From Nannocystales bacterium (GTDB lineage: Bacteria; Myxococcota_A; Polyangia; Nannocystales; Nannocystaceae), in contig JBOEGF010000010.1 of the NCBI GenBank assembly GCA_050633305.1, forward strand, positions 128,001-192,000: a stretch of 64,000 nucleotides of DNA. Direction: 5' to 3'. This document shows, in pieces, positions 1 through 64,000 of the stretch. The notes beneath the pieces are model-generated. The model searched no databases. It saw only the letters and a program-made list of their open reading frames with translations, and had not been told where the DNA came from. The position numbers and the translations under genes were made by a program. Position 1 is the stretch's first letter; each line of letters starts with the position of its first letter.

Positions 1-153
1 CGCTGGACATTCGGTCGCGCAGAAGACGACGTGGCTGACAGCTGCATGCTGCAGGACACGACGGACGCGTTGCTGGACGGGGCGTCGCTGCAGGATGTCT
101 TGCGTGGCATGGCGCTTCGAGCAGAGTTCAAGACCCGAAAGATCGAGGAGTAG
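1..153 (+). CDS. 3' end of a DUF1592/DUF1588/DUF1585-family protein (partial, runs in from the window edge)
   Basis: Frame 1 reads RWTFGRAEDDVADSCMLQD...LRGMALRAEFKTRKIEE* (TAG 151-153). It resembles the C-terminus of the DUF1592-type protein at 20619-22301 and lies directly upstream of a DUF1552 gene. Confidence 0.6.
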   Translation, partial: RWTFGRAEDDVADSCMLQDTTDALLDGASLQDVLRGMALRAEFKTRKIEE

Positions 154-157
154 TTCG

Positions 158-1690
158 ATGAGCCGATTCAGCGCAACCCGTCGTCACTTCCTCCGCGGTG
201 CAGGGGGCTTCTCGCTCGCCCTCCCGTTGCTCCCTTCGCTGATGCCCCGTGGGGCGGGAGCCAAGGGAACCTCTGCCATCCCGCCGCGCTTCGTCTCCAT
301 CTGCACCCAGCACGGAGCGGTCTGGGAAGACTTCATGCACCCGAGCCAAGACACTCTTGGCGAGTCGATGAACTACGGGGGCCATACGATTCGCCGCGGC
401 GACCTCGAGGTTGCCGTGCAGGGCGACCGCGCGAGCTTGTCGTCGGTGCTCTCGGGAGGTTCGGAGCTGCTCACGCCGGAGCTTGCCGCCAAGATGAACG
501 TGATTCGCGGTCTCGACGTCCCGTTCTACATCGGTCACCACCGTGGAGGGCACCTCGGGAACTGGGCGGCCAACGACGGGAACGGGGAAGACGGTCAGGT
601 CCAGCAGGGAAGCCCGACACCCTCGATCGACCAGGTGTTGGCCTACTCCGACGCGTTCTACGGGGACCTCGGCGCGGTGCTCGAGCGCAGCATGATCGTC
701 GCAGACAGCCACTCCTACGGGTGGTCCAGTCCGCAGACCCAGTCTGGGGAAATCGTGCAGCTTCCGGCGGAGATCAGCTCGCTTGCGCTGTTCAACCGCA
801 TCTTCGTGCCCGAGGAGGAAGAGACGTCGCCGCGCCCGCCGGTCATCGATCGGGTCTTGGAGAACTACAACTCGCTGCGCCAGAGCAATCGCCGACTCTC
901 CGCGCGTGACCGCCAGAGGCTCGACGAGCACATCGAACGCATTGACGAGCTGCAGCGGCGCTTGGGTGTGACGGTGTCCTGCGGCGATGTGGACGTGCCG
1001 ACCACGGACTCCACCGAGCCGTTCTACGACCCCTCGTATCACATCAACCCGGCGCTCCAGGCCGACTTCTGGTCGCTGTTCAACGACGTGATCGTCACCG
1101 CGTTTCTCTGTGGCACGTCGAAGATCGCCGTCCTTGGTGTCACGCACCTGTTCAACGACTACACGGGGGACTGGCACCAGGACGTGGCACACCAAGCTCA
1201 CCTTCCCGACGGCGAGCGCCAAGGAAACCTGTGGGCAGCCAACCAGGCCACGTTCGAGGGCGTCATGCTGGACCTCATCGCCAAGCTCGATGTCGATGAG
1301 GGGGATGGGACGACCGTGTTGGACAACACCTTGGTCCAGTGGACGCAGGAATCCGGTCCCTTCACGCACGAGTCGATCGACACCACGGTCGTCACGGCGG
1401 GCGGCGCTGGTGGATGCCTGCGCACCGGTCAGTTCATCGACTACCGCAACAGGGACGTGCTGGCGGAGGAGAAGTTCTATCAAGGGACGCCGGTTCGGCT
1501 GCATCCGGGCCTGCTTCACCAGCAGTACCTCGGCTCGGCCTTGCAAGCGATGGGGCTGCAGCCCTCCGACTACGAGATCGATCCGGGCGGTGGGTATCCC
1601 AACTTGTTCATCGGCGAGGGCCGAGACCCGTTGTACCCGGAGTCGGTTCGCAACGTCCGAGGGGAGATGCTTCCGTGGCTCGAGGCGTAG
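158..1690 (+). CDS. DUF1552 family protein with Tat signal
   Basis: N-terminus MSRFSATRRHFLRGAGGFSLALPLLPSL (twin-Arg); PSIDQVLA, DRQRLDEHIERIDELQRRL and LDNTLV motifs; GAGGAG near the ATG at 158 chosen as start. Confidence 0.8.
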   Translation: MSRFSATRRHFLRGAGGFSLALPLLPSLMPRGAGAKGTSAIPPRFVSICTQHGAVWEDFMHPSQDTLGESMNYGGHTIRRGDLEVAVQGDRASLSSVLSGGSELLTPELAAKMNVIRGLDVPFYIGHHRGGHLGNWAANDGNGEDGQVQQGSPTPSIDQVLAYSDAFYGDLGAVLERSMIVADSHSYGWSSPQTQSGEIVQLPAEISSLALFNRIFVPEEEETSPRPPVIDRVLENYNSLRQSNRRLSARDRQRLDEHIERIDELQRRLGVTVSCGDVDVPTTDSTEPFYDPSYHINPALQADFWSLFNDVIVTAFLCGTSKIAVLGVTHLFNDYTGDWHQDVAHQAHLPDGERQGNLWAANQATFEGVMLDLIAKLDVDEGDGTTVLDNTLVQWTQESGPFTHESIDTTVVTAGGAGGCLRTGQFIDYRNRDVLAEEKFYQGTPVRLHPGLLHQQYLGSALQAMGLQPSDYEIDPGGGYPNLFIGEGRDPLYPESVRNVRGEMLPWLEA

Positions 1691-2901
1691 CCGCTTTCAC
1701 TCTTGTGGCGCTGCTCGGGTGCGACTCCGACGCGGGCGACGGAGGAGACACCGACGCAGGAAGCTCCGGTCGCGTTGAGCCGACGGCCACCGACGGCGCG
1801 AGTGCAGGACCGACCACGGACTCCCAGTCCAGCACATCCGGCCAAGACGGCACGAGCAGTGATGGCCCGCAAACGTCGACCGACGATGGCTCGACCTCGG
1901 GTGGTCCCACCGAGACCGAGGGCAGTACGGGGGAGCCGGAGGGGGTTCCGGTCGTGGTGTCCCTGGCGCATGGCGGTCAGACCGCACGAAGCTGTGATGG
2001 GCAGAGCTGGACCGACTTTCACGAGTTTGGCATCCAAGATGACCACAGCGACTACGCAGCGTTTGGGGGCCTGACGTTTGGGAACGGAGCGTTCGTTGCG
2101 GCCACCGGATGGGGCGCGCCGGCTCACATTTTGCGCTCGACCGATGGCGTGACTTGGGAGGACCTCTCCGACGAGGCGTTCGTGACCCCTGAAGGGGTGG
2201 CGCGGCCTGGCAACGGCGCCAGCGGAGTGGAGTTTGTGGGAGACGAGTTTGTGTTGCTTGCAGGTTCGTACCTGTGGCGCTCGGCGGACGGCAACACCTG
2301 GACGGCGGAGCAACCCGAGACACTCTCGTACTCCGGCCACTTTCGCGAAGTCGAATACCTGCCTGAGCCAGGGCTCTTGCTGATCGCCACCGAGGCTTAC
2401 GAGGCGCAGCAGTCCTGGACGATTCAAGTCAGCGCGGACGGAGGTGCGACCTGGCACAGTGGCACGGGGGCGACCGCCGAGTGCGTCGGCTACGTGCAGC
2501 ACGTCGGTGGATTCACCGCGCACGACGGTCGGCTTCTGATCGGTGGGGGCGCGGGTCCAACCTGCGTCAGTGACGACGGCGGACTCACCTGGGTCGAGGC
2601 TGGAAACGTGGGCTCGGAGATCGCCGACGTTGCGTCATACGAGGGAGGATTCCTCGCGCTTGTGCAGAGCGGGGAGGTGTTCGCGAGCGAAGATGGCGAG
2701 GCCTGGGCCCCGCTGGGCAACGCCGGCCTTGATGGTGGGCGCCTGGGATGGCACCCCGAGCTCGGTTTCTTCGGCGAAGGCGGGGCCGTGTACGCTCACT
2801 CGCCCGACGGAGCGACGTGGACCGACGCGGCCTCGCAGCCACCGGAGGGGTTCATCCATGTCCGGGAGTTCGCCGTCGGTCGACTTCCGTCCTGCCCCTA
2901 G
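1675..2901 (+). CDS. Lipoprotein with Asp-box (BNR) beta-propeller
   Basis: GTG at 1675 gives the lipobox LLGC, then a Ser/Thr/Gly tether and about six SxDGxTW boxes (STDGVTW, SADGNTW, SADGGATW, SDDGGLTW, SEDGEAW, SPDGATW). Confidence 0.75.
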   Translation: MARGVAAFTLVALLGCDSDAGDGGDTDAGSSGRVEPTATDGASAGPTTDSQSSTSGQDGTSSDGPQTSTDDGSTSGGPTETEGSTGEPEGVPVVVSLAHGGQTARSCDGQSWTDFHEFGIQDDHSDYAAFGGLTFGNGAFVAATGWGAPAHILRSTDGVTWEDLSDEAFVTPEGVARPGNGASGVEFVGDEFVLLAGSYLWRSADGNTWTAEQPETLSYSGHFREVEYLPEPGLLLIATEAYEAQQSWTIQVSADGGATWHSGTGATAECVGYVQHVGGFTAHDGRLLIGGGAGPTCVSDDGGLTWVEAGNVGSEIADVASYEGGFLALVQSGEVFASEDGEAWAPLGNAGLDGGRLGWHPELGFFGEGGAVYAHSPDGATWTDAASQPPEGFIHVREFAVGRLPSCP

Positions 2902-2916
2902 CAGGCATGGAAGAGG

Positions 2917-3516
2917 TTACTCGAAGCGTACCTGGAGGTGCGTGCGCTCGGGCTCAAACGCGATGGGCTTGCAGTAGACGTTCTCGTAGCCCTTGACCTC
3001 GAGCGCAGCCCGCATGGCTGTGGCGTAGCAGCGACCAAGAATCGGAGGCACCAAGTGTGGCGGGTGGACGATATAGACCTCCCAGTGGTCGTCCCCGCCG
3101 ACGACGATCAGTTCCGTACCTCGGTGCAGCTGCGAATAGGTGACCGACGCCCCTTTGACAGCTCGGCTCTTGGACAACAGACCCAGGAGGATGCGGTACA
3201 TCGGCTTGTTCACCAGGGTGCGGTTGCGTTCCAATGCGTCCGCGACAAAGGCATCGTCGCTCTCGAAGAACCGCTCTCGGAGCCCGAGGTACACCATCGT
3301 CGCGTGAACCTCTGGGACCCACCGCGTGACGGGAAACTCTCGTTGAAGGAGGGGGTGGACGGCGTCGGGAAGGCTGCTGACCAGGGCCGTTGCGTCGTGG
3401 CCCTCCAGCCACGTCGCGACCACGGAGTATTTGACCTCCGCCTCGGGAAACGCGTCGATTCCACCGGGAAGTTGGTCCAGGTAGGCCGCAACGCGTGGCA
3501 GGACGGAGGCAGCCAC
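2917..3516 (-). CDS. Conserved myxobacterial hypothetical protein (TIGR02265/DUF2378-like)
   Basis: Good coding ORF (YLDQLPGG...RWVPEVH...YSQLHRGT). GTG 3516 has TATCTT 7 nt upstream. The family assignment is from memory. Confidence 0.5.
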   Translation of the reverse strand: MAASVLPRVAAYLDQLPGGIDAFPEAEVKYSVVATWLEGHDATALVSSLPDAVHPLLQREFPVTRWVPEVHATMVYLGLRERFFESDDAFVADALERNRTLVNKPMYRILLGLLSKSRAVKGASVTYSQLHRGTELIVVGGDDHWEVYIVHPPHLVPPILGRCYATAMRAALEVKGYENVYCKPIAFEPERTHLQVRFE

Positions 3517-3636
3517 CAACGACAAGATAGCGGAACTCGAGCGAACACGGACCCTCAAGTTTGGAGGCGCGGTGCGTCCACGTCGCGACAGTCGAAATCT
3601 CCTTCGCGATCGGCCGCGCTAGGGTTCACCGGGGGC

Positions 3637-3645
3637 TGCTAGGCT
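3637..3645 (+). promoter_or_regulatory. Extended -10 box TGCTAGGCT, probable leaderless promoter
   Basis: TAGGCT ends 5 nt before ATG 3651; no SD; the same 15-mer recurs at 11150-11164. Confidence 0.55.
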
Positions 3646-3650
3646 GCGGC

Positions 3651-4637
3651 ATGACTCGGGGCTCGGTAGGCGCTCAGGCGTTTTGGGTTGTGCAGCCAGG
3701 TGTAGGCGAGCTGCGCTCGCTGGATGTTCCCGCGCCCGAGCGTGACCAGGTCCGGATTCGGACCCTGTTCTCTGGCGTCAGTCGTGGCACCGAGTCCCTC
3801 GTCTTTCACGGGCGGGTCCCCCGAGCCGAGCACGAACGGATGCGTGGTCCGCATCAGGAAGGCTCGCTGGCACTGCCGGTCAAGTACGGCTACTGCCTCA
3901 TTGGGGAAGTCACCGAAGGGGAAGGCGCAGGTCGTCGGGTGTTCTGCCTTCACCCACACCAAAGCTGGGCCTGCGTCGAATCGAGCATGGTGACCGAGCT
4001 ACCCGGCACGCTTCCGCCCGGACGCGCGGTCCTCACCGCAAACATGGAGACCGCACTCAACGCGACGTGGGACGGCGGCGTCTCTCCCGGCGACCGCGTT
4101 GTGGTGGTTGGCGGAGGGGTGGTCGGATGTTTGGTCGCCTACCTGTGTGGCCGCATCCCCGGCACGAACGTTCAACTCGTCGATGTCGACGAGCGGAGGG
4201 AAGCCGTCGCGTCCGCGCTGGGCGTCGACTTCGCGGTCCCGCCGGGGACGTGGTCCGAAGCCGACGTTGTGTTTCACGCGAGCGCCACTTCTGCTGGCCT
4301 GCAGACCGCAGTCGATGCCTCTGGTCTCGAGGCACGGATCGTCGAGGTGAGCTGGTACGGCGACAAGCCCGTCTCGCTCGAGCTCGGGGCTCAGTTCCAC
4401 CCCGGTCGCCTTCAGATCGTCTCCTCCCAAGTCGGCCGTATTCCAGCCTCACGGGCTGCTCGCTGGAGCTACGGACGTCGGCTCCGTGTGGCCCTCGAGT
4501 TGCTCTGCGACGACGTGCTCGACGTGCTGATCTCCGGAGAGTCTCCGTTCGAGACCATGCCCGCCGTGATGTCTCGCATTTTGGCGCCCGCATCGGAGCG
4601 ATCCGAGCCGGTGTTGTGCCACCGGATCTGCTACTGA
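3651..4637 (+). CDS. MDR-superfamily (Zn-type alcohol/threonine dehydrogenase-like) oxidoreductase
   Basis: GroES-like N-terminus (SGVSRGTE, PVKYGY), Rossmann motif VVGGGVVG, VEVSWYG. Confidence 0.85.
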   Translation: MTRGSVGAQAFWVVQPGVGELRSLDVPAPERDQVRIRTLFSGVSRGTESLVFHGRVPRAEHERMRGPHQEGSLALPVKYGYCLIGEVTEGEGAGRRVFCLHPHQSWACVESSMVTELPGTLPPGRAVLTANMETALNATWDGGVSPGDRVVVVGGGVVGCLVAYLCGRIPGTNVQLVDVDERREAVASALGVDFAVPPGTWSEADVVFHASATSAGLQTAVDASGLEARIVEVSWYGDKPVSLELGAQFHPGRLQIVSSQVGRIPASRAARWSYGRRLRVALELLCDDVLDVLISGESPFETMPAVMSRILAPASERSEPVLCHRICY

Positions 4638-5042
4638 GTGGCCATGTTTACCGTCTGCGTCCGCGACCACGTCATGATCGCCCACAGTTTTCGCGGTGAG
4701 GTCTTCGGACCCGCCCAGCGCCTTCACGGTGCCACCTATGTGGTCGACGTCGAGTTCCGCCGCGCCGAGCTCGACGTCAACGGTCTCGTCGTCGACATCG
4801 GCCGAGCCTCCGACGCGCTCAAGGCCATCGTCGGAGACTACGCCTACCGGAACCTCGACGAGATGCCCGAGTTCGAGGGCAAGAACACCACGACCGAGGC
4901 CTTGGCCAAAGTGATCTTCGACAAGATGAAAGCCAAGATCGACTCCGGCGTGGTTGGACCTGGCTCGGATGGGCTCGCGTCGATGAAGGTGTCGCTGCAC
5001 GAGTCGCACGTGGCTTGGGCTGCGTACGACGCTGCGTTGTGA
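4638..5042 (+). CDS. 6-pyruvoyl-tetrahydropterin synthase/QueD-fold (COG0720) protein, non-canonical subtype
   Basis: [21 protein letters not shown] and NTTTE and ES motifs of the T-fold. Abuts the stop codon of the upstream gene; the start may instead be ATG 4644. Confidence 0.85.
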
Positions 5043-5152
5043 CCGGAGCTTGTCGCTCACCGGTTGCTGGCCTGCGCGAGCTGGGCCAACGCCGCTTCCC
5101 GTGTTGTCCTGCTTCGATTGCGAGGCACGACCGGGGCTGATAACCCGGCAGG

Positions 5153-6190
5153 GTGCTGTTGGCTTCGCTTGCCGTACTGGTGCTGGCTCCGGAAGCGGAC
5201 GCGACCGAACAGCGCTGGCCCGCCGCCTACGAATTGACGTGGGAGGCACCTCCGTCGTGTCCAGAAGCGGAGGAGCTGAGGGAGCGCATCGCCGCACTCG
5301 CCCCCAACGCTGCCGGGGGCGACGGATTGATGCACGTGGCGGCGACCGTCGTGCAGTTGTCAGACCGGTTTTCTGTTCGTATCGCCACGGACTTCGCAGG
5401 TCGGCATGATGAGCGTTCCGCCGAGTCCGAGACCTGCGGGGACTTGGTCGACGCGACCGCGCTGGTCGTGGCAGTTGCACTCGAGCCCGGGGCCGAGGCG
5501 CCGCGAGTCTCGAAGTCTCCGACGCCAATCATTCCGCGACCACGTATCCCCGAGCCCGAACCGCCGAACTCCTCGGACCAGCTTGAGGTCACTGGTGCGC
5601 GAACATCGAAGGTTGTGGAGCCGGACCGCGGTGCATCGGATTCGCCGAGTGTGACACCTCAGCCGTTTCGCTTGTCTCCGCCGGACGCGATTCTCGTTCG
5701 AATCGCTCCGCTGGTCGAGTTCGGGAGCTTGCCGTCTGTCGATGCGGGCACGGCCCTGACCGCCGGTGTTCGGTGGGCTCATTGGCGTGCGGAGGTGTTC
5801 GGGCTGTATCTGTTTCCTCAGCGGCAGACCTTCGACCGGACCCGAAGCGTGCTGCAACTCGGAGCGGCCGGGGCACGCGTGTGTCACCGACTTCTCTCCG
5901 GCCGGGTGGAGTTTCCGACCTGTCTGGGGCTCGAGGCTGGAGCCTTGCGGGCGCAGACCCAGGGGCAGCGGCCGCGAACCACCCTCAGCCTGCCTTGGCT
6001 GGCGCCATCCGTCCGCGGGGGGGTGGCGGTGGGTGGAGAGCACGTTGGCTTCTTTGCGGCAGGGGAAGTTGCTGTTTCGGTGCTGGTCCCTCGGATCTTG
6101 GTGGGTGACGAAAGTGCATTCCGCACCCGGGCGGTGTCTCTGCGGGCGTTGGCGGGGGTTGAGTTCTTTCTTCCAATAGATCGACGTTGA
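5153..6190 (+). CDS. Secreted/outer-membrane protein (Cys-pair N-domain, Pro-rich linker, beta-strand-rich C-domain)
   Basis: Signal peptide, WEAPPSCP...TCGDLVDATALVVAVAL, Pro-rich linker, amphipathic beta strands ending GVEFFL. Confidence 0.65.
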   Translation: MLLASLAVLVLAPEADATEQRWPAAYELTWEAPPSCPEAEELRERIAALAPNAAGGDGLMHVAATVVQLSDRFSVRIATDFAGRHDERSAESETCGDLVDATALVVAVALEPGAEAPRVSKSPTPIIPRPRIPEPEPPNSSDQLEVTGARTSKVVEPDRGASDSPSVTPQPFRLSPPDAILVRIAPLVEFGSLPSVDAGTALTAGVRWAHWRAEVFGLYLFPQRQTFDRTRSVLQLGAAGARVCHRLLSGRVEFPTCLGLEAGALRAQTQGQRPRTTLSLPWLAPSVRGGVAVGGEHVGFFAAGEVAVSVLVPRILVGDESAFRTRAVSLRALAGVEFFLPIDRR

Positions 6191-7401
6191 TGTGGACACT
6201 GGGGAGGCAAGTGGCCGAAGCCAGCCAACCGATCAGCCCGGACTGCGACTTTCGCGCCGTCTACGACGGCTACCACGGCTTCGTTTGGTACACGCTGCAC
6301 CGTCTCGGCATCGCCCCGGAGGCGGTTGAGGACGCGGTTCAGGATGTCTTCGTGGTCGCGTTTCGGCGACGGTCCACGTTCGAGGGTCCCTCTGCCAAGG
6401 CGTGGCTCTACGGCATCGCTCGACGGGTCGCGAGCAACTACCGCCGTTCGCGTCGGCGTCGTCGGGAACGCATCCGGGCGCTGGGGACCGCATCGCCTCG
6501 CACGGCGACCGCGGATGCACGCGAGGCGATCGAGACGCTCAATCGCTACCTTGCGGGACTCAGTGTCACCGATCGAGAGATCTTCGTTCTCGCTGAGGTC
6601 GAGGGAATGACGGGTCCTGAGATCTCAGCGGCGTTCGGTCGTAATCTGCAGACGACCTACACCCGTATGCGCAAGCTTCGGTTGGGGTTCCGGGCAGCGC
6701 TGGCGGATCCAGCGGCCGTTAAACGAGACCACCCGCGCGCGAGCGCGGGCTCTTGGGCGGCCCTTGCTTCCGTGCTGAGCGAGTCACCGCTGGTGGCGAC
6801 CGGATGGACGGCTTCTCTGAGCTCGGCATGGATTGCCATCGGACTGGGCGCGACTGTGGCAGTGGCCGGGCTCGTCGTCGTCGATCGCGTCTTGCCCGAT
6901 ACGGCCCACATTCGACGCGCTGGCGTTGTGTCCAAGCCGGACCCTCGACCGCGGCCTGCCGATGCGGGGGAGGACTCCCAGCTGGCTGCCCCCGCGCCCC
7001 AACAACTCTCGCCCACGAAACCGGGATTGGCAGCTGAAGAGGACTCTGAGTCCGCGGCCGAGGCGATGGTTCGAGCTCCGAGTCACATCGTCGTCTCTCC
7101 CACCCCAACGCGGGAACGGCCGGGGCCCCGTGCCCTTGCGCCGGAGAACGCGCTGCTCCGAGATGCCGCGTCTGCGCTGGGACGTGGTGAATTCCAGGAG
7201 GCGCTGGAGTTCACCGACCGACACGCGGAGCAGTTCTCTCGCAGCGCGTTCACGGACCTGCGATCGGCGATTCGGATTCAGGCCCTGTGTGGACTAGGGA
7301 AGGTCGTGCAGGCCCGTGGCGAAGCTGCGTTGTTCCTTCGTCACTACCCCGAGTCAGCGGCCGCCGTCCGGGTTGAAAAGAGTTGTGCAGGCCCGTCATA
7401 G
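6190..7401 (+). CDS. ECF sigma factor fused to a TM helix and extracytoplasmic TPR-like domain
   Basis: Sigma2 EDAVQDVF and WLYGIARR; sigma4 REIFVLAEVEGMTGPEIS; TM AWIAIGLGATVAVAGLVVV; C-terminal helical ENALLRDA...IQALCGLG. TGATG overlap with the upstream gene. Confidence 0.8.
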   Translation: MWTLGRQVAEASQPISPDCDFRAVYDGYHGFVWYTLHRLGIAPEAVEDAVQDVFVVAFRRRSTFEGPSAKAWLYGIARRVASNYRRSRRRRRERIRALGTASPRTATADAREAIETLNRYLAGLSVTDREIFVLAEVEGMTGPEISAAFGRNLQTTYTRMRKLRLGFRAALADPAAVKRDHPRASAGSWAALASVLSESPLVATGWTASLSSAWIAIGLGATVAVAGLVVVDRVLPDTAHIRRAGVVSKPDPRPRPADAGEDSQLAAPAPQQLSPTKPGLAAEEDSESAAEAMVRAPSHIVVSPTPTRERPGPRALAPENALLRDAASALGRGEFQEALEFTDRHAEQFSRSAFTDLRSAIRIQALCGLGKVVQARGEAALFLRHYPESAAAVRVEKSCAGPS

Positions 7402-7430
7402 ATGCGGGCGCAGCCGGACAAGTCAGGAAC

Positions 7431-8309
7431 ATGAACACGCGTTTGCTCCGAACTTCGGTCCTCATTGTTTCGTTTCCCTTCGCGGGATGTGTGCAGTCCG
7501 GAGTGTTGGACGAAACAGGGACCGAGAACACGACAGACCCCTCGGGGAGCGAAACCCAGGGGGCGTCTTCAGAGGACTCGGGGCCTGGAACAATGCCCTC
7601 TGGGGATAGCGATGAGACGCTCGAGTCCGGAAGCAGCGGGGACGGGGGCGGGTTTTCCTGCGTCGACTACAGCCCTCCCGCGTTGGACTGTGGGACGAAC
7701 GCCGGGGCGACGGCCTCGGTTGGGTACTCCGTAGATACGCTCGGCCCTCTCCGAGATACCGAGTGCACGGTCGTCCGCATCCAGGATGCGAACGAGGGCA
7801 GCGTCGAACTGGAGTTCGCTTGCCCCACGGGCATCGCGAGCCTCTTCGTCTCGACACATCTTGCGGAGCTCCCTGTACCGTTCTCGGAGGGAGACTCGGT
7901 ACTGCTTACCGTTCAATCGCAGGGCTCCTCGTCCGTTGTTCGTTCGCTCAGTGGCCGACTCCTACTCGGCTACGTGGCCGTCGAAGGCTTCGAAGCGGAC
8001 GTCGATCTTGGGGCAATCGAGATCGTACACGGACTCAGCGGGTGCCCCGCCGAAGCGGAGTCCTCGGCGTCTTGCACCGAGGACGGATCGGTCTCCACCG
8101 CTCGCACCGCGCTCAAAGTGGCATCGGGCGGCCCGACGGGAGCGACCGTGTTCGAAGGACAGTCCGAGATCATCGAGCAGGGGGGGCGTTCGTTCCTCTT
8201 CGTCGTCGACGTCGCCCGGGAGCTGGTCTGCTGGGACGAGGACTGCACCACCGACGCGCCGTGGCTAGAGGACGGGGGGGCGATGGCCTTCCTACTCGTT
8301 GCTCAGTGA
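7431..8309 (+). CDS. Cys-rich hypothetical lipoprotein
   Basis: AGGA SD before ATG 7431; lipobox FAGC; Ser/Thr/Gly tether. Confidence 0.7.
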   Translation: MNTRLLRTSVLIVSFPFAGCVQSGVLDETGTENTTDPSGSETQGASSEDSGPGTMPSGDSDETLESGSSGDGGGFSCVDYSPPALDCGTNAGATASVGYSVDTLGPLRDTECTVVRIQDANEGSVELEFACPTGIASLFVSTHLAELPVPFSEGDSVLLTVQSQGSSSVVRSLSGRLLLGYVAVEGFEADVDLGAIEIVHGLSGCPAEAESSASCTEDGSVSTARTALKVASGGPTGATVFEGQSEIIEQGGRSFLFVVDVARELVCWDEDCTTDAPWLEDGGAMAFLLVAQ

Positions 8310-8396
8310 GGAAGCTGAGGGAGTCGAGGGGCTTGTGGGAGGCGACGACGGAAGCTTCGCTTCGCTGGCGAAAGCTGCGTATCCTACCCGCCCGCA

Positions 8397-9077
8397 ATGT
8401 CCGACCCTCTCGATCCCCGCCGCACCTTCGACCACGCGCTTGCGTTGGGCCTGGGCTTCGCCTGGGCTGGCTTCTCGGGGCAGACCCGTCCGTTGGTGAT
8501 CGCGGCGGTGTGGATGTTTGGGACGTGGCTGTGGAGTGCACGAGGCCGCTGGACGCCCAGTGGTCGGTTCGGGGCGGCCAACGTTGTCACGCTCATCCGA
8601 CTCGTCCTGGCGTTTTCGATGTTGGCGTTGCCGCTGCATCTGCGGCGACCCGGGGCGGGTCTGTTGCTGATGGCCTTCTTCGCGCTCGACGGCCTCGACG
8701 GAAAGCTCGCCCGACGATCGGGCCAGAGCTCGAAGTTCGGTGCGGCGTTCGACATGGAGACCGACGCCTTCATGACCGGGCTGGCATCGATCGTCGCAGT
8801 TGACCTGGGCTGCATGGGCCTGTGGATGCTCGGGGTTGGCGGGCTGCGCTACCTGTTCGTGCTGGTCACGTACCGCTTTCCAAGCGAGCCCGAGCCCGTA
8901 CGAACCAGCGCTCGCTGGGCGTTCTCGCTGCTGATGGTCGGGCTGACCGCGGCGCTGACCCTGGACTGGCCGCCGTTCGATTGGTTGGCGGCCGCGGGCG
9001 CCGCGGGAGTCGTCGTGTCGTTTGGGCGATCGTTCGTGTGGGTGTTCCAGCACCGTCGCGGGACGTCCGTCGTGTGA
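8397..9077 (+). CDS. CDP-alcohol phosphatidyltransferase family protein
   Basis: ANVVTLIR and the signature DGLDGKLARRSGQSSKFGAAFDMETD; multiple TM helices. Confidence 0.9.
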   Translation: MSDPLDPRRTFDHALALGLGFAWAGFSGQTRPLVIAAVWMFGTWLWSARGRWTPSGRFGAANVVTLIRLVLAFSMLALPLHLRRPGAGLLLMAFFALDGLDGKLARRSGQSSKFGAAFDMETDAFMTGLASIVAVDLGCMGLWMLGVGGLRYLFVLVTYRFPSEPEPVRTSARWAFSLLMVGLTAALTLDWPPFDWLAAAGAAGVVVSFGRSFVWVFQHRRGTSVV

Positions 9078-10021
9078 CCGTGTCTTCGACGGCGCGCCGG
9101 GTCTTGCGGGTGGTCGGTAGCGTCGGGCTGCTCGCCGCGGTCGTATGGTGGGTTGACGTCGGCGCTGTCCTCGACACGTTGTCCGAAGCACGGCTGGCTC
9201 CACTTGGGGTTGCGCTCGTGGTCTCGGTTCCCCTGGCGTTGTTGCTGGCGGCTCGGTGGTGCTTCACTGCGCGTCGGATGGGGATTGACCTCCCTCTGGG
9301 CGTCGCGGCGCGCGAGTACTACGTCTCGATGTTGATCAACCGAGTCGTTCCCGGGGGCGTTGTGGGCGATGTTGGGCGGGCGGTCCAAAGCGGTCGCCGC
9401 AATCCTGAAGCTCGAGGAGCCGCGGCTCGCAGTGTGGTGCTCGAACGGGTGTCGGGCCAGGTCTCGTTGTGGTTGGTGGTCCTGGGGGGCTTGGTCGTGT
9501 GGGGGGCGGAAACCGGGGCTCGACTCGCGCTCATCGTATTGGCGGTTCTGGCCAGCGCTGCGGTTCTCGTTGCCCTATTCGTACGAATCCCGGCGGTCGC
9601 CCGCGGTCGTATCGGGAGGTGGTGGTCGGTCGGGACCGCCGAGGCCCGGGAAGCATTCGTGCACCGCGGAGCGTGGGCCACGCAGCTGGGACTCTCTCTT
9701 CTGAGCGTGGGGGTCCTGGTTGTGATGTACGCGGGGTGTGTCGAGGCAGTCGGTGCGACGCTGGGTCTCTCTCAGTTGGTCTTCATTGCGCCGACGTTGC
9801 TCGCCCTGACGACGCTGCCGTTGTCGGTGGGAGGTTGGGGAGTACGCGAGGCTGCCTCGGCGGTCCTGTTCGAAGTCGCGGGCCTGGACCCATCGGCGGG
9901 CGTGGCCGCGTCTGCTGCCTTTGGGGCAGTCAATCTCGTGGCCGCGCTGCCCGGGGCGTGGTTCTGGGCGCGCCGGGCCGCAACGCCGGGCCTTGCCCGT
10001 GACGAGCCCGCAGAACCGTGA
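9074..10021 (+). CDS. Lysylphosphatidylglycerol synthase TM-domain (UPF0104/AglD2-like flippase) protein
   Basis: RW, NRVVPGGVVGDVGR, LER and PLSVGGWGVRE motifs; GTGA overlap with the upstream gene. Confidence 0.85.
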   Translation: MTVSSTARRVLRVVGSVGLLAAVVWWVDVGAVLDTLSEARLAPLGVALVVSVPLALLLAARWCFTARRMGIDLPLGVAAREYYVSMLINRVVPGGVVGDVGRAVQSGRRNPEARGAAARSVVLERVSGQVSLWLVVLGGLVVWGAETGARLALIVLAVLASAAVLVALFVRIPAVARGRIGRWWSVGTAEAREAFVHRGAWATQLGLSLLSVGVLVVMYAGCVEAVGATLGLSQLVFIAPTLLALTTLPLSVGGWGVREAASAVLFEVAGLDPSAGVAASAAFGAVNLVAALPGAWFWARRAATPGLARDEPAEP

Positions 10022-10024
10022 CCT

Positions 10025-10993
10025 TCAGCCCTTGGTCCCGCGTAGCGGACAGTCGAACAACACGTCCGGGCCGAGCGTGAAGTGGCGACATGAAATTCGC
10101 ATCGCTTCGTCCAACGTGGCGATCTCAGGGAGCCTGAGCGAGGGTCGACCGGAGCCCATCAGGACCGGGGCGACCGTGATGTGGAGGCGGTCGAGGACGC
10201 CAGCCTTCATGAATCCCGAGACCGTGATGCCGCCACCTTCGACGAAGACCCTGCGAAGGCCGCGCTCGGCGAGGGCTTCGAGCAGGACTGGGGCCGGAAT
10301 CCAGCCATCCTCCAACTCCAGTTCCACGACGTCGACGTGTGCAGGCGCGTCAAAGCGACCCGGCCCGCGAACGAGGACTGTGCTTGCGTCGGGCTCGGTG
10401 AAGACGTGATGGGTGTTGGGAAGGCGGCCCGTCGGATCGACGATCACGCGCGTGGGGTTGGGGCCCGGTGCCAGTCGGGTCGTCAGCCGCGGGTCGTCGT
10501 GTTCGATGGTTCGCGCCCCGACGAGGACTGCATCGAACATCGCGCGGAGCCGATGGGTGTGGGTGAGATCTTCGCGTCCGCTGATGAACTTCGAAGAGCC
10601 AGATGCGGTCGCGACACGGCCATCGAGCGACTGCGCGAGGTGGGCGACAACCAGGGACGGTGCATCTGCACCCACACACAGCGGCACGAAGAGATCGAGG
10701 AGGTCGCAGCTCGCGGGGGGTAGCTCGGGCTCAAGCGCCTCGGGGACGGACCAACCCCGGCTCTGGGCCGGATCGAGGACCACGGTCGCACGTTCGATGG
10801 GGACTTCGACGAGGTGGTCCTCTGCGTCGAGTGCGACGCCGATGGGCGTTGAGATCTCGCCCCCGGCACGCAGCCGGTCGGCGAGCTGCAGGAGCAGACA
10901 CCAGGCCCGCTTGGGCCCAAAGGACGCAAGTACCCCGGACCCCGATTGGGCAGCAGCGTCCACAGAAGAACCGTCAAGCAAAGTCGAAGTCAT
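10025..10993 (-). CDS. RibD C-terminal (pyrimidine reductase/DHFR-fold) protein with N-terminal extension
   Basis: AQSLDGRVA, RAMFDAVLVGARTIEHDDPRLT, VFVEGGG, APVLMG; no deaminase HAE/PCxxC motifs. Confidence 0.85.
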   Translation of the reverse strand: MTSTLLDGSSVDAAAQSGSGVLASFGPKRAWCLLLQLADRLRAGGEISTPIGVALDAEDHLVEVPIERATVVLDPAQSRGWSVPEALEPELPPASCDLLDLFVPLCVGADAPSLVVAHLAQSLDGRVATASGSSKFISGREDLTHTHRLRAMFDAVLVGARTIEHDDPRLTTRLAPGPNPTRVIVDPTGRLPNTHHVFTEPDASTVLVRGPGRFDAPAHVDVVELELEDGWIPAPVLLEALAERGLRRVFVEGGGITVSGFMKAGVLDRLHITVAPVLMGSGRPSLRLPEIATLDEAMRISCRHFTLGPDVLFDCPLRGTKG

Positions 10994-11152
10994 GGGGCAT
11001 GCGCTTTTCGCGACACGACGTTTGCCCAGAGTACCAGGCGCGCGGTGGGGTCCGCTGCAGGTCCCGCGACTTGGTGATCTACGAGCGTGCGCGGAGGTGC
11101 TTCCACGGGGGCCTTCCCCGCCCTCGCGGTTCTCCCTGGCTCCAGCCGTGGC

Positions 11153-11161
11153 TGCTAGGCT
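11153..11161 (+). promoter_or_regulatory. Extended -10 box TGCTAGGCT upstream of the sulfotransferase
   Basis: Identical in context to 3634-3648; 18 nt before ATG 11180. Confidence 0.45.
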
Positions 11162-11179
11162 GCGCCCTCTTCAGGGTGG

Positions 11180-12013
11180 ATGACCGGGCTCCTTCCTAGC
11201 TTCATGATCATCGGCGAGCGCAAGTGCGGGACGACCTCCCTGTACCGCTACCTCACCGAGCATCCCGCGGTCCTTCCTTGCACCGTCAAGGAGACACACT
11301 TCTTTTCCAAGTCCAGCCGTGTGGTGCGCCGGGACATCGAGCAGTACCGCTCGTTCTTCCCGTCCGCGGACGATGCGGCGGTGGAGTCGCAGATCCTCGA
11401 CCTGGACGAACGAGACCAGATCATCGAGACCAAGCTCTCGAAGCCCATCGAATCAGGTCGCACGTACATCACCGGTGAAGCGTCCGCGAACATGCTGATG
11501 ACGGTCCCGCCACGCCGCATCTTCGACGTGCTGCCGAAGGTCAAGCTCATCGTCGTCGCCCGCGATCCCGTCGCCCGGGCTTTCTCGCATCACGCGATGC
11601 ACGTCCGCTTCAAGCAAGAGGGGCGATGGCAGTTCCGATTCGTGTCCGACTACCGGCGCGACTTCGAACGCGAGCGCTGGGCGTCGCGCTTGGGGATCCG
11701 CGGCCCCTACCTCGCGCCTGGCCGGTACGAGGAGAGCCTGCGTCGCTGGCTGGGCGTCTTCCCTCGCGAACAGGTCTCCGTGGTTCGGACGGAAGACCTC
11801 GCAGAGCCCCACGCCCAGGCCCGAGTCCTCGAGAACCTGTGCGACTTCCTCGACCTCGACCGCTTCAACTTCTCCGGGGTCGGAGGCGCCAAGTTGAACG
11901 TGGCATCGAGCGTCGCCCGTGATGAGCAGACGGCGGCACGGCTTCGAGCGTACTTCGCCCCCTCGACGGAGCGTCTGGAGCGCCTGCTGGGCCGCTCCAT
12001 GGCCTGGGACTGA
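11180..12013 (+). CDS. PAPS-dependent sulfotransferase
   Basis: 5'-[25 protein letters not shown], 3'-[11 protein letters not shown]. Confidence 0.9.
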
Positions 12014-12077
12014 CTTCAGCGGACACGATGGATCTGACTATCGAAGCGGGACGGGGTGATCTACGGTCCTGCTCCGC

Positions 12078-13850
12078 GTGCTGGAGCAGATCAGACGACA
12101 CCCTGCGGTCCGAGTGGCCGGCCCTTGGCTCGCTCTCTTCGCGCTGAACGTCCTGTTCATCGCGCCGGGGGTCGGGCTCGAGGTTCCGGACCGGACATCC
12201 GTTCTGCTGGCCCCCAGCGGTGACCTGCTGTTGCTGGTCGGCATCGTCGTGGTGTCGGTCCGCTGGCGCCACGGTGTGTGGCTCAAACGCTCCGCCATCG
12301 TTGCTGGCGTTGTGCTGTGGATCTACCTCTGGGACGAGCTGATCGCCCGTTCGATCATCTACCAGAGCCCGCCGCTGTACGACCAAGCCTTCTTGCTGCG
12401 GCACTTTGCCGTGCTGATCCTCGACCTTTGGAGTTGGAAAGTCGGGCTCGGTCTATTGGGCATCGTCCTTGCGACGGCGCTCGTGGTTTGGCTGGCTCGG
12501 GTGTTGCTGCGCGTCACGGTGACGGGGATTCGTGCGCAGTCGGTGCGGTCTCAGCTGATAGGGGCGGGTCTACTCGCCGCACTCATCGGCCTTGGCACCG
12601 TCGTCGACAACAGCCAGAAGACACCTCGGCGAGAACGCTTGGTGCATTGGACGACTCCCGCGCTCAGCACCAACGCGGCAGCTTCACTGCGGATGTACCA
12701 AGCCCTGCAGCGCGGGATCTCCGACTCGCCCTACGCCGCCTACCCGCAACAGGTCCCGCTGGCTCGTAAGCCCGACATCCATCTGCTGTTGGTCGAGAGC
12801 TACGGTCGCCTTCTCATCACGGATGCAGAGGCTGGTCCCGCCTGGCGAGAGCAAGTCACGGGTCTGGAGAGCCGGCTTCGGGACAAGGGGTGGGACATGG
12901 TCAGCGCGTTCTCCCGCGCTCCCATCTCCGGCGGCCGCTCCTGGCTGGCTGAAGGCACGCTGCTCACGGGGATCTACGTTCGCTTCGAGGCGGTGTTTCA
13001 GCACCTCGTCGCCGATATCTCGCAGACGCCGAACCTCGTCGCGTACCTCGACACCCAAGGATACGAGACAGTGTTGCTGGCCCCCAAGGCGAAACCTCGT
13101 CCCGGGGTCGAGGCGGTCAATCGTTACAACTACGACCAGCAGGTGGAGGCTCTGGATCTCGAGTACACGGGGCCTCGCTTCGGTTGGGGCATCATCCCCG
13201 ATCAGTACAGCCTGGGCTTCACCCAAGAGCATGTCCTGTCGAAGATCGAAGGACCGGCGTTCTTCAACTTCCACATGGTCAGTTCTCACGCGCCGTGGCA
13301 GATCATCCCCGAGTTCCAGGACGACTGGCGCAGCCTCAACGACGCCGAGGCATCGCCGGACGCAGCGAACCAGGATCCTATCGCGACACCGGGACAGGAG
13401 TTCATGGCTCGCATGCGTCGGTATCAACGCCGCAAGCCCAAGTACATGTGGATGGGCGACGCCGACGCGCTGAAGATCGATGCCTACGCCGCCTCGATCC
13501 GCTACGACCTCGAGCTCCTGACCCGCTACGTCGAAGACCTCGACCGGGACGCCATCGTCATCATCATGGGCGATCATCAGCCGCCTCTGCTCTCACGCGA
13601 GGACGAGACGTTCGACGTTCCGATCCACATCCTGGCTCGCGACCCTGCGCTCCTCGAGGAGTTCCGAGAGCAGGGGTTCGTGGACGGTTTGGGGATCAAC
13701 TCCGGGCGTGACGCGGCCTTGGCCCACGAAGGGGTGTTCTCGATGATGGTGCGGGCTTTGGCCCGTTGTTGCGCCGAGCCGGGCTCTTCGATGGTGCCGT
13801 ACCTGCCCGAAGGGGCGCCAGGAATCGACGATCGTGGCCGTCGCAAGTAG
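12078..13850 (+). CDS. Membrane-anchored alkaline-phosphatase-superfamily enzyme (sulfatase/LtaS-like)
   Basis: About five N-terminal TM helices, then LLLVESYG, GGRSWLA, MVSSHAPW, MGDHQPP and VPIHI. Confidence 0.8.
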   Translation: MLEQIRRHPAVRVAGPWLALFALNVLFIAPGVGLEVPDRTSVLLAPSGDLLLLVGIVVVSVRWRHGVWLKRSAIVAGVVLWIYLWDELIARSIIYQSPPLYDQAFLLRHFAVLILDLWSWKVGLGLLGIVLATALVVWLARVLLRVTVTGIRAQSVRSQLIGAGLLAALIGLGTVVDNSQKTPRRERLVHWTTPALSTNAAASLRMYQALQRGISDSPYAAYPQQVPLARKPDIHLLLVESYGRLLITDAEAGPAWREQVTGLESRLRDKGWDMVSAFSRAPISGGRSWLAEGTLLTGIYVRFEAVFQHLVADISQTPNLVAYLDTQGYETVLLAPKAKPRPGVEAVNRYNYDQQVEALDLEYTGPRFGWGIIPDQYSLGFTQEHVLSKIEGPAFFNFHMVSSHAPWQIIPEFQDDWRSLNDAEASPDAANQDPIATPGQEFMARMRRYQRRKPKYMWMGDADALKIDAYAASIRYDLELLTRYVEDLDRDAIVIIMGDHQPPLLSREDETFDVPIHILARDPALLEEFREQGFVDGLGINSGRDAALAHEGVFSMMVRALARCCAEPGSSMVPYLPEGAPGIDDRGRRK

Positions 13851-14784
13851 CTCGCTTCACCACCGGTTGGTGGCCCCCCCGTTGGAGGGGCCCATCACCG
13901 GTGGGACCCTCTACAACCGGTTCCTGTGTGAAGCGCTCACCCGATGTGGCGATCGGGTTGAGGTCGTCGCGGCCGCCGCCGACTGCGAGGGGTTTGCGTG
14001 GGTGGATTCGCTCTTCCTGCCCCACGTTGCCGAACTGTGGAGCCGTCGCCCCATGGGGTTGCTCGCACACTACTTGCCATCGGTGTTCGAAGGACGCACC
14101 GAGCTCGAGTCGTTTGAAAGGCTGGCCCTACGGCACGCCGCGCTCGTGGTGTGTACGGGAGCCTGGATGCTCGATACGGTTGCCGAGCTTGGTGTCCCGA
14201 TGCAACGTCTTGCGCTCGTCGAGCCTGGAGTGAGCGCTGCTGCCAGCGTCGCGGATCCCGTCGATGGGGTGATGACCGCACTCCTCGTCGGCACCGTTAC
14301 CCAGCGCAAGGGCGTGCTCGAGCTCATCGAGGAAGTCCGTCGTTCGCCTCCCACGGAGCCGTGGCGGCTGGAGGTCCTCGGTGATCAGGCCGCGGAACCC
14401 GAGTATGCCCAAGCGTGCAAAGACGCTGCGGTTGGCCTCCCTGTCGCGTTTCTTGGCGCCCGCCCGCCCGAAGAAGCCCTCGATGTGATCGGGCGCGCGG
14501 ATGTGTTGGTGTCCGCGGCGACGGTCGAGTCCTACGGCATGGCGATCGCCGAAGCCCAGGCATGCGGAGTGCCCGTCTTGGCGCGTCGCGGCGGCCACGT
14601 TGCGCAGCTCGTGTCGCGGGTGCCCTCGGGCGTCGTGGTCGACGGCGTCCCTGCGCTTGTCACCGAGCTCCGTCGGCATGCCCAAGCTCCCGCCTACCTC
14701 GCGGACCTTCGAGAAATCAGCCGAGCGCATCGCCCCAAGAGAACCTGGGACGACGCAGCCAGCGAGTTTCGCACCCTGCGATAA
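13834..14784 (+). CDS. Glycosyltransferase family 4 (GT-B)
   Basis: TGGTLYN, RKG and ESYGMAIAEAQACGVPV (E-x7-E motif). Confidence 0.9.
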   Translation: MAVASSSLHHRLVAPPLEGPITGGTLYNRFLCEALTRCGDRVEVVAAAADCEGFAWVDSLFLPHVAELWSRRPMGLLAHYLPSVFEGRTELESFERLALRHAALVVCTGAWMLDTVAELGVPMQRLALVEPGVSAAASVADPVDGVMTALLVGTVTQRKGVLELIEEVRRSPPTEPWRLEVLGDQAAEPEYAQACKDAAVGLPVAFLGARPPEEALDVIGRADVLVSAATVESYGMAIAEAQACGVPVLARRGGHVAQLVSRVPSGVVVDGVPALVTELRRHAQAPAYLADLREISRAHRPKRTWDDAASEFRTLR

Positions 14785-14787
14785 GGC

Positions 14788-17037
14788 TCAGTTCTTCTTG
14801 CCGAGCACGACAAGTCCGTAGTGCTCGACAAAGATCGCAAGCTCGGCGCCCGGCTTGCCGTCGAGGTCTCCGACCGCGGTCGACAGCGACGTCCCTTCGC
14901 CGCGGATCTTGAGGATAGGCGTCCCCGCGTGGTTGTAGGCCACGACCCCGCCGCGGCTCGTGACGATGATGTCTGCCTCGCCGTCTCCATCGACGTCGAA
15001 GTCGGTGATTGGAGCATCGTCCCAACGCCCGAGGTAGATGTCGACGTCCTTGCCGTCGAGGGTTGTCGATCCGCCGGCCTGCATGCCTTGAGGGGCCTTC
15101 GTACCTTTTCCGCGGGCTTTGCCGTCCGCGCCGTATCGCAGGATGGATCCGTCCACCTGAACGAGAACGTCGGAGCCCGACACCGCGACCGCCTCCAGGC
15201 CATCGATGCCGTCGGTTTTCCATCGCGCCTCGGGCACGGCCTTCATGGCCAGCACCTTGTCTTCGTCTTTCACGATGATCTCCGCGAACCCGTCACCGTC
15301 GAGGTCGGTGATGCCTTTGACATCGGCCATTCGCGAGGTGCTGTAGTCCCAGTAGAGTTCGCCTCGAGCGTCGACGACTTTGAGCGATTGCCATCCGGCC
15401 AAGATCCACTCTTGGCTGCCGTCACCATCGAGGTCGGCCGCGCGAGCAGCCCTCGTGTAGCCGCTCAGCGGAGTTGAGCCCGCAGCCTCTCCCGCGGCGG
15501 TCCACCGCATCAGACCTTCGCGCCCCACAATGCCGAGTTCGCCGGGCTTTCCCGCACCTCGACCCGCGATCGCGATCGCCTTGGCGTTGCCAGCGACCGG
15601 GCGCTTCCATTGGACGTCGAAGCCTGCGGGGGCCATCTCGACGGAGAGCAACGAGCGCTTGGAGTCCTTGTCTTCGCCACTGATCAGCGGCGCGACCTCG
15701 TTGGCGAGCTTGTTCTGCAGGTCGGCGTCGTATCCGGTCCGTGCGTGGGCGATGCGCCCCTCGCGGTCGATGACGTACAGCGCTGGGATGCCCGAGTAGT
15801 TGTACGAGGACAGCTGCTCTGCATCTTCGAAGACAACCGTGAACCCGCTGATCCCCTCCTTCTTCATGAAGGGGGCAACCTTCGAGCGCGAGTTGAAGTT
15901 GTCGGTGTTGATCGCGAGCACCTCGACGCCGTTGTCTTTGTTGGCTGCGAGGAACTTTTGTAGGACCGGCATCTCCTTCTTGCAGGGCCCACACCACGTG
16001 GCCCAGAAGGTCATGATCACGACCTTGCCGCGGTAGTCGCTGAGCTTGACCGTCTTGCCCGAGAGGTCCTTGAGCGCAAAGTCCTGAGCGAGCTGAGCCT
16101 CGGCGGTGACCAGGCGCGCGGACTTGCTGTCGAGGCCGAGGTCTTGCTTGGTCTTGTCGTACAGCTCACGCAACTTGACGTCGCTGATGAACCCGACGGT
16201 GTCGGCGAATGCCGCCTTGGCCTCGTCGGTGCGCCCCTGCTGGTGGAGCGCCGCGGCGCGCAGCAGATGAAGCTTGTCCTGCATGCCTGTGGGGAGCGTT
16301 TGCGTGGTCTCCCCGCTGAGCATCACGCCCGAAGGCACATTCAGGGCTGCTTTCGCGGCGCGGTCGAGGGCCGAGAGCGCGGCCGTGGGTGACTCATGGT
16401 CGAGATGGATGCGACCTTCGAGCACGTAGGTCTGCATGCGCTGGTAGTCGATCCACATCGCCGCGCGGCGCTTCTTGGCGTCATCTTTTTCGGCGTCGAC
16501 ATCTTGGTCCCAGTCGCGGTCGAGCCGGGCGCGGGCTTCGTCGAGCATGCGAAGTGCGCTGTCGATCGGGAGACCGTGTTTGACGTGGTATTCGCGGACG
16601 AGTTCGACAGGGAGCCGCGTCGCGTCCTCGTCCGTCTTGCATCGCATTTCGACGAATCGGGCCAACTCGGCGGCGTCGTAGTTGCCCTGTTCGACCATCG
16701 CGTCGGTGAGCGCTTCGAGCACATCGCCGGCTGCGTGGTGGCCCTCGTTGGATGCGATGAACCGCTTGCACTGTTCGATGCGCTGCGTCAGCTCGGGTGC
16801 CTTGGATGCCGACTCGCCATCCTTTTGGACCTTGCGCCAATCCTCCAACCGCATGGGTGGGGCGTCATTGACGACGGCGACAGGAGCATCGGGGTTGGTT
16901 TCGTCTTCGGCGGTCGCAGCCGCGTTCTGCGTCGTGTCGGGCGTGGAGGAGGAGGCGGCGCCTGTTGTGACCGTGCTGCATGCGGCCACCAGAGGGGAGA
17001 GCAGAAGGAGGAGAGACGGATGGGACAACTTCGGCAT
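14788..17037 (-). CDS. Lipoprotein with TPR-like region, TlpA/ResA thioredoxin domain and FG-GAP repeats
   Basis: Lipobox VAAC; FWATWCGPCKKEMP and GIPALYVIDREG; DLDGDG repeats in the C-terminal part. Confidence 0.85.
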   Translation of the reverse strand: MPKLSHPSLLLLLSPLVAACSTVTTGAASSSTPDTTQNAAATAEDETNPDAPVAVVNDAPPMRLEDWRKVQKDGESASKAPELTQRIEQCKRFIASNEGHHAAGDVLEALTDAMVEQGNYDAAELARFVEMRCKTDEDATRLPVELVREYHVKHGLPIDSALRMLDEARARLDRDWDQDVDAEKDDAKKRRAAMWIDYQRMQTYVLEGRIHLDHESPTAALSALDRAAKAALNVPSGVMLSGETTQTLPTGMQDKLHLLRAAALHQQGRTDEAKAAFADTVGFISDVKLRELYDKTKQDLGLDSKSARLVTAEAQLAQDFALKDLSGKTVKLSDYRGKVVIMTFWATWCGPCKKEMPVLQKFLAANKDNGVEVLAINTDNFNSRSKVAPFMKKEGISGFTVVFEDAEQLSSYNYSGIPALYVIDREGRIAHARTGYDADLQNKLANEVAPLISGEDKDSKRSLLSVEMAPAGFDVQWKRPVAGNAKAIAIAGRGAGKPGELGIVGREGLMRWTAAGEAAGSTPLSGYTRAARAADLDGDGSQEWILAGWQSLKVVDARGELYWDYSTSRMADVKGITDLDGDGFAEIIVKDEDKVLAMKAVPEARWKTDGIDGLEAVAVSGSDVLVQVDGSILRYGADGKARGKGTKAPQGMQAGGSTTLDGKDVDIYLGRWDDAPITDFDVDGDGEADIIVTSRGGVVAYNHAGTPILKIRGEGTSLSTAVGDLDGKPGAELAIFVEHYGLVVLGKKN

Positions 17038-17242
17038 GACGTGCGCTCTTCTCGTCACGTACAGACAGGAGCAAGGTTCCCGTCTCGTCGTGTCGAGCAC
17101 ACTCTAGGACACAAGCCGGACCTGCGTGGTTTGCGGGTTGCGGAAGCCCTGGACCACCGAGGAGCCGCAGCCCTGGAAGAGTTCACCACGGGCCGAACGG
17201 CCGCCGATGGGTACGGTGGAGTCGTTCGCGTCGTCTCTGTGC

Positions 17243-17653
17243 TCAGGGGGCGGGAAATCCCAGTGGTGCTGTCGCCTCGCAGGGGTCGGAATAACAGACG
17301 GGCTCAACCCGGGGACGCTCCGAGCTCACCGGACGTAGCTCCGCCAGGAGTCGAGACCACTCGATGAGCATCGTGTGCCGTCGGGGCCAGCGGCCGGAGC
17401 GGAGGACAAACGGGAGCGTGGGCTCGCTCAGCATCTTGCGCACCGCTTCGGCCCCGCCGTGCCCGTGGGCTTTCGCGTGGATGACGATGTCGCGGTAGAA
17501 GAAGATCTCCTGCCGACCTTCGGAGGTCGCTCGCCAGGCCTCGAGTGGCCCCGCGGTACGCAGCGCGACTCGTGCGGCCTCTTGGAGACATGCGACCTCG
17601 GTGGACCAGCGAGTTCGATCGTGGGACTCGGATGTTGGGTTCACTGCGCGCAC
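17243..17653 (-). CDS. Small hypothetical protein, possibly DUF4388/PATAN-like
   Basis: RQEIFFYRDIVIHAKAHGHGGAEAVRKML resembles the DUF4388 pattern IxFxxGxIxHA...GxEA. Confidence 0.4.
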   Translation of the reverse strand: MRAVNPTSESHDRTRWSTEVACLQEAARVALRTAGPLEAWRATSEGRQEIFFYRDIVIHAKAHGHGGAEAVRKMLSEPTLPFVLRSGRWPRRHTMLIEWSRLLAELRPVSSERPRVEPVCYSDPCEATAPLGFPAP

Positions 17654-17985
17654 ACCATGGTGGTGCGGTGTTACGGGCGGGTCTCCGTGGGGTCAGAGTT
17701 TCGGGACCTTTCGGAGACGGGTTGGCTGACGCCCGTGTTTGTAGATGGCGCGCAGATACTGGCAGGATACGGGGGAGAGGTCCGGGCCCTCGGGTTGTAG
17801 CGTCGGCGCGACCGGCTCTGGAGCGTGGGGGCTGAGTTTGTGGCGCTCTTGGGACTCCGCCGGAGACGGACGAAGGCGAGTCGGCGCGGCTGAGCTCCCT
17901 TGGAGGGTGCCGCGCGGTCGTCCGCTGAGGTCGTCCGCGTGCGGTCCCGGAGCGGCACATCTGCGCTCGGGGACCCGCGGTGCCT

Positions 17986-18903
17986 TCAGTTACACACGAA
18001 CGGGAATGTGCTTCCCAGATATCCGGCCGTCACGTCGATGCGAAGCGCGTCGGGGGTCGCTCCTACGAGTGCTCCGGGTCCGGGGACGCAGGTCAGCGTG
18101 GGATGACTCGCGGTGACCTCGACTTCGCCGACATCGACGTTGAGCCAACCGGCGAACCCGACTTGGGTCGTTTCGGTCAGCATGGGGTCGATGCCCTTCG
18201 GGGTGAGGTAGCCGAGCGCCCCCGAGGGAGGCGTCATGGTGAACGACACGCCTTCGACCAGCGAACCGTCACCATCGGAGACCGCGAGTGCGAGGTGCCC
18301 CAAGCCGTCGTCGATTTCCTCGCCCAGCGAGACGGCGAGAACGGCCGCGGCCAGCGTGGAGAGTAGGTTGTAGTTGAGGAGCTGGTCCTCCATCGGACCT
18401 TCGCCCCAGAACAACGAAGGGAAGCGGCTGGGCCCGGTGAACTCGATTGCGCCCTCCGCAACAGGCACGTTCATCAGGGTGTAGCCGCCCAGGGCGTCGG
18501 TGGTCGCGCAGGGGATGCCTTTCTGCCCGAAGACACAAACGCTCATGCCCGCGAGGGGGTCGGGAGTTCCGAAGTCGGTGACGGTTCCGGAGAGAGTCAC
18601 GGTGGGGACGGAGCCGGTCGACGAGCTGTCTCCGCTGCCATCCGAGTCGTCGCTCCCGCTGGTCGTGTCGCCAGTCGAACTGCCAGTGTCGGAACCGCTG
18701 CTGCTGCTCGTGTCGTCGACTGACGAAGTGGACCCGCTGCTGGACGTCGAGGACGTGCTCGGCGTGGGGCCGGAGTCCTCGGTGGTGCTGCTGGTTGCGG
18801 CGGAGCCGGTCGAGCCGTCGGCTTCGGACGTGTCATCCCCACATCCTGCCAGCGCCATCGCGGTCGCAAGAATCATCGCTCGTGATTGCACTTCAAGTTT
18901 CAT
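17986..18903 (-). CDS. Lipoprotein with carboxypeptidase-regulatory-like beta-sandwich domains
   Basis: LAGCGDD, long Ser/Thr tether, TLSGTVTDFGTPDPLAG...TDALGGYTL. Confidence 0.75.
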   Translation of the reverse strand: MKLEVQSRAMILATAMALAGCGDDTSEADGSTGSAATSSTTEDSGPTPSTSSTSSSGSTSSVDDTSSSSGSDTGSSTGDTTSGSDDSDGSGDSSSTGSVPTVTLSGTVTDFGTPDPLAGMSVCVFGQKGIPCATTDALGGYTLMNVPVAEGAIEFTGPSRFPSLFWGEGPMEDQLLNYNLLSTLAAAVLAVSLGEEIDDGLGHLALAVSDGDGSLVEGVSFTMTPPSGALGYLTPKGIDPMLTETTQVGFAGWLNVDVGEVEVTASHPTLTCVPGPGALVGATPDALRIDVTAGYLGSTFPFVCN

Positions 18904-18941
18904 GTCAGCCCTGCATGCGCCGTCTCCGACGCTCGGGGGCG

Positions 18942-18970
18942 ACTCTTTCCTCAGGTCATGGCGATGTCAA
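18942..18970 (-). promoter_or_regulatory. Candidate sigma70 promoter for the 18903 lipoprotein
   Basis: Minus strand reads TTGACA-17 nt-AAGAGT: perfect -35, weak -10. Confidence 0.4.
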
Positions 18971-19246
18971 CTCGTGCCCGACTCTGGGTTGGCCCGAAGC
19001 GCGCGCGTTCGAGGATTCCGGTGCGCTGCGTTACTGGAGGAACCGGGGCCTACTGAACTCGGCGACCGGCCCGTGACCCGCACGCTTGGGGTTGTTGGCG
19101 GACGATCCGAGGAGAGAAACACGGGAACGTCCCTGCAATCGATCGGTCGACCGTTCAGGTCGTTGGCGTGAGAGAGACGCTGCCGCGCCAACGCTCACCC
19201 GCAATCCGTGAAGACCGGATGTGGGGGGGAGCGCGGCCGAGGAGGA

Positions 19247-20464
19247 CTATTTGGTGACCGTCTGGATCGACAGCAGGACCGACCATGCGAAGTCGCCATC
19301 GACCTCACAAACGACCTCGTGCAGACCGCCAAACGCATCGTCCGGGAGGTTGACCGTGCATGTGCCGACGAGCTGGTCGACCAACACGTCCGAGTCACGC
19401 ATGCGGAAGGTCAGCGGCTCCTGCAGGGTGGGCGTGAGGACGGCCGAGGTGACGGTCTCGTTCCACACCGGGTCGAGCGTGTTGTCGGGGAACATCGATT
19501 CGAAGTCGAGTTCGGCGATGTCGAGGTAGGGGTCGGGTGCGCCGCCAAAGGCATCCCACGTTCCGCCACCGGGTTGCATGGCCACGATCTCGCCATCGAG
19601 GAGGGTGACCTGCCACTGCACGCCGGGGTTGGGTGCGCAGTCCACCCCGTCGCAGGACTGTCCGTCGCTGCAGACCTCACAGGTTTCCTGGAAGCCGCAT
19701 TCGGTATCGTCGAACCCGTCGTAGCACGTGTCGCCGATGCAACACCCATCGCAGGTCTCGAGGCAGCCGGGGGAGCTGCACACACCAAAGTCGCAGTTTT
19801 GGTCGCCGACGCACGCCTCGCAGTCGAAGCCGAGGTACCCGCACGCGGTCGCATCTTGGTCCTCATCGTCGATGCACTCGCCGTCGGCGGTGCAGCAGCC
19901 GAAGCATGTGTCCTCGCAGGGAAGTTCGCAGACGCCTGCGGTGCACGTGGCTTCGCTGTCACACTCGGTGCATTCCGAACCATCCGCGCCGCATTGGGCA
20001 TCGGTCGGCTGCTCGACGCAGTCGTCGCCAGCGCAGCACCCGTCGCAGTTGTCCGGTCCGCATTCAGGCGGTGCCTCGCACAGACCCTCGGCGCACTGGG
20101 ATGCGCCTTCGCAGACCACGCATGGGGAGCCGCCGCGGCCGCACGACTCGTCGAACTCGCCGGCTTCGCAGATCCCCGCCGCGTTGATGCATCCTAGGCA
20201 GCCCTCGTCGGAGTCGGAGGGGTCGAGCGTCGGATCGGACGCCGTAGGCGATGTGTTGGAAGACTGTGTCGCGGTGGTCGGGACCGCACTTGTGACTCCC
20301 GCGGTGGTCGGGCCGGTCGTGGTGTCGTCGCTGTCCTCACCCGTACTTGCTCCGGCCGAAGCCGTGCCTGTGGGGGAGGCGCTGTCCGTCGCTTCACCGC
20401 CTGTGCATCCCCCTGCGAGGATCGCGCAAAACACCCAGGTCGCTTCAAATCGTCGCTGCCCCAC
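19247..20464 (-). CDS. Cys-rich lipoprotein with C-terminal C2 domain
   Basis: LAGGC, Thr-rich tether, CxGCC...CG..GxxCxxC repeats, then DAFGGAPDPY, NTLDPVWNE and RDSDVLVDQLVG. Confidence 0.75.
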   Translation of the reverse strand: MGQRRFEATWVFCAILAGGCTGGEATDSASPTGTASAGASTGEDSDDTTTGPTTAGVTSAVPTTATQSSNTSPTASDPTLDPSDSDEGCLGCINAAGICEAGEFDESCGRGGSPCVVCEGASQCAEGLCEAPPECGPDNCDGCCAGDDCVEQPTDAQCGADGSECTECDSEATCTAGVCELPCEDTCFGCCTADGECIDDEDQDATACGYLGFDCEACVGDQNCDFGVCSSPGCLETCDGCCIGDTCYDGFDDTECGFQETCEVCSDGQSCDGVDCAPNPGVQWQVTLLDGEIVAMQPGGGTWDAFGGAPDPYLDIAELDFESMFPDNTLDPVWNETVTSAVLTPTLQEPLTFRMRDSDVLVDQLVGTCTVNLPDDAFGGLHEVVCEVDGDFAWSVLLSIQTVTK

Positions 20465-20618
20465 CGCCGAGTGACACTGACATGGCCGGCCGTGTCTTGT
20501 CGAACACCCGTCCTGGTCGCAGGAGATAACCAGTTTTGTTTCATGGGTTTACGGGCGCCTCCGAAAAAAGATGGGCTCGGTCGCGGACAGTTTTGGCACT
20601 CGGGTTACCTGGGGGACG

Positions 20619-22301
20619 ATGACGGACGGGAAGATGTGGGCGCCGCTGGCCGGACTTGCTCTGGTGGCTGGCTGCTACTCCGGTGTTGAAGTCGGGGTGA
20701 CCGCGGGCGCGGATTCCGAGTCGGCTGGACCTTCGGCGTCCGGCAACGCAGATGACTCGGACGGGTCCGGTGAATCTGGTGGGGACGCAGAGGTCCCCGA
20801 GCTTCCTCAGCTGGTCGCCCACTCGGGCATGCGCCGGCTGACACGGGTGGAGTACGTCGAGACGGTCCAAGACCTGACCGGGGTGGCGTTGGCGAGCGGA
20901 GCCTCTTCGCTTCCCTCCGACGACCTGGTGCCCTTCGACAACGACTACACAACCCAGGCCGAGTCTGCATCGCTCATTGTGGCCGCTGAGTCGTTGGCCG
21001 GTGAGGCGGCCCAAGGCCTTCTCGACGATCCTCAGCTTTGGGGTGCTGTGGTGCCGTGTGAGGCGTCGGCCGTGGACGCTGATTGCTTCGACACCTTTGT
21101 CCGATCGTTTGGCCGTCGGGCGCTTCGACGGCCGGTGACGGACGAAGAGGTGACGCGCTGGGGCACCTGGATGATGGACGAGGCCGAGGTTGCAGGGGAC
21201 TCCAGCATGGCCATCGCCATCGCGGTCAGAATGTTCCTGCAGCACCCCGAGTTCCTCTATCGCATCGACGCGGGGGAGCCCACGGAGGACCCCGACGTGG
21301 TCCGGCTCGACGATTGGGCGGTGGCCTCGCGGTTGTCGTTCCTGTTGTGGGGGGTCGGTCCTGACGATGCCCTGCTCGATGCGGCTGCGGCGGGTCGGCT
21401 CGGCACGCCCAGCGACATCGAGACCGAAGCGATCCGGATGCTCGCAGACGAGCGCGCAAAACAGCGTGTCCAGCGTTTTCACGCGATGTGGATGGGCTAC
21501 GAGGTCATGGCGATCGGCGGCGACCTCGGTGACTCCATGCGTGCGGAGACGGCGGCGCTGATCAACCGCGTCGTCTTCGACGAAGAGGTGGTCTGGCAGG
21601 ACCTCTTCCGCAGCGAAGAGACGTTTGTGGATGATGCCCTTGCTCAGCACTACGGGATCGAAGCTCCGGCGAACACCGCGGGAGACTGGGTGAACTACGG
21701 CGAGAGCGGACGGACCGGGATTCTCTCCCACGGCACCTTCCTCTCCAACGGGTTCAAGGATGGCGACACAAGCCCGATCGTTCGCGGCCATGTCGTCAGC
21801 TCCATGCTTCTGTGCTTGGAGGTCCCCGAGCCTCCCGCCGATGTGCCACCGCCCCCCGAACCGGTTGAGGGCGCCTGCAAGATCGACGAAGCGGCGGCTC
21901 ACCTGACCCAAGCCAGCTGTGCCGGCTGCCACGCGATGCTCGACACGCTCGGCTTCGGTCTCGAGAACTACGACGAGTTTGGGCAATGGCGTCCAACGGA
22001 CCCGGGCAAACCCGAGTGCGAGATCGAGGGCGATGGGGAGGTGCCTGGACTTGGGAAGTTCAACGGGCCTGGAGAGCTTGGGATCTTGCTCTCAGACAGC
22101 AAGTTGCTCAACCAATGCCTCGCAGAGCAGGCCTATCGCTTTGCCGTCGGTCGTACCGAACTCGACGCCGTCGACAACGGAATTATCGAGCGCACCATGG
22201 AGGAACTCGGGGAAGGTGACTTCGAGTTCAAGGAACTCCTCCTTCAGCATGTCACCGACCCCTCTTTCGGATTTGCTCGCCAGCACACGGAGAACGACTG
22301 A
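20619..22301 (+). CDS. DUF1587/1595/1592/1588/1585 lipoprotein with a CxxCH motif
   Basis: VAGC lipobox; MRRLTRVEY, FGRRALRRP, ASRLSFLLW, TSPIVRG, CAGCH, GFGLENYD. Confidence 0.85.
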   Translation: MTDGKMWAPLAGLALVAGCYSGVEVGVTAGADSESAGPSASGNADDSDGSGESGGDAEVPELPQLVAHSGMRRLTRVEYVETVQDLTGVALASGASSLPSDDLVPFDNDYTTQAESASLIVAAESLAGEAAQGLLDDPQLWGAVVPCEASAVDADCFDTFVRSFGRRALRRPVTDEEVTRWGTWMMDEAEVAGDSSMAIAIAVRMFLQHPEFLYRIDAGEPTEDPDVVRLDDWAVASRLSFLLWGVGPDDALLDAAAAGRLGTPSDIETEAIRMLADERAKQRVQRFHAMWMGYEVMAIGGDLGDSMRAETAALINRVVFDEEVVWQDLFRSEETFVDDALAQHYGIEAPANTAGDWVNYGESGRTGILSHGTFLSNGFKDGDTSPIVRGHVVSSMLLCLEVPEPPADVPPPPEPVEGACKIDEAAAHLTQASCAGCHAMLDTLGFGLENYDEFGQWRPTDPGKPECEIEGDGEVPGLGKFNGPGELGILLSDSKLLNQCLAEQAYRFAVGRTELDAVDNGIIERTMEELGEGDFEFKELLLQHVTDPSFGFARQHTEND

Positions 22302-23755
22302 TGTCCCGACGCCTCTCTCGACGAAGTTTTCTGGCCGGTACCGGCGGCGCTGCGCTCTGCCTCCCGGTGCTCGAATCGATGTTGCCGCGCTCCGCTGTTG
22401 CGGGTGGGGGGGGCACCCCAACGCGCTATGTCTTCTGCTACGCAGGAACTTCGAGCGGTCGATACAACACCCCGAACGAGGGCGAGATCCTCGTTCCCAG
22501 CTCGCACGGCGACCTCGAAACGGTGGGTGCGTCGATGCACTCCCTACAGCCGCTGTTCAACGAAGGCGTTGGACAGGACGTCTCGTTGGTGTCGAACCTC
22601 ATGATCCCGTGGGGCAGCGGAACCCTGGCACCTGGCGGACGGCTCACCGAGCTCGACTTCCACTTCGGCCCGACGGTGACGCCTCAGCTCTCCGGCATGA
22701 AGGCGATCGTCAAGGCGAGGATGGACGGGGCCAGCTCCGACCAGCTGATGGTGCAGTCGATGGCACCCGATACCGTCGTGCCCTCGCTCAGCCAGCGGGT
22801 CCAGCCGATCGACTACATGGGAGGAAACGGCGGCTCCGCCGGCCGGATCTCGTTCCGCGACGACGGTGGCTCGATCACGCCGATCGACCCGTTTGTATCC
22901 CCGCGCGAGACCTTCAACTACCTCAACTCGGTCTTCTTGCCGCCGGACGCATCACCCGAGATGCTGGCCGCGATCGAACGGCGCGCGAGCGTACTCGATG
23001 AGGTCGGTGGAGCCGCGCAGGCGCTGATGGCACGACTCGGAAGCTCCGACCGAGAGCGGTTGCAGCGTCACCTTCACGAGGTCGAACTCCTCGAGAGTCA
23101 GCTTCGCAGTGGCGCGGGGGATATCTCCGGCGCCTGCCTGGGCCCGATGGATCCTGGTGAGGATCCTGCCCTCGGCGGTCAGGTCGCTGGCGTCGACCAG
23201 ATCGACGGAAGCCTCGGGTGGAGCGACGAAGACACTCGCGCGATGCGGCAGATGGAGTTGATCCGGATGGCGTTTAGCTGCGACGTCACGCGTTTTGCCT
23301 CCCTACAGATGACAAACTGGAAGTCGTGGATGGGCGCGTCCAACATCGGCGCGGGTTGGGACATCGACATCCACGAGATCGGACACACCGGTGCGATGCC
23401 GAAAGAGGCGATGGGGGACGTTGTCGGCTGGCACGTCGGTCAGTTTGCGAAGTTGGTCCGCATGCTCAAGGAAACGCCGGAGTGGGACGGGAGCTCGCTG
23501 CTCGACAACACTGCGCTCGTGCTGTGCTTTGAGGGCGGACACGGAGAAGACCCGATCGATGGTGGGTACAGCACGCACTCTACCCAGAACATGTCGGTGC
23601 TCGTTGCCGGAAACGTGGGTGGCCTCGTCGCGGGACAACACATCGATGGCCAAGGCAGCCACCCCGCGGAGGTGACACTCACGGCGATGCGAGCTGCAGG
23701 GTACGGCGGAGACTTCGGAGACTTCTCGTCCGAACTCGCCGGCCTGCGCGGCTGA
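22301..23755 (+). CDS. DUF1552 family protein with Tat signal
   Basis: LSRRSFLAG, LPVLESM, SVLD, DRERLQRHL, SLLDNT; TGATG overlap with the upstream gene. Confidence 0.85.
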   Translation: MSRRLSRRSFLAGTGGAALCLPVLESMLPRSAVAGGGGTPTRYVFCYAGTSSGRYNTPNEGEILVPSSHGDLETVGASMHSLQPLFNEGVGQDVSLVSNLMIPWGSGTLAPGGRLTELDFHFGPTVTPQLSGMKAIVKARMDGASSDQLMVQSMAPDTVVPSLSQRVQPIDYMGGNGGSAGRISFRDDGGSITPIDPFVSPRETFNYLNSVFLPPDASPEMLAAIERRASVLDEVGGAAQALMARLGSSDRERLQRHLHEVELLESQLRSGAGDISGACLGPMDPGEDPALGGQVAGVDQIDGSLGWSDEDTRAMRQMELIRMAFSCDVTRFASLQMTNWKSWMGASNIGAGWDIDIHEIGHTGAMPKEAMGDVVGWHVGQFAKLVRMLKETPEWDGSSLLDNTALVLCFEGGHGEDPIDGGYSTHSTQNMSVLVAGNVGGLVAGQHIDGQGSHPAEVTLTAMRAAGYGGDFGDFSSELAGLRG

Positions 23756-23757
23756 CC

Positions 23758-25248
23758 TCAACCCTTACGTCGCGAGGGCGGCAGCAGGTTTTCGAGTGCC
23801 GAGTCAGGTTTCTGGCTCGGCTTTTTCTTGGCCTTACGTCGACGAGATTTTTTCTTGGCACGAGTTGCTGGCGCCGGGGAGAGGTCGATCATCTGCGGGG
23901 TTTGATCGGGCCGGGGCGGGGGCTGGGACTGGGGCTGGGGCTGGGGCTCGGGCGCGGGTTCCACGACGGGCTCAGGTTCCGCGACGGGTGCGGGGCCAGG
24001 AGAGTCCGGAGTGATCACCGCTGCAGGCTGTTGCGAGGGGGCGGGGCTGGGGGATGTGGTGGCTTGGCTTGCCCACGGGTTTGCAAGTGCAACGCCGCCG
24101 ACCGCGACGAGTCCCAGCACAACGCCGGCCAACCATGGGCGCTTCGGCGACGGATGGGTCGGGGATTCGAGTTCGGGGACAGAAGCTGGGGCGGCCTCGA
24201 CCCCTCCGGACAGCATGAACGCGGTGCCGCCGGACTCCCGCATGGATGTACCCGAAACGGGGGACTGCGGAGCCCAACTCGAGGGGTCGTCGAGTTCGAG
24301 ATCCAACGTTGCGAGATAGTCGGCGAGAACCGCGTCCGAGGTTCGGATCCGGTGATCGAGCGCGAAGTCTTCGAGCGCAAGCTGAAGGTCGCGGGCCGAA
24401 TCGTAGCGCGCCGCGGGGTCGGCCTCGAGCGTCTTCTCGATGATCGCCGCAAGCCCAGCCGGGAAGTTGGGGTCGCGACGCGTCGGCTTGACGTACTGGG
24501 CGCGCTGGGTGGCGTTGAGCACCGCGAACACGCTGTCGCCGTAGAAACAGCGCCGTCCAGTCGTCATCTCATACAGCAAGATACCGATGCAGAAGACGTC
24601 GCTACGCCGATCTAGAGCCTCGCACCGGACCTGCTCGGGTGACATGTAGCCGGGCTTCCCGACCAGCATGCTGGAGTTCGTTCCCGTGCCGTCGGAGGCG
24701 AATCCCTTTGCGATGCCGAAGTCGGTCAGCTTGATCGCGCCGTCGAGGCTGACCAGAACGTTGGTCGCCGAAACATCGCGATGAACGAGTTCGAGCGGCT
24801 GCCCCTCTGGGCTGCGCTTCTCGTGGGCGTAATGAAGGGCGGCGCAGACCCGGGTTCCCGCCGAGAGCGCGCACTCGAGTGGGAGCTTGTTGTCGACACT
24901 CTTCCGAATCAGTCCGCGCAGGTCGACACCATGCACGTACTCCATTACGATGAAGTGCTCCTGGCCGTCCTGCCCGAAGTCGACCACCTGCGCGATGTTG
25001 GGGTGGTCGAGTGTGGCCGAAAGCTTGGCCTCGCGCATGAACATGCGCATGAAGTTGTCGTCGGTGGCGTACTTGGGCTTGATGCGCTTGAGCGCGAACT
25101 GCTTGGTGAAGCCCTTTGCTCCGGTGCGCTGCGCCAAGTAGAGCACCGCCATCCCTCCAGCGCCGATCTTTCGCAGGCACGTGTAGCGCCCCAGCTGGCG
25201 GCCGACCAGGTCTGGGGTGCTGTCGATCGGCTCGTGCTCGTCGGTCAT
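23758..25248 (-). CDS. Ser/Thr protein kinase with one TM helix and a Pro-rich tail
   Basis: IGAGGMA, ALKRI, HRDVSATN, DFG, YMSPE, DVFCIG. Confidence 0.95.
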   Translation of the reverse strand: MTDEHEPIDSTPDLVGRQLGRYTCLRKIGAGGMAVLYLAQRTGAKGFTKQFALKRIKPKYATDDNFMRMFMREAKLSATLDHPNIAQVVDFGQDGQEHFIVMEYVHGVDLRGLIRKSVDNKLPLECALSAGTRVCAALHYAHEKRSPEGQPLELVHRDVSATNVLVSLDGAIKLTDFGIAKGFASDGTGTNSSMLVGKPGYMSPEQVRCEALDRRSDVFCIGILLYEMTTGRRCFYGDSVFAVLNATQRAQYVKPTRRDPNFPAGLAAIIEKTLEADPAARYDSARDLQLALEDFALDHRIRTSDAVLADYLATLDLELDDPSSWAPQSPVSGTSMRESGGTAFMLSGGVEAAPASVPELESPTHPSPKRPWLAGVVLGLVAVGGVALANPWASQATTSPSPAPSQQPAAVITPDSPGPAPVAEPEPVVEPAPEPQPQPQSQPPPRPDQTPQMIDLSPAPATRAKKKSRRRKAKKKPSQKPDSALENLLPPSRRKG

Positions 25249-25292
25249 CGCTGCGCGAAGGCCTCGCGAAGTGACCGTATCACGCCCCTGGG

Positions 25293-25952
25293 TCAGCGGC
25301 GCCGAAGGACGTGCCGGATCGTGGCACCCAGGAGGACCGCGGCCCCCGTCGCCGCCAACGCGATTCCGACCCCGCTGAGCGTGCCCGCGGTCTGCTCGCG
25401 CTCCAAGTACGTATCGAGCGTTGGGTCCCCGGCGTCACGACGAGCTCGAAGTCCCCACGCTCCACCGTAGGTTGCAGCGCCGCCCGCGACGAGTATGCCT
25501 CCACTGATCCAAAGCGCGAGACCGAGCCGGTCGGGACCCTGTGCCGCAGGGGCAGGTTCCGCGGGACCGGGTTCTGACTCCGCGGGCGGGTCGACGAGTA
25601 CAGGCGGGGGCGGCTCGACGGGTGGCAGCGGGACAGGCTCCGCCACGCCCAGCTCGTCGCGACATTCGCTGAGATTGCGGTCGACCTCGACCCGGTCTTC
25701 GTCGGGTGGGTCCGTCGCCAGGAAGGCCTCGTACAGAGGGACGGCGCTGGCGCAGTTGTTGGAGATGCGCTGGAGCTGAGCTTCGACGTACAGCAGGTCC
25801 GGATCGTCGTGTTGTACCCGAGCACTTCGGATGGTCTCGATTGCGGCTTCGAGGTCTCCTGAGGACGCCTGGGTGCGGGCGCGGTCGATCGCGTCGTCGA
25901 CGGGTCCGAGTGACGCGAGGGCCACTGCGATGCTGACGACGACTTCGAGCAC
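25293..25952 (-). CDS. TPR protein with C-terminal TM hairpin
   Basis: Signal peptide, TPR-like LLYVEAQLQRISNNCASAVPLYEAFL, Pro linker, two C-terminal hydrophobic helices. GTG 25952 has TATTCT 9 nt upstream. Confidence 0.75.
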   Translation of the reverse strand: MLEVVVSIAVALASLGPVDDAIDRARTQASSGDLEAAIETIRSARVQHDDPDLLYVEAQLQRISNNCASAVPLYEAFLATDPPDEDRVEVDRNLSECRDELGVAEPVPLPPVEPPPPVLVDPPAESEPGPAEPAPAAQGPDRLGLALWISGGILVAGGAATYGGAWGLRARRDAGDPTLDTYLEREQTAGTLSGVGIALAATGAAVLLGATIRHVLRRR

Positions 25953-25998
25953 GTGCGCCGGAGAATACCCCGCACAGCCAACAGGGCCCACTGAGGGC

Positions 25999-26607
25999 TC
26001 AATCTTTGCGAGTGAGAGAACGGAGCCAGCTGTCGACGTCGGCGGAGAGTCGCTCTCGTGTCGAGCCGGAGCTCGCGAACTCGTCGATGTGGCCTCGCAG
26101 GGCTTCTCGGGCCCGGGCGAGTCGGCCTCGAGCGGTGCTGGGGACGCATCCTAGGGCGTCCGCGAACTCCTGCGACTTGAGGTCTTCCCAGTAGAACAAG
26201 ACCAACGGTGTCTGCAGCTCCTCTGGGAGCGCGACCAATGCTTGAAGCAATACGCGCTGCTCATCCCGGCGGGAGACAATGGTGCTCATTCCAGTTCGCG
26301 ACGAGCCGCTCTCCGGTCCATCGAGGCGGCTCATCGCGTCGTCGTATCGGCGGCTTCGGAGGTGATTGAGCAGCACATTGCGTGCGATGCCGAACAGAAA
26401 TCCACGAAACGAACCGTCCCCGCGATATGCCGCGAGCGACGCCGCACACGCGGCGAAGGTTCGCTGCACCAGGTCCTCCGCGGCTTGTCCGGTGCGGTAC
26501 TCGAAGAACCGCAGGACGGGCTGGTAGTGCCGGCGAGCCAGCGTGTTTCCGGCACTCGCCGTCCCTTGTCGCCAGGCGGCGAACAGCTCTGCATCGGACC
26601 CTTCCAC
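25999..26607 (-). CDS. ECF sigma factor (myxobacterial type with short C-terminal extension)
   Basis: SDAELFAAWRQG, AEDLVQRTF, FLFGIARN, LVLFYWEDL, TARGRLARAR. Confidence 0.9.
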   Translation of the reverse strand: MEGSDAELFAAWRQGTASAGNTLARRHYQPVLRFFEYRTGQAAEDLVQRTFAACAASLAAYRGDGSFRGFLFGIARNVLLNHLRSRRYDDAMSRLDGPESGSSRTGMSTIVSRRDEQRVLLQALVALPEELQTPLVLFYWEDLKSQEFADALGCVPSTARGRLARAREALRGHIDEFASSGSTRERLSADVDSWLRSLTRKD

Positions 26608-26616
26608 CCGGGTTGG

Positions 26617-26626
26617 ATGGTACTGT
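26617..26626. promoter_or_regulatory. Overlapping divergent -10 boxes
   Basis: Plus-strand TGGTACTGT lies 6 nt before GTG 26633; minus-strand TACCAT lies 9 nt before GTG 26607. Confidence 0.5.
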
Positions 26627-26632
26627 ACTGAC

Positions 26633-28597
26633 GTGGCGGACGGGGTCCTCGGGGTGCGAACTTGTCTGCTGATCCTTGGGATCGCCGGCGCCGCATCGTG
26701 CGTGCGATTCGACGTGTTCGCGTGCGCCGAGGACAGTGACTGTGTCCTCAACGGGCTGAGCGGATCGTGTGCCGAAACGGGATACTGCGGCTTTCCTGAC
26801 CCCGATTGCCCCGCCGGACTTCGCTACAGCCAACATGCGCCGGGCAACTTGGCTGGCGAGTGCGTCGACGTCGCGGGAGGCTCCGAATCTGCCGGAAACA
26901 CGGGGGCGGAGACCAGCACCGGTGGTGAAACCCAGACGAGCGTCGCGACCTCCGACACGGATGCCGAAGGAAGCGGAGGCATCGAACCTTGTGTCGATGT
27001 CGACGAGGATGGGGTGGGGGTGGGGCCGGGGTGTGTCGAGCAGGACTGCGACGACGACAACCCTGCAACATTCGACGGTTGCGTCTATCTGGGCCCGAAC
27101 GGCGACGACGCGAACTCCGGTACGTCCGAGGCGCCCTGGCGAACCTACGCCCACGCGATCTCGCAGCTTTCACCGGGTGCAAGCTTGGTCGTGCTCGACG
27201 GTCGCTACCTCGAATCCGAGGTGGGTACGCCTTTCGCGGACTGTGAGGAAGGGGACGCCAACTCTGGAACGGAGCCGATGCCGATCTTCGTTCGGAGTGA
27301 GAACGACGGTCAGGTCGTGATCGACCGCGAGGGAAGAGCCCACGGACTTGGCACCGACCAGTGCAGCCACTGGCGCTTCCGCGGGTTCTCGGTCGTCTCC
27401 GTCGACAATGCCCTGGATGACACCGGAGCGTGGCGTTCTCCGGTGGCGGTTTTCGGTGCGGAAGACGTGCAGGTGAAGAGGGTGGTTGTGCACCACACCA
27501 ACCGCTTCTTCAACGAACACGCGTTCATGATCGGGGGGGCGAGCGATGTCGTGGTCGAGGACGTCGAGTTGCATGACTTCTTCCGTTCGGGATTCTCGAT
27601 CTATGCCTCCGACCGGGTCACGTGCCGTCGCTGCTACGCGCATTCGCACGAAGTCTCTGACCTCGATGCGTGCCCTGACCGCCCGGACTGCGCAGACCCC
27701 GACGACCAGGACCTTCGCGGCACAACACCGTGCCCGATGTGTTCCGCGGGTAGCCCCGACCGAGGAGACAACTCGTTCTACGTTGAGCACAGCAACGATG
27801 TTCTGCTGGAGAACTGCGTCTCCGAAGGCAGCGCACGCGGGTACCAGGTCACCGGTGGGACTGGGCAGGACGGGGCCACTGCAGGTCGCAACATCCGAAT
27901 CGTGCAGTCGCTCTCGCTCGGCGACGATCGAGGCGTGGTCGTTGGACAGAACGCCGACAACCTCGCTCCTTTGGGGATGGTGATCGAGAATGTAGTCGTG
28001 CTCAACAGTGCGTCCACGGGGCTCGAGCTTCGACAACCCGACGACCTCGTCCTGCGCGACGTCAGCGTGATCGGGTCCGGGGGAGACGGCATCCGTGTGC
28101 CGCAGGCGGACGCGCCCGACTGTACCGGCGGTGAGTGCTCGGCGACCTTCGAACGGCTGCTGATCGAGGGCGCGGGCGCCAATGGCTTCAGCCTCGAGGT
28201 CGAGCCGCAGGCTTGGTCGCTGACCCACAGCAGCATCAACGGCGCCGAAGACATCTCCTTCCCCACACTCGCTACCGATGATCCCTTCGATCAGGAGGGC
28301 AATGCTCGGAGCAACATCGAGGGCAGCGCGACTCGAGTTGGGTCCGGCGACGGTGAGTGTCGAATCTACGTTCCTAGCGACAGCAACATGTTCGACCCCT
28401 TTGGGGACGGGAACTCGGTGGGGGCGAACGTCGTGGAGTTGATGCTGGACGGTGTACCCAGTGGCGCGCCGTTGTGGTCGAGCGATGGGAAGTTTCCATG
28501 CATCGACGAGCCTGTGGAACCAGCTCAGATCGCCGGGGAACAGTGCGGCGACCTGGCGGATCGTGTTGGTTTCTCAGGCACCTGCGAAGCTCCGTAG
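26633..28597 (+). CDS. Lipoprotein with Cys module, MopE-like motif and right-handed beta-helix (pectate-lyase-like)
   Basis: AASC lipobox; DVDEDGVG...DCDDDNP; YLGPNGDDANSGTSEAPWRT (DUF1565/PL9-like cap); repeated SDVVVEDV, SDRVTCRRC and SNDVLLENC coils. Confidence 0.8.
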   Translation: MADGVLGVRTCLLILGIAGAASCVRFDVFACAEDSDCVLNGLSGSCAETGYCGFPDPDCPAGLRYSQHAPGNLAGECVDVAGGSESAGNTGAETSTGGETQTSVATSDTDAEGSGGIEPCVDVDEDGVGVGPGCVEQDCDDDNPATFDGCVYLGPNGDDANSGTSEAPWRTYAHAISQLSPGASLVVLDGRYLESEVGTPFADCEEGDANSGTEPMPIFVRSENDGQVVIDREGRAHGLGTDQCSHWRFRGFSVVSVDNALDDTGAWRSPVAVFGAEDVQVKRVVVHHTNRFFNEHAFMIGGASDVVVEDVELHDFFRSGFSIYASDRVTCRRCYAHSHEVSDLDACPDRPDCADPDDQDLRGTTPCPMCSAGSPDRGDNSFYVEHSNDVLLENCVSEGSARGYQVTGGTGQDGATAGRNIRIVQSLSLGDDRGVVVGQNADNLAPLGMVIENVVVLNSASTGLELRQPDDLVLRDVSVIGSGGDGIRVPQADAPDCTGGECSATFERLLIEGAGANGFSLEVEPQAWSLTHSSINGAEDISFPTLATDDPFDQEGNARSNIEGSATRVGSGDGECRIYVPSDSNMFDPFGDGNSVGANVVELMLDGVPSGAPLWSSDGKFPCIDEPVEPAQIAGEQCGDLADRVGFSGTCEAP

Positions 28598-28636
28598 AGG
28601 CCCGCTCGATAGCCTTCAGGGGCGCTACGCGACGCC

Positions 28637-29563
28637 TTAGGAGCTGGCGTCCGCGATAGCGCTGGCCTTCGTCGGATTGGACCGGCTACGGACGATGATC
28701 GCGGGCGAGAGGATCTCTGCTTCAGCAAATGCGTCCATCACCCGCATGTTCACATCGGTTTCGAAGAGTTTTTCGTAGCGCGTATCCAGGACGTAGGCTT
28801 TCACACGAAGCCGAACCGCCAAGTAGTTCTCCGTGATGACCTGGTTGACGAGGACGACGACCGGCTTTTCGAGGAACGTGTACCGGCTGGATACGGCGCA
28901 CTCGGCTGCAAGTTCACGAGCACGTCGCACGTCCTGGTCGGGGGCGATGTAGAAGTCCATCGTGCACTGCATGTCCAGGGCGCCGTAGTTCCCGTTGGAG
29001 GTCATGTCGCTGAGGAACTTGTTGTTGGGAATCGTGACCGTGTTGTCGCCCAGGGTCTGGAGGCGAACCGAGCGAAGCCCGATCGCGGTGATGTCCCCGT
29101 ACTCCCCACCAAAAGTGATTCGATCTCCGACCTGGAAGGGACGGTCGATCATGATCATGATCCCCGCGATGAACGACGCGACCAGGTCCTTGATCGCGAA
29201 GCCGATCGAGACGGCGACCGTGCCTCCGATCAGCGCGATGATGCTCTCGTTGAAGTCGAAGCTCAGGTAGATGACGGTGAAGCCCGTTCCGACGTAGAGT
29301 AGGAACTGGGCGAACGTCGCGACCTTCTGCAGCAGGAGTCGCCGGTTGGGGAAACGCTGGCTGAGTCCGGCGACGGACTGCTTGAGAAACCGCATCGTGA
29401 TCGCGGTTCCGATGATCACGAAGACGGAGGTGAAAACACCACTCCACTGGATCAGACGCGCGATCTGGCCCAGCGCCTCCACATCGGGTGCGGCCTCCGC
29501 CAGCAGAGGCGACGGGAGAGCGAGAGCAGTGGTGAGGCTCGAGATTGTGGTGAGCGTGATCAT
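28637..29563 (-). CDS. Small-conductance mechanosensitive channel (MscS family)
   Basis: IGFAIKDLVASFIAGI, DRPFQVGDRI, GDITAIGLRSV, VTIPN. Confidence 0.92.
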   Translation of the reverse strand: MITLTTISSLTTALALPSPLLAEAAPDVEALGQIARLIQWSGVFTSVFVIIGTAITMRFLKQSVAGLSQRFPNRRLLLQKVATFAQFLLYVGTGFTVIYLSFDFNESIIALIGGTVAVSIGFAIKDLVASFIAGIMIMIDRPFQVGDRITFGGEYGDITAIGLRSVRLQTLGDNTVTIPNNKFLSDMTSNGNYGALDMQCTMDFYIAPDQDVRRARELAAECAVSSRYTFLEKPVVVLVNQVITENYLAVRLRVKAYVLDTRYEKLFETDVNMRVMDAFAEAEILSPAIIVRSRSNPTKASAIADASS

Positions 29564-29570
29564 TGGGGCC

Positions 29571-32500
29571 TCACAGAGACGAGAGCAGGTGTTGCCGTTG
29601 AAGGACGGTGGTGATGGTGCGGTACCAGGGCCAGGTCATCCGGTACCCGCCCTGAAACGGCTCGACGTAGCCCCGCGAGCTACAGAATCGCATCGCGTCC
29701 TCGACGTCTTTCGAAGGTAGCTGCGTCGCTCGTTCGATCTCGGGCAGCAGTGCGAGTTCCAGCTGGACGACGGTTCTCAAAACGAAGAGCTGGGAGAGGC
29801 TGAGTCCTTCGATCTCCTCCGGCGGTGGCTCCTTGAACAGACGCACCACGACCCCGCCCTTCTCGTCTCGAAACAGCGACTCGCGGAAGGCGTGCATCGC
29901 GACCGCGGGATTGCCCTTCGAGTAGTCCCACAGCAACCGGTAGTAGCTGGCCTCGGTACGGTCGCCCTGGTCAGGTAGTGGCTCGCTTTGCCGGGGCACG
30001 ACGAGACCTTCAAAGCTTGGCTCGATGCCGGCGGTTTCGCATTGGCCTTTGATCAGTTCGCCGAGCGTCTCCTCGGACCAGCCTGGAAGCTGGATGATCT
30101 GCTCGAACGACACACGGTCTCCACGAGCGCGCCGGATGTACTGCCATGCCGCCGAGCCAATCGTCACGACCCAGGAGATCCCGCCGCCGACGGCACGACT
30201 GAAGTCTGTGAAGGTGTCCAGGCCGCGCAGGCCGTTCACGGCTGGGACGACGAGTCGTTGCAAGTCGTCGACCACAACGACGCAGCGACCCAGGCCTCGC
30301 ATGGCCACGATGAGCTCTTCCCCCTCGGCCGTCGGCTTGCCCGCGATCTTCGCGAAATCCCGCAGAAGGGCGTCTGCACCCTCTTCGGGGCAAGATACGC
30401 AATGAACGTCGATACCGTCGACGGACTCCTGTAGACGCCGAATGAAGACGCTCTTGCCCGCGCCTTTCTCTCCAACGATCGCCGTCAGCGTACGCCGACC
30501 CGAACGGAGTTGGTCGGCGACACGCTCGAGTTCAGGGCTCCCGACGGAGTCGAGCAGTGGGTCGGGCACGAGCTCGGGGTCGAAGTGGGGGCGGACCTTC
30601 TTTTCGATCGGCCGATAGCGCTCGTCGGCCTCGGTTGCCGCGGCCTGCTTGGCAAGCTCTCGCCGGAACAGGTACGCGAGCAGACGTCGTGTGACCTCGA
30701 GACCCGAGAGCTGGCGCATGACCCACGCACCTGAGCCCATGGCAAGCAAGTAGCTGGCTCCGGCAGCGGCCGCAGGGAAGCTGCTCAGCCCCGAACGTTG
30801 GCTCGTCACCCAACGGGTGAACGCCGTCTGCTCCGGTCGTTCCCGGACGAGTTCGAAGATGATCGGCTTCCAGCGGTGAACGAGATAGATGGCGACTGGG
30901 ATGCTGAGGAACCAACAGGTGGAGAACACCCAGCTGTACAACGCACCCCGTCCAACCATCGCAGCGGTGAGCGCGAGGACCATCCCGACCGCGATGATGT
31001 TGGCCCCGACGACGCGCAGAGAGTGGATACGCAGGGCGGAGTTGTCACGGGTGGAGGCGGAATACAGGCGCTCTCGTGCAGCAAGTGCATCGACCAGCAG
31101 CACCGCCGCGAGACCGAGCAAGACCCATCGTGCGGCGATCCACAGCAGGTTGAGACTCGGGATGCCGGCGATGTCCTCGATGACGTACAGGAGCCCCCAG
31201 ACGACCGCCAGCACCACCAGCGGTCGCCGGATCCGGCGGAGGTACCAAACGGAGGAGATCGCGAACCGGACCGCGGGGGTCATCGGCCGCCGCTCTCGAA
31301 GTCCAGCTTCGAGCTTCTCGAGGATCTCCGTGCCTCGTCGACGCCACCAGACGAAGGCGACGATCAAGGCTGCCAGCTTCAGGAGTGCGAGGACGACCTG
31401 AACGGTGGAGTTGACCAACTCGTCGAAGAACTTCGCCCGGTGTCGGGGGAGGCTGTGCACGAAGAAGCCAAGCTCGAGCGACATCTGCTTGAACTCGCGC
31501 TCCGCTTGCTCGACGCCCTCGGCCCCGAAACTCGTGACCGCGCGACGAAGGCCCGGGCTGGCGAGGTCAAGCAGTCGCAGTCGTGTGTTGTTGAGAGCGA
31601 CGAGATCGTCCTGCGTCTGGGCGGCGAGTTCCCAGCCGATCTCTTCGGAGAGGGTCGAGAGTTGCTGCTCCTTCTTCGCGACCTCACCTCGGAGCGCTGA
31701 CACGTCCCCGCGGTCGGTGTTGGAGGGGAGCTCGGAGTCCAGCGGCGTTCCGACTCCGGGAATGCCGCTCTTGTCCTCGAGGCGTTCGAGGTCGCTGGAC
31801 AGCTGCGTACGTAGGAGGTCCAAGTCCTCGCGGATCGCCCAGTACATGGGGTCTGCCTCCGTGGCGACTTCGCTCTCGAACTTCGGGGACTCGGCGAGCG
31901 TTGTGAGTCGAAGGTTCCAGTCGAGGACACGGTCGTGGTCCTCGGCGCGCTCAACTCGACGGCGTGCGAGCGCGGCTTCGAAGTTCGCTTGTGTTTCCTG
32001 AATCCCGAGCAGCCGGGCTCGCTCCTCGGCGATGATTCGTTTTGCTTCCGTGTCGGCCCGTCGTGCCGCCTCGAGGGCTTCCTCGCGCGCAGCTGCCTTC
32101 TGTGCGGCTTCGGCTTCGGCGTCGGTCAGGCTTTCCGAGGCCGCCCTCCTCGCCTGCGCCGCGCGTTCTTTCTCCGCCAAAGCTTCTTCGAGCTCGGTGG
32201 CGTCCTGGGCCGTCTCGGTTGGGGTCTCGGTCGATGCCGCCGCGGCCTCTTCAGCGCGCTTGGCCTCCGCTTCGGCCTCGACGGCAGCTTTGGCCGCCGC
32301 GACCCGCTGGGCGTGACCTCGAGCCAGCGCGTCTCGTTCGGTCGGGGTCAGTGCGAGAAAACGGCGCCGCTGGAGGTCCAGGTCGGCGCGCGCGACCTGG
32401 ACTTTCGGGTCGCCGGCCGCGGCGTGGGTCTGCAGGAGGTCGAAGCGCAGAAGCGAGTTCGGATCGAGGCCGAGCTCGAGGGTTCCGGTGAGGTAGGCGC

Positions 32501-33152
32501 GCAGACGGTCCGCATGGGTCTGTGTTGCGAGTTCATCCGCGGCGTCTTTCTCGGCCTGAATGGCGGCGGCGGCACGGCGAGTATCGTGCGCCTGGAGGCG
32601 AGCTGTTTGCGCATCGGGGGGGAGGTTGAAGAACTCGCGGAGCACGAGTTCGAGGCCGGCGTCGGGGCTCAACTCGGCAAGTGGGGTGGGGCGTCGTAAA
32701 CGACGGCGACCTCGAGCGGGCTCCGGCTCGAGGGCGCGCTCGCGAGCGTGGTCGAAGCGCTGACCTGCGCCTCCCGTCCAGCGAGGGTCCGTGAGATCGA
32801 GGATGAACAGGTCCTGGGCGCGAAGCTGTAGATCGAGGTCGCCCTCTGCCAGCGCCCGGATGCCACGAGCGCGCTCCCGGATCGTTTCATCGTCCGTCGG
32901 CGGCGGCGCTGCAGGTGTGGCTTCGGCCACCGTCTCTTCGTCGACCGGGGCGGGGTCGGCCTCGGCGGTCCCGGCATCGACTTCGGTGCCGGTCGATTCA
33001 GGCTCCGCGATGGGAGTGTGCGGTGACTGGGCGAGTACGGGGGCGGCGACGCTCGCCCAGATCCAGGCCATCAGCAGAACGAGCAACGGACGCGGAAGAG
33101 CGCGTACGTCTCGGGCGATCGCGGGGCCGTGCGAAGAAGCGCGAGAGGGCAC
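29571..33152 (-). CDS. Large membrane protein: periplasmic coiled coil, TM bundle, cytoplasmic P-loop NTPase and winged helix
   Basis: Signal peptide, Ala/Glu-rich coiled coil, about 5-6 TM helices, Walker A GEKGAGKS, Walker B VVVVDD, SKGNP motif. GTG 33152 has TACCGT 6 nt upstream. Confidence 0.8.
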   Translation of the reverse strand: MPSRASSHGPAIARDVRALPRPLLVLLMAWIWASVAAPVLAQSPHTPIAEPESTGTEVDAGTAEADPAPVDEETVAEATPAAPPPTDDETIRERARGIRALAEGDLDLQLRAQDLFILDLTDPRWTGGAGQRFDHARERALEPEPARGRRRLRRPTPLAELSPDAGLELVLREFFNLPPDAQTARLQAHDTRRAAAAIQAEKDAADELATQTHADRLRAYLTGTLELGLDPNSLLRFDLLQTHAAAGDPKVQVARADLDLQRRRFLALTPTERDALARGHAQRVAAAKAAVEAEAEAKRAEEAAAASTETPTETAQDATELEEALAEKERAAQARRAASESLTDAEAEAAQKAAAREEALEAARRADTEAKRIIAEERARLLGIQETQANFEAALARRRVERAEDHDRVLDWNLRLTTLAESPKFESEVATEADPMYWAIREDLDLLRTQLSSDLERLEDKSGIPGVGTPLDSELPSNTDRGDVSALRGEVAKKEQQLSTLSEEIGWELAAQTQDDLVALNNTRLRLLDLASPGLRRAVTSFGAEGVEQAEREFKQMSLELGFFVHSLPRHRAKFFDELVNSTVQVVLALLKLAALIVAFVWWRRRGTEILEKLEAGLRERRPMTPAVRFAISSVWYLRRIRRPLVVLAVVWGLLYVIEDIAGIPSLNLLWIAARWVLLGLAAVLLVDALAARERLYSASTRDNSALRIHSLRVVGANIIAVGMVLALTAAMVGRGALYSWVFSTCWFLSIPVAIYLVHRWKPIIFELVRERPEQTAFTRWVTSQRSGLSSFPAAAAGASYLLAMGSGAWVMRQLSGLEVTRRLLAYLFRRELAKQAAATEADERYRPIEKKVRPHFDPELVPDPLLDSVGSPELERVADQLRSGRRTLTAIVGEKGAGKSVFIRRLQESVDGIDVHCVSCPEEGADALLRDFAKIAGKPTAEGEELIVAMRGLGRCVVVVDDLQRLVVPAVNGLRGLDTFTDFSRAVGGGISWVVTIGSAAWQYIRRARGDRVSFEQIIQLPGWSEETLGELIKGQCETAGIEPSFEGLVVPRQSEPLPDQGDRTEASYYRLLWDYSKGNPAVAMHAFRESLFRDEKGGVVVRLFKEPPPEEIEGLSLSQLFVLRTVVQLELALLPEIERATQLPSKDVEDAMRFCSSRGYVEPFQGGYRMTWPWYRTITTVLQRQHLLSSL

Positions 33153-33291
33153 GCGCCAACGGTACACGACCCGGATTCAACTTGGAGCGGCTGGGGCGAA
33201 GCGCAACAGTGCGGAAATCTGACGCATCGCGGAACGACGCTCGGCCCCCCGCACGCACGTGCGGAGGGCCGAGCGTGATGCGGTCGATACC

Positions 33292-35154
33292 CTACTGGCC
33301 CTCGAGCAACTCGATGTCGCGCAGGTCGGTCAGCGACTCGTCGTCGCCGAGGTTGTCGGTGTTGCCGTAGCCGAGTCGACCGTCGGTGCCCTGTCCCCAG
33401 CATCGGACTCGGCCGGCTTCGGTGATGGCACAGGTGTGGTTACCGTCGGCTGCGATGGAGCGCACGGTGGTGTCCAGCGGTACGACGCCAGCATCCGCGG
33501 GGTCTTCGTCGTCGCCGATGGTGTCGCCGTTGCCGTATCCGAGCTGTCCACTGGAGCCGAAGCCCCAGCACTGGACCGTACCGTCGTCGAGCAGGGCGCA
33601 GGTGTGGGCGAAGCCTGCCACAACCTGGCGGGCCGGTCCGTCGAGTTCGACGGTTCCGGCGTCGGCCGGCGAGTTGTTGAAGCCGACGTACGCGCTGTTT
33701 CCGTATCCCAGCCGGCCGTCATTGCCTCGGCCCCAACACTGGACGGAGCCATCCTCGAGCACGGCGCAGCTGTGGAGCCAGCCCAGCGCGATGTCGGTCG
33801 CGAAGTCTGACAGGACCACATCGCCGGCCGTCGCGGGCGTCTCGTCGTCGCCGATCGTGACGTTGCCGTTGCCGTGTCCCAGGGCGCCGTTGCCCTGGCT
33901 GCCCCAGCAGCGGACCGTGCCCAGGCTGGTGCGCGTGCAGGTGTGGGCCTGGCCGGCTGCGATCTGGACCACCGTGGCGCCCACGTCCGTGACCGGGCTT
34001 GAAGACAGGGCTTCGTTGTCACCGATGTTGGTCGTCTGCCCCACGATACCCAGCTTGCCGGTGGTTGCTTGGCCCCAGCACTTCACGTCTCCCGAGTCGA
34101 GGGCCGCACACGAGTGGAATGCTCCGCCGCCGCTTCCGATGGTCGCGATCGGGGAGCCGAGGTCGATGGCGTCGACGCTGGTAATCGCCTCGTTGTCCCC
34201 GAGGGGCACAGTGTTTCCGTAGCCGATCTGTCCGACGCTGGCGGCTCCAAAGCACCGCGCGGTGCCGTCGTTGAGGGCGACGCAGGTGTGGGAGACGCCC
34301 GCGACCACCGACTCGGCGACGGCGCCCTCTCCCAGGTTGACGAATCCGATGTCGGCCGGCGTCTCGTCGTCTCCGATGTCGTCGGTGTTGCCGTAGCCCA
34401 GCCGGCCGCTCGCTGCGTTGCCCCAGCACTTGATGGAGCCGCTGTCGAAGCGGGCGCAGGTGAAGTCGCCCCCGAGTGCAAGTTCGACCGCCTCGTGGGC
34501 GGAGCAGTTGTTGTGGCACGCGTCGGTGTCGTCGCCGTTGCCGTCATCGCAGGTCTCGACGCCCAGCTGGGTGAACCCATCTCCGCAGCTGGCTGCGAGA
34601 CACGTGACACACCCATCGGTCGGGTCGCTGTTGCCGTCATCGCAGGACTCATTGAGCGCGTGCAGGAAACCATCACCGCAGACGTTGACGGTGCAGCTGG
34701 CGGTGCAGTCCGAGGTGTCGTCGTTCAGCAGGCCGTCGTCGCACTCTTCGCCGTCGTCCATCGTGCCATCTCCGCAGAATGCTGCTTGGGCGCCGGTCGT
34801 AGACTCGCCACCTGAGATCTCGGAACCCGTGGAGCTGCTGCCAGCGTCGCCAGTGCTGCTGCTGCCCCCGGTGTCGCCGCCGGAGCTGCTGCTGCTGCCG
34901 TCGGTGCCGCCGCCGGAGCTGCTGCCGCCATCGGTGCTGCTTGATCCCTCGGCGCTCGTGCTGCTTGTGGGTCCGCTGTCCGTCCCGCCGGTTGTCGTGG
35001 GGTCACTTGTCGTCGGGCCCGCCGTGGGGTCCGTCGTCGTAGGACCGTCGGCAGAGGTACTGCCTTCGTCGGAAGGGGATGCGGTGTCGTCGCCGCAACC
35101 ACCAAAGGCTCCGACTGCAAAGACCGCGACCAAGGCACGAGACGTCATCGTCAT
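33292..35154 (-). CDS. Lipoprotein with Myxococcus Cys-rich (DUF4215) repeats and RCC1-like beta-propeller
   Basis: GGCGDD; three CGDG...ExCDDG repeats; seven HTC...CWGxxxxGxLGYGN...IGDDE repeats. Confidence 0.9.
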   Translation of the reverse strand: MTMTSRALVAVFAVGAFGGCGDDTASPSDEGSTSADGPTTTDPTAGPTTSDPTTTGGTDSGPTSSTSAEGSSSTDGGSSSGGGTDGSSSSSGGDTGGSSSTGDAGSSSTGSEISGGESTTGAQAAFCGDGTMDDGEECDDGLLNDDTSDCTASCTVNVCGDGFLHALNESCDDGNSDPTDGCVTCLAASCGDGFTQLGVETCDDGNGDDTDACHNNCSAHEAVELALGGDFTCARFDSGSIKCWGNAASGRLGYGNTDDIGDDETPADIGFVNLGEGAVAESVVAGVSHTCVALNDGTARCFGAASVGQIGYGNTVPLGDNEAITSVDAIDLGSPIATIGSGGGAFHSCAALDSGDVKCWGQATTGKLGIVGQTTNIGDNEALSSSPVTDVGATVVQIAAGQAHTCTRTSLGTVRCWGSQGNGALGHGNGNVTIGDDETPATAGDVVLSDFATDIALGWLHSCAVLEDGSVQCWGRGNDGRLGYGNSAYVGFNNSPADAGTVELDGPARQVVAGFAHTCALLDDGTVQCWGFGSSGQLGYGNGDTIGDDEDPADAGVVPLDTTVRSIAADGNHTCAITEAGRVRCWGQGTDGRLGYGNTDNLGDDESLTDLRDIELLEGQ

Positions 35155-35240
35155 GCCCCACGGTTCGGCTGAATCCGTTCGGCTTTGACCCCCGTTCCCT
35201 ATTTGTTCCACACCGCGTCGCAAGCGCGCCGCCTCGGTCC

Positions 35241-35249
35241 TGCTATGGT
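35241..35249 (+). promoter_or_regulatory. Extended -10 box TGCTATGGT upstream of hisN
   Basis: Ends 8 nt before ATG 35258. Confidence 0.5.
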
Positions 35250-35257
35250 CCGCAGGA

Positions 35258-36028
35258 ATGGAAAGCGCCGACTGGTTGCCGTTCCTCCGTGAGCTCGCCG
35301 ACGAAGCCGACGCGATTGCGATGCGCTACTTCCGGGCCGGTGACCTGCATGTGGACGCCAAACCGGACCGTTCGCTCGTCACGCAGGCTGACCTCGAAGT
35401 CGAGACCGCCGTCCGCAATGCTACCGCGAACCGGTTTCCGGATCTTGGGGTGTTTGGGGAGGAGCACGGACAACGAAATCCGGAGGCTCCGGAGCGCCTC
35501 ATCGTCGACCCCATCGATGCCACGGCCAACTTCGCCCGTGGGATCCCGATCTTCGCGACGTTGCTGGCCATCGAATCTGACGGAGAGATCGTGGCAGGGA
35601 TGGTGAGTGCGCCGGCCCTGCACCAGCGCTGGCATGCTGCACGTGGGCACGGTGCGTTCAGCGGGGATCGTAGGCTCGGTGTCTCGGGGGTGTCCACGCT
35701 GGCGGATTCGCAGATCTTCCACAGTTCGCTTGCGGGTGCCGAGGCGGTGCCCAACACCGCGAAGATCCCCACGCTCCTGAACAAGAGCTGGAGACAGCGA
35801 GGCGTGGGCGACTTTTACCAGCACATGCTCGTCGCCGAGGGCTGCGGCGAGATCGCCCTCGATCCGATTGTCATGCCCTGGGACATCGCGCCGCTGCAGA
35901 TCATCGTTGAAGAGGCTGGCGGCAAGGCGACGACGGTTGGAGGAGACCGGAATATCCGGGGAGGGAGCCTGATCTCCAGCAACGGGATCCTGCACGAGAT
36001 CACGCTGTCCCACTTCGACGCTGGCTGA
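35258..36028 (+). CDS. hisN: Histidinol-phosphate phosphatase, inositol monophosphatase family
   Basis: KPDRSLVTQAD, GEE, IVDPIDATANF, FATLLA, PWDIAP. Confidence 0.75.
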   Translation: MESADWLPFLRELADEADAIAMRYFRAGDLHVDAKPDRSLVTQADLEVETAVRNATANRFPDLGVFGEEHGQRNPEAPERLIVDPIDATANFARGIPIFATLLAIESDGEIVAGMVSAPALHQRWHAARGHGAFSGDRRLGVSGVSTLADSQIFHSSLAGAEAVPNTAKIPTLLNKSWRQRGVGDFYQHMLVAEGCGEIALDPIVMPWDIAPLQIIVEEAGGKATTVGGDRNIRGGSLISSNGILHEITLSHFDAG

Positions 36029-36036
36029 GGACGAAC

Positions 36037-37242
36037 CTATTCAACGGAGGCCAGGCCAAGTCGGTCTTCGATCAAGCCCATGAACATCTTCAGCCCCAGG
36101 GGGATGATCGCGTCGTCGAAGTCGAAGTCGGGGTGGTGGCAGACGGGCGTCGTCAGCTCTTCGTTGCCGGTTCCCAAGAAGAAGTAGGCGCCCGGGATCG
36201 CCTGGGCCATGTATGCGAAGTCCTCACCACCAGCCATGGGTAGGTCGGCATCTGTGACCCGCTCGGGACCGACGATGGTTCGGGCGACGCGAGCGACCGA
36301 CTCGGCGCACCCGCTGTCGTTGACCAAGACCGGGTAGCCACGGCGGACCTCGAGTTCGGCTTCGACGCCGAGAGCGGCCGCGGTTCCCCGGACGACCTCT
36401 TCGAGGCGGGAGAACACCGTCTCGGTGACGGATTCCGAGAACGTCCGTACGGTGCCACCAAGCCGTGCTTCACTCGGGATGACGTTGTGGGCTGTGCCGC
36501 TATGAAGGGTGCAAACGCTGAGCACAGCGCCGCCATCCGACGAGATCCCGCGGGACACGACCGTCTGCAGCGCGTTGATCATGGCTGCGGCAGCCACGAT
36601 GGGGTCGCGGCACAGCTGCGGCTGACTTCCGTGCCCACCGACGCCTGTGAGCGTGATGTCGAACTCGGCCGTCGCGGCCATCATCGCCCCGGCGCGAACG
36701 CGGACCTGGCCGTGGGGATAGCCGGGCCAGTTGTGGAGCGCATAGACCTCTTGCACCCCTTCGAGCGCGCCCTCGGCCACCATCACCTTGGCTCCACCAC
36801 CGCGTACGCCTTCCTCGGCGGGCTGGAACAGCAGCCGAACGTTGGCGCTCAGCGAGTCTCGAACCTCGGAGAGCATCTTTGCGACGCCCATCAGGACTGC
36901 AGTGTGTCCATCGTGCCCGCACTTGTGGGCGCGACCGGCATGCACCGACTTGTAGGGGAGGTCGGTGTCCTCCTGCATTGGGAGGCAGTCCAGATCGGCC
37001 CGCAGGGCGAGTCTCGGCGCGCCGAGGTCCGGCCTCACATCCGCGATGAGTCCTGTCTCCGCGCTGACACGGGGCGCGTAGCCGAGTGCCTCGAGGTACG
37101 CTTTCACCTTGGCTTGCGTCCGGGTCTCTTCGAAACCGAGCTCGGGGTGTTGATGGATGTCGTGGCGAGCCTCGGTCAGCTCGGGTACCAGCGTCTCGAG
37201 CCGTTCATCGAGCGCTTGGGCGGAGAACAACACGTTGGACAC
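36037..37242 (-). CDS. M20D family amidohydrolase (hippurate/aminoacylase-like)
   Basis: HQHPELGFEE, LRADLDCLP, HKCGHDGH, FQPAEE, GGEDF, CHHP. GTG 37242 has TACCGT 6 nt upstream. Confidence 0.9.
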   Translation of the reverse strand: MSNVLFSAQALDERLETLVPELTEARHDIHQHPELGFEETRTQAKVKAYLEALGYAPRVSAETGLIADVRPDLGAPRLALRADLDCLPMQEDTDLPYKSVHAGRAHKCGHDGHTAVLMGVAKMLSEVRDSLSANVRLLFQPAEEGVRGGGAKVMVAEGALEGVQEVYALHNWPGYPHGQVRVRAGAMMAATAEFDITLTGVGGHGSQPQLCRDPIVAAAAMINALQTVVSRGISSDGGAVLSVCTLHSGTAHNVIPSEARLGGTVRTFSESVTETVFSRLEEVVRGTAAALGVEAELEVRRGYPVLVNDSGCAESVARVARTIVGPERVTDADLPMAGGEDFAYMAQAIPGAYFFLGTGNEELTTPVCHHPDFDFDDAIIPLGLKMFMGLIEDRLGLASVE

Positions 37243-37282
37243 CGCGAGACGGTATCGGCCCGCCTGGGCGGCCGCAAGGGCC

Positions 37283-37747
37283 CTAGCTGCAGCTGCAGCC
37301 CTTGATATCGCCGCCTCCGAGCGCGCCGGCGATGCCTGCTGCAAGCGGGTCAACCCACGACTTGAAGAAGCGTCCTTCGCTGTTGCAGCACGTCGTGCAG
37401 GCTTCGCTGGACGCCTTGGCTTTGTCGTCTTCCTGGCAGACGGCGGTCGCGTCCTTGGCACTGATTTGCTTGCTGAGGCACTCGCGATAGCCTTTCACGG
37501 CAGCCTCGATCCCCTTCTTGTCCTTCTTGCCCTCGCTCGACTCCCAATCGATGCTCGCCTTCCCCATCTCCGCCCAAGAGGTGAGGAACTTGCTGTGCTC
37601 GGCTTTGGCGCAGTCGGCATCTGCACACCCACACATCGCCTCTTCGTGACCTTTGAAGCTCTTGACGAGTTCGCTGTCACATCCGAGCAGGGGCAGAAAC
37701 GCGGACAGGAAGAGCAGGGGACGAAGGGTGGGGCGCATCGAGGACAT
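37283..37747 (-). CDS. Small Cys-rich helical lipoprotein
   Basis: LLGC lipobox; MCGCADADC, ECL, CTTCC; Lys-rich with typical codon use. Confidence 0.65.
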   Translation of the reverse strand: MSSMRPTLRPLLFLSAFLPLLGCDSELVKSFKGHEEAMCGCADADCAKAEHSKFLTSWAEMGKASIDWESSEGKKDKKGIEAAVKGYRECLSKQISAKDATAVCQEDDKAKASSEACTTCCNSEGRFFKSWVDPLAAGIAGALGGGDIKGCSCS

Positions 37748-37860
37748 GGTTTTTCTGCCGCCGGCACGGCGGTCACCCTAGGGTAACGGGCGGGGCCCCA
37801 CAGCTCCCTCACCCGAGGCGAGTCTTTTTCGCAAGGGGACGCCCGCAGGTACGTGGTCAC

Positions 37861-38280
37861 CTACAGACCGTCGGCGTGGTCCAGCCAAAAACGGAGCGTC
37901 GTCTCGATGCGAGCCTTGAACTCTTTGAAGTCCATCGGCTTCACCAGGTAGGCATTGGCGTGGTTCTCGAATGCACGGGCTCGGTCCTGTGCGGAGTTCG
38001 ACGTGGTGAGCATGACCGCCGGCGTCGCGCTGAGCGATGGCTCGCTCTTGATCTCCGCAAGCAGATCGAGACCACTCATGCCGGGAAGCTTCAGATCGAG
38101 CAGGATCAGCCGCGGGGCGGGGGAGCCCTCCTTCAAACGCCTCAGCGCGGACTCAGCCTCGCCGAATCGTTCGAGGACGAGCGCGGGGTAGGTCTGCTCC
38201 ATGAGGAACTCCACCAGCTCGGCGTGCTCGTCGTTGTCCTCGACAAGCACGACATGACGTTGGGTTGCTCGCTCAGCCAC
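37861..38280 (-). CDS. Single-domain response regulator (Rcp1-like)
   Basis: LVEDN, LLDLKLPGMSG, MLTTS, AYLVKP; overlaps the kinase stop codon. Confidence 0.9.
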   Translation of the reverse strand: MAERATQRHVVLVEDNDEHAELVEFLMEQTYPALVLERFGEAESALRRLKEGSPAPRLILLDLKLPGMSGLDLLAEIKSEPSLSATPAVMLTTSNSAQDRARAFENHANAYLVKPMDFKEFKARIETTLRFWLDHADGL

Positions 38281-40078
38281 TGGCTTCAAACTCGAGTACG
38301 AAAGTACACCCATTCCCGTCGCCGGATGACTCCAACTCGACCGTGCCTCCCGAGGTCTCCATTACACGTTGCACGATCGCGAGGCCAAGCCCGGTCCCTT
38401 CGCCCTCGACGGTGAGTCGGTTGAACAGGCCGAACACGCGCTTGTGGTGTGCGGGGGGAATGCCGGGGCCTCGGTCGGCGATGCAGAGTGCGACGCGACC
38501 GGGGGCGGCCTTACGGGCGGCGATCCGCACCTCGAACGGCCCTTCTTCGGGTCGTCCGTACTTGATCGCATTGGTCAGCAGGTTCTCGACAACCTGCCGG
38601 AACCGTGTGGGATTCATGCGCACCCTCGGCAGCTCGCCCTCGACGAGGACCTGGCAGCCTGCCTGGTCGAGCCTCGAGGACAGGTCCTCGACGGTACTTT
38701 CGACGGCCGCGGCGGCATCGATGTCTTCGCGCTCGGTATCGAGCCGGCCGACTCGGCTCAAGTCGAGTAGTTCGGCGATCAGCCGACTCATGCGTCTGTT
38801 GCTGCGCTCGAGGACGTCGAGTTTCGACATGGCTCGCTCGAGCTGACCTCCCGCCGCCATCTCTCGCATCATCCCGATGAAGCCCAGAGAGGTGACCAGC
38901 GGCGTCTTGAGGTCGTGCGAGACGGTGTAGACGAACTGTTCGAGTTCCTGGTTGGAGCGCTCCAGGTCTTTGCGGCTCGCTTGCACCTCGAGCCCCAGCT
39001 CACGCGACTTCTCGAGCAAGGATTCGGTGCGTTCGTTTGCACGTCTGAATGCATCTGCCGCCGCAGCCATCACACCGACCTCGTCTCCCCGATCAACGCC
39101 GGGCACCTGCGCGACGTGTTCTCCCTTTGCGAGCCGGTCGAGTGTCCGTGTGACGTCGGTCAGAGGCTGGGAGATGCTGCGCGCGACCAACCACGACAGG
39201 ACGAATGCCGCCGCGATCGCAAGCCCCGCGCCGACCAGCGTTCGGCGGCGGACGGAGTCCGCGAGCGTCTCCATGCCATCGACGATCTGGGGAACGTCGG
39301 CGAGTGCGACGCTGCGCAGCCGCTCGGAGAGGTGGGTGAACTCCCACGCCTCGCCCGCCATGACGACGCCGACGAGGTAGAGGTAGCCGCGGGTTGCTTG
39401 GACAATGCGGGTGAACGTCCGCGAGTAGTCCTCGAGGAGTCGCACGAAGGCTCGTTCCTGGTCGGTCTCCGCCAGAGCGCCCATCTGCCGGGTCAGCTCG
39501 ACGCTGTCGGTCAACAGGGCGTAGTCCGGTTCGTAGAGGTATTGGTACAGGTTGCTGCGGACCAGTCGGCTACTCGTTCGGATCTGCCCCCAACGGCTGT
39601 CGTCGGTGACGCTCGTCTGCCCTTCGGCGAAAGCCTCCAGCCGAGCGTCGAGCTTGGGGAGCTCCGTGCGGACGAGCTCGTATCGAACGCGCCGCTCATC
39701 GACAGCGGTCTCGAGCGAGCCTTCGTAGTTCTTCAGCGACGTCCGCATGCGCTCGACGAGGTTGATGCTGTCCTCGCCTGCTTCAATCGCGTCGGAGGTG
39801 TCGAACCGCTCCCGCAAGGAGGTGATCCGCTGCTTGGCATCCGTTGCGAGACTTTCATGCCCCGTGGAGGCGAACAGCTGGACGCTGCGTTGCAGCTCCG
39901 CGACCTCGGTGCCCAACTCGAGGATCGCGAACGTGCGCTCGTTGAGTTCTCTGAACCGCCGAGCGTTGTCCCGCGCTTGCCCTGCGGACCCAATCCCCAT
40001 CGCCGCAAGTGCGATCGCGACAGCCACGATGACAGCGAAGCCCAGGTAGATCCGCTGGGCGATGGACATCCGAGTCAT
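38273..40078 (-). CDS. Sensor histidine kinase (TM, periplasmic helical domain, TM, HAMP, HisKA, HATPase)
   Basis: RGDEVG, SHDLKTPL, NLLTNAIKY, DRGPG, GTGLGL; ATGA overlap with the SBP stop codon. Confidence 0.93.
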   Translation of the reverse strand: MTRMSIAQRIYLGFAVIVAVAIALAAMGIGSAGQARDNARRFRELNERTFAILELGTEVAELQRSVQLFASTGHESLATDAKQRITSLRERFDTSDAIEAGEDSINLVERMRTSLKNYEGSLETAVDERRVRYELVRTELPKLDARLEAFAEGQTSVTDDSRWGQIRTSSRLVRSNLYQYLYEPDYALLTDSVELTRQMGALAETDQERAFVRLLEDYSRTFTRIVQATRGYLYLVGVVMAGEAWEFTHLSERLRSVALADVPQIVDGMETLADSVRRRTLVGAGLAIAAAFVLSWLVARSISQPLTDVTRTLDRLAKGEHVAQVPGVDRGDEVGVMAAAADAFRRANERTESLLEKSRELGLEVQASRKDLERSNQELEQFVYTVSHDLKTPLVTSLGFIGMMREMAAGGQLERAMSKLDVLERSNRRMSRLIAELLDLSRVGRLDTEREDIDAAAAVESTVEDLSSRLDQAGCQVLVEGELPRVRMNPTRFRQVVENLLTNAIKYGRPEEGPFEVRIAARKAAPGRVALCIADRGPGIPPAHHKRVFGLFNRLTVEGEGTGLGLAIVQRVMETSGGTVELESSGDGNGCTFVLEFEASG

Positions 40079-41364
40079 GCGAGCAGGAACTCGTTCCACT
40101 TGATCAGGCTGTACTCGTACGTCGGCATCACCGTGTTCCAGACGGCGATGTGGGAGAATCGTTCCTCATACGAACCACCACGGCGTCGCTCCCCGACTGC
40201 CACGGCCACCTCGCCGCTGGTGTTCTTGAGACTGCTCGAGGCCGGCTTACCCCCGTACCAATAGTCCCACTCGGCGGGACTGAGGTATTCACGCGAGCGC
40301 TCCGAGGTGGAGATGTAGTACCCCTGCCGGGCGATGAACGCGCCTGGCCAGCCCGACAGCCACCAGTTCATGAACTCGTAGGCCATGTCGACTGCGGGAC
40401 CCTTGGAGGCGGATGACAGACACATCACGCCGTGCCAAGCGCGATAGCCTTCCTTTGGGGCCGCGTAAATGCATCGGGTGCCCATGCCCCGCAATGCGGC
40501 GACGCCCGGGGAGAACATGCTCTGCACAGCGACGCCGTCGGTGTGCATGTACTCCACGGACTGGGGAACGGAACTCCAAACGCCGCGGAAGTGGCCGCGG
40601 CGTTTGAGTGCGATGAGATGTCGCGTGAGCCGGTCGAGTTCGCTCCGTGTCATCGCGCCGATGTCCCTGAATTTCATCAGACCGCTGGCTTCAGCGGCGA
40701 GGGCGGCATCGAAGAGCCCGATCGTCGGCGCGTTGACAAGCGCGACGCGGCCACGATGACGCTCGTCGAAGAGCCAACCCCAGCTCTCGGACTCGTAGGG
40801 CGACCCCTCATTGATCACGCCCGCGTCGTAGCCGAAGGAGTCGGCGTTGTGCACGTAGGGCAAGAAGCTGATGGTCTCGCTCGTCTCGGACCCGAGGGTG
40901 CTGTCGGGCTGGACATGAAGGAGTTTGTGGGGGGCGTCTCCGTGTCCGATGGGTGCGTTGGGGGTCAGCCTGCCGGTTCGAGTGAGTCCGTTGACCTGGT
41001 CCCAGTGCCGGAGTCGAGACTTGTCGATGCCTGTAATCGAGCCCGCCTGCCACAGGACCCGGATCGAGTTGGACCACTGCTCGTAGAGGTCAAACGTGTC
41101 GGGCTGGGTGGACGCCTGATGAAGTACGGATGCACTTCCGCCCGGGGAGAACTCGATACCGAAACCGAGGTCGGCTTCGGCGCGCTGCCGCAGGGGTTCT
41201 TGCAGCGTGACATGGGTCCCGAGGACACGAATCCGGCGGTTCTTGGGAAGGTACAGCGTGGGCGCTCGCGGGGTGCCGGGCGCAGAAACTGCCGTTCCCG
41301 AGACCAAGGCCGCCGCCGCGCCTAGGATGACCTCTCGTCGCCGGGGTAGGGACCGCTTCGCCAC
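40075..41364 (-). CDS. Tat-exported extracellular solute-binding protein (PotD/PotF-like)
   Basis: RRREVILG Tat-like signal; SWGWLFDE, PKEGYRAW, AYEFMNWWLS. GTG 41364 has TGGTACCGT 8 nt upstream. Confidence 0.8.
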   Translation of the reverse strand: MAKRSLPRRREVILGAAAALVSGTAVSAPGTPRAPTLYLPKNRRIRVLGTHVTLQEPLRQRAEADLGFGIEFSPGGSASVLHQASTQPDTFDLYEQWSNSIRVLWQAGSITGIDKSRLRHWDQVNGLTRTGRLTPNAPIGHGDAPHKLLHVQPDSTLGSETSETISFLPYVHNADSFGYDAGVINEGSPYESESWGWLFDERHRGRVALVNAPTIGLFDAALAAEASGLMKFRDIGAMTRSELDRLTRHLIALKRRGHFRGVWSSVPQSVEYMHTDGVAVQSMFSPGVAALRGMGTRCIYAAPKEGYRAWHGVMCLSSASKGPAVDMAYEFMNWWLSGWPGAFIARQGYYISTSERSREYLSPAEWDYWYGGKPASSSLKNTSGEVAVAVGERRRGGSYEERFSHIAVWNTVMPTYEYSLIKWNEFLLA

Positions 41365-41466
41365 CGTTGTCGACGGTACCAGTCCGGGGGCCTCGTATAG
41401 TGGCCTGAAGGAGGCCGTCCTTTGCCCTGTCGAGCCCCTAGGGGGCGGCTGTATAGTGGCTCTGGC

Positions 41467-42552
41467 GTGTCGTTCGAAACCCCCGTTCGCGTGTTCTTGG
41501 TCGAGGATGACCTCGACTTCGCAGAACTGATCGGGCACGCGGCCGAGATGCGCCCTGACTGGACGTTGATCGGGCACGCCACTTCGCTCGAGTCCGCGAT
41601 CTCCGAGATCGGGTCAACGCAGCCGGATGTGGTCTTGCTCGACCTGAAGCTTCCCGACTCGGATGGGACCGGTACAGTCGAAGCGATCGTCGATCGATTT
41701 CACCCGCTGGCGATCGTTGTCCTCACATCTCTCGACGCCACCGAGGCCTACAGCTCCGCGCTCCGGGCGGGGGCGCAAGACTACTTGGACAAGGCTGAAG
41801 CCACCCCGGCTGTGTTGTCTCGAACCGTTCGCTACGCACGTGAACGGGCAAGCTACGCCGCGACGATCGCCAAGCAGCAGAAGGAAATCGCGGATTTTGC
41901 GACGCATGCGGCACACGACCTCTCGGCACCCCTTCGTTCGATGCGAGGGTTTGCAGAACTTCTCGACGAAGAACTCCAGGGGCGGCTCCAAGGAGATGAA
42001 CAGGAGTTTCTTGGCCACATCGTCTCGAGCGCGAAACGTCTGCAAGGTCTGATCTCCGACCTCATGGAGTACGCCCGAGCGGGCCACGGGGAAGAGTCTG
42101 CACCTGTCGACCTTGCCGAGGTGGTGGAGCATGTGCTCGGCGAACTCGGCACGGTGCTCCACGAGACCGGCACGAAGGTGGTGGTGAGCGAACTCCCGAT
42201 CGTCTTTGGTCAAGCGAGCGCGCTGCGCCAAGCGCTGCGGAACCTCATCGCCAACGCCATCAAGTTCAGCGGGGATGAGAAGCCTCGGGTCGAGATCCGT
42301 GGTCGAGTGGAGGCGGACCACCATGTGGTCGAGGTTCGCGACAACGGGATCGGAATCGAGGCGCGGTTCCTCGAGAAGATTCTGCAACCGTTTTCACGTC
42401 TTCACGGACAATCCGAGTACCCGGGGAGCGGCCTCGGCTTGGCCGTCGTCGACCGAATCGTGCAGCGCCACTCCGGCCGGATGCGTGTGGAGTCTGAGGT
42501 GGGCGTGGGGTCGGTCTTCATGATCGAGCTCCCCTGCGAGCTCTCAGGCTGA
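41467..42552 (+). CDS. Receiver-histidine kinase hybrid (REC-HisKA-HATPase)
   Basis: LVEDD, LLDLKLPD, AHDLSAPL, NLIANAIKF, DNGIG, GSGLGL; TATAGT 9 nt upstream of GTG 41467. Confidence 0.92.
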   Translation: MSFETPVRVFLVEDDLDFAELIGHAAEMRPDWTLIGHATSLESAISEIGSTQPDVVLLDLKLPDSDGTGTVEAIVDRFHPLAIVVLTSLDATEAYSSALRAGAQDYLDKAEATPAVLSRTVRYARERASYAATIAKQQKEIADFATHAAHDLSAPLRSMRGFAELLDEELQGRLQGDEQEFLGHIVSSAKRLQGLISDLMEYARAGHGEESAPVDLAEVVEHVLGELGTVLHETGTKVVVSELPIVFGQASALRQALRNLIANAIKFSGDEKPRVEIRGRVEADHHVVEVRDNGIGIEARFLEKILQPFSRLHGQSEYPGSGLGLAVVDRIVQRHSGRMRVESEVGVGSVFMIELPCELSG

Positions 42553-42675
42553 CCTTGCGAGCGTCACCGACCGCCTTGGACCTAGCGGCGTGGCCGCCGT
42601 GGCGAAAAAAGGAAGATAAAGACGCAATCGATCCTCCGACTCGTGCCTCCAAGCCCGGCGTTCGAGGACGATTCA

Positions 42676-43749
42676 ATGCTCTTCACTTTCACCCCCCGCC
42701 ACGGCGCACTCGCGCTCATCCTCTCCCTTGGCACGGTCGGTCCCGGCTGCAACATGTTTGCGAACATGACCGCGAAGGTCCGTGGAACCGCAAACGCCGT
42801 CGGGAAACGCAACGTCACTTTTCAACGCCCAGTTCCCGCCGAGAAGGAACTCGAAGGCATCGAACGCATCGCGCTCGTCGAGCTGCAGGGCGATGAGGCG
42901 GCCGCAGAGCTGCTGCGTAGCCGGCTGGCAAGCCTGGTCTCCGATGGACAACGGTTCGAGCTGATCGAGGCGGCGTCCAAGCAGGAAGCGAAGGAGTCGG
43001 GTGCCGAGGCGCTCGCCGTCGTCGGAGGCAAGATCGTACGCGCCGAGTACGGTGAGCAGACGGACTCTCAGAAAGCTACGTGCAACGGTGACCCATGCAC
43101 GATTACCGTGCGTACGGGCACCGCCAACGTTGCGGTCGACTTCAAGGTGATCGACGTGAGGAGTGGCAAAGTCTTGCTGCGAAAGACCCTCGAAGACACC
43201 GTCGAAGAGAAAACCAGTGGGCAAGGAACACCGCCCGCCATCGACGGGTCGGCGCTTCAAGATCAGCTGCTCGCATCAGTCGCGGAGTCTTTCCACGCGC
43301 AGATCAGTCCTCACGGCGTCTCAGAGCAGGTCTTCTTCGAGTCCGACAACAAGGCCAAGGCGTTGAAAACGGGCGCCAATCGCGCGATGAGCGGTGATCT
43401 CGAAGGTGCGATCGCTTCGTTCGAAGAGGGCCTCCAACAGGCGAAGGCCAAGAGCGATACCAAGGCGATCGCGAAAGCCCAGTTCAACCTCGGCATTGCG
43501 TTGGTGATCGCGGGCGACTACGACAAGGGCATCGAGCGCCTGGAGACGGCGCAGGCCGGTGCCGACAAGACCGCGTGGCGGGAGCTGTTGCTCGCCTCCC
43601 GGAAGTGGCAGGAAGATGCGGAAGCCGCTCACGAACAGTGGGAGTCGGGCCCGGTGGATGCGTTTGCGTTCTCTCCCGATCTCAAGCCGGCGGAGGACAA
43701 GCTCGGCGGCACGGCACTGGGTCTCGCCGGGGTGAAGGTTACGAAATAG
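42676..43749 (+). CDS. Lipoprotein with CsgG/TolB-N-like domain and TPR
   Basis: GPGC lipobox; RIALVEL, VDFKVIDVRSGKVL; TPR AQFNLGIAL; GAGGA SD. Confidence 0.7.
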   Translation: MLFTFTPRHGALALILSLGTVGPGCNMFANMTAKVRGTANAVGKRNVTFQRPVPAEKELEGIERIALVELQGDEAAAELLRSRLASLVSDGQRFELIEAASKQEAKESGAEALAVVGGKIVRAEYGEQTDSQKATCNGDPCTITVRTGTANVAVDFKVIDVRSGKVLLRKTLEDTVEEKTSGQGTPPAIDGSALQDQLLASVAESFHAQISPHGVSEQVFFESDNKAKALKTGANRAMSGDLEGAIASFEEGLQQAKAKSDTKAIAKAQFNLGIALVIAGDYDKGIERLETAQAGADKTAWRELLLASRKWQEDAEAAHEQWESGPVDAFAFSPDLKPAEDKLGGTALGLAGVKVTK

Positions 43750-44368
43750 GGGGGCTGCGGCCGATGTGGCCCCGCAAGGACTCCGCCCAAACTGCAAGAT
43801 CGTCGAGCGTGGCCGGGGCCATTCGGTGGTCGGTGGCCGCCCGCTCGACGGCCGTGCGAAGAAGCTCTTTTGCGCGTCGTAGCCGAGTGCGGATGGTGCC
43901 CTCGGGCAGCTCGAGAACCCGGGCCAACGCCGGTCCGGGAAGCTTCTCCCAGTAGTGCAACTCCAAGAGCACCTGGTGGTCGAAGGGAATGCTGCGCAGA
44001 CCGGCGAGCAGGAGCCGGTCCTGCTCCGCGCCGATCAACAACCGGCTGGGTGAGTCCGCGAGGTCGGCGATGGACATCGAGCCGGGATCGACCTCTTCGA
44101 CACGGCGTTTGCGGTAGTGTCCAATCGCTACGCGCCGGGCAACCGCATAGACGTAGGTGGAAAACTGCGCGTCTCCGCGAAACTGCTCCTGTTTCTCGAC
44201 GCATTGAAGCAGCGTTTGTTGAATGAGCTCGCCAACCAGATCTTCGGGCACCTTGGTGCGAAAGAACCGAAACAGCGGCCCAAACTGCATTCGAAGCAGT
44301 TCGTTGCCCGCTTTGGCATCTCCGGCGCGCCACGCCTCGAGCAGCGCAAACTCGTCTGGCCCACTCAA
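43739..44368 (-). CDS. ECF sigma factor, paralog of 25999-26607
   Basis: Only the last ~209 aa of the 650-aa ORF look real: LLEAWRAGD, FRFFRTK, LELHYWEKL, GTIRTRLRRAK. TTG 44368 has TGCTATCCT 8 nt upstream. Confidence 0.85.
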   Translation of the reverse strand: MSGPDEFALLEAWRAGDAKAGNELLRMQFGPLFRFFRTKVPEDLVGELIQQTLLQCVEKQEQFRGDAQFSTYVYAVARRVAIGHYRKRRVEEVDPGSMSIADLADSPSRLLIGAEQDRLLLAGLRSIPFDHQVLLELHYWEKLPGPALARVLELPEGTIRTRLRRAKELLRTAVERAATDHRMAPATLDDLAVWAESLRGHIGRSPPIS

Positions 44369-44389
44369 CGTACGCGAGGATAGCAGCCT

Positions 44390-46744
44390 ATGACCCAGGT
44401 GCCGCAGAGCTTTGCTTCCATGCCCTCGGTCGACGACTTCGAGGAGCAACGGTTGCTGGCCGAGCTCCAGGCGTCGATGTTTGGTGCGGGAGACCCCGTG
44501 CAGCTGGGTCGATACGCGGTCGGGCGGCGGCTGGGTTCGGGCGCGATGGGGGTCGTCTACGAGGCCGAGGACCCCAGACTGCGGCGACGTGTCGCGCTGA
44601 AGGTTCTGCATCCCGACCTGCGGGCCGTTCATGCCTCTCGGGGGCACCAGCGACTCCGCCGAGAGGCGCAGAGTCTCAGTCGAGTCAGCCATCCCAATGT
44701 GATCGATGTGTACGACGTTGGGGAGTCGAAAGGACGGGTCTACCTGGCCATGGAGCTGGTCGACGGTGTTTCGCTGGAGACTTGGCTGGCACAGCGACGG
44801 CGGACTTCGGCCGAGATTCTCGGTGTTTTCATGCAGGCCGGCCAGGGCGTGGCGGCGGCGCACGATGCCGGAGTGATCCATCGAGACTTCAAGCCCAGCA
44901 ACGCCTCGGTTGACGCAGAGGGTCGAGTGAGGGTGCTGGATTTTGGACTCGCCAAGGTTCAGTCCGCGGGACCAAAGACCGCCGACACGGAGGCTCATTC
45001 GCCGCTTGCGTCGCACGTGACCCGGGACGATGCGTTGGTTGGCACGCCTCGCTACATGGCTCCGGAACTCTTGCTCGGTCAGCCCGCGACGGATCGGAGC
45101 GACCAGTACGCGTTTTGTGTCGCGCTGTTCGAGGCGCTGCTCGGCCGGGTGCCCTTTGACGAGGCCGAGATGGTGGCCTCGAAGCTCGCCGGGAATCAGA
45201 CCGACATTTCGGCTGCGGAGGGTGTTTCGCGCAGGGTCTCGAGAGCCTTGAAGCGAGGGTTGTCCCCGGAGCCGTCTCGCCGGTTTGGGTCGATGCAAGG
45301 GCTGCTTGGCCAGCTCGACCCGCGCCCGGGCGCGTTCAGACGTTGGGCGGGGGGACTCGCGCTTCTTGCGGGGGCGGCCGCGGTGGTCACCCCCTGGGTT
45401 GACACCGAGTCGCCACGCGTGTCCAAGGCTGCTGACGTGGAGGCCCTTCCCGCGGGTCGGTGGGACGGGGCGCTTGCTCGTGCCCGCGAACTGGTCGCAG
45501 AGAACGAAATCGCCGCGGCTGAGCAGCGGGTGCGCGGTGTCCTTCGCGAGGCACAGGAGGGTGGAGATCGACTGACGTCGAGTCGTGCCGCGGTCCAGCT
45601 GGGCCGGCTGCTGCACCTGCAAGGTCGCGATGAGGAAGCGCTCGATGTACTGGAATCCGGGCACGTCGACGCCGTCGTCGGACGGGCGCACGATGAGCGA
45701 GCCGAGACGGCGGCGCAGCTGGCCCTCATCCTGTTGAAGTCTGGACGGAGCGCTTCGGCGCAGCGATGGCTGCGGGACTGTCGGAGTACGATCGAGGGGA
45801 CCGACGTTCGACCGGAGACCGAGCTATCGGGGCTGTTGGCGGAGGTCGAGCAGGCTCGCCAGACCGGGAAGCGAGAGGTTGGGGCTGAGCTCGCGGCGGA
45901 AGCGGTCGGGCTTGCACGAGACCTTGCGGACCCCCGGGAGGAGGAGGTGACCTACACCCACGCGGCAACGCTGTTTGAGCTGAAGCGGTTCGACGAGGTC
46001 GCGGTGATGGCCCGTGAGCTGCTGGCGCGGTCTGACGAGGCGGGCAAGGAAACCGCGGCGACCGCCGCAGCGCTCATGTTGTTGGCGGGCGTCGAGTCCA
46101 CACGAGCCCGCGGTGGAGACAAGTCTGCCGTGGACGCATCCATCGCGCACGGGCGGCGTGGCGTGAAGCTGTACGCCTCGCTTCGAGGGGTCAAGCCGCT
46201 GGCACGGGTCCGCGCTGAGCTGAATCTTTCCCACGTTCTCGGCGCGGCCGGCGAGCACGCCGCCGCCGCGGAGACGCTGAGGTCGGCGGTGCTTCGGGTT
46301 CGTTCGAGTCCCGAGCTGATGCTCCAAAGCGGGACCCTCCTCGCCGACCTCGAGGCCGCGCTGGGTTACGAGTTGGTCAAGCTCGAGGCCTACCGCGAGG
46401 CGGAAGAACGCCTGCACCGAGCTGTGCTGATCTTTCACGACCTCGCGGGGCCCAACCATCCCCACCTCCGGTCCACGTTGAGCATGCTTGCTCGCGCGCA
46501 GACTCGCCAGGAAAAACACGACCTGGCGGCTCAGAGCATCGAGCAGGCGCTCGCCATTCCGGGAAGCACGGATGTCGAGCGAGCAACCACGTTGTGGGGT
46601 GCTGCCGAGGTCTCCGCGGCTGGGGGGCACCTCGAAGAAGCCGCACAACGGTTCGAGCTGAGCGCCCAGGCCTTCGAGCGTGTGGACGACCCCGAGGGGG
46701 CCGACATGGTTCGGGCCCGAGCAGGCGAGGTGCGAGATGGTTGA
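44390..46744 (+). CDS. Ser/Thr protein kinase with TM helix and TPR domain
   Basis: LGSGAMG, VALK, HRDFKPSN, DFG, GTPRYMAPE; TM GGLALLAGAAAVV; TPR-like C-terminus. Confidence 0.93.
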   Translation: MTQVPQSFASMPSVDDFEEQRLLAELQASMFGAGDPVQLGRYAVGRRLGSGAMGVVYEAEDPRLRRRVALKVLHPDLRAVHASRGHQRLRREAQSLSRVSHPNVIDVYDVGESKGRVYLAMELVDGVSLETWLAQRRRTSAEILGVFMQAGQGVAAAHDAGVIHRDFKPSNASVDAEGRVRVLDFGLAKVQSAGPKTADTEAHSPLASHVTRDDALVGTPRYMAPELLLGQPATDRSDQYAFCVALFEALLGRVPFDEAEMVASKLAGNQTDISAAEGVSRRVSRALKRGLSPEPSRRFGSMQGLLGQLDPRPGAFRRWAGGLALLAGAAAVVTPWVDTESPRVSKAADVEALPAGRWDGALARARELVAENEIAAAEQRVRGVLREAQEGGDRLTSSRAAVQLGRLLHLQGRDEEALDVLESGHVDAVVGRAHDERAETAAQLALILLKSGRSASAQRWLRDCRSTIEGTDVRPETELSGLLAEVEQARQTGKREVGAELAAEAVGLARDLADPREEEVTYTHAATLFELKRFDEVAVMARELLARSDEAGKETAATAAALMLLAGVESTRARGGDKSAVDASIAHGRRGVKLYASLRGVKPLARVRAELNLSHVLGAAGEHAAAAETLRSAVLRVRSSPELMLQSGTLLADLEAALGYELVKLEAYREAEERLHRAVLIFHDLAGPNHPHLRSTLSMLARAQTRQEKHDLAAQSIEQALAIPGSTDVERATTLWGAAEVSAAGGHLEEAAQRFELSAQAFERVDDPEGADMVRARAGEVRDG

Positions 46745-46800
46745 GTCGAGTCCCTGCCGTCCGCGGGCGCGGAACGCTTGCGGGTCCGTCGTCGGGGCGC

Positions 46801-48825
46801 TCACCCGGGGTCGCAAACACCATCGCAGAAGTTCGTGATCTCGCCGGTCTGGAAGTAGTGCAGCGCGATTTGGCTGGCAGCATCAACGCCGGTGAGGGCC
46901 CCGTGCGGGTCGTCGCCCTCGCGCATGGGCTCGTTGCCCAGGGGCTCGGGCGGCAGGCCAAAGTCGAACTCGACCAGCGCGGAGCTCAGCGGCCCCTCTT
47001 CCTGCTCGAGGCCCCAGACCTCGCGCGGGTTTTCGGCCAACAGGGGGATGCCGATCGTACGTGCCATGACATGGGCGCCGAGGGTGGTGACTTGGTGGTC
47101 GCCGATGGAGTCGAGCAGCAGCACCTCGTGCGGCGGGGTTCCGGGCAGAAGGTCGGTGACGACATGCCGCGACAGCCCTGACGGCTCTGCGCGGTCCCAC
47201 AGCAGCTGCACCAGCCCCAGGAGCATCTGTCGGTCGTAGGCCTGCGCGTAGGTGGAGTCGATGATGTCGACGAAGGCGTCGAAGTTCACGCTGCGTTCGA
47301 GCAGCAGGTTGTAGGACTGTCCTGGGACCCCCAAGATCCCGCGGGTGACGTCCGTCGACAGCGCCATGTAGCTGGCGCCCATGATGCCGCCCTGGCTTCC
47401 GCCGTAGTAGTAGGTCTGCTCTGCGTCGAGCATGCCGGCGCCTTCGAACTGGAGCGCCTCGTCGCCGACGATGCTGGTTCGCAGCATTCGGGTGACCAAC
47501 AGGAAGTTCACCAGCGACTGCTGGAGCCGGTCGGGCAGGGTACGGAAGTTGCCGAGGTTACCGCTCTGGACGGTCAGGCCGACGAGTGCGGGGTCTTCGT
47601 CGGACATCCCGATCCAATCGACACCGACAAAGATGACGTTCCCGGCGTTGGACAGCTCGCCGAAGGCTTCGACCTGCGAGCGGTTGCCGAACAGGCCATG
47701 GCCAAACAACACGCCCGGCGCGGCGTGCTGCTGGGCGGAGTAGGGCACGATCATCGTGAAGCCGTACCTCGCGGTCCCGTTTTGTTGGGGGACTCCGTTC
47801 TCGTCCAGCACCAGGACACCGCCGGGTCCAGGCTCATCGAGAAAAAGAGGGACTTCGATCTCGCCGCGAATCCGGCGGAAGATGCTTCCGGAGACGTTGT
47901 CGTCCACCGAGAGAATCTCGTACGTCGGTCCGTCGCCGACGCTCTCGAGCGCGGCGTCCCGCATCGCAAGTACGCGTCCGTTGGTGTCCTCTCGACTGGC
48001 GACGGTGAAGTCCCACGCGAGCTGCAGCTGTTCTCGGAGAACGCCGCTGTCCTCCAGCTGCGCGAAGATGTCCGCGTACAGGGGACGTCGGGACTCGACG
48101 GCTTCATCGTCCGAGGCGACCTCGTCACGAAGCGCGGCGAAGGCCTCCGAGGCGGCGACCGGACCTCCGGCGTCGTCGACGAGGCCACGAACACCGACGA
48201 TGTAGCGATGCGTGTAGTCCAGCGTGACTGCGGGCTGAATCATCAGCGAGGCCTCGCTGGGAGGTGCGTGAACGTCGAGCTCGGCGAAGTGCGGGACACG
48301 GTCGCCTGTCGTCGCATCGAGCAAGACCGTGGGCGAGCTGTCGCCCAGTGAGTCGCCGATGTTCAGCGGGCTGACCAGGCCGGTCGCAGTGGCGCCCGCA
48401 ATGTGGGCGAGGAGCGTCCCCCCGGGGGAGAAACCGTCTCTGTCGTTGAACGCGTCGGGTTCGCCTTGGAAGCCGGCCTGCGTCGCTGGCATCGCTGCGC
48501 GAGACAGGGCGAGCCTGCGACCACTTTCCGCCTGGGCGTCGGCGGTGGTGAACACGTTGTTGGGAAACGGGTAGCCGCAGTACGCGGGGACCAGGGGATC
48601 ACACTCGAGGTTGGGCCAATCCACCACGGCTTTGCCCCCGCTGGTGCTGCCGCCGCTCGAGGACGACTCGCCGCCTTCGGTCGCGCTGCTGCCCGAGGTC
48701 GTCTCCTGCGACGGTTCGCCGGTGGTGGATCCCGAGCCGCTCGAGCCGGAGCTGGTCCCGTCCGCGACCGACGCGTCGTCTCCACATCCGGCCAGAAGAA
48801 GAGCCACCACGCCAAGCCTGCACAT
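46801..48825 (-). CDS. Lipoprotein alpha/beta hydrolase (lipase/esterase-like) with Ig-like N-domain
   Basis: LAGCGDD; DGFSP; oxyanion HGLFG; nucleophile GGSQGG; GDHQV; DPHG. Confidence 0.8.
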   Translation of the reverse strand: MCRLGVVALLLAGCGDDASVADGTSSGSSGSGSTTGEPSQETTSGSSATEGGESSSSGGSTSGGKAVVDWPNLECDPLVPAYCGYPFPNNVFTTADAQAESGRRLALSRAAMPATQAGFQGEPDAFNDRDGFSPGGTLLAHIAGATATGLVSPLNIGDSLGDSSPTVLLDATTGDRVPHFAELDVHAPPSEASLMIQPAVTLDYTHRYIVGVRGLVDDAGGPVAASEAFAALRDEVASDDEAVESRRPLYADIFAQLEDSGVLREQLQLAWDFTVASREDTNGRVLAMRDAALESVGDGPTYEILSVDDNVSGSIFRRIRGEIEVPLFLDEPGPGGVLVLDENGVPQQNGTARYGFTMIVPYSAQQHAAPGVLFGHGLFGNRSQVEAFGELSNAGNVIFVGVDWIGMSDEDPALVGLTVQSGNLGNFRTLPDRLQQSLVNFLLVTRMLRTSIVGDEALQFEGAGMLDAEQTYYYGGSQGGIMGASYMALSTDVTRGILGVPGQSYNLLLERSVNFDAFVDIIDSTYAQAYDRQMLLGLVQLLWDRAEPSGLSRHVVTDLLPGTPPHEVLLLDSIGDHQVTTLGAHVMARTIGIPLLAENPREVWGLEQEEGPLSSALVEFDFGLPPEPLGNEPMREGDDPHGALTGVDAASQIALHYFQTGEITNFCDGVCDPG

Positions 48826-48886
48826 TCGAGCGCCCACAATCCGCGCATCATCCCGTGGAACGCCGCGCTCCGCTACACTCGGTGCC

Positions 48887-49390
48887 ATGAGGAAAGGCGT
48901 GGCAGGACGCGGCCCGATTCGCAGCAAAGCTCTGGTCTTGTATGAGGGGACCCAGACCCCGCATCGCTCCTGCGGCATCTCATTGGCAGAGGCGTTCGGT
49001 CGTCCCACGGCGTCGTATCAATCGCTGCGCAGGGGCGGGATCACCGGCCATGGAACCTGTGGGGCCATCATGGCGGGCCAGCTGCTCCTCGGCGAGTTCT
49101 TGGGCGACCCAGACCCCACCGGAGCGGTCACACCGGCGTTGGCGGAGGCTTCGAAACGCTACCACCGTCGGGTGGAAGACGAACTAGACCGCGGTTCGAG
49201 CCCGGACTTGGTCTGTAACTCGATGACCCGGCCTCACGGCGATTTCAAGGGACCCCAGCGGCACGCCTTCTGCACGGGCGTGGTTGCTCAGGTCGCGCAG
49301 CTGGTGGATGAGACGCTCCAAGAGCATGGTCTCGAGGTGCACAGCGGGCCCGTGGTGTTGAGCGATGGCAGCAAGTTTGATCCGAGCTGA
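48887..49390 (+). CDS. C-GCAxxG-C-C family putative redox protein
   Basis: HRSC, GTCGAIMAG, LVC, AFC; TACACT 7 nt before ATG 48887. Confidence 0.7.
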   Translation: MRKGVAGRGPIRSKALVLYEGTQTPHRSCGISLAEAFGRPTASYQSLRRGGITGHGTCGAIMAGQLLLGEFLGDPDPTGAVTPALAEASKRYHRRVEDELDRGSSPDLVCNSMTRPHGDFKGPQRHAFCTGVVAQVAQLVDETLQEHGLEVHSGPVVLSDGSKFDPS

Positions 49391-49422
49391 GGCCGACGTC
49401 GTACACTGTAGACCTCGTCGTT

Positions 49423-50838
49423 GTGGTTGATCTGCAGAGCAAGCCGTCTCAGAAGGACGCACCGTTCCGACCATCGGCAGGCGCGGTTCTGGGTGGTCGC
49501 TACCGTCTGGAATCGCCCATCGAGAAGGGCTCGGCCGGTGAAGTGTGGCGTGGACAACACATGTCCATCGGCAAGCGAGTTGCGATCAAGGTTCTGCGGG
49601 CCAAGCACGCTGCCGACAACGATGACTGGGCGACGAAGCGGATGCTTCGCGAGGCACAGCTTCTCTCGGAGATCGAACACCCCGCGGTGGTCAACGTTCT
49701 GGACTTTGGGGACGAACAGGGCTGCCCGTACATCGTCATGGAGTTGCTCGAAGGACGCACGCTTGCGGCTGCGCTCAAAGAAGGCGGCGCGATGTCGTGG
49801 AGTGTCGCGGGTCCGCTTCTACAGCAGATGATCGAGGGTCTGGCAGCGGCCCACGGCGCGGGCGTGATCCACCGCGACCTCAAGCCCGCCAACATCGTCC
49901 TGCAGCACAGGGATTCACGAGCGCGGATCATCGACTTCGGGATCGCCGGCGCCAGTAAACGGACCCGGATCACCATGGATGGCGAGGTGCTGGGCACGCC
50001 GCACTTCATGAGCCCCGAGCAGTCGCGGACGATGGACCTCGCGGAATCGAGCGACATCTACAGCCTCGGATGCGTCGCGTTTTCGATGCTTGTTGGGCGC
50101 CCCCCCTACGTCGGTAAGATCGGCGAGATCGTGCGTCAGCACATCAAGGCACCGGTTCCCAAGGTGTCGGAGCTTGTCGCAGGCGATGTGCCGAGCGAGG
50201 TTTGTGCATCCATCGAACGCTCGATGGCGAAGTCTCCCGAGCAGCGGTTTCAGAGCATGGAGGAGCTGCACGATGCGCTATTCGGTCGGGCGCTGGGCGT
50301 CGCCACCGCGCACGCGACGGGCCGGACTCGCAGTCGTGCCCGACGTTCCCGCCGCGGCCTGATCACGGCCCTTGTGGCGGGAGCGGCCGTTGCGGGTGGC
50401 TCGGTGTTTGCTGTCACGACCCTCTGGCAGGCGGACTCGGGTCCTCCGCTCGCCCCTGCGGCGTCCGTGCCGGTCCAGCGAGCGGTCGCAACCCCCGTGC
50501 CTGTCGCAACGGGGGTGTCGGCGCCGCCGGTGGTGCCCGCCGTTCCCGCCGTTCCCGCCGTCGAAGATTCGCAGGACGCCCCTCCACTCCCGGTGGAGGT
50601 TGCGCAGCCTCGGGCTCGTCCGGAGCCCGAACCGACAGCCGTGGCGCCCACACGGCCCCGGAAGCGGAGAGTGCCAGTGGCTTCGAAGCCTCGCCGACCC
50701 AGTGAAGCGCCTCCAAAGCCCGAGGTGGCGCCCGAAGTCGCCCCCACGGCCCCTTCAACGCCCTCTCGCGCCTCGAGGTCGGAGCCCGAGCCCGGGGAAG
50801 CGGCTGGGGGCCTCAAGAATCCCTTCGACGCCGAGTGA
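49423..50838 (+). CDS. Ser/Thr protein kinase with TM helix and Pro-rich tail
   Basis: VAIK, HRDLKPAN, DFG, GTPHFMSPE; Gly loop variant IEKGSAG; ends LKNPF. Confidence 0.92.
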   Translation: MVDLQSKPSQKDAPFRPSAGAVLGGRYRLESPIEKGSAGEVWRGQHMSIGKRVAIKVLRAKHAADNDDWATKRMLREAQLLSEIEHPAVVNVLDFGDEQGCPYIVMELLEGRTLAAALKEGGAMSWSVAGPLLQQMIEGLAAAHGAGVIHRDLKPANIVLQHRDSRARIIDFGIAGASKRTRITMDGEVLGTPHFMSPEQSRTMDLAESSDIYSLGCVAFSMLVGRPPYVGKIGEIVRQHIKAPVPKVSELVAGDVPSEVCASIERSMAKSPEQRFQSMEELHDALFGRALGVATAHATGRTRSRARRSRRGLITALVAGAAVAGGSVFAVTTLWQADSGPPLAPAASVPVQRAVATPVPVATGVSAPPVVPAVPAVPAVEDSQDAPPLPVEVAQPRARPEPEPTAVAPTRPRKRRVPVASKPRRPSEAPPKPEVAPEVAPTAPSTPSRASRSEPEPGEAAGGLKNPFDAE

Positions 50839-50911
50839 GGCTACGTCGATCCCAACTGTGAGGGCGTTTCTTGCGCGTTCGCGCGCGCCGGCAGTACCCT
50901 GGCGCGCTTTC

Positions 50912-53900
50912 ATGGTCGATATCAGCAACGAGCTCGCGCGGGCAGTCCAAGCTGGGGACTGCGTACTTTGGGTCGGCACCGGACTGGGTGTCACGAGTGA
51001 GTCGGCACAGGCCCCGGAGTTCGCGAAACCTCTTGCCGCGTTCCCTTGGCGCGCTTGTATCTCGACCGTCGATCCCGACCTTGCCAAGGTCGTGTTTTCT
51101 GAGGGGGAAGTCGTCGACCCCTCTCGCGACCTTTCCTTGGAGGGCAAGGACAAGTTCGTGATCGTCGATGCGTCGAAAGCGGTCAACAAACTCGTGGACT
51201 TCGTGGAGGAGGTCGCGCAGACCCGGACGGTTCTGTTCGTAGGATTCGACCCGGACGACGCTGAACTCGCCCGAGCACTGGACTTGTTGGAGCGTGGTGG
51301 CGGCCAGCACTTCGCCGTGGTCTCCGGAGATGCCGATGGACTCAAAGAGCGCGCGGTCGAGGTTCTGACGGCGGGCGAAGACGACGACATGGCCGCGATC
51401 GTCAAGGCGCTCGGAGATGCCACTGCGGATGTCGAGGTGCAGCCTTCCGACGAGTCGCGCGCGGATGTCTTCGACCTCGTCCGCTCCGTCCGTGCGGCGC
51501 TGCGCGATCCCGCAAACCTGTCCTCGAGCGATGCGCTCAAAACGGCCATCGCCGCGCTGGTGGTCGCGCCGGAGACGGCAACACCCAAGCCCGTTGCGGA
51601 TGAAGAGGGCTCTCGCGGCATCTCTCTCTCGGCCCCTGAGGATCCCGATGACCTCGAGGCATGGGCTGCGATCCTCGAGCGCAAGGGCGCCCACCTCGAA
51701 GCGCGGCAAGCCGTGGACCGCATCGAGGACCAGGCCCGGGACGCCAAGCGCTGGGACCGACTGGTGGAGGTGCTCGGTGTGAAGGCCGAGCATGCGCAGA
51801 GGCAGCAGGACCGGGTGAAGTTCCTGCGCGAGATGGTGTCGCTGTTTGAGAAAGAACTCGGTGCGCCTCGCAGCGCGTTCGAGACTCTGCAGGCGCTGAT
51901 CGAATCCGTGGAAGTCGCTGAGCAGGTCAAGTTGGCCGACGAGGTCATGCGGCTGGCTTCGGAGACCGGCGACTGGGCCCCCGCAGCCGAAACGCTTGGC
52001 GTCCTGGCCGAGCGTGCTCCCTCGAATGAGGACCAAGCGCAGCTCTACGCCACCTTGGCCGAGGTGCACGCCGAGCGACTGGGTGCGCAGGAGCAGGCGC
52101 TGACCGCCTACGGACGGGCGCTGGAACTCGAGTCGAAAGAGGAGTGGCTGTCCGCGACCATCCCCCTCCATCGAAAGCTGGGTCAGGAAGCCGAGCTGGT
52201 CGGTGCGTACCTGTCGCTCGCCGATCTCCAGACCGGTGGTGATCGTCACACCTCGCTTCTCGCCGCCGCCAAGCTGTTGCGGGAGTCGCTGGGGGATGAA
52301 GAAGGCGCGTTTGGGGCGGCGGAGATCGTGCTCGGTGAAGCGGCAGCCCACCCCGAGGCGCTCGAACTCGCAGAATCACTCGCGGGGTCCTTGGAGCGCT
52401 GGGATGTGTTGTTCGACGTGCTCGTGAAGCGGGCAGAGTCCGCGGACGGCGACGAGGCAAAGAGCCTCCGAAAGCAAGCCGTATCGGTCGCGCTCGAGCA
52501 CCTCGAAGACGAAGAGAAGGCCGTCGCTCAGCTCATCGAGCTGACCCAGACCGACCGCACCGAGGTCGAGTCGGCCGTCCTTCTGGCGGATCTTCTGCGT
52601 CCTCAGGCCGGCGATGACGCGACCGCTCGGTCCGCACTGGTCGACGTCCTGGGCAACCTCACCGAGCAGACCGACGCTCCCGAGGAGAAGGCCGGGTTGC
52701 TCTCGGAGCAGGCCGCGCTGTTCGACCAGATGCCCGACGGCAAGGACCGCGCGGTGGATGCACGCGAACAGGTGCTGAGTCTGTTACCGGTGGACCACGC
52801 GGTCGCGAAGGCGGCGGCCGAAGGCCTCGAATCCGCGTATCGACGCCAGGATGACCCGGCCAAGCTGGCTGAACTCGCGCGGCAACAAGCGCACGCCGAT
52901 GACGTCGCGCCCGAGTTCCGCGCCGAGGCGTGGGGCCGACTGCTCGAGTTGTGTGATGGACCGCTGGAGGACGAGGTCGGTGCGACCGAGGCCCTCGAAG
53001 CTTTGGTCAAGCTCGTTCCCAACGAGTCGCAGTGGCGGGACAAGCTGCTGGAGAAGTACCTGGCGCGGGAGGAGTACGAGAAGGCGGGTCCGCTGATCCG
53101 TGACCAGGTCTTCGCCGAGCCCGACCCCAAGCGAAAGGCCGCGCTCCTGCTCCGCGGCGGGAAGCTTCGTGCACACATCGGGAAGACGGAAGGCGCCGTC
53201 GAGGCTCTCGAGGAGGCCGTCTCCATCGACCCTACGTTGGTCGAAGCCTGGACGTCGTTGCGCGACATCTACGAGGAGAATGACCAGCCACTCAAGGCTG
53301 CGAACGCGCTGGTGTCCGCCGCCGAACACAACCCAAACCGGGCCGAGAAGGTGCGCTGCCTGTTCGAGGCCGGAAAGGCGTTCGTTGGCGACCTCGACCG
53401 ACCCGCGCGTGGTGTCGAGGTGCTCGAGCAGCTCGTCGAGCTTGACCCCGACCACCGGGACGGCATGACGCTGCTACTCGATCAGCTGGTGGCCGAAGAT
53501 GACCTCGCGCGCGCGTGGCCGCACTCGCAGGTGTACGTCACGCAGGTCAAGTCGCAGGCGGCGATGGACCACAAGCTCAACCTTCGAGCGCTGTCCCTGG
53601 CCGGTCGGTGCGCGCTCGCGATCGAGGACGTCGACAAGGCTCGCGAATACTTGGAGAAGGCGCGTGGTCTGGATGCGACCAACCTCGATGTGCTTCAGTT
53701 GCTTGCCGACCTCGACCTCGATGCCGAGCAGTGGGCGGATGCCTTGCGGAACTACCAATCGGTGGTGCTGGGTATGGGAGACAAGCTGCCTGCCGCGGAA
53801 CAGTCCCAGCTGTACGTGAAGATGGCGCGCGCACGCATCGGCATGGACGAGGGGTCCAAAGCCGGGCAGATGCTCGAGCGAGCGTTGGACCTCGATGAAA

Positions 53901-55714
53901 ACAATGCATCGGCGGTCGACATGCTCATCGAACTCGGCGGGGAGGCTGGAGGCCCGTCGTCAGCTGCGAAGGCCAAGCTGAGAATGGCCGATCTCATCCT
54001 GAGGCAGATCGACCAGTGCGAGGACGAAGACGAAGCCAAGGAGCTGATCGCCAAACGCACGGGACTGCTCCGCGAGGTCGCTGAGCTTCAGAGCTCGGAC
54101 CTCAACGCTCCCGATGAAGCCGTTCGGACGCTCGAGCGGGTCATGGAGACGAGCCCTGAGGACCCGGCAATCCTGCACAAGATTCTCGAGATCCTCACCG
54201 CCGAGCAGCGTTGGCGAGACGCGACCGGCATCTTGGCCCGTCTCGCGGAGGCGCAAGACAACAACGTGGTCAAGGCGAAGTACCTCTACGCCGGGGCTCT
54301 GATCTTCCGCGACAACCTGGGCAAGGCGGACGATGCATCGGATTGGATGCAGAAGGTCATCGAGGCCGATCCGAACCACCCGAAGGCGTTCGAGGCGTAT
54401 CTCGATCGGTTGGTCGAGAAGCGCTCGTGGAAGGATGTCTCGCGGGCGGTTCGCGGGCACCTCAAGACGCTTCCCAAGGACGCGCTACCAGGCCGGATCG
54501 CCCCGCTGTTCGAGAAGCTCGGTCAGGCTCACGAGAAGATGTCGGACGCGAAGACGGCGGTCGCTGCGTACGACCAATACCTTCGGATGGCCACCAAGGC
54601 GGGCGCTGACTCCGCGTCTCTGGTCGAACGCCGGGAGCAAGTCATCACGCTCGCCGTGTCGTTGGGGACCGACGCCTTGGACAAGGCCACGTTCCACGCG
54701 CATGCACTCATCGCACATGACCCTGCGGATTGGAGCAACTACCACCGTCTCGTCGAGCTCTACGGGACGATGGGCAACGAGCATCGTGCGCGAGGAATCG
54801 CAAAGACGCTTCGGTTCCTCAAGCAGGCCAACGAAGCCGAGCTGAAGCTCCTCGAAGGCTCCTCAGACCCGGGACAGGTCCGGACCCCGTTGACGCGGGA
54901 TCACTGGCGAAAGAACGTCTTCCATCCGTCGCAGAACGGTCGGGCAGCCGACATCTTGTCGTTGGCGTGGGCTGTGGTCGCGTCCCGAGAAGGGCAGTCT
55001 CATGCGCACTTCGACGTCGCTCGAAAGGACCGAGTCGAGGTCTCCTTGCAGTCGAAGGCTGGCATTGCGCGCTACGTCGCTCACGCGTGCCAGATGCTGG
55101 ACGTCTCCGTGCCGGACCTGTTCCAGCGAGACGTCGATGGAATGGGGATCCGTGTAACCGCGCTGATCGACAACTCCAGCGGCAAGGCCACCGTGTTCCC
55201 ATCGCTCATCGCGGGCAACGGTGCGACCAAGGATGCATCCGAGGTCGGCCTGAAGTTCCGCGCCGGTCGGTCTGTCGCGCGGGCCCGTCCAGAGAACATC
55301 CTGCTGACCGTCCTGCCTTCCGCGGGTGCAGTTCGCAAGGTCGTCTACGGAGCCGTGCTTGCGGCCAAGCCCGACGCTGAGCTCCCCGAAGACGTTCGCG
55401 AAGCCGCAAAGACCTACGCCGCCGAGCTCAAGACGCACCTCGCTCCGGCTCGTCTCGAGCAGATTCAGTCTCTGAGCGCCGGCTTGCTCGAAGACGGGTT
55501 CGATGCGAAGGCGTTTGCGGATGGCGTGGCGTATACCACCACGCGAGCAGGCTTCGTGTTGTGCGACTCGATCGAAACCGCGGCCGCAATGCTGACGCGA
55601 GAAGGGGACGATGGAAGCTCGGTCTCGGCGAAGGAGCGGATCGCGGATCTCATCGGCTACAGCGTCAGCCAGCCTTACCTCAAGCTGCGGAAGCCGCTCG
55701 GTCTCAATCGGTGA
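50912..55714 (+). CDS. Giant TPR protein with degenerate N-terminal SIR2-like domain
   Basis: ATG 50912; VLWVGTGLG and VLFVGFDPDD; many TPR-like helical repeats; myxobacterial-type C-terminus RAGFVLCDS...YLKLRKPLG. Confidence 0.8.
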   Translation: MVDISNELARAVQAGDCVLWVGTGLGVTSESAQAPEFAKPLAAFPWRACISTVDPDLAKVVFSEGEVVDPSRDLSLEGKDKFVIVDASKAVNKLVDFVEEVAQTRTVLFVGFDPDDAELARALDLLERGGGQHFAVVSGDADGLKERAVEVLTAGEDDDMAAIVKALGDATADVEVQPSDESRADVFDLVRSVRAALRDPANLSSSDALKTAIAALVVAPETATPKPVADEEGSRGISLSAPEDPDDLEAWAAILERKGAHLEARQAVDRIEDQARDAKRWDRLVEVLGVKAEHAQRQQDRVKFLREMVSLFEKELGAPRSAFETLQALIESVEVAEQVKLADEVMRLASETGDWAPAAETLGVLAERAPSNEDQAQLYATLAEVHAERLGAQEQALTAYGRALELESKEEWLSATIPLHRKLGQEAELVGAYLSLADLQTGGDRHTSLLAAAKLLRESLGDEEGAFGAAEIVLGEAAAHPEALELAESLAGSLERWDVLFDVLVKRAESADGDEAKSLRKQAVSVALEHLEDEEKAVAQLIELTQTDRTEVESAVLLADLLRPQAGDDATARSALVDVLGNLTEQTDAPEEKAGLLSEQAALFDQMPDGKDRAVDAREQVLSLLPVDHAVAKAAAEGLESAYRRQDDPAKLAELARQQAHADDVAPEFRAEAWGRLLELCDGPLEDEVGATEALEALVKLVPNESQWRDKLLEKYLAREEYEKAGPLIRDQVFAEPDPKRKAALLLRGGKLRAHIGKTEGAVEALEEAVSIDPTLVEAWTSLRDIYEENDQPLKAANALVSAAEHNPNRAEKVRCLFEAGKAFVGDLDRPARGVEVLEQLVELDPDHRDGMTLLLDQLVAEDDLARAWPHSQVYVTQVKSQAAMDHKLNLRALSLAGRCALAIEDVDKAREYLEKARGLDATNLDVLQLLADLDLDAEQWADALRNYQSVVLGMGDKLPAAEQSQLYVKMARARIGMDEGSKAGQMLERALDLDENNASAVDMLIELGGEAGGPSSAAKAKLRMADLILRQIDQCEDEDEAKELIAKRTGLLREVAELQSSDLNAPDEAVRTLERVMETSPEDPAILHKILEILTAEQRWRDATGILARLAEAQDNNVVKAKYLYAGALIFRDNLGKADDASDWMQKVIEADPNHPKAFEAYLDRLVEKRSWKDVSRAVRGHLKTLPKDALPGRIAPLFEKLGQAHEKMSDAKTAVAAYDQYLRMATKAGADSASLVERREQVITLAVSLGTDALDKATFHAHALIAHDPADWSNYHRLVELYGTMGNEHRARGIAKTLRFLKQANEAELKLLEGSSDPGQVRTPLTRDHWRKNVFHPSQNGRAADILSLAWAVVASREGQSHAHFDVARKDRVEVSLQSKAGIARYVAHACQMLDVSVPDLFQRDVDGMGIRVTALIDNSSGKATVFPSLIAGNGATKDASEVGLKFRAGRSVARARPENILLTVLPSAGAVRKVVYGAVLAAKPDAELPEDVREAAKTYAAELKTHLAPARLEQIQSLSAGLLEDGFDAKAFADGVAYTTTRAGFVLCDSIETAAAMLTREGDDGSSVSAKERIADLIGYSVSQPYLKLRKPLGLNR

Positions 55715-56673
55715 CCCGCGTTCTGGCGGTCGACGCTGGCGTGCCCTTGGACGCTTCCATCGAGGAAGCGGCCGATGTGCTTCGCTCTGGGGAACTCGTG
55801 GCGTTTGCGACGGAGACGGTCTACGGGCTGGGTGCTGACGCGACGCAAGCGGGCGCAGTCGAAAAGATCTTCGCGGCGAAGGGACGGCCGCAGAGCAACC
55901 CCCTGATCGCCCATGTGGCTTCGGCGCAGATGGCCCGAGCGTGGGCGGGAACGTGGCCAGAGGTCGCGGAGACGTTGGCGGCGGCGTTCTGGCCGGGGCC
56001 GCTGACGATCATCGTGCCGCGGTCGGAGCGGATCGCTGCGGCGGTTTCGGCGGGTCTCGAAACTGTGGGATTGCGAGTGCCGCAACCGGCGGTCGCGAGA
56101 GCGGTGATCGAGGCCCTAGGACGCCCGGTGGCTGCCCCAAGCGCGAATCGTAGCGAGCATGTGTCACCTACGACCGCTCAACATGTGCTGGACGACCTTC
56201 AAGGCCGGGTGGGGATGGTTCTCGACAGCGGCGCGACCGGGGTTGGAATCGAGTCAACGGTCATCGACGTGACGGGCTCTGTTCCACGATTGCTTCGACG
56301 CGGTCCGGTCTCCTTGGATGCGCTCCGCGAAGTGCTGGGCGTTGTGCAGGCGGTGGACCAGCATGTCGGTGTCGATGTCCCGCAAGCCAGCCCTGGCCAA
56401 GGCGTGCGACACTACGCGCCGGACGTCCCATGTGTGCGGGTGGAGGCCGGGGACTATCGAGAGGCGCCGGGCGACGGTGTGGTGTCCGTCGGCCACGCGG
56501 TGCCGGGGACCACGGAGTTGCTGGAGCCCGTAGACGCGGCCCGGGAGCTGTACGCGGTCTTGCGTCAGCTCGAGAGCAGCGGGGTCGAGCGCATCGTGGT
56601 GCTCATGCCCCCGAATGAACCTCAGTGGGCGGCGGTTCGGGACCGCCTCATCCGCGCGACCGTCGTGGCGTGA
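55711..56673 (+). CDS. sua5: L-threonylcarbamoyladenylate synthase (Sua5/TsaC2)
   Basis: TETVYGLGA, KGRPQSNPLIAH, FWPGPLT, APSAN, GIEST, SPG...HYAP; GTGA overlap with the upstream gene. Confidence 0.92.
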   Translation: MTRVLAVDAGVPLDASIEEAADVLRSGELVAFATETVYGLGADATQAGAVEKIFAAKGRPQSNPLIAHVASAQMARAWAGTWPEVAETLAAAFWPGPLTIIVPRSERIAAAVSAGLETVGLRVPQPAVARAVIEALGRPVAAPSANRSEHVSPTTAQHVLDDLQGRVGMVLDSGATGVGIESTVIDVTGSVPRLLRRGPVSLDALREVLGVVQAVDQHVGVDVPQASPGQGVRHYAPDVPCVRVEAGDYREAPGDGVVSVGHAVPGTTELLEPVDAARELYAVLRQLESSGVERIVVLMPPNEPQWAAVRDRLIRATVVA

Positions 56674-56700
56674 GGGCCTGATGGCTGCCGGGTTTCGTGG

Positions 56701-57888
56701 CTATTCGTAGGACGTCTCGAACGTGAACTCGGGCTTCTGGATCTCACACACCTGTTCCCGCTCCGGCCGGTACCAGACCCCTTCCGGGAAGGAGATCACG
56801 AAGTCGGAGCCGACGATGCCCGGACCGACTTCCAGCGCTCCGCCGAGGTAGAGGCCCGGAGCCTCGAACGCATCGCTGCCGTCTCGGCCGGAGTCGCCTG
56901 CCGACGATAGATACAGCCGCACGATTTCCTCGGTATCTTCATCGCCCGAGACATCTTGTACGTGCTCTCCCGCGCATGGGTTCTCGCCGTCGACGGACCA
57001 CTGGATGTGGTCGCTCATCGTGATGATGACGCACGGATAGGTTCCGTCGGGCGGCAGGACGGCATCGACGAGTTCAGGTGCATCGGCAAAGTCCACGTAG
57101 TGCGGCGTGTCCGGCTCGCCCACCAGGATTGGGTCCGTGCAGCCCTCGCCATCGAGCGAAAACTCGACCTGGTGCACCAACACGCTCAACGACGTGGGCT
57201 GGTAAACCGCCTCCGGGGTGCCCCCGTCGTCACACCACTCGTCGCCGGGATGGTCGAGACAGTGTTGGTGCCACGCTTCGCCGCAGTCGTCGTCCGTGGA
57301 CGCCGGGTCGAGGCAAACCTCGCAGGGGGGCCATTCCGGGTCGACCTCGCAGGCCCAGGTCTCTCCGCCTTTCGGCTCGGGTTCGTCCTTGGGCTCCGGC
57401 CCGTCCTTGGGCTCGTGTCCGTCTTTGGGCTCGGGAAGCCCGTCGCTACAGCCCGGATCCTCAGGGTGAGACGTACAGTAGGTCTCAATGACGTCCTTGC
57501 ATTCCGGGGATGCCGGGTCGTCCCAACACGCGTCGGAGTTGCAGGGCTCGGATGCGGGGTCAAACGGGCATTCCCCCTCCATCGCAGCGTGTGCCCCTCC
57601 TGCGAACGCGGACGGTTGGGGCGCGCTGATATCGGCAGAGGTCGAAAGAGTACGGCCACGAATCGCATACTGGGCCGCCTCGTCCTCCGGCTCACCGTCT
57701 GTCTCCGGCTCGGTGGTCCCACCATCGTCCGCATCCGCGTCGTCATCCTCGGGTCGCTCCACATCTCCGTCGTCCGTGGGGTCACTGCCCGTCGCCATGG
57801 TCTGAGTTTGGCCAGGGTCGCAGCCGGTCATGGCCCCGAGGGCGAAAGCAGGGGCGAGAAGGACCAGCGTTCGAGACGACAACCGCAC
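56701..57888 (-). CDS. Acidic Cys-rich hypothetical lipoprotein
   Basis: MTGC lipobox, acidic tether, two Cys-rich modules separated by EPKD repeats. Confidence 0.7.
   Translation of the reverse strand: MRLSSRTLVLLAPAFALGAMTGCDPGQTQTMATGSDPTDDGDVERPEDDDADADDGGTTEPETDGEPEDEAAQYAIRGRTLSTSADISAPQPSAFAGGAHAAMEGECPFDPASEPCNSDACWDDPASPECKDVIETYCTSHPEDPGCSDGLPEPKDGHEPKDGPEPKDEPEPKGGETWACEVDPEWPPCEVCLDPASTDDDCGEAWHQHCLDHPGDEWCDDGGTPEAVYQPTSLSVLVHQVEFSLDGEGCTDPILVGEPDTPHYVDFADAPELVDAVLPPDGTYPCVIITMSDHIQWSVDGENPCAGEHVQDVSGDEDTEEIVRLYLSSAGDSGRDGSDAFEAPGLYLGGALEVGPGIVGSDFVISFPEGVWYRPEREQVCEIQKPEFTFETSYE
57368..57435 (-). repeat. Degenerate 18-bp tandem repeat encoding PEPKDG-HEPKDG-PEPKDE-PEPKGG
   Basis: Plus strand shows recurring gtccttgggctc/gtctttgggctc units at 18-bp period. 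Confidence 0.75.
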
Positions 57889-58042
57889 CCGGGTCGTATC
57901 GGCACGCGCCGGCCGAGCTTGAGACCGAGTTTGTATCGGCCGTCCCGCAGGAGGACCCCACAGGAGGACCCACGGCGGCCGAAGGCTGTATGCGGATGTC
58001 AGCCCACTCGTCGCGCAACGCTGTACCAGTTCTCCGGGAGCG

Positions 58043-59584
58043 TCAATGCGAGCTGAGGATGAACGGAGTTGTCACGACGACCTCGCCGCTCTTCGGCTTC
58101 GGGAACTTCCATCTGCGTACCGCCCTCGCGATGCAGTTCTCGAGGCGCGTGTCATGCAGCGAAGAGCGGGGGACGTGGGAAGCCGAGACCTTGCCGTTGG
58201 TCCCAATGGTGAACTGGACCCAGAGACGCCCGCGGAGGTCTTCGCGCCTCGAAAGGCGGTCGCTGTAGCAGTGGCGGATCTCGCCGAGATGCGACCGGAC
58301 AATCCGTCGAATGATGTCGTGGTCGAGGTTTCCATTCACCTTCGCTCTGGCTTGGCGAACTCGCACCGTGCCGCGCCCCGAACGAACCTCGAGCCCTGAT
58401 TCGACCGGGAACAGTTGCCCATCCGGCGACCGAGGACGGTCCGTTTCGCCCTGCAGAGCGTGGAGCATTCCGATGTTGCGGGCCATCATGTCAGGGTCGA
58501 AGTTGCGGGCCATCTGCGGAATGCCGCCAGGATCGGGGTCGTCGCAGGGCTCGATCCGGGTGAGCCGGGACGCCGGGACGTAGGACTTGGCCTTGACCGC
58601 CAGCAGGTCCAGCGTCTGGCACCGCGTCGAGTTGGCGTTCCATCGGTCGTTGCCCGAGCGGTGAACGCTTGTCGTGGTCGCTGCGTGGACACGGGCTTCC
58701 GTGTGCCCGCTAGGGGAGCCGACCTTCGGGTCTCCTCCACCATGCCCGCTCCCTTGGCCCACTCCAGCTCCGTCGCCGCCCCCCTCTCCCGACAAGGGAG
58801 GGCTGGTTCCCGGGCGGAGCGGGCTGCCCTGCGGGCTCGAGCGGGCGGAGGCTCCGCGGCTTCTGGGTGGCCCGAATCGGTTGGCACCAAGTCCGTGTCC
58901 CGGAGGTTGGTCCTCTCCGTCCGCCCGAGGGTCGCCGAGTCCACTGCCCGCGAGCACACTCTGTGCTCCACCGGGAGGAGGCTGGCTGAAGAACGAAGCC
59001 ACGTTGCGCACCGCGGGCCGCGTGTCGACGCTGAGCTCCGGCTCTCCGGCGGTCGGTGTCGCAAGGTAGGCCGGCAAGAGGACCGAGGCAAACAGCACCA
59101 ACGAGCGAGCGTTAAACGCCCAGAAGCGCCGGCTGGACTGCATTGCCAACCTTGGCGGCGCTTGCCAGGGCACCACGTTCACGAAAAACGTGACGGCGCC
59201 GTGCTCGAGCCTGCAGCGTGCGCCCGCGCGAAGTGGGTAGCTGTAGACCGAGTCGCGGACCGTCGCTTGGCCATCGTGAACCAGTTCCCGTAGCGTACGG
59301 GCCTGTCCGCCGTCGCATACCTCTCCACGCATCGAGTTGGTGAAGTACAGCGTCCTGCCTCGGACCAGTGCAAATCCATGGCCGTTCGGAAGCCCGGCCG
59401 GTGGAACGACGAGCGTGACGTGGTGTGACTCGCCGACTGTGTAGGAATCGGACGCTGCGGGGGCCGAGGAGTCGCCACCGAGGTGGCGGACGTCGAGCAC
59501 TCTTGGGCCGTAGAGGGCCCAGACCTCGACAAGGCTTGGCCCGTTCTCCCGGGCACTCCGCTCCTCGCCGCACTCCACATCCAC
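58043..59584 (-). CDS. GltG/AgmX/PglI-like protein with TonB-C-like domain
   Basis: N-terminal beta domain (VLDVRHL...VTFFVNVV), TM, Gly/Pro linker, LDHDIIRRIVRSHLGEIRHCY...VQFTIGTNG...CIARAVRRWKFP. Confidence 0.8.
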   Translation of the reverse strand: MDVECGEERSARENGPSLVEVWALYGPRVLDVRHLGGDSSAPAASDSYTVGESHHVTLVVPPAGLPNGHGFALVRGRTLYFTNSMRGEVCDGGQARTLRELVHDGQATVRDSVYSYPLRAGARCRLEHGAVTFFVNVVPWQAPPRLAMQSSRRFWAFNARSLVLFASVLLPAYLATPTAGEPELSVDTRPAVRNVASFFSQPPPGGAQSVLAGSGLGDPRADGEDQPPGHGLGANRFGPPRSRGASARSSPQGSPLRPGTSPPLSGEGGGDGAGVGQGSGHGGGDPKVGSPSGHTEARVHAATTTSVHRSGNDRWNANSTRCQTLDLLAVKAKSYVPASRLTRIEPCDDPDPGGIPQMARNFDPDMMARNIGMLHALQGETDRPRSPDGQLFPVESGLEVRSGRGTVRVRQARAKVNGNLDHDIIRRIVRSHLGEIRHCYSDRLSRREDLRGRLWVQFTIGTNGKVSASHVPRSSLHDTRLENCIARAVRRWKFPKPKSGEVVVTTPFILSSH

Positions 59585-59656
59585 GAGAGCAACAGACCCG
59601 CGCGGGGACGACTTGTTTCGCGTGTCTGCATCCCGCTCACCGACGCGCGGCGGATC

Positions 59657-61447
59657 TCAGGGCTGCTCGATCGCGCCGAGGTCCCAGCCTTGTCCCGCTG
59701 GCCGTGATGTACCGGCGATGTCCGTCCTGATGTCGAGTCCGTAGAGGTCCTCGAAGAGCCCGAATACGGCGCTTTCGGTGTCGAACACATCGATCCCTGG
59801 GCTGGCCTCCGACAGCGAAAGATCTCCCGAGTCCGGGTCCGCGAACATCGGGTCTTGATCGAGGTTGCCGTCCTCGACATCCCACGACCCGGAGACCTCG
59901 ACTCCAAAGAGGATGTTGTTTCGCAGCGTCGAGTCGATCTCGCCGAGCGTGTCGATTTCGCCGCCGTGAAAGATGTTGCCCTCGACCGTGAGGCTGGAGC
60001 CATTTCCGGGTTGAAAGGCATCGAGGTTGAGCTGAGCCCCGTAGACCGAGTTGTGCACGACCCAAAACTCTCGCCCCGGGTCGTTGTTGGCTTGGAGAAA
60101 GGCGGTGCTCACGTTGTGCACGACGTTGCCGATCGCGAAGTTGAGCTCATCGGTCTCACTGCCGGAGTCGCGGATCGCCAGCCCCGAGTCATAGACGTGG
60201 TTGCCCAGCGCCCAGTGGTAGCCGGTCCAAGGACCCTCGGAGTTGTTGCTGAGGATCATGGCAGTGCTGTTGGCGCCCACGCCCTCAGACGCGAAGAAGT
60301 CGTGGATCTCGTTTCCAGAGATCACGACGTGGTAGCTGTTCTTGTTGTCGACCGAGTTCTCGTAGTTCTCGTAGAACTCGTTGCCTGCGATGTAGATGTA
60401 ATGGCTGGTTTCGTCTTGGGACCCCTGGTTGTTGCTGTTGCCGGTCTGTACCCCATCGCCTTGGAGGTGAAACAGCTCGGAGTCGATCAGCCATAGGTAG
60501 CGGTTGCTGTACTGCGGTCGCCACCCGTGCACATCGCGGTCTTGGGGGTTGCTCTCCCAAGAGCCCAGCTCGTGGAATCGCATGCGGTAGGAGAACAAAA
60601 ACTCGACACCCTGAATCGACATGGCAGAGCCGCCCGAGCTGCTGCTTCCGTCGCCTCGAATCTCTGTGTTGCGCACCGTGACGTAGCGCGAAGAGTTGAT
60701 GTTGAAGGCGCCCCATGGACGGTCGCCGCTCGGGGTATCGACGAAGCTGAGCCCATCGACCACGACATGCTCTGCGTTCGTCAGCGCGATTCGCCGGCCG
60801 ATACGGGGAGTGCCAATGCCCACGATGAAGCACGGCGCATCGACGGATCCGGTGCATGTCCACGTGTCGTCGTCCCCGATGTCGAAGTCGACGGTTCCGT
60901 ACGCCGAGTCGTCGCCGATGATGTAGAGGTGGGCACTCGTCCCGAGGTCTCCGGTGGGAAGGGTCCGACGTGGGGCGTCCACGCTGCCGTTCCCGCCGTT
61001 GCCCGCGGTACCGTCATCGCCGGCGACCGATGCGACATACACATTGTCGCCGGATCCGAGCCTGGGGAGTTCGAGCGTGATGGGGTCGTAGGGCCATCCG
61101 GGCTGAGCGTTGGGCTCGGGGAGCGTCGGCATGATGCCGGCGGGAAGGTCGTCGGTTGGATAGGGAATGCCTGGGTACCAGCCGGACGACGGCGGAGGGT
61201 CGTCGCCACCGGTCGAGCCGGTCTCGCTGCTGTTCTCGGCATCGGTCGAGCTCTCCGTGTCGGCGCCTTCTGAGCTTCCTCCGGTCGTGGCGCTTGCGGA
61301 GGTCTGGTCGTCCGTCGACGGAGATGTTCCAGGGCCTGCGGAGCCACCCGTGGAGCTGGACGCGGCGTCCTCAGTCGCGGAGCTGTCCTCCCCGCAGGCC
61401 GCGGCGAGCAGCGGAATCGAAAGCAGAGTTGCAAGACGTCGGCGCAT
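59657..61447 (-). CDS. Lipoprotein with right-handed beta-helix (polysaccharide lyase/hydrolase-like)
   Basis: AAACGED, Ser/Thr tether, GNGSVDAPRRT cap, Asn-ladder coils (YIAGNEFY, VISGNEIH, ALGNHVY), DPMF...SPGID...WDLGAIE tail. Confidence 0.8.
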   Translation of the reverse strand: MRRRLATLLSIPLLAAACGEDSSATEDAASSSTGGSAGPGTSPSTDDQTSASATTGGSSEGADTESSTDAENSSETGSTGGDDPPPSSGWYPGIPYPTDDLPAGIMPTLPEPNAQPGWPYDPITLELPRLGSGDNVYVASVAGDDGTAGNGGNGSVDAPRRTLPTGDLGTSAHLYIIGDDSAYGTVDFDIGDDDTWTCTGSVDAPCFIVGIGTPRIGRRIALTNAEHVVVDGLSFVDTPSGDRPWGAFNINSSRYVTVRNTEIRGDGSSSSGGSAMSIQGVEFLFSYRMRFHELGSWESNPQDRDVHGWRPQYSNRYLWLIDSELFHLQGDGVQTGNSNNQGSQDETSHYIYIAGNEFYENYENSVDNKNSYHVVISGNEIHDFFASEGVGANSTAMILSNNSEGPWTGYHWALGNHVYDSGLAIRDSGSETDELNFAIGNVVHNVSTAFLQANNDPGREFWVVHNSVYGAQLNLDAFQPGNGSSLTVEGNIFHGGEIDTLGEIDSTLRNNILFGVEVSGSWDVEDGNLDQDPMFADPDSGDLSLSEASPGIDVFDTESAVFGLFEDLYGLDIRTDIAGTSRPAGQGWDLGAIEQP

Positions 61448-61504
61448 GCTGGTGGAGTCGCGGTCCTGGGGCCCCGTGTCTCAGCATTGTTTGTGAGCCG
61501 GCTT

Positions 61505-63985
61505 TCATTTTCGTCCGAGGAGTTGGAACTCCCGGAATTCCACCCCGTAGCCCGGGTCACCGACCACCGTGAGCTCGACGAAGCGAGCCCGGACGTTGTC
61601 GGCACGCATGAAATGCCAGCCGTCGAAGGACGCGTTCGCCGCATCGACAACGCTGACCCAGGGGGCGCCCTCGTCGTCGCGAAGACGGACGGTCCAGGTG
61701 CGGCTGACCCACTCGTGCCGGGTGTCGCCGAACAGCCGTGCTGCGGCGAGTTCGTGCGTCGTCCCCAGGTCGAAGTTCACGGTGACCGAGGAGGCGTGGT
61801 CGGTCGCGACCGTGCAAGCCGAACGCGGCGCGAGGCAGTCATCGAATGCATGCTCGATGGGCTGGCGTTCTCGCAGCTCGACGCTCACCGAGCGGACGGT
61901 CTCCGCCAACGGGAGCACGGTGAAGGGAGGAGGTGTCGCTGTGGCGTCGCGAGCGGGGCGTTGCGGTGTCGAGGGTGGGGGGGAGAACACGAGGACCCCG
62001 GCGCCCGCGGGATGGTTCAAGGGCGTCTGCGTGCGCCAAGCCGCGTCCCGACCCGCACCACCGTATCGGTCGTTGATCTGCAGATTCACACCCCATGCTG
62101 TGCCTGGGCTTGGCCGTCGAAAACCGTCGCCCCACGGGACGAACAGCTCCACGTCGTAGCCTTCGTCGACATCCGCGGGCTGGTTGATCGTGCCCCTCAT
62201 GCGCACCGCAGATTCGATCGGAAGGGACCATGCGGTGCGCGGCGTGACACCTCCCCACGACACGCTCGTCGCGTTGATGGCGGTGACGACGAATTTGTAG
62301 TCATCCGTGCCGGGCATCGGTCCGGTGGCGCGGTCCCACCCGGTGTCGAAGAGAATCTCCACGCCGTCGTCCTCCCACAGCGGCTGATAGGGGGGCTGGG
62401 TGGCCTCGAGCTGAGGGTCGTCGACAACAGCGGCCACATAGAGGCCCCGCTCGCTGGTCCGAAACCAGACCTCGGCGTGCACGCCGAAGTCGGAGTCGAT
62501 CACGAGGGGTCGACCCAGTGTCATCTCGGCGGGGTCCCCATCGACCGCGGCGTCGGCATGCGTCGGCAATGCGAATGCGGTCGACGCCGGGTCCCACGGT
62601 TGGGTGCACCCGGAGGCGGAGCCGGCGAAGGGGCCAAACCGGAACCCGCTGTCGCAGTCCGGGGCGGGGTAGATGCATCGCCGCTGTGTCGCGTCACAGT
62701 AGCCGCCCTCGGCCAGGTTGCACGGTCGTCGGTCCTCACAGGGCCGGGGTGGTGCACCACACCCTGAGCCGCTCAAGGTCAGTCCGATCGCGAGCGCCGC
62801 AGCACGTCGACGACGTTGGACGAGCGCGACCGCCAGGGGGATCACCGCGAGTCCGATGGCCGTGGCGCACAGCAACAGTGCGAGTTCGAGTGCGTCCATC
62901 GCCTCCCGCTCCGTGGCGGCTGCGCCCACGTCGAGCCACTGCAGGGCGCCGAACGTGGCCGCGAGCGTCGCGCACGGAAGGGGGAGGACAGTCCCCCAGA
63001 GCCGGGGACGGCGCGAAAGGATCGCCCGCGGGGTCCTCGCAGTAGACAGTTGCGGCGGGAGGGGGGGTGGCTCCCCGAAGACCCGTACGAACTCGGCGGT
63101 GAGGTCGTTGCTCCGGACCCGTTGCCCGCAGTGGTCGAGGAAGTCTTCGAGCGCGTCGGCAAACTCGGCGGCGGTGTTGAAGCGGTCCTCGGGCTCGAAC
63201 TCGAGGGCTCGGAGGATGATGTCCGACAAGGCTGGCTCGAGGGACGCCAGCCGCTCGCGGGGATCGATGACATCGCCGCTGAGGATGGCGTTCATGGTCG
63301 CGGCAAAGTTGTTGCCCGCGAACGGGTGCGTCCGGGTGGTGAGTTCGTACAGCAGTGTCCCGAGCTGGAAGATGTCGCTGCGTCGGTCCAGCGGGTCTTG
63401 CCGGAGTTGCTCCGGGGACATGTAGTTGACCTTCCCCTTGAGGACGCCGGCGGAGGTGACCGAGGTTTGCATCGTCTTACGCGCGATGCCGAAGTCGAGC
63501 AGCTTGATGCCGCCGTCCGGACAGAGCATGACGTTGTCCGGCGAGAGGTCCCGGTGCACCAGGCCTACCGTCTTCCCGGCGTGGTCCTTGGCGCTGTGTA
63601 CGTAGTCCGTGGCTCGGGCGACCCGGGCCACGAGCTGTGCTCCGAGAACATGGGATTCGGGCGGCTCCTCGCGCCACGCGGTGAGCAAGGCCGCGGCACT
63701 GTGGCCGCGGATGTACTCCATCACCAGGACGTCGCGCGCCCCGTCGTGCACCAGCTCGAAAGCACGGGCCACACTCGCGTGGTCCAGGCGCAGCAAGACC
63801 GCCGCTTCCTCTCGGAACATCGAGCAGATGTCTTCGTCTGCTTGGAGTTCGGGTCGCAGGACCTTGAGCGCAACAACGCGCGAGGCCGACTCTCCCGATA
63901 CACGCGCGAGGTAGACCTCTCCCATGCCTCCTCGGGCGAGGCCGCGAAGGACTTCGTATCGACCCACGAGGGCGCCGACCGCCAA
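61505..63985 (-). CDS. Ser/Thr kinase fused via TM helices to a Cys module, CBM9-like (DOMON) and F5/8 discoidin domains; may extend past the window edge
   Basis: LARGGMG, HRDLSPDN, DFG, YMSPE; VDGD...LYVAAVVDD...DGVEILFD...VELFVPW; FDLG...RARFVEL. The frame is open to position 64000. Confidence 0.88.
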   Translation of the reverse strand: MAVGALVGRYEVLRGLARGGMGEVYLARVSGESASRVVALKVLRPELQADEDICSMFREEAAVLLRLDHASVARAFELVHDGARDVLVMEYIRGHSAAALLTAWREEPPESHVLGAQLVARVARATDYVHSAKDHAGKTVGLVHRDLSPDNVMLCPDGGIKLLDFGIARKTMQTSVTSAGVLKGKVNYMSPEQLRQDPLDRRSDIFQLGTLLYELTTRTHPFAGNNFAATMNAILSGDVIDPRERLASLEPALSDIILRALEFEPEDRFNTAAEFADALEDFLDHCGQRVRSNDLTAEFVRVFGEPPPLPPQLSTARTPRAILSRRPRLWGTVLPLPCATLAATFGALQWLDVGAAATEREAMDALELALLLCATAIGLAVIPLAVALVQRRRRAAALAIGLTLSGSGCGAPPRPCEDRRPCNLAEGGYCDATQRRCIYPAPDCDSGFRFGPFAGSASGCTQPWDPASTAFALPTHADAAVDGDPAEMTLGRPLVIDSDFGVHAEVWFRTSERGLYVAAVVDDPQLEATQPPYQPLWEDDGVEILFDTGWDRATGPMPGTDDYKFVVTAINATSVSWGGVTPRTAWSLPIESAVRMRGTINQPADVDEGYDVELFVPWGDGFRRPSPGTAWGVNLQINDRYGGAGRDAAWRTQTPLNHPAGAGVLVFSPPPSTPQRPARDATATPPPFTVLPLAETVRSVSVELRERQPIEHAFDDCLAPRSACTVATDHASSVTVNFDLGTTHELAAARLFGDTRHEWVSRTWTVRLRDDEGAPWVSVVDAANASFDGWHFMRADNVRARFVELTVVGDPGYGVEFREFQLLGRK

Positions 63986-64000
63986 TGAGAAGTGCGTTGT

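Follow-up and report, generated by a model that had tools for sequence, protein, structure and literature searches.

A conserved PTPS-IV gene set in a Nannocystales bacterium with a likely soluble core product and two interchangeable exit modules

The cluster described here is an intact instance of an orphan gene set built around PTPS-IV, a subfamily of COG0720 for which a structure has been solved and whose neighbourhood is conserved. PTPS-IV is common, being present in 34 of 321 alphaproteobacterial genomes, and persists even in genomes of 1.4–1.6 Mb. The core product of the set is likely to be soluble and to have two interchangeable exits, and the split between these exits among the 321 genomes is what is new here. 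All eight open reading frames of the cluster were found to be open and intact within the window (the whole stretch of 64 kb that was analysed), and a Pfam/NCBIfam profile search recovered the expected domains. The genes for the MDR-family dehydrogenase and the PTPS protein abut (gap 0), those for the CDP-alcohol transferase and the UPF0104 protein overlap by four bases (GTGA), and those for the LtaS-like enzyme and the GT4 glycosyltransferase overlap by 17, in agreement with the eight-enzyme arrangement of the original prediction. Neither a GTP cyclohydrolase II nor a cluster-type methyltransferase was found within the 64-kb window, as had also been stated.

The PTPS protein (4638..5042, + strand) matches PF01242 and, among solved structures, PDB 3D7J (E = 1.3e-50). 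It carries the FGPAQ signature at residues 23–27 and HGA at residues 30–32, and lacks the CxxxHGH, CxxxxxHGH and ExxHGH motifs by which the other COG0720 subfamilies are typed (PMC5445326, PMC5041015); residues H11, H16, H30, E87, E122 and H124 are invariant in an alignment of 81 rows. Judged by these motifs the protein is a PTPS-IV, the orthologue of SCO6650, which makes the locus a case of the known orphan neighbourhood. Identity with QueD (PTPS-I) was rejected, since the score of 46.1 bits is far from the TIGR03367 cut-off of 89.25 and CxxxHGH is missing; a true QueD (93.4 bits, above cut-off) is encoded on another contig, C12. The RefSeq label of the protein is 6-carboxytetrahydropterin synthase, and databases misannotate PTPS-IV as QueD.

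The original prediction placed similar neighbourhoods in other phyla, and gene-neighbourhood analysis recovered them, conserved across phyla. Among the best 80 of 274 loci with PTPS relatives, 40 of which are incomplete at contig ends, MDR genes recur in 77, GT4 in 69, RibD-C in 66, the CDP-alcohol transferase in 61, the LtaS-like gene in 41, UPF0104 in 15 and the sulfotransferase in three; this recurrence argues that the clustering is not due to chance. RibA and methyltransferase companions, also anticipated, were found in part: RibD_C lies near PTPS here and PF00925 is unlinked, yet PF00925 is present in 30 of the best 80 loci, and the two cluster methyltransferases, which lie inside the cluster in sister genera (G020, G016), are located here on another contig, C18.

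We give an even chance to the reading that this gene set turns a riboflavin precursor into a decorated pterin-like compound, couples it to a phospholipid and passes it on to an envelope acceptor. A search of the genome for ribA and folE paralogues, suggested with the original prediction, returned one full RibA, unlinked to the cluster, and two FolE. The pathway may borrow this RibA, the only full copy, for the conversion of GTP to DARP. At the residue that was compared, the RibA of this genome has Tyr and that of the Streptomyces cluster has Met. The idea that a long RibA accompanied by creatininase indicates a GCH-III type enzyme was rejected for the 30 locus proteins, since all of them have Tyr; only the Streptomyces copy has Met, and one sequence did not fit the pattern.

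The second step would fall to the RibD-type reductase (10025..10993, − strand), which matches PF01872 only, over residues 115–298, and has no deaminase domain. Its top PDB matches are the archaeal DARP reductases 6P8C and 2AZN, and it scores under the cut-off for TIGR01508. His118 stands at the site of the RibG/RibD Lys, where His or Gln is found in 66 of 67 rows and Lys in none; S134, R150, R173 and E252 are kept, and 21 of the 67 relatives have Asn in place of Asp167. The residue pattern is that of DARP reductases, without the specificity-site Lys and with the catalytic Asp/Glu and the phosphate-binding Arg in place. A bacterial bifunctional RibD was rejected, given the missing deaminase domain and His118 instead of Lys151/152. 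In characterised enzymes, Lys at this site goes with a deaminated substrate and Thr or Asn with a 2-amino substrate (PMC3631187). Going by its residues, the enzyme would reduce DARP with retention of the 2-amino group, and RibA and RibD-C together would yield a 2-amino ribitylaminopyrimidine phosphate.

The MDR-family dehydrogenase (3651..4637, + strand) has a weak Pfam match, and its best NCBIfam model, BchC, stays under the cut-off (E = 1e-9). Ser44 aligns with the zinc-binding Cys of solved MDR enzymes, and 75 of 77 aligned rows have Ser at this position; GxGxxG and Asp178 are conserved. From these residues the enzyme is likely to be Zn-free and NAD-dependent, and a Zn-dependent alcohol dehydrogenase was rejected because of Ser44 at the catalytic Cys site and the missing GHE string. 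In the third step it may oxidise a ribityl hydroxyl, which at C2' would give an Amadori ketone that closes onto the 5-amino group, forming dihydroneopterin phosphate without FolE. This is the least certain of the steps and a somewhat doubtful one; as a precedent, RibA and TrpF of Chlamydia convert DARP into dihydroneopterin phosphate by way of an Amadori step (PMC4161248). PTPS-IV would then bind the 2-amino-4-oxo ring and rework its side chain. The presence of two FolE, the unlinked RibA and the occurrence of UPF0104 in just 15 of the best 80 loci speak against the pathway, and with FolE already at hand a second road to neopterin would need a reason.

Decoration would take place in the cytoplasm, by GT4, the two methyltransferases and the sulfotransferase. 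The GT4 enzyme (13834..14784, + strand; PF00534) is nearest in a family profile to Tll1590 (6KIH) and to MshA-type D-inositol-3-phosphate glycosyltransferases (E = 1e-46 to 1e-34); BH4 glucosyltransferases rank about 20th (E = 2.5e-17, against a best of 7e-46), and GT4 therefore lends no support to a pterin acceptor. Both methyltransferases are confined to PTPS-IV genomes (8 of 40 and 8 of 30). For the core one the best PDB relative is EgtD, at an uninformative E of 2e-4. The second has a D-glucose O-methyltransferase as its closest relative (E = 9e-21), other types scoring almost as well, which provides a lead only. The PAPS-dependent sulfotransferase (11180..12013, + strand; PF13469, PF00685) has 3RNL as its best PDB match, followed by heparan sulfate 3-O-sulfotransferases, and no transmembrane or hydrophobic segment was predicted in it. 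The original prediction counted it as part of the set; it is present here, but it is an addition specific to the genus, occurring in 7 of 7 genomes of the latter with no strong match in 33 other relatives.

The same route and exits could also serve a product that is not a pterin, such as an open 2,5-diamino-pyrimidinone, a lumazine- or deazaflavin-like ring, or, with the ring removed, an amino-pentitol head group comparable to aminopentanetetrol lipids; we consider this unlikely. PTPS-IV is devoid of the Cys and Glu motifs of the pterin-processing subfamilies and GT4 is closest to polyol-phosphate glycosyltransferases, both of which would suit such a product, whereas the invariant E87, which we take to be the T-fold feature for binding of guanine-like rings, suggests that PTPS-IV still binds a ring of this kind. 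Methylated aminopentanetetrol lipids do exist, but in PMC6423904 they were detected in one Methanomicrobiales strain only and not in nine Halobacteria, whereas PTPS-IV is known from haloarchaea; the idea of such a head group is weak. An unpublished link between PTPS-IV and F420, mentioned in PMC5041015, favours a non-pterin product as well.

Whatever its chemistry, the core product appears to be separable from the membrane. PTPS-IV and the LtaS-like gene occur in the identical 10 of 40 relatives and, within the phylum, in the identical 5 of 251 genomes. Among the 34 alphaproteobacteria with PTPS-IV, 16 carry the CDP-alcohol transferase and the LtaS-like enzyme, 16 a dedicated MdoH paralogue and two neither; the former two genes are found in the identical 16 of all 321 genomes, every one of them PTPS-IV positive. 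Exactly one exit module is thus present in 32 of the 34, often unlinked on the chromosome. The MdoH paralogue passes two NCBIfam MdoH cut-offs, forms a separate group (at least 756 bits against at most 556) confined to PTPS-IV genomes, and was not found in a search of the present genome. Three genomes speak against the favoured reading: in L037 and L044 an MdoH paralogue is accompanied by a CDP-alcohol transferase with a fused YceI, while G344 contains the LtaS-like gene and lacks PTPS-IV. In a quick tree of MDR proteins, of low support, the MdoH label changes seven times, only two of these changes being forced by strong branches, and the labels are clustered.

It is this two-way split that makes a soluble core product likely. 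Since neither lipid gene is present in 18 of the 34 genomes (16 of which have the MdoH paralogue), a lipid head group is likely one form of the product and not the defining one. The predicted making, flipping and transfer of a lipid head group therefore stands only in part: the co-occurrence of the genes, the GTP-derived start and the module for lipid loading, flipping and transfer are supported, the last by the shared occurrence of the CDP-alcohol transferase and LtaS-like genes, by their fusion and by the LtaS-like model, but the lipid as the defining product is refuted. In other lineages the MdoH paralogue would replace the lipid steps, which suggests that both routes end in a tagged glycan, either periplasmic or on the surface. 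The split also parts a small soluble core of at most seven enzymes, the product of which is directly testable in vitro, from the membrane steps, and shows in which cell fraction of a given organism the product should be sought. It is quite improbable, in our estimate, that a soluble pterin-type glycoside is itself the working product, acting as a light screen, signal or osmolyte, and that the membrane modules and the sulfotransferase serve as optional means of retention or display, or have other targets. Two small genomes (1.4 and 1.6 Mb) that retain just the seven soluble genes and no exit module are in line with this, as are the restriction of the sulfotransferase to one genus and the connection of cyanobacterial pterin glycosides to light protection (PMC13259868); the single exit module in 32 of 34 genomes, even where unlinked, nevertheless suggests that export is mostly needed.

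In the favoured pathway, leading to a lipid-borne pterin-like compound, the CDP-alcohol phosphotransferase (8397..9077, + strand; PF01066), of a cluster-specific subfamily, would couple a free hydroxyl of that compound to CDP-diacylglycerol. Its catalytic D98, D101, D119 and D123 are kept in 61–62 of 62 rows. CdsA is present in the genome. Alternatively, the core might yield an activated donor, from which the CDP enzyme would move phospho-X to diacylglycerol and which the MdoH paralogue would use like a nucleotide sugar. Both exit enzymes belong to families with nucleotide-diphosphate donors, and among solved structures the CDP profile matches CEPT1 and CHPT1 best (E = 4e-9 to 8e-8), whose donor is a CDP-head group and not CDP-diacylglycerol. 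However, the CEPT1/CHPT1 match is limited to the shared motif, and no recurring nucleotidyltransferase was found in the best 80 of 274 loci or in 20 alphaproteobacterial loci, so that we regard an activated donor as very improbable.

Following the coupling to CDP-diacylglycerol, the lipid would be flipped by the UPF0104 or MprF-type membrane protein (9074..10021, + strand; PF03706, TIGR00374 over cut-off), which has at least six hydrophobic segments. The LtaS-like enzyme (12078..13850, + strand; Sulfatase clan) would then use Ser288 to transfer the phospho-head group to a glycan or lipid of the envelope. It has five predicted transmembrane segments, and E240, S288, H404, D499 and H500 are invariant in 37 rows; the roles of the metal ligands are presumed from LtaS motifs. 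Folding on the 37-row alignment raised the pLDDT to 74.9 from 37.6 for the single sequence, and the model matches LtaP, LtaS and EptA (Z = 21.5 to LtaP), with true sulfatases just 1–3 Z units under LtaS; a sequence profile of the family found only LtaS (E = 0.39). The architecture is that of the LtaS family, a membrane domain followed by an AP-fold domain with metal ligands and a Ser/Thr nucleophile. By its model the protein is a putative phospho-head-group transferase, its fold not cleanly parting it from hydrolases; a formylglycine sulfatase was rejected, the C/S-x-P-x-R motif being missing. CDP–LtaS fusions were found, with both enzymes in one open reading frame in L041.

That the cluster merely backs up folate, riboflavin, queuosine, F420 and ordinary phospholipid synthesis is hardly credible, notwithstanding the RefSeq name of the PTPS protein and the F420 work cited above, since that protein is far below the QueD cut-off, the genome has its canonical genes elsewhere (a ribD-ribE-ribB operon, RibA, QueD, two FolE and FolB), and the CofC and CofE families gave no matches in this 92% complete genome in a search that covered these two families of the F420 pathway and detected its positive controls. 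At its broadest, the favoured reading would have a pterin-like glycoside made, through reduction and oxidation and independently of FolE, by about one in ten alphaproteobacteria and by members of four or more further phyla. One of two unrelated machineries would display it on the envelope, either a phosphatidyl-pterin lipid with an LtaS-fold transferase or a dedicated MdoH synthase whose glucan is primed by the pterin, the compound being sulfated and doubly methylated in the present genus. In this full form it is rather unlikely to hold; if true, no phospholipid or envelope glycan bearing a pterin would have preceded it, and the lipid, if it exists, would represent a new head-group class.

The closest known system is the Streptomyces SCO6650 neighbourhood, which has an orthologous T-fold protein with FGPAQ (PTPS-IV, PDB 3D7J); no product name for the gene set was found in the openly accessible papers searched. 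A plasmid cluster of S. fungicidicus has the same MDR, GT4, methyltransferase, RibD-C and CDP-alcohol transferase neighbours. Unlike the Streptomyces neighbourhood, the present locus has no linked RibA or creatininase and has its methyltransferases on another contig, but it possesses in addition UPF0104, the LtaS-like enzyme and the sulfotransferase. With archaeal and fungal ArfC/Rib7 the RibD-C protein shares the reductase-only form without the bacterial Lys; it differs in its His/Gln, where those enzymes have Asn/Thr, in an additional domain that takes up the N-terminal ∼110 residues, and in that the genome encodes a full bifunctional RibD elsewhere. LtaS/LtaP, OpgB, GacH and EptA/MCR share with the LtaS-like enzyme the N-terminal membrane helices and an alkaline-phosphatase-fold domain with Glu, a hydroxyl nucleophile, His and Asp-His, whereas its identity to them is 9–16%, its nucleophile is Ser and it is accompanied by its own CDP-alcohol transferase. 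The alternative exit gene is likewise MdoH by NCBIfam, as in the OpgH/MdoH system of osmoregulated periplasmic glucans, but belongs to a distinct paralogue group. Pteridine glycosides (BH4 glucoside, Chlorobium GlcNAc-biopterin and cyanopterin) have in common a GTP-derived pterin and a GT-B type glycosyltransferase (PMC5683033). Those compounds, however, begin from FolE, and the solved BH4 glucosyltransferases are not among the close relatives of GT4. We know of no lipid step in their synthesis.

A scan of the locus for promoters and terminators returned nothing exceeding shuffled sequences. A 3.3-kb insert of three genes (5153..8309, + strand), coding for a hypothetical protein, an ECF sigma factor and a lipoprotein-like protein and not mentioned in the original prediction, separates PTPS from the CDP gene and thus divides the cluster in two. 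The insert is unrelated to the pathway, since it is missing from the relative L010, where PTPS and the CDP gene are 13 bases apart, and its first gene has at least six paralogues elsewhere in the genome.

In the window, which spans C10:128001–192000, the cluster at 3651–14784 is real and intact and represents a known orphan gene set, here in a variant that carries a sulfotransferase; as a gene cluster it is not new. ORF and domain searches of the window bore out all eight reading frames and domain assignments of the original prediction, together with the three junctions it had described (gaps of 0, −4 and −17 bases); the RibD gene lies on the minus strand. The PTPS protein (4638–5042) matches SCO6650 (PDB 3D7J) with an E value of 1.3e-50 and contains the FGPAQ signature which, in the available text of PMC5445326, marks PTPS-IV, a family with RibD_C and PF00925 neighbours. 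PF00925 is named FolE2 in that text; its Pfam entry is GTP cyclohydrolase II. The accessible part of PMC5041015 ties PTPS-IV to F420 synthesis, as an unpublished statement only, and neither CofE nor CofC was found in the window's own genome (11.0 Mb, 92% complete). None of the papers reached by literature searches names a product of the PTPS-IV gene set.

Three genes between the PTPS and CDP-alcohol transferase (CDP) genes (5153–8309) constitute an insert, because the related locus L010 aligns to 2921–5042 of the window and resumes its match at 8397, the two aligned parts being 13 bases apart in L010. The first is a hypothetical gene that has many paralogues, the second encodes an ECF sigma factor extended at length beyond its C-terminal end, and the third is lipoprotein-like; two further relatives (L012 and L013) carry other inserts at the same spot.

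Related loci were compared using the best 80 of 274, 40 loci being full length. Among these 80, tblastn recovered MDR in 77, GT4 in 69, RibD-C in 66, CDP in 61, the LtaS-like gene in 41, UPF0104 in 15 and the sulfotransferase in three. The original prediction named a RibA paralogue and a methyltransferase as frequent neighbours in other phyla; profile searches of the same best 80 of 274 loci found RibA in 30 and a core methyltransferase in 57, besides FkbM (21), creatininase (14), MdoH-like (8) and second methyltransferase (7) genes. FkbM and the second methyltransferase never occur together in the 40 full loci and may share one role. The same core is present in annotated plasmid copies of Streptomyces, Peteryoungia, Methylosinus and Palleronia. 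On the Palleronia plasmid (L117, 4113–11887) the core is accompanied by genes for an inositol monophosphatase and a PfkB kinase, with no exit gene in that stretch.

The nested pattern of gene occurrence indicates that the core can do without the CDP and LtaS-like enzymes, while these two need the core. PTPS-IV and the LtaS-like gene have identical distributions among 40 relatives (10 genomes) and among 251 genomes of the phylum (5 genomes); neither the LtaS-like gene nor a strong cluster-type CDP match was found in four Thiocapsa genomes and one Nisaea genome, all core-bearing. Among 321 alphaproteobacterial genomes (the class of Nisaea, the centre genome having been picked as a positive), 34 carry PTPS-IV; the CDP subfamily is confined to 16 of these, and the LtaS-like gene to the same 16 plus one other genome (G344). 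A profile built from eight cluster-linked MdoH proteins matched 51 of the 321, scoring at least 756 bits in 16 and at most 556 in the rest, a split set after the scores were seen. All 16 high-scoring genomes are PTPS-IV positive and CDP negative, and nine of them lie outside the profile. The remaining two PTPS-IV genomes, AT-rich and of 1.6 and 1.4 Mb, possess only seven soluble genes (creatininase, MDR, PTPS-IV, GT4, methyltransferase, RibD-C and RibA; L118, G467:C3, 8136–14068, and L119, G578:C2, 5837–11771) and neither exit module, which makes this the smallest set for reconstitution. The related genomes behind these counts are not independent of one another; a quick MDR tree needs seven changes, of which strong branches force two, with Thiocapsa nested among rows bearing CDP and LtaS-like genes.

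Within the 40 full loci, MdoH-like genes occur in seven and LtaS-like genes in 21, never together. Two loci pair an MdoH paralogue with a CDP-YceI fusion (L037, 6805–8199; L044, 6795–8201), and in another (L041) a single ORF of 826 residues encodes both the CDP and the LtaS-like domain; a comparable actinobacterial fusion cluster is recorded in the Atlas. Stand-alone YceI-like genes lie near 6 of 20 alphaproteobacterial cores. In G321 (C1:2536991–2539652) a cluster-type CDP transferase immediately follows, on the downstream side, an mdoH of ordinary score, which is a second hint of a tie to periplasmic glucans. MdoH had no match in the window's own genome. A division between two mutually exclusive exit modules, with a minimal soluble core, did not come up in the literature searches; this division brings the function of PTPS-IV within reach of a test.

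Given this nesting, the core product is likely soluble, with a hydroxyl usable by either exit. The analysis establishes gene content, residues, fold and co-occurrence; every reaction of the proposed scheme leading from the riboflavin precursor DARP to a pterin-like glycoside is inferred, and we give the scheme as a whole an even chance. The best solved relatives of RibD-C are archaeal DARP reductases. Its His118, at a position where 66 of 67 rows have His or Gln, aligns with RibG Lys151. According to the available text of PMC3631187, a Lys at this site favours the deaminated substrate and a Thr favours the 2-amino form, archaea having Asn. In PTPS-IV, H11, H16, H30, E87, E122 and H124 are invariant, and the alignment has no conserved Cys. 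MDR has Ser at the Zn-Cys site and is nearest to BchC, a Zn-free secondary-alcohol dehydrogenase. If DARP were reduced and then oxidised at C2', the two steps together would equal an Amadori rearrangement and give dihydroneopterin phosphate, handing the T-fold enzyme a pterin; this step is tentative and rather doubtful. RibA plus TrpF make the same product in Chlamydia, as the accessible part of PMC4161248 describes. Counting against the scheme are the presence of FolE in the genome, the lack of a pterin signal among GT4 relatives (the nearest being Tll1590 and MshA, with BH4 glucosyltransferases far off) and the resemblance of the CDP family to CEPT1/CHPT1. An amino-pentitol product of the core fits poorly, matching badly the strains in the available text of PMC6423904.

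For the exit module encoded here, the CDP enzyme has its full motif, and E240, S288, H404, D499 and H500 are invariant in the LtaS-like protein. The predicted model of the latter (pLDDT 74.9) has LtaP, LtaS, MCR/EptA and GacH as best fold matches (Z 19–21.5), matching EptA and MCR-1 over its whole length; sulfatases score Z 18–19.3, and the sequence holds no sulfatase motif.

The sulfotransferase is present in 7/7 genomes of the genus (at least 71% identity), adjoining the LtaS-like gene in the five where contig ends do not interfere; a search of 33 other genomes gave a single weak match. A DUF1552 gene (95–1690) and DUF1592-DUF1552 genes (20571–23755), a common myxobacterial pair with no link to the cluster outside the genus, flank the cluster.

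Canonical folate (two FolE, FolB), queuosine (QueD) and riboflavin functions, listed in the original prediction as roles that would speak against it, each have separate genes elsewhere in the genome. The proposed search for ribA and folE paralogues returned, besides the two FolE, one full RibA (C10, ~0.68 Mb from the cluster, with Tyr in the GCH II position) and, within the ribD-ribE-ribB operon, a RibA domain that is degenerate. The cluster-type methyltransferase (C18:571309–572301) stands tail to tail with the second one. Both lie within the complete cluster of G020, the first overlapping the LtaS-like gene, and adjoin the cluster in G016; in G006 the second abuts GT4. Of 40 relatives, 8 carry the first, and of 30 relatives, 8 carry the second; every one of these genomes has PTPS-IV. 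The first had no match in G006 or G014, and the second none in G014. On C18 the pair ends a locus (L093, 10223–20000, G000:C18) that also encodes several membrane proteins of GT-C-like type (PMT, weak PF10131) together with a GT2; the pair may have landed there by chance, or the locus may house the acceptor pathway. Its gene order is repeated in G002 (L109), not in G004 (L110).

Follow-up and report, generated by a model that had tools for sequence, protein, structure and literature searches.

Is a large membrane protein with an ATPase, encoded immediately upstream of a small mechanosensitive channel, the detached sensor half of an MscK-like channel, and does its ATPase control the pore? The question was raised by two adjacent genes in the window, the 64,000-nt stretch of Nannocystales DNA analysed here (all features below lie on the minus strand). 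An earlier interpretation made from the letters alone, the sequence-only reading, had proposed a split MscK-like system with a STAND-class nucleotide switch. Our preferred answer, with a probability of roughly 0.5, is that the products of both genes form a single heteromeric mechanosensitive channel, MscK-like but split in two, to which an ATPase-fold module has been added.

The two genes and their products

The partner ORF occupies 29571..33167 (1198 codons counted from the first GTG) and ends 7 nt before the MscS ORF (28637..29563, 308 aa), as had been read from the sequence. A Shine-Dalgarno-like GAGG at the spacer (29564..29570) overlaps the upstream stop codon and is compatible with translational coupling of the two genes. 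The start codon of the partner is uncertain. The candidates are GTG 33167, GTG 33152 (chosen by the sequence-only reading and in the ESM Atlas record) and ATG 33071 (the start in database gene call P0003, 1166 aa). A scan for sigma-70 promoters gave 0 sites, and sites resembling terminators did not exceed the chance level. Among the sequencing runs listed for the locus, none was RNA, and a single DNA run shared 0.32 of its words. Neither protein matched any NCBIfam family above the cut-off.

Every element of the partner described earlier was confirmed, namely signal peptide, long helices, TM bundle, Walker A and B, GNP motif and winged helix. The signal peptide is predicted to have its core and cleavage site within residues 27-46 (33030..33089), as judged from hydropathy and inspection rather than by a dedicated predictor; a hydrophobic stretch at 23-48 closes with an A-x-A site, as it does in homologue N-termini. 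A Pro/Ala/Glu-rich linker of low confidence follows (residues 47-91, 32895..33029; pLDDT under 50 at 41-86), and then a helical and coiled-coil region, probably periplasmic (residues 92-586, 31410..32894), which is far shorter in relatives of about 780 aa. An apparent internal repeat in residues 92-295, spotted by eye in an alignment, was not significant (E 0.11). Five hydrophobic segments (588-606, 646-670, 674-692, 719-737 and 742-760) make up the predicted TM helices (residues 588-761, 30885..31406), and this odd number would place the ATPase on the cytoplasmic side. Between the TM bundle and the ATPase lie membrane-adjacent linking helices (residues 762-846, 30630..30884), which include a conserved basic/aromatic helix. 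No hydrophobic segment past residue 760 reached the threshold, and the ATPase domain was uninterrupted in the structure model.

The small gene encodes an MscS-family channel of the three-TM type (PF00924, E 8.9e-19, 67.8 bits against a cut-off of 20.2), which belongs to a separate subfamily that occurs next to the partner gene; among MscS sequences these partner channels group by themselves. Its Gly/Ala-rich pore-lining helix (residues 110-128, 29180..29236) was located by alignment. V118 and F122 align with V921 and F925 of MscK, which are the gate residues of that channel (PMC9653487). The pore is intact in the window branch, with G121 and D126 in 63/63 sequences and F122 in 59/63, and mean identity within the window architecture was 51% for the channel pore against 28% for the module.

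The ATPase, lid and winged-helix module

The ATPase of the partner matched Pfam AAA_22 (E 4.8e-10). Its Walker A (residues 899-906, 30450..30473) is intact, and Walker B (residues 963-968, 30264..30281) has two acidic residues. Among 302 module sequences, Walker A GK[ST] was kept in 279 and the full combination of GK[ST] and D[DE] in 238. An Arg-rich motif (residues 1013-1018, 30114..30131) lies in the Cdc6 alignment at the position of the arginine-finger segment and may have the same role; R1013, R1015 and R1018 were conserved in 265, 268 and 208 of the 302, and R1018 falls within one column of what we take to be the Cdc6 finger. The lid contains the GNP motif (residues 1085-1087, 29907..29915; G1085 in 301/302, P1087 in 294/302), and the next residue, Ala1088, occupies the sensor-2 position, at which Arg, a feature of the Orc1/Cdc6 lid, was present in just 32/302. 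Gly stands at the sensor-1 position of the window protein, where strand 4 ends in T-I-G-S; columns 1002-1005 are variable, with Arg at 1005 in 27/302. The protein ends at the winged helix (residues 1117-1198, 29574..29819; pLDDT 93.8 in the model), with no C-terminal repeat sensor beyond it, and in relatives this region gave MarR/TrmB-type Pfam hits.

The evidence for assignment to the STAND class is mixed. The GxP and the winged helix are present, as in STAND NTPases (ZAR1, Avs and the archaeal PAB2304/SSO1545-type), which also share the P-loop core. However, the module lacks the sensor-1 Arg, a C-terminal TPR, WD40 or LRR sensor, an effector enzyme and a defence context. The sensor-1 arginine of hhhT[ST]R marks the AP-ATPase and NACHT clades of STAND. 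Archaeal-type STANDs are not known to have it either, so the module remains compatible with that type. The best folds were those of Orc1/Cdc6 and TnsC, with 2qby_A (Z 15.5, rmsd 8.0, 286 aligned), Cdc6 7jgr_G (Z 15.2, rmsd 3.4, 239 aligned) and TnsC 9g0f_A (Z 14.7) ahead of the STAND structures 6j5t_G (Z 12.9), 2qen_A (Z 12.3) and 8dgc_A (Z 11.5). The scores formed a continuous band, from Z 13.5-15.5 for Orc1/Cdc6/TnsC to Z 11.3-12.9 for STANDs. With its candidate AAA+ arginine-finger motif, the module fits the Orc1/Cdc6-type AAA+ proteins at least as well as STAND. It shares with Orc1/Cdc6 and TnsC the AAA+ core, lid, winged helix and Arg-rich segment at the finger position, but identity is 11-18%, the sensor-2 Arg is mostly missing in the module family, and the window module is membrane-anchored beside a channel gene rather than at origins or transposons. 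Origin DNA binding by the module is disfavoured by its membrane anchor and by the genes around it.

Avs and NLR proteins are laid out with a C-terminal repeat sensor and an N-terminal effector (PMC13001434), unlike the partner protein. KAP/YobI NTPases (PifA, Tmn) resemble the partner in being membrane-anchored P-loop NTPases able to affect ion flux (PMC13001434). In YobI/Tmn the TM helices are inserted inside the P-loop domain and the protein forms its own pore, whereas all TM helices of the window partner precede an uninterrupted ATPase and the channel is a separate gene next to it.

Conservation of the gene pair and likeness to MscK

The sequence-only reading had named a lack of conservation of the pair among the findings that would refute it; the pair proved to be conserved in both directions, so this refutation failed. 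Where the sequence ran on for 900 nt or more past the ATPase module, an MscS gene lay directly downstream in 99/102 unique places (64/65 not fused to a transporter, 28/30 CPA-fused and 7/7 CCC-fused), and Pfam confirmed 25/25 of the weaker channel calls. Conversely, at metagenome loci with more than 400 nt of upstream sequence, 62/62 channels of the subfamily had the module upstream. Such adjacency greatly exceeds what chance would give. It recurred in 8/8 cases in another phylum, and the pair was kept in 6/6 same-genus and 11/11 same-family genomes; it was seen across myxobacteria, proteobacteria and a haloarchaeon. At locus L056 the channel gene was missing. Other MscS genes of the same genome were without the module. 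Module and channel have co-diverged, as tree distances of the two correlated with rho 0.84 (n=99) and, within the window architecture, 0.77 (n=63). In a mean-field coupling analysis of 108 paired sequences (effective number 76), the top inter-protein scores were not above those of re-paired neighbours. The coupling of the genes suggests that the channel operates together with a partner subunit dedicated to it. Literature searches found no description of the pair, though supplementary tables of STAND surveys (e.g. PMC13581612) might list the clade.

The module was also found fused to cation/proton (CPA) or cation-chloride (CCC) transporters, the fused domains being Na+/H+-exchanger and cation-chloride-cotransporter domains, or free-standing, with MscS still adjoining. 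The constant partner of MscS is the ATPase module and not the MscK-like half, a point overlooked by the sequence-only reading. GK[ST] was present in just 4/30 CPA fusions, the Walker Lys was changed to Thr in 10/49 long forms, and the free-standing forms were without a P-loop. Catalytic residues were lost repeatedly, in CPA-fused and free-standing forms and in one short-periplasm clade, while the link to MscS stayed; the proposal of a nucleotide switch that gates the channel is weakened for this reason. The channels beside CPA and CCC fusions have non-canonical, degenerate pore helices, so the function of the family as a whole may not be tension gating.

The split MscK reading of the pair has moderate support from sequence comparison. 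Residues 484-743 (30939..31718) aligned by HHalign with E. coli MscK 374-664, its membrane-proximal periplasmic helices and first four TM helices (probability 81%, pairwise E 1.2e-5, 255 columns, against a template of five sequences). The score was 53.9, compared with best scores of 26.4 and 33.2 in 25+25 shuffles. The probability fell to 9.9% with the TM part alone and to 0.9% against MscM-only rows. Hits 2 and 3 in the ESM Atlas were MscS_TM clusters (scores 0.81, taken as leads only). Against these, Pfam PF12794 and PF12795 did not match the partner, PF12794 was absent in 20/20 relatives searched, its own genome included, and hmmsearch of N-terminal profiles against the single E. coli MscK and MscM sequences gave no significant score. 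Fold searches with the full model listed matches to the ATPase module only, and MscK was not among them.

MscK and MscM share with the window system a signal peptide, a large periplasmic helical domain and extra TM helices preceding the MscS core. They carry sensor and pore on one polypeptide, whereas the window system consists of two ORFs separated by a stop codon, and sensor half and pore are on separate genes in relatives as well. MscK and MscM have eight extra TM helices against five TM segments in the partner and lack its cytoplasmic ATPase-winged-helix module, and the window pore falls in an MscS group other than that of MscK.

Models for the function of the pair

In the preferred reading, the small gene would supply the heptameric pore and cage usual for MscS, and the large protein would contribute in trans outer TM helices and a periplasmic helical bundle like those of MscK. 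The cytoplasmic Orc1/Cdc6-like ATPase-lid-winged-helix module would dock on the cytoplasmic face of the channel, with several copies probably surrounding the cage, so that its basic job would be docking and coupling. In the window branch it could bind nucleotide as well and probably hydrolyse it, thereby tuning rather than powering gating, with tension threshold, closing or fenestration opening following the energy state of the cell in a setting of ion and turgor homeostasis. Regulation from the cage side has a precedent in MscM, where TM7 touches the cage and opens fenestrations (PMC13591265). In bCNG channels, which are MscS-like with a fused cyclic-nucleotide-binding domain, the pore likewise has a nucleotide-binding module on its cytoplasmic side (PMC13591265); the window module differs in having the P-loop ATPase fold and in belonging to a membrane protein other than the pore.

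We regard as rather unlikely a broader version, in which the module is a general docking adaptor that rings the MscS cage. Interchangeable membrane domains would be plugged into the heptameric cage: an MscK-like tension or periplasm sensor in the window system, a cation/proton exchanger or cation-chloride cotransporter in other systems, and none in free-standing forms. In the window branch, ATP/ADP binding would switch the ring and set the opening threshold, which would make the system a nucleotide-gated mechanosensitive channel and a counterpart in bacteria of K-ATP-type metabolic gating.

The signal may also run in reverse, with the MscS oligomer as a tension-sensing scaffold whose state the module relays to an output, namely the fused transporter in CPA and CCC forms and another protein or DNA in the window form. 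The transporter fusions, the degenerate pore helices of their channels, the MarR/TrmB-like winged helix of relatives and the closeness of the fold to DNA-binding initiators are in keeping with this. We consider it unlikely, as the window architecture has no evident output domain, its pore is canonical and strongly conserved, and no regulated gene was conserved near the pair among 146 neighbours in 41 loci. These neighbours, called by our own heuristic, vary freely apart from MscS; 14/146 were ion channels or transporters (no background rate is available), and together with the transporter fusions they point to ion handling. The recurrence of ion-transport genes would also suit mere co-transcription of osmotic or ion regulon members whose proteins act separately. 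Operon order can persist by itself, and co-regulation with shared descent would equally yield gene coupling and tree congruence. Strict order and adjacency over four architectures, several phyla and one archaeon make this improbable, as do a channel subfamily never seen without the module in testable loci and the module-free MscS genes of the same genome.

An ATP-driven machine, in which the module oligomerises and hydrolyses ATP and assembles, remodels or forces open the channel or energises solute export, would agree with the AAA+ fold and with the Walker motifs and Arg-rich finger-like motif kept in most of the window branch. It is quite improbable because the catalytic Lys has been lost repeatedly from gene pairs that stayed intact, and because the sensor-2 Arg is scarce. 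The defence-type pore response proposed earlier found no support, and an anti-phage system, with the MscS pore opened by a STAND-like sensor so that an infected cell dies or stalls, is very improbable. It could draw on the GxP and winged helix, on structural neighbours that include ZAR1, Avs3 and AVAST5, on known membrane P-loop defence proteins such as Tmn (PMC13001434) and on one copy on a conjugative-gene-bearing plasmid with a helicase gene adjoining. However, neither protein had a significant match in PADLOC 2.0 (lowest E 0.018 and 0.031), and 10 of its 11 hits among the 146 neighbours were to generic kinase, ABC, OmpA or sigma-54 domains. No defence-island context was seen in the 41 loci, and phage records gave no match. 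Sensor repeats are absent, catalytically dead forms are common, and retention within genus and family is steady, unlike that of patchy defence genes.

MscS-type channels serve as the paradigm of gating through lipid force alone. According to a 2026 review, MscS activation needs no accessory proteins, and a term search of its main text returned neither ATP nor auxiliary subunits (PMC13591265). If the preferred reading is true, a layer of control at the subunit level would be added, and turgor release would be linked to energy state or ion exchangers. A natural two-piece MscK would also make it possible to ask if a pore can be gated in trans by a periplasmic ring and an outer TM bundle. The pair is open to ordinary tests because cultured carriers exist, with records from Novosphingobium, Caulobacter, Enhygromyxa and Pendulispora.

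The gene pair and its conservation

The large partner protein was encoded by a minus-strand ORF at 29571-33167 (1198 codons), and an MscS-family ORF of 308 codons followed on the same strand at 28637-29563. The spacer between the two ORFs was 7 nt, and a GAGG overlapped the stop codon of the partner ORF. Candidate partner starts were located at 33167, 33152 (used in the sequence-only reading and the Atlas record) and 33071 (database gene call). The channel protein matched PF00924 in Pfam (E 8.9e-19) and no NCBIfam family above cut-off; the one Pfam domain above cut-off in the partner was AAA_22 at residues 891-986. An AlphaFold2 model of the partner from 33 sequences (mean pLDDT 83, pTM 0.54) predicted long helices at 92-586 after a low-confidence N-terminus; a helical bundle spanned 588-846, and residues from 860 onward formed an alpha/beta domain, a lid and a winged helix. 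By hydropathy, a signal-peptide core precedes five TM segments lying within 588-760; once the signal is cleaved, this would place the long helices on the outer side of the membrane and the ATPase in the cytoplasm. ORFs, hydropathy and model thus recovered the layout of the sequence-only reading: signal peptide, long helices, TM bundle, ATPase, winged helix and an MscS gene 7 nt on.

By inspection, a short sequence at 33155-33175, just 5' of the GTG at 33152, was extended -10-like and kept in three relatives. A sigma-70 promoter scan did not pick it up; if the element is real, the mRNA would be leaderless. The N-terminal periplasmic part encoded at 32283-32894 aligned as two similar blocks, on a pairwise score without significance, and Polyangiaceae-like relatives had a single block.

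What stays constant beside the channel is the C-terminal ATPase-lid-winged-helix module, not the N-terminal half. The C-terminal 678 residues of the partner matched 1587 clusters at 50% identity, and the close homologues with names were from Myxococcota. In a scan of named genomes the channel gene lay directly after the module gene in 13 of 14 loci, the remaining locus stopping within the ATPase. Among 151 genomes of the same phylum, 49 matched a single-protein query; a profile search brought 53 with best E values under 1e-22, while all its remaining matches were weaker than 1e-11. We pooled 103 unique module places, including the window and three paralogues of its genome; two pooled loci, L010 and L139, were cut by contig ends. 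An MscS domain started at most 700 nt downstream in 99 of the 102 places with at least 900 nt of downstream sequence. The misses were a locus with a Pfam-confirmed channel slightly further on (L138), a frameshifted one with a weak partial match (L130) and one with no channel gene (L056). In L056, tandem copies of a ~25-nt unit filled 5300-5720, immediately behind the module gene, where a channel gene would be expected. Weaker channel calls were rechecked with Pfam because the channel profile came from the same loci, and 25/25 were PF00924.

For the reverse direction, metagenomes were scanned with the channel alignment and the best 80 of 471 confirmed stretches were used. The module was present upstream in 62/62 stretches with more than 400 nt there, and in 8/18 with less. 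In a second phylum, that of a Gammaproteobacteria record, 8 of 251 genomes carried the module (seed genome included), each followed by the channel gene. The pair was also found on Novosphingobium and Caulobacter plasmids, and the other flanking genes varied freely between loci. The neighbourhood that the sequence-only reading had singled out for checking was therefore kept in both directions, in counts that are descriptive because kin are not independent.

Pore, ATPase and architectures

Four architectures of the module were distinguished. Type I, the form in the window, carries it after a periplasmic/TM region; by default it takes in long forms that lack a transporter domain, and the periplasmic/TM profiles missed some distant members. 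In type II the module is fused to a Na+/H+-exchanger-type (CPA) domain and in type III to an APC/SLC12 cation-chloride-cotransporter domain. Type IV is free-standing, on a haloarchaeal plasmid, in a Halomonas record and in two further genomes (L149:4952-6753, L150, L237 and L238); these lacked the P-loop and had an MscS gene directly downstream. In the genome of the window the pairing occurred four times, twice as type I and once each as type II and type III. The second type I pair (L015:9389-14495, contig C14) showed about 40% and 60% identity to the proteins of the window. The genes for the type III protein (L058:5662-10851, contig C21; 1729 aa) and the type II protein (L122:3519-7733, contig C5; 1404 aa) both had a divergent MscS-like gene behind them.

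The pore helix of type I channels was canonical (G121 63/63, D126 63/63, F122 59/63), with V118/F122 aligned to V921/F925 of MscK, which PMC9653487 gives as its gate residues. Channels of type II/III partners had bulky, variable residues at pore-helix positions. In a tree of a 57-row subset, a branch with support 99 set type I channels off from the other rows, and one with support 97 did so for type II/III channels; unlinked MscS and MscK/MscM lay apart from them (78). Mean identity within type I was 51% for channels versus 28% for partners.

Walker A GK[ST] was present in 279/302 type I, 4/30 type II and 45/48 type III modules (383 unique modules, 3 unclassified rows excluded), the type I sample being skewed to close relatives. 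The pair in the window is thus the version that combines an intact pore with unbroken Walker motifs. In a short-periplasm clade comprising 10/49 long forms of later loci (L185, L189, L192, L196, L201, L204, L217, L233-L235; type I proteins of ~780 aa, mostly low-GC), Walker A showed Lys-to-Thr, together with an Asp-to-Asn change, while the Arg motif and GNP were retained. Since Walker motifs changed in several groups with the channel link unbroken, catalysis was lost several times, and this clade offers a natural catalytically dead comparison set.

The module model (pLDDT 93.8) had its best structural matches in Orc1/Cdc6 (Z 15.5, rmsd 8.0, 286 aligned; Z 15.2, rmsd 3.4, 239 aligned), followed in a continuous band by TnsC (Z 14.7), ZAR1 (12.9), PAB2304 (12.3) and Avs3 (11.5). 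Its Arg-rich segment aligned with what we take to be the position of the Cdc6 arginine finger, and the sensor-2 position was Ala. The sequence-only reading had called the protein a STAND-class NTPase. GxP and winged helix agree with this; the STAND sensor-1 Arg and C-terminal sensor repeats were absent, and Orc1/Cdc6 folds ranked first. Mixed motifs and the continuous band point to an Orc1/Cdc6- or STAND-like module, at most a candidate member of either class.

Relation to MscK and possible mechanism

The label 'MscK-like' for the N-terminal half held in part. Neither Pfam nor a profile search of individual MscK and MscM sequences gave a match. When 131 type I rows were aligned, profile to profile, with five MscK/MscM sequences (HHalign), residues 484-743 formed a single collinear match to MscK 374-664 (probability 81%, pairwise E 1.2e-5, 255 columns), while reversed and unrelated membrane profiles stayed below 1%. 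At 53.9 the match outscored every shuffled control, which reached at most 26.4 among 25 block shuffles and 33.2 among 25 local, hydropathy-preserving ones. Probability fell to 44% with MscK-only rows, 0.9% with MscM-only rows and 9.9% for the TM part alone. As a lead, the ESM Atlas neighbours nearest to residues 330-845 were two MscS_TM (PF12794) clusters and one further cluster (0.81). Homology to MscK is thus probable, though unproven. Going by PMC9653487, the matched MscK segment takes in the membrane-proximal periplasmic bundle forming the gating ring, plus outer TM helices.

The pair is a real, previously undescribed variant of MscS-like channel systems; our literature search found no account of it. 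The main text of a review (PMC13591265) lacks the terms 'ATP' and 'auxiliary', and that of a STAND survey (PMC13581612) lacks 'mechanosensitive'. We favour, at a probability of roughly one half (0.52), a dedicated channel subunit. The module would dock onto the MscS heptamer from its cytoplasmic side, the TM bundle and periplasmic helices would stand in, in trans, for the outer helices and ring of MscK, and nucleotide binding would tune gating without being a family-wide requirement. A precedent in PMC13591265 is MscM, where cage-side contact controls fenestrations; the same review holds accessory proteins unnecessary for activation.

Module and channel tree distances correlated (rho 0.84, n=99; top of 200 permutations 0.14), which shows co-inheritance, not contact; coupling analysis of 108 pairs gave no usable contact signal. 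A signal passing the other way, from channel to module, is an unlikely reading of the same pairing. That the genes are co-regulated and their products never touch is a little less plausible still. We consider an ATP-driven remodeller or exporter, in a family where Walker motifs changed repeatedly, improbable. The defence-type pore suggested by the sequence-only reading is very improbable: PADLOC matched neither protein (best E 0.018), and its matches among neighbours were nearly all generic domains.

Neighbouring genes

At 41 type I loci, no more than two neighbours were taken on either side, by heuristic gene calling and with long proteins cut to 450 aa. PADLOC matched 11/146, ten of which were kinases, ABC ATPases, OmpA and sigma-54 activators by Pfam. 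The module occurred in 6/6 same-genus and 11/11 same-family genomes, and one plasmid copy lay near conjugation and helicase genes. Ion channels and transporters made up 14/146 neighbours, a raw count without background rate: six other MscS, three Na+/H+ exchangers, two CorA, Kir, CrcB and Amt. A second, unrelated MscS gene often adjoined the pair (L009, L011, L065, L102, L142, L160, L167, L171, L173, L175, L179, L214, L228), and one followed the L015 pair on the opposite strand. Upstream of CPA-fused genes lay a gene for a membrane protein of ~450 aa that Pfam did not match (L055:10350-11756, L056:10270-11613, L054:1604-2965); in L054 a gene with an N-terminus that by inspection was TrkA-like also lay upstream. 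In the window, a beta-helix protein gene at 26543-28597 was convergent with the channel gene; upstream of the pair, at 33292-35223, lay a gene for an RCC1-repeat/DUF4215 protein, kept in the close relatives L001, L151 and L153 only.
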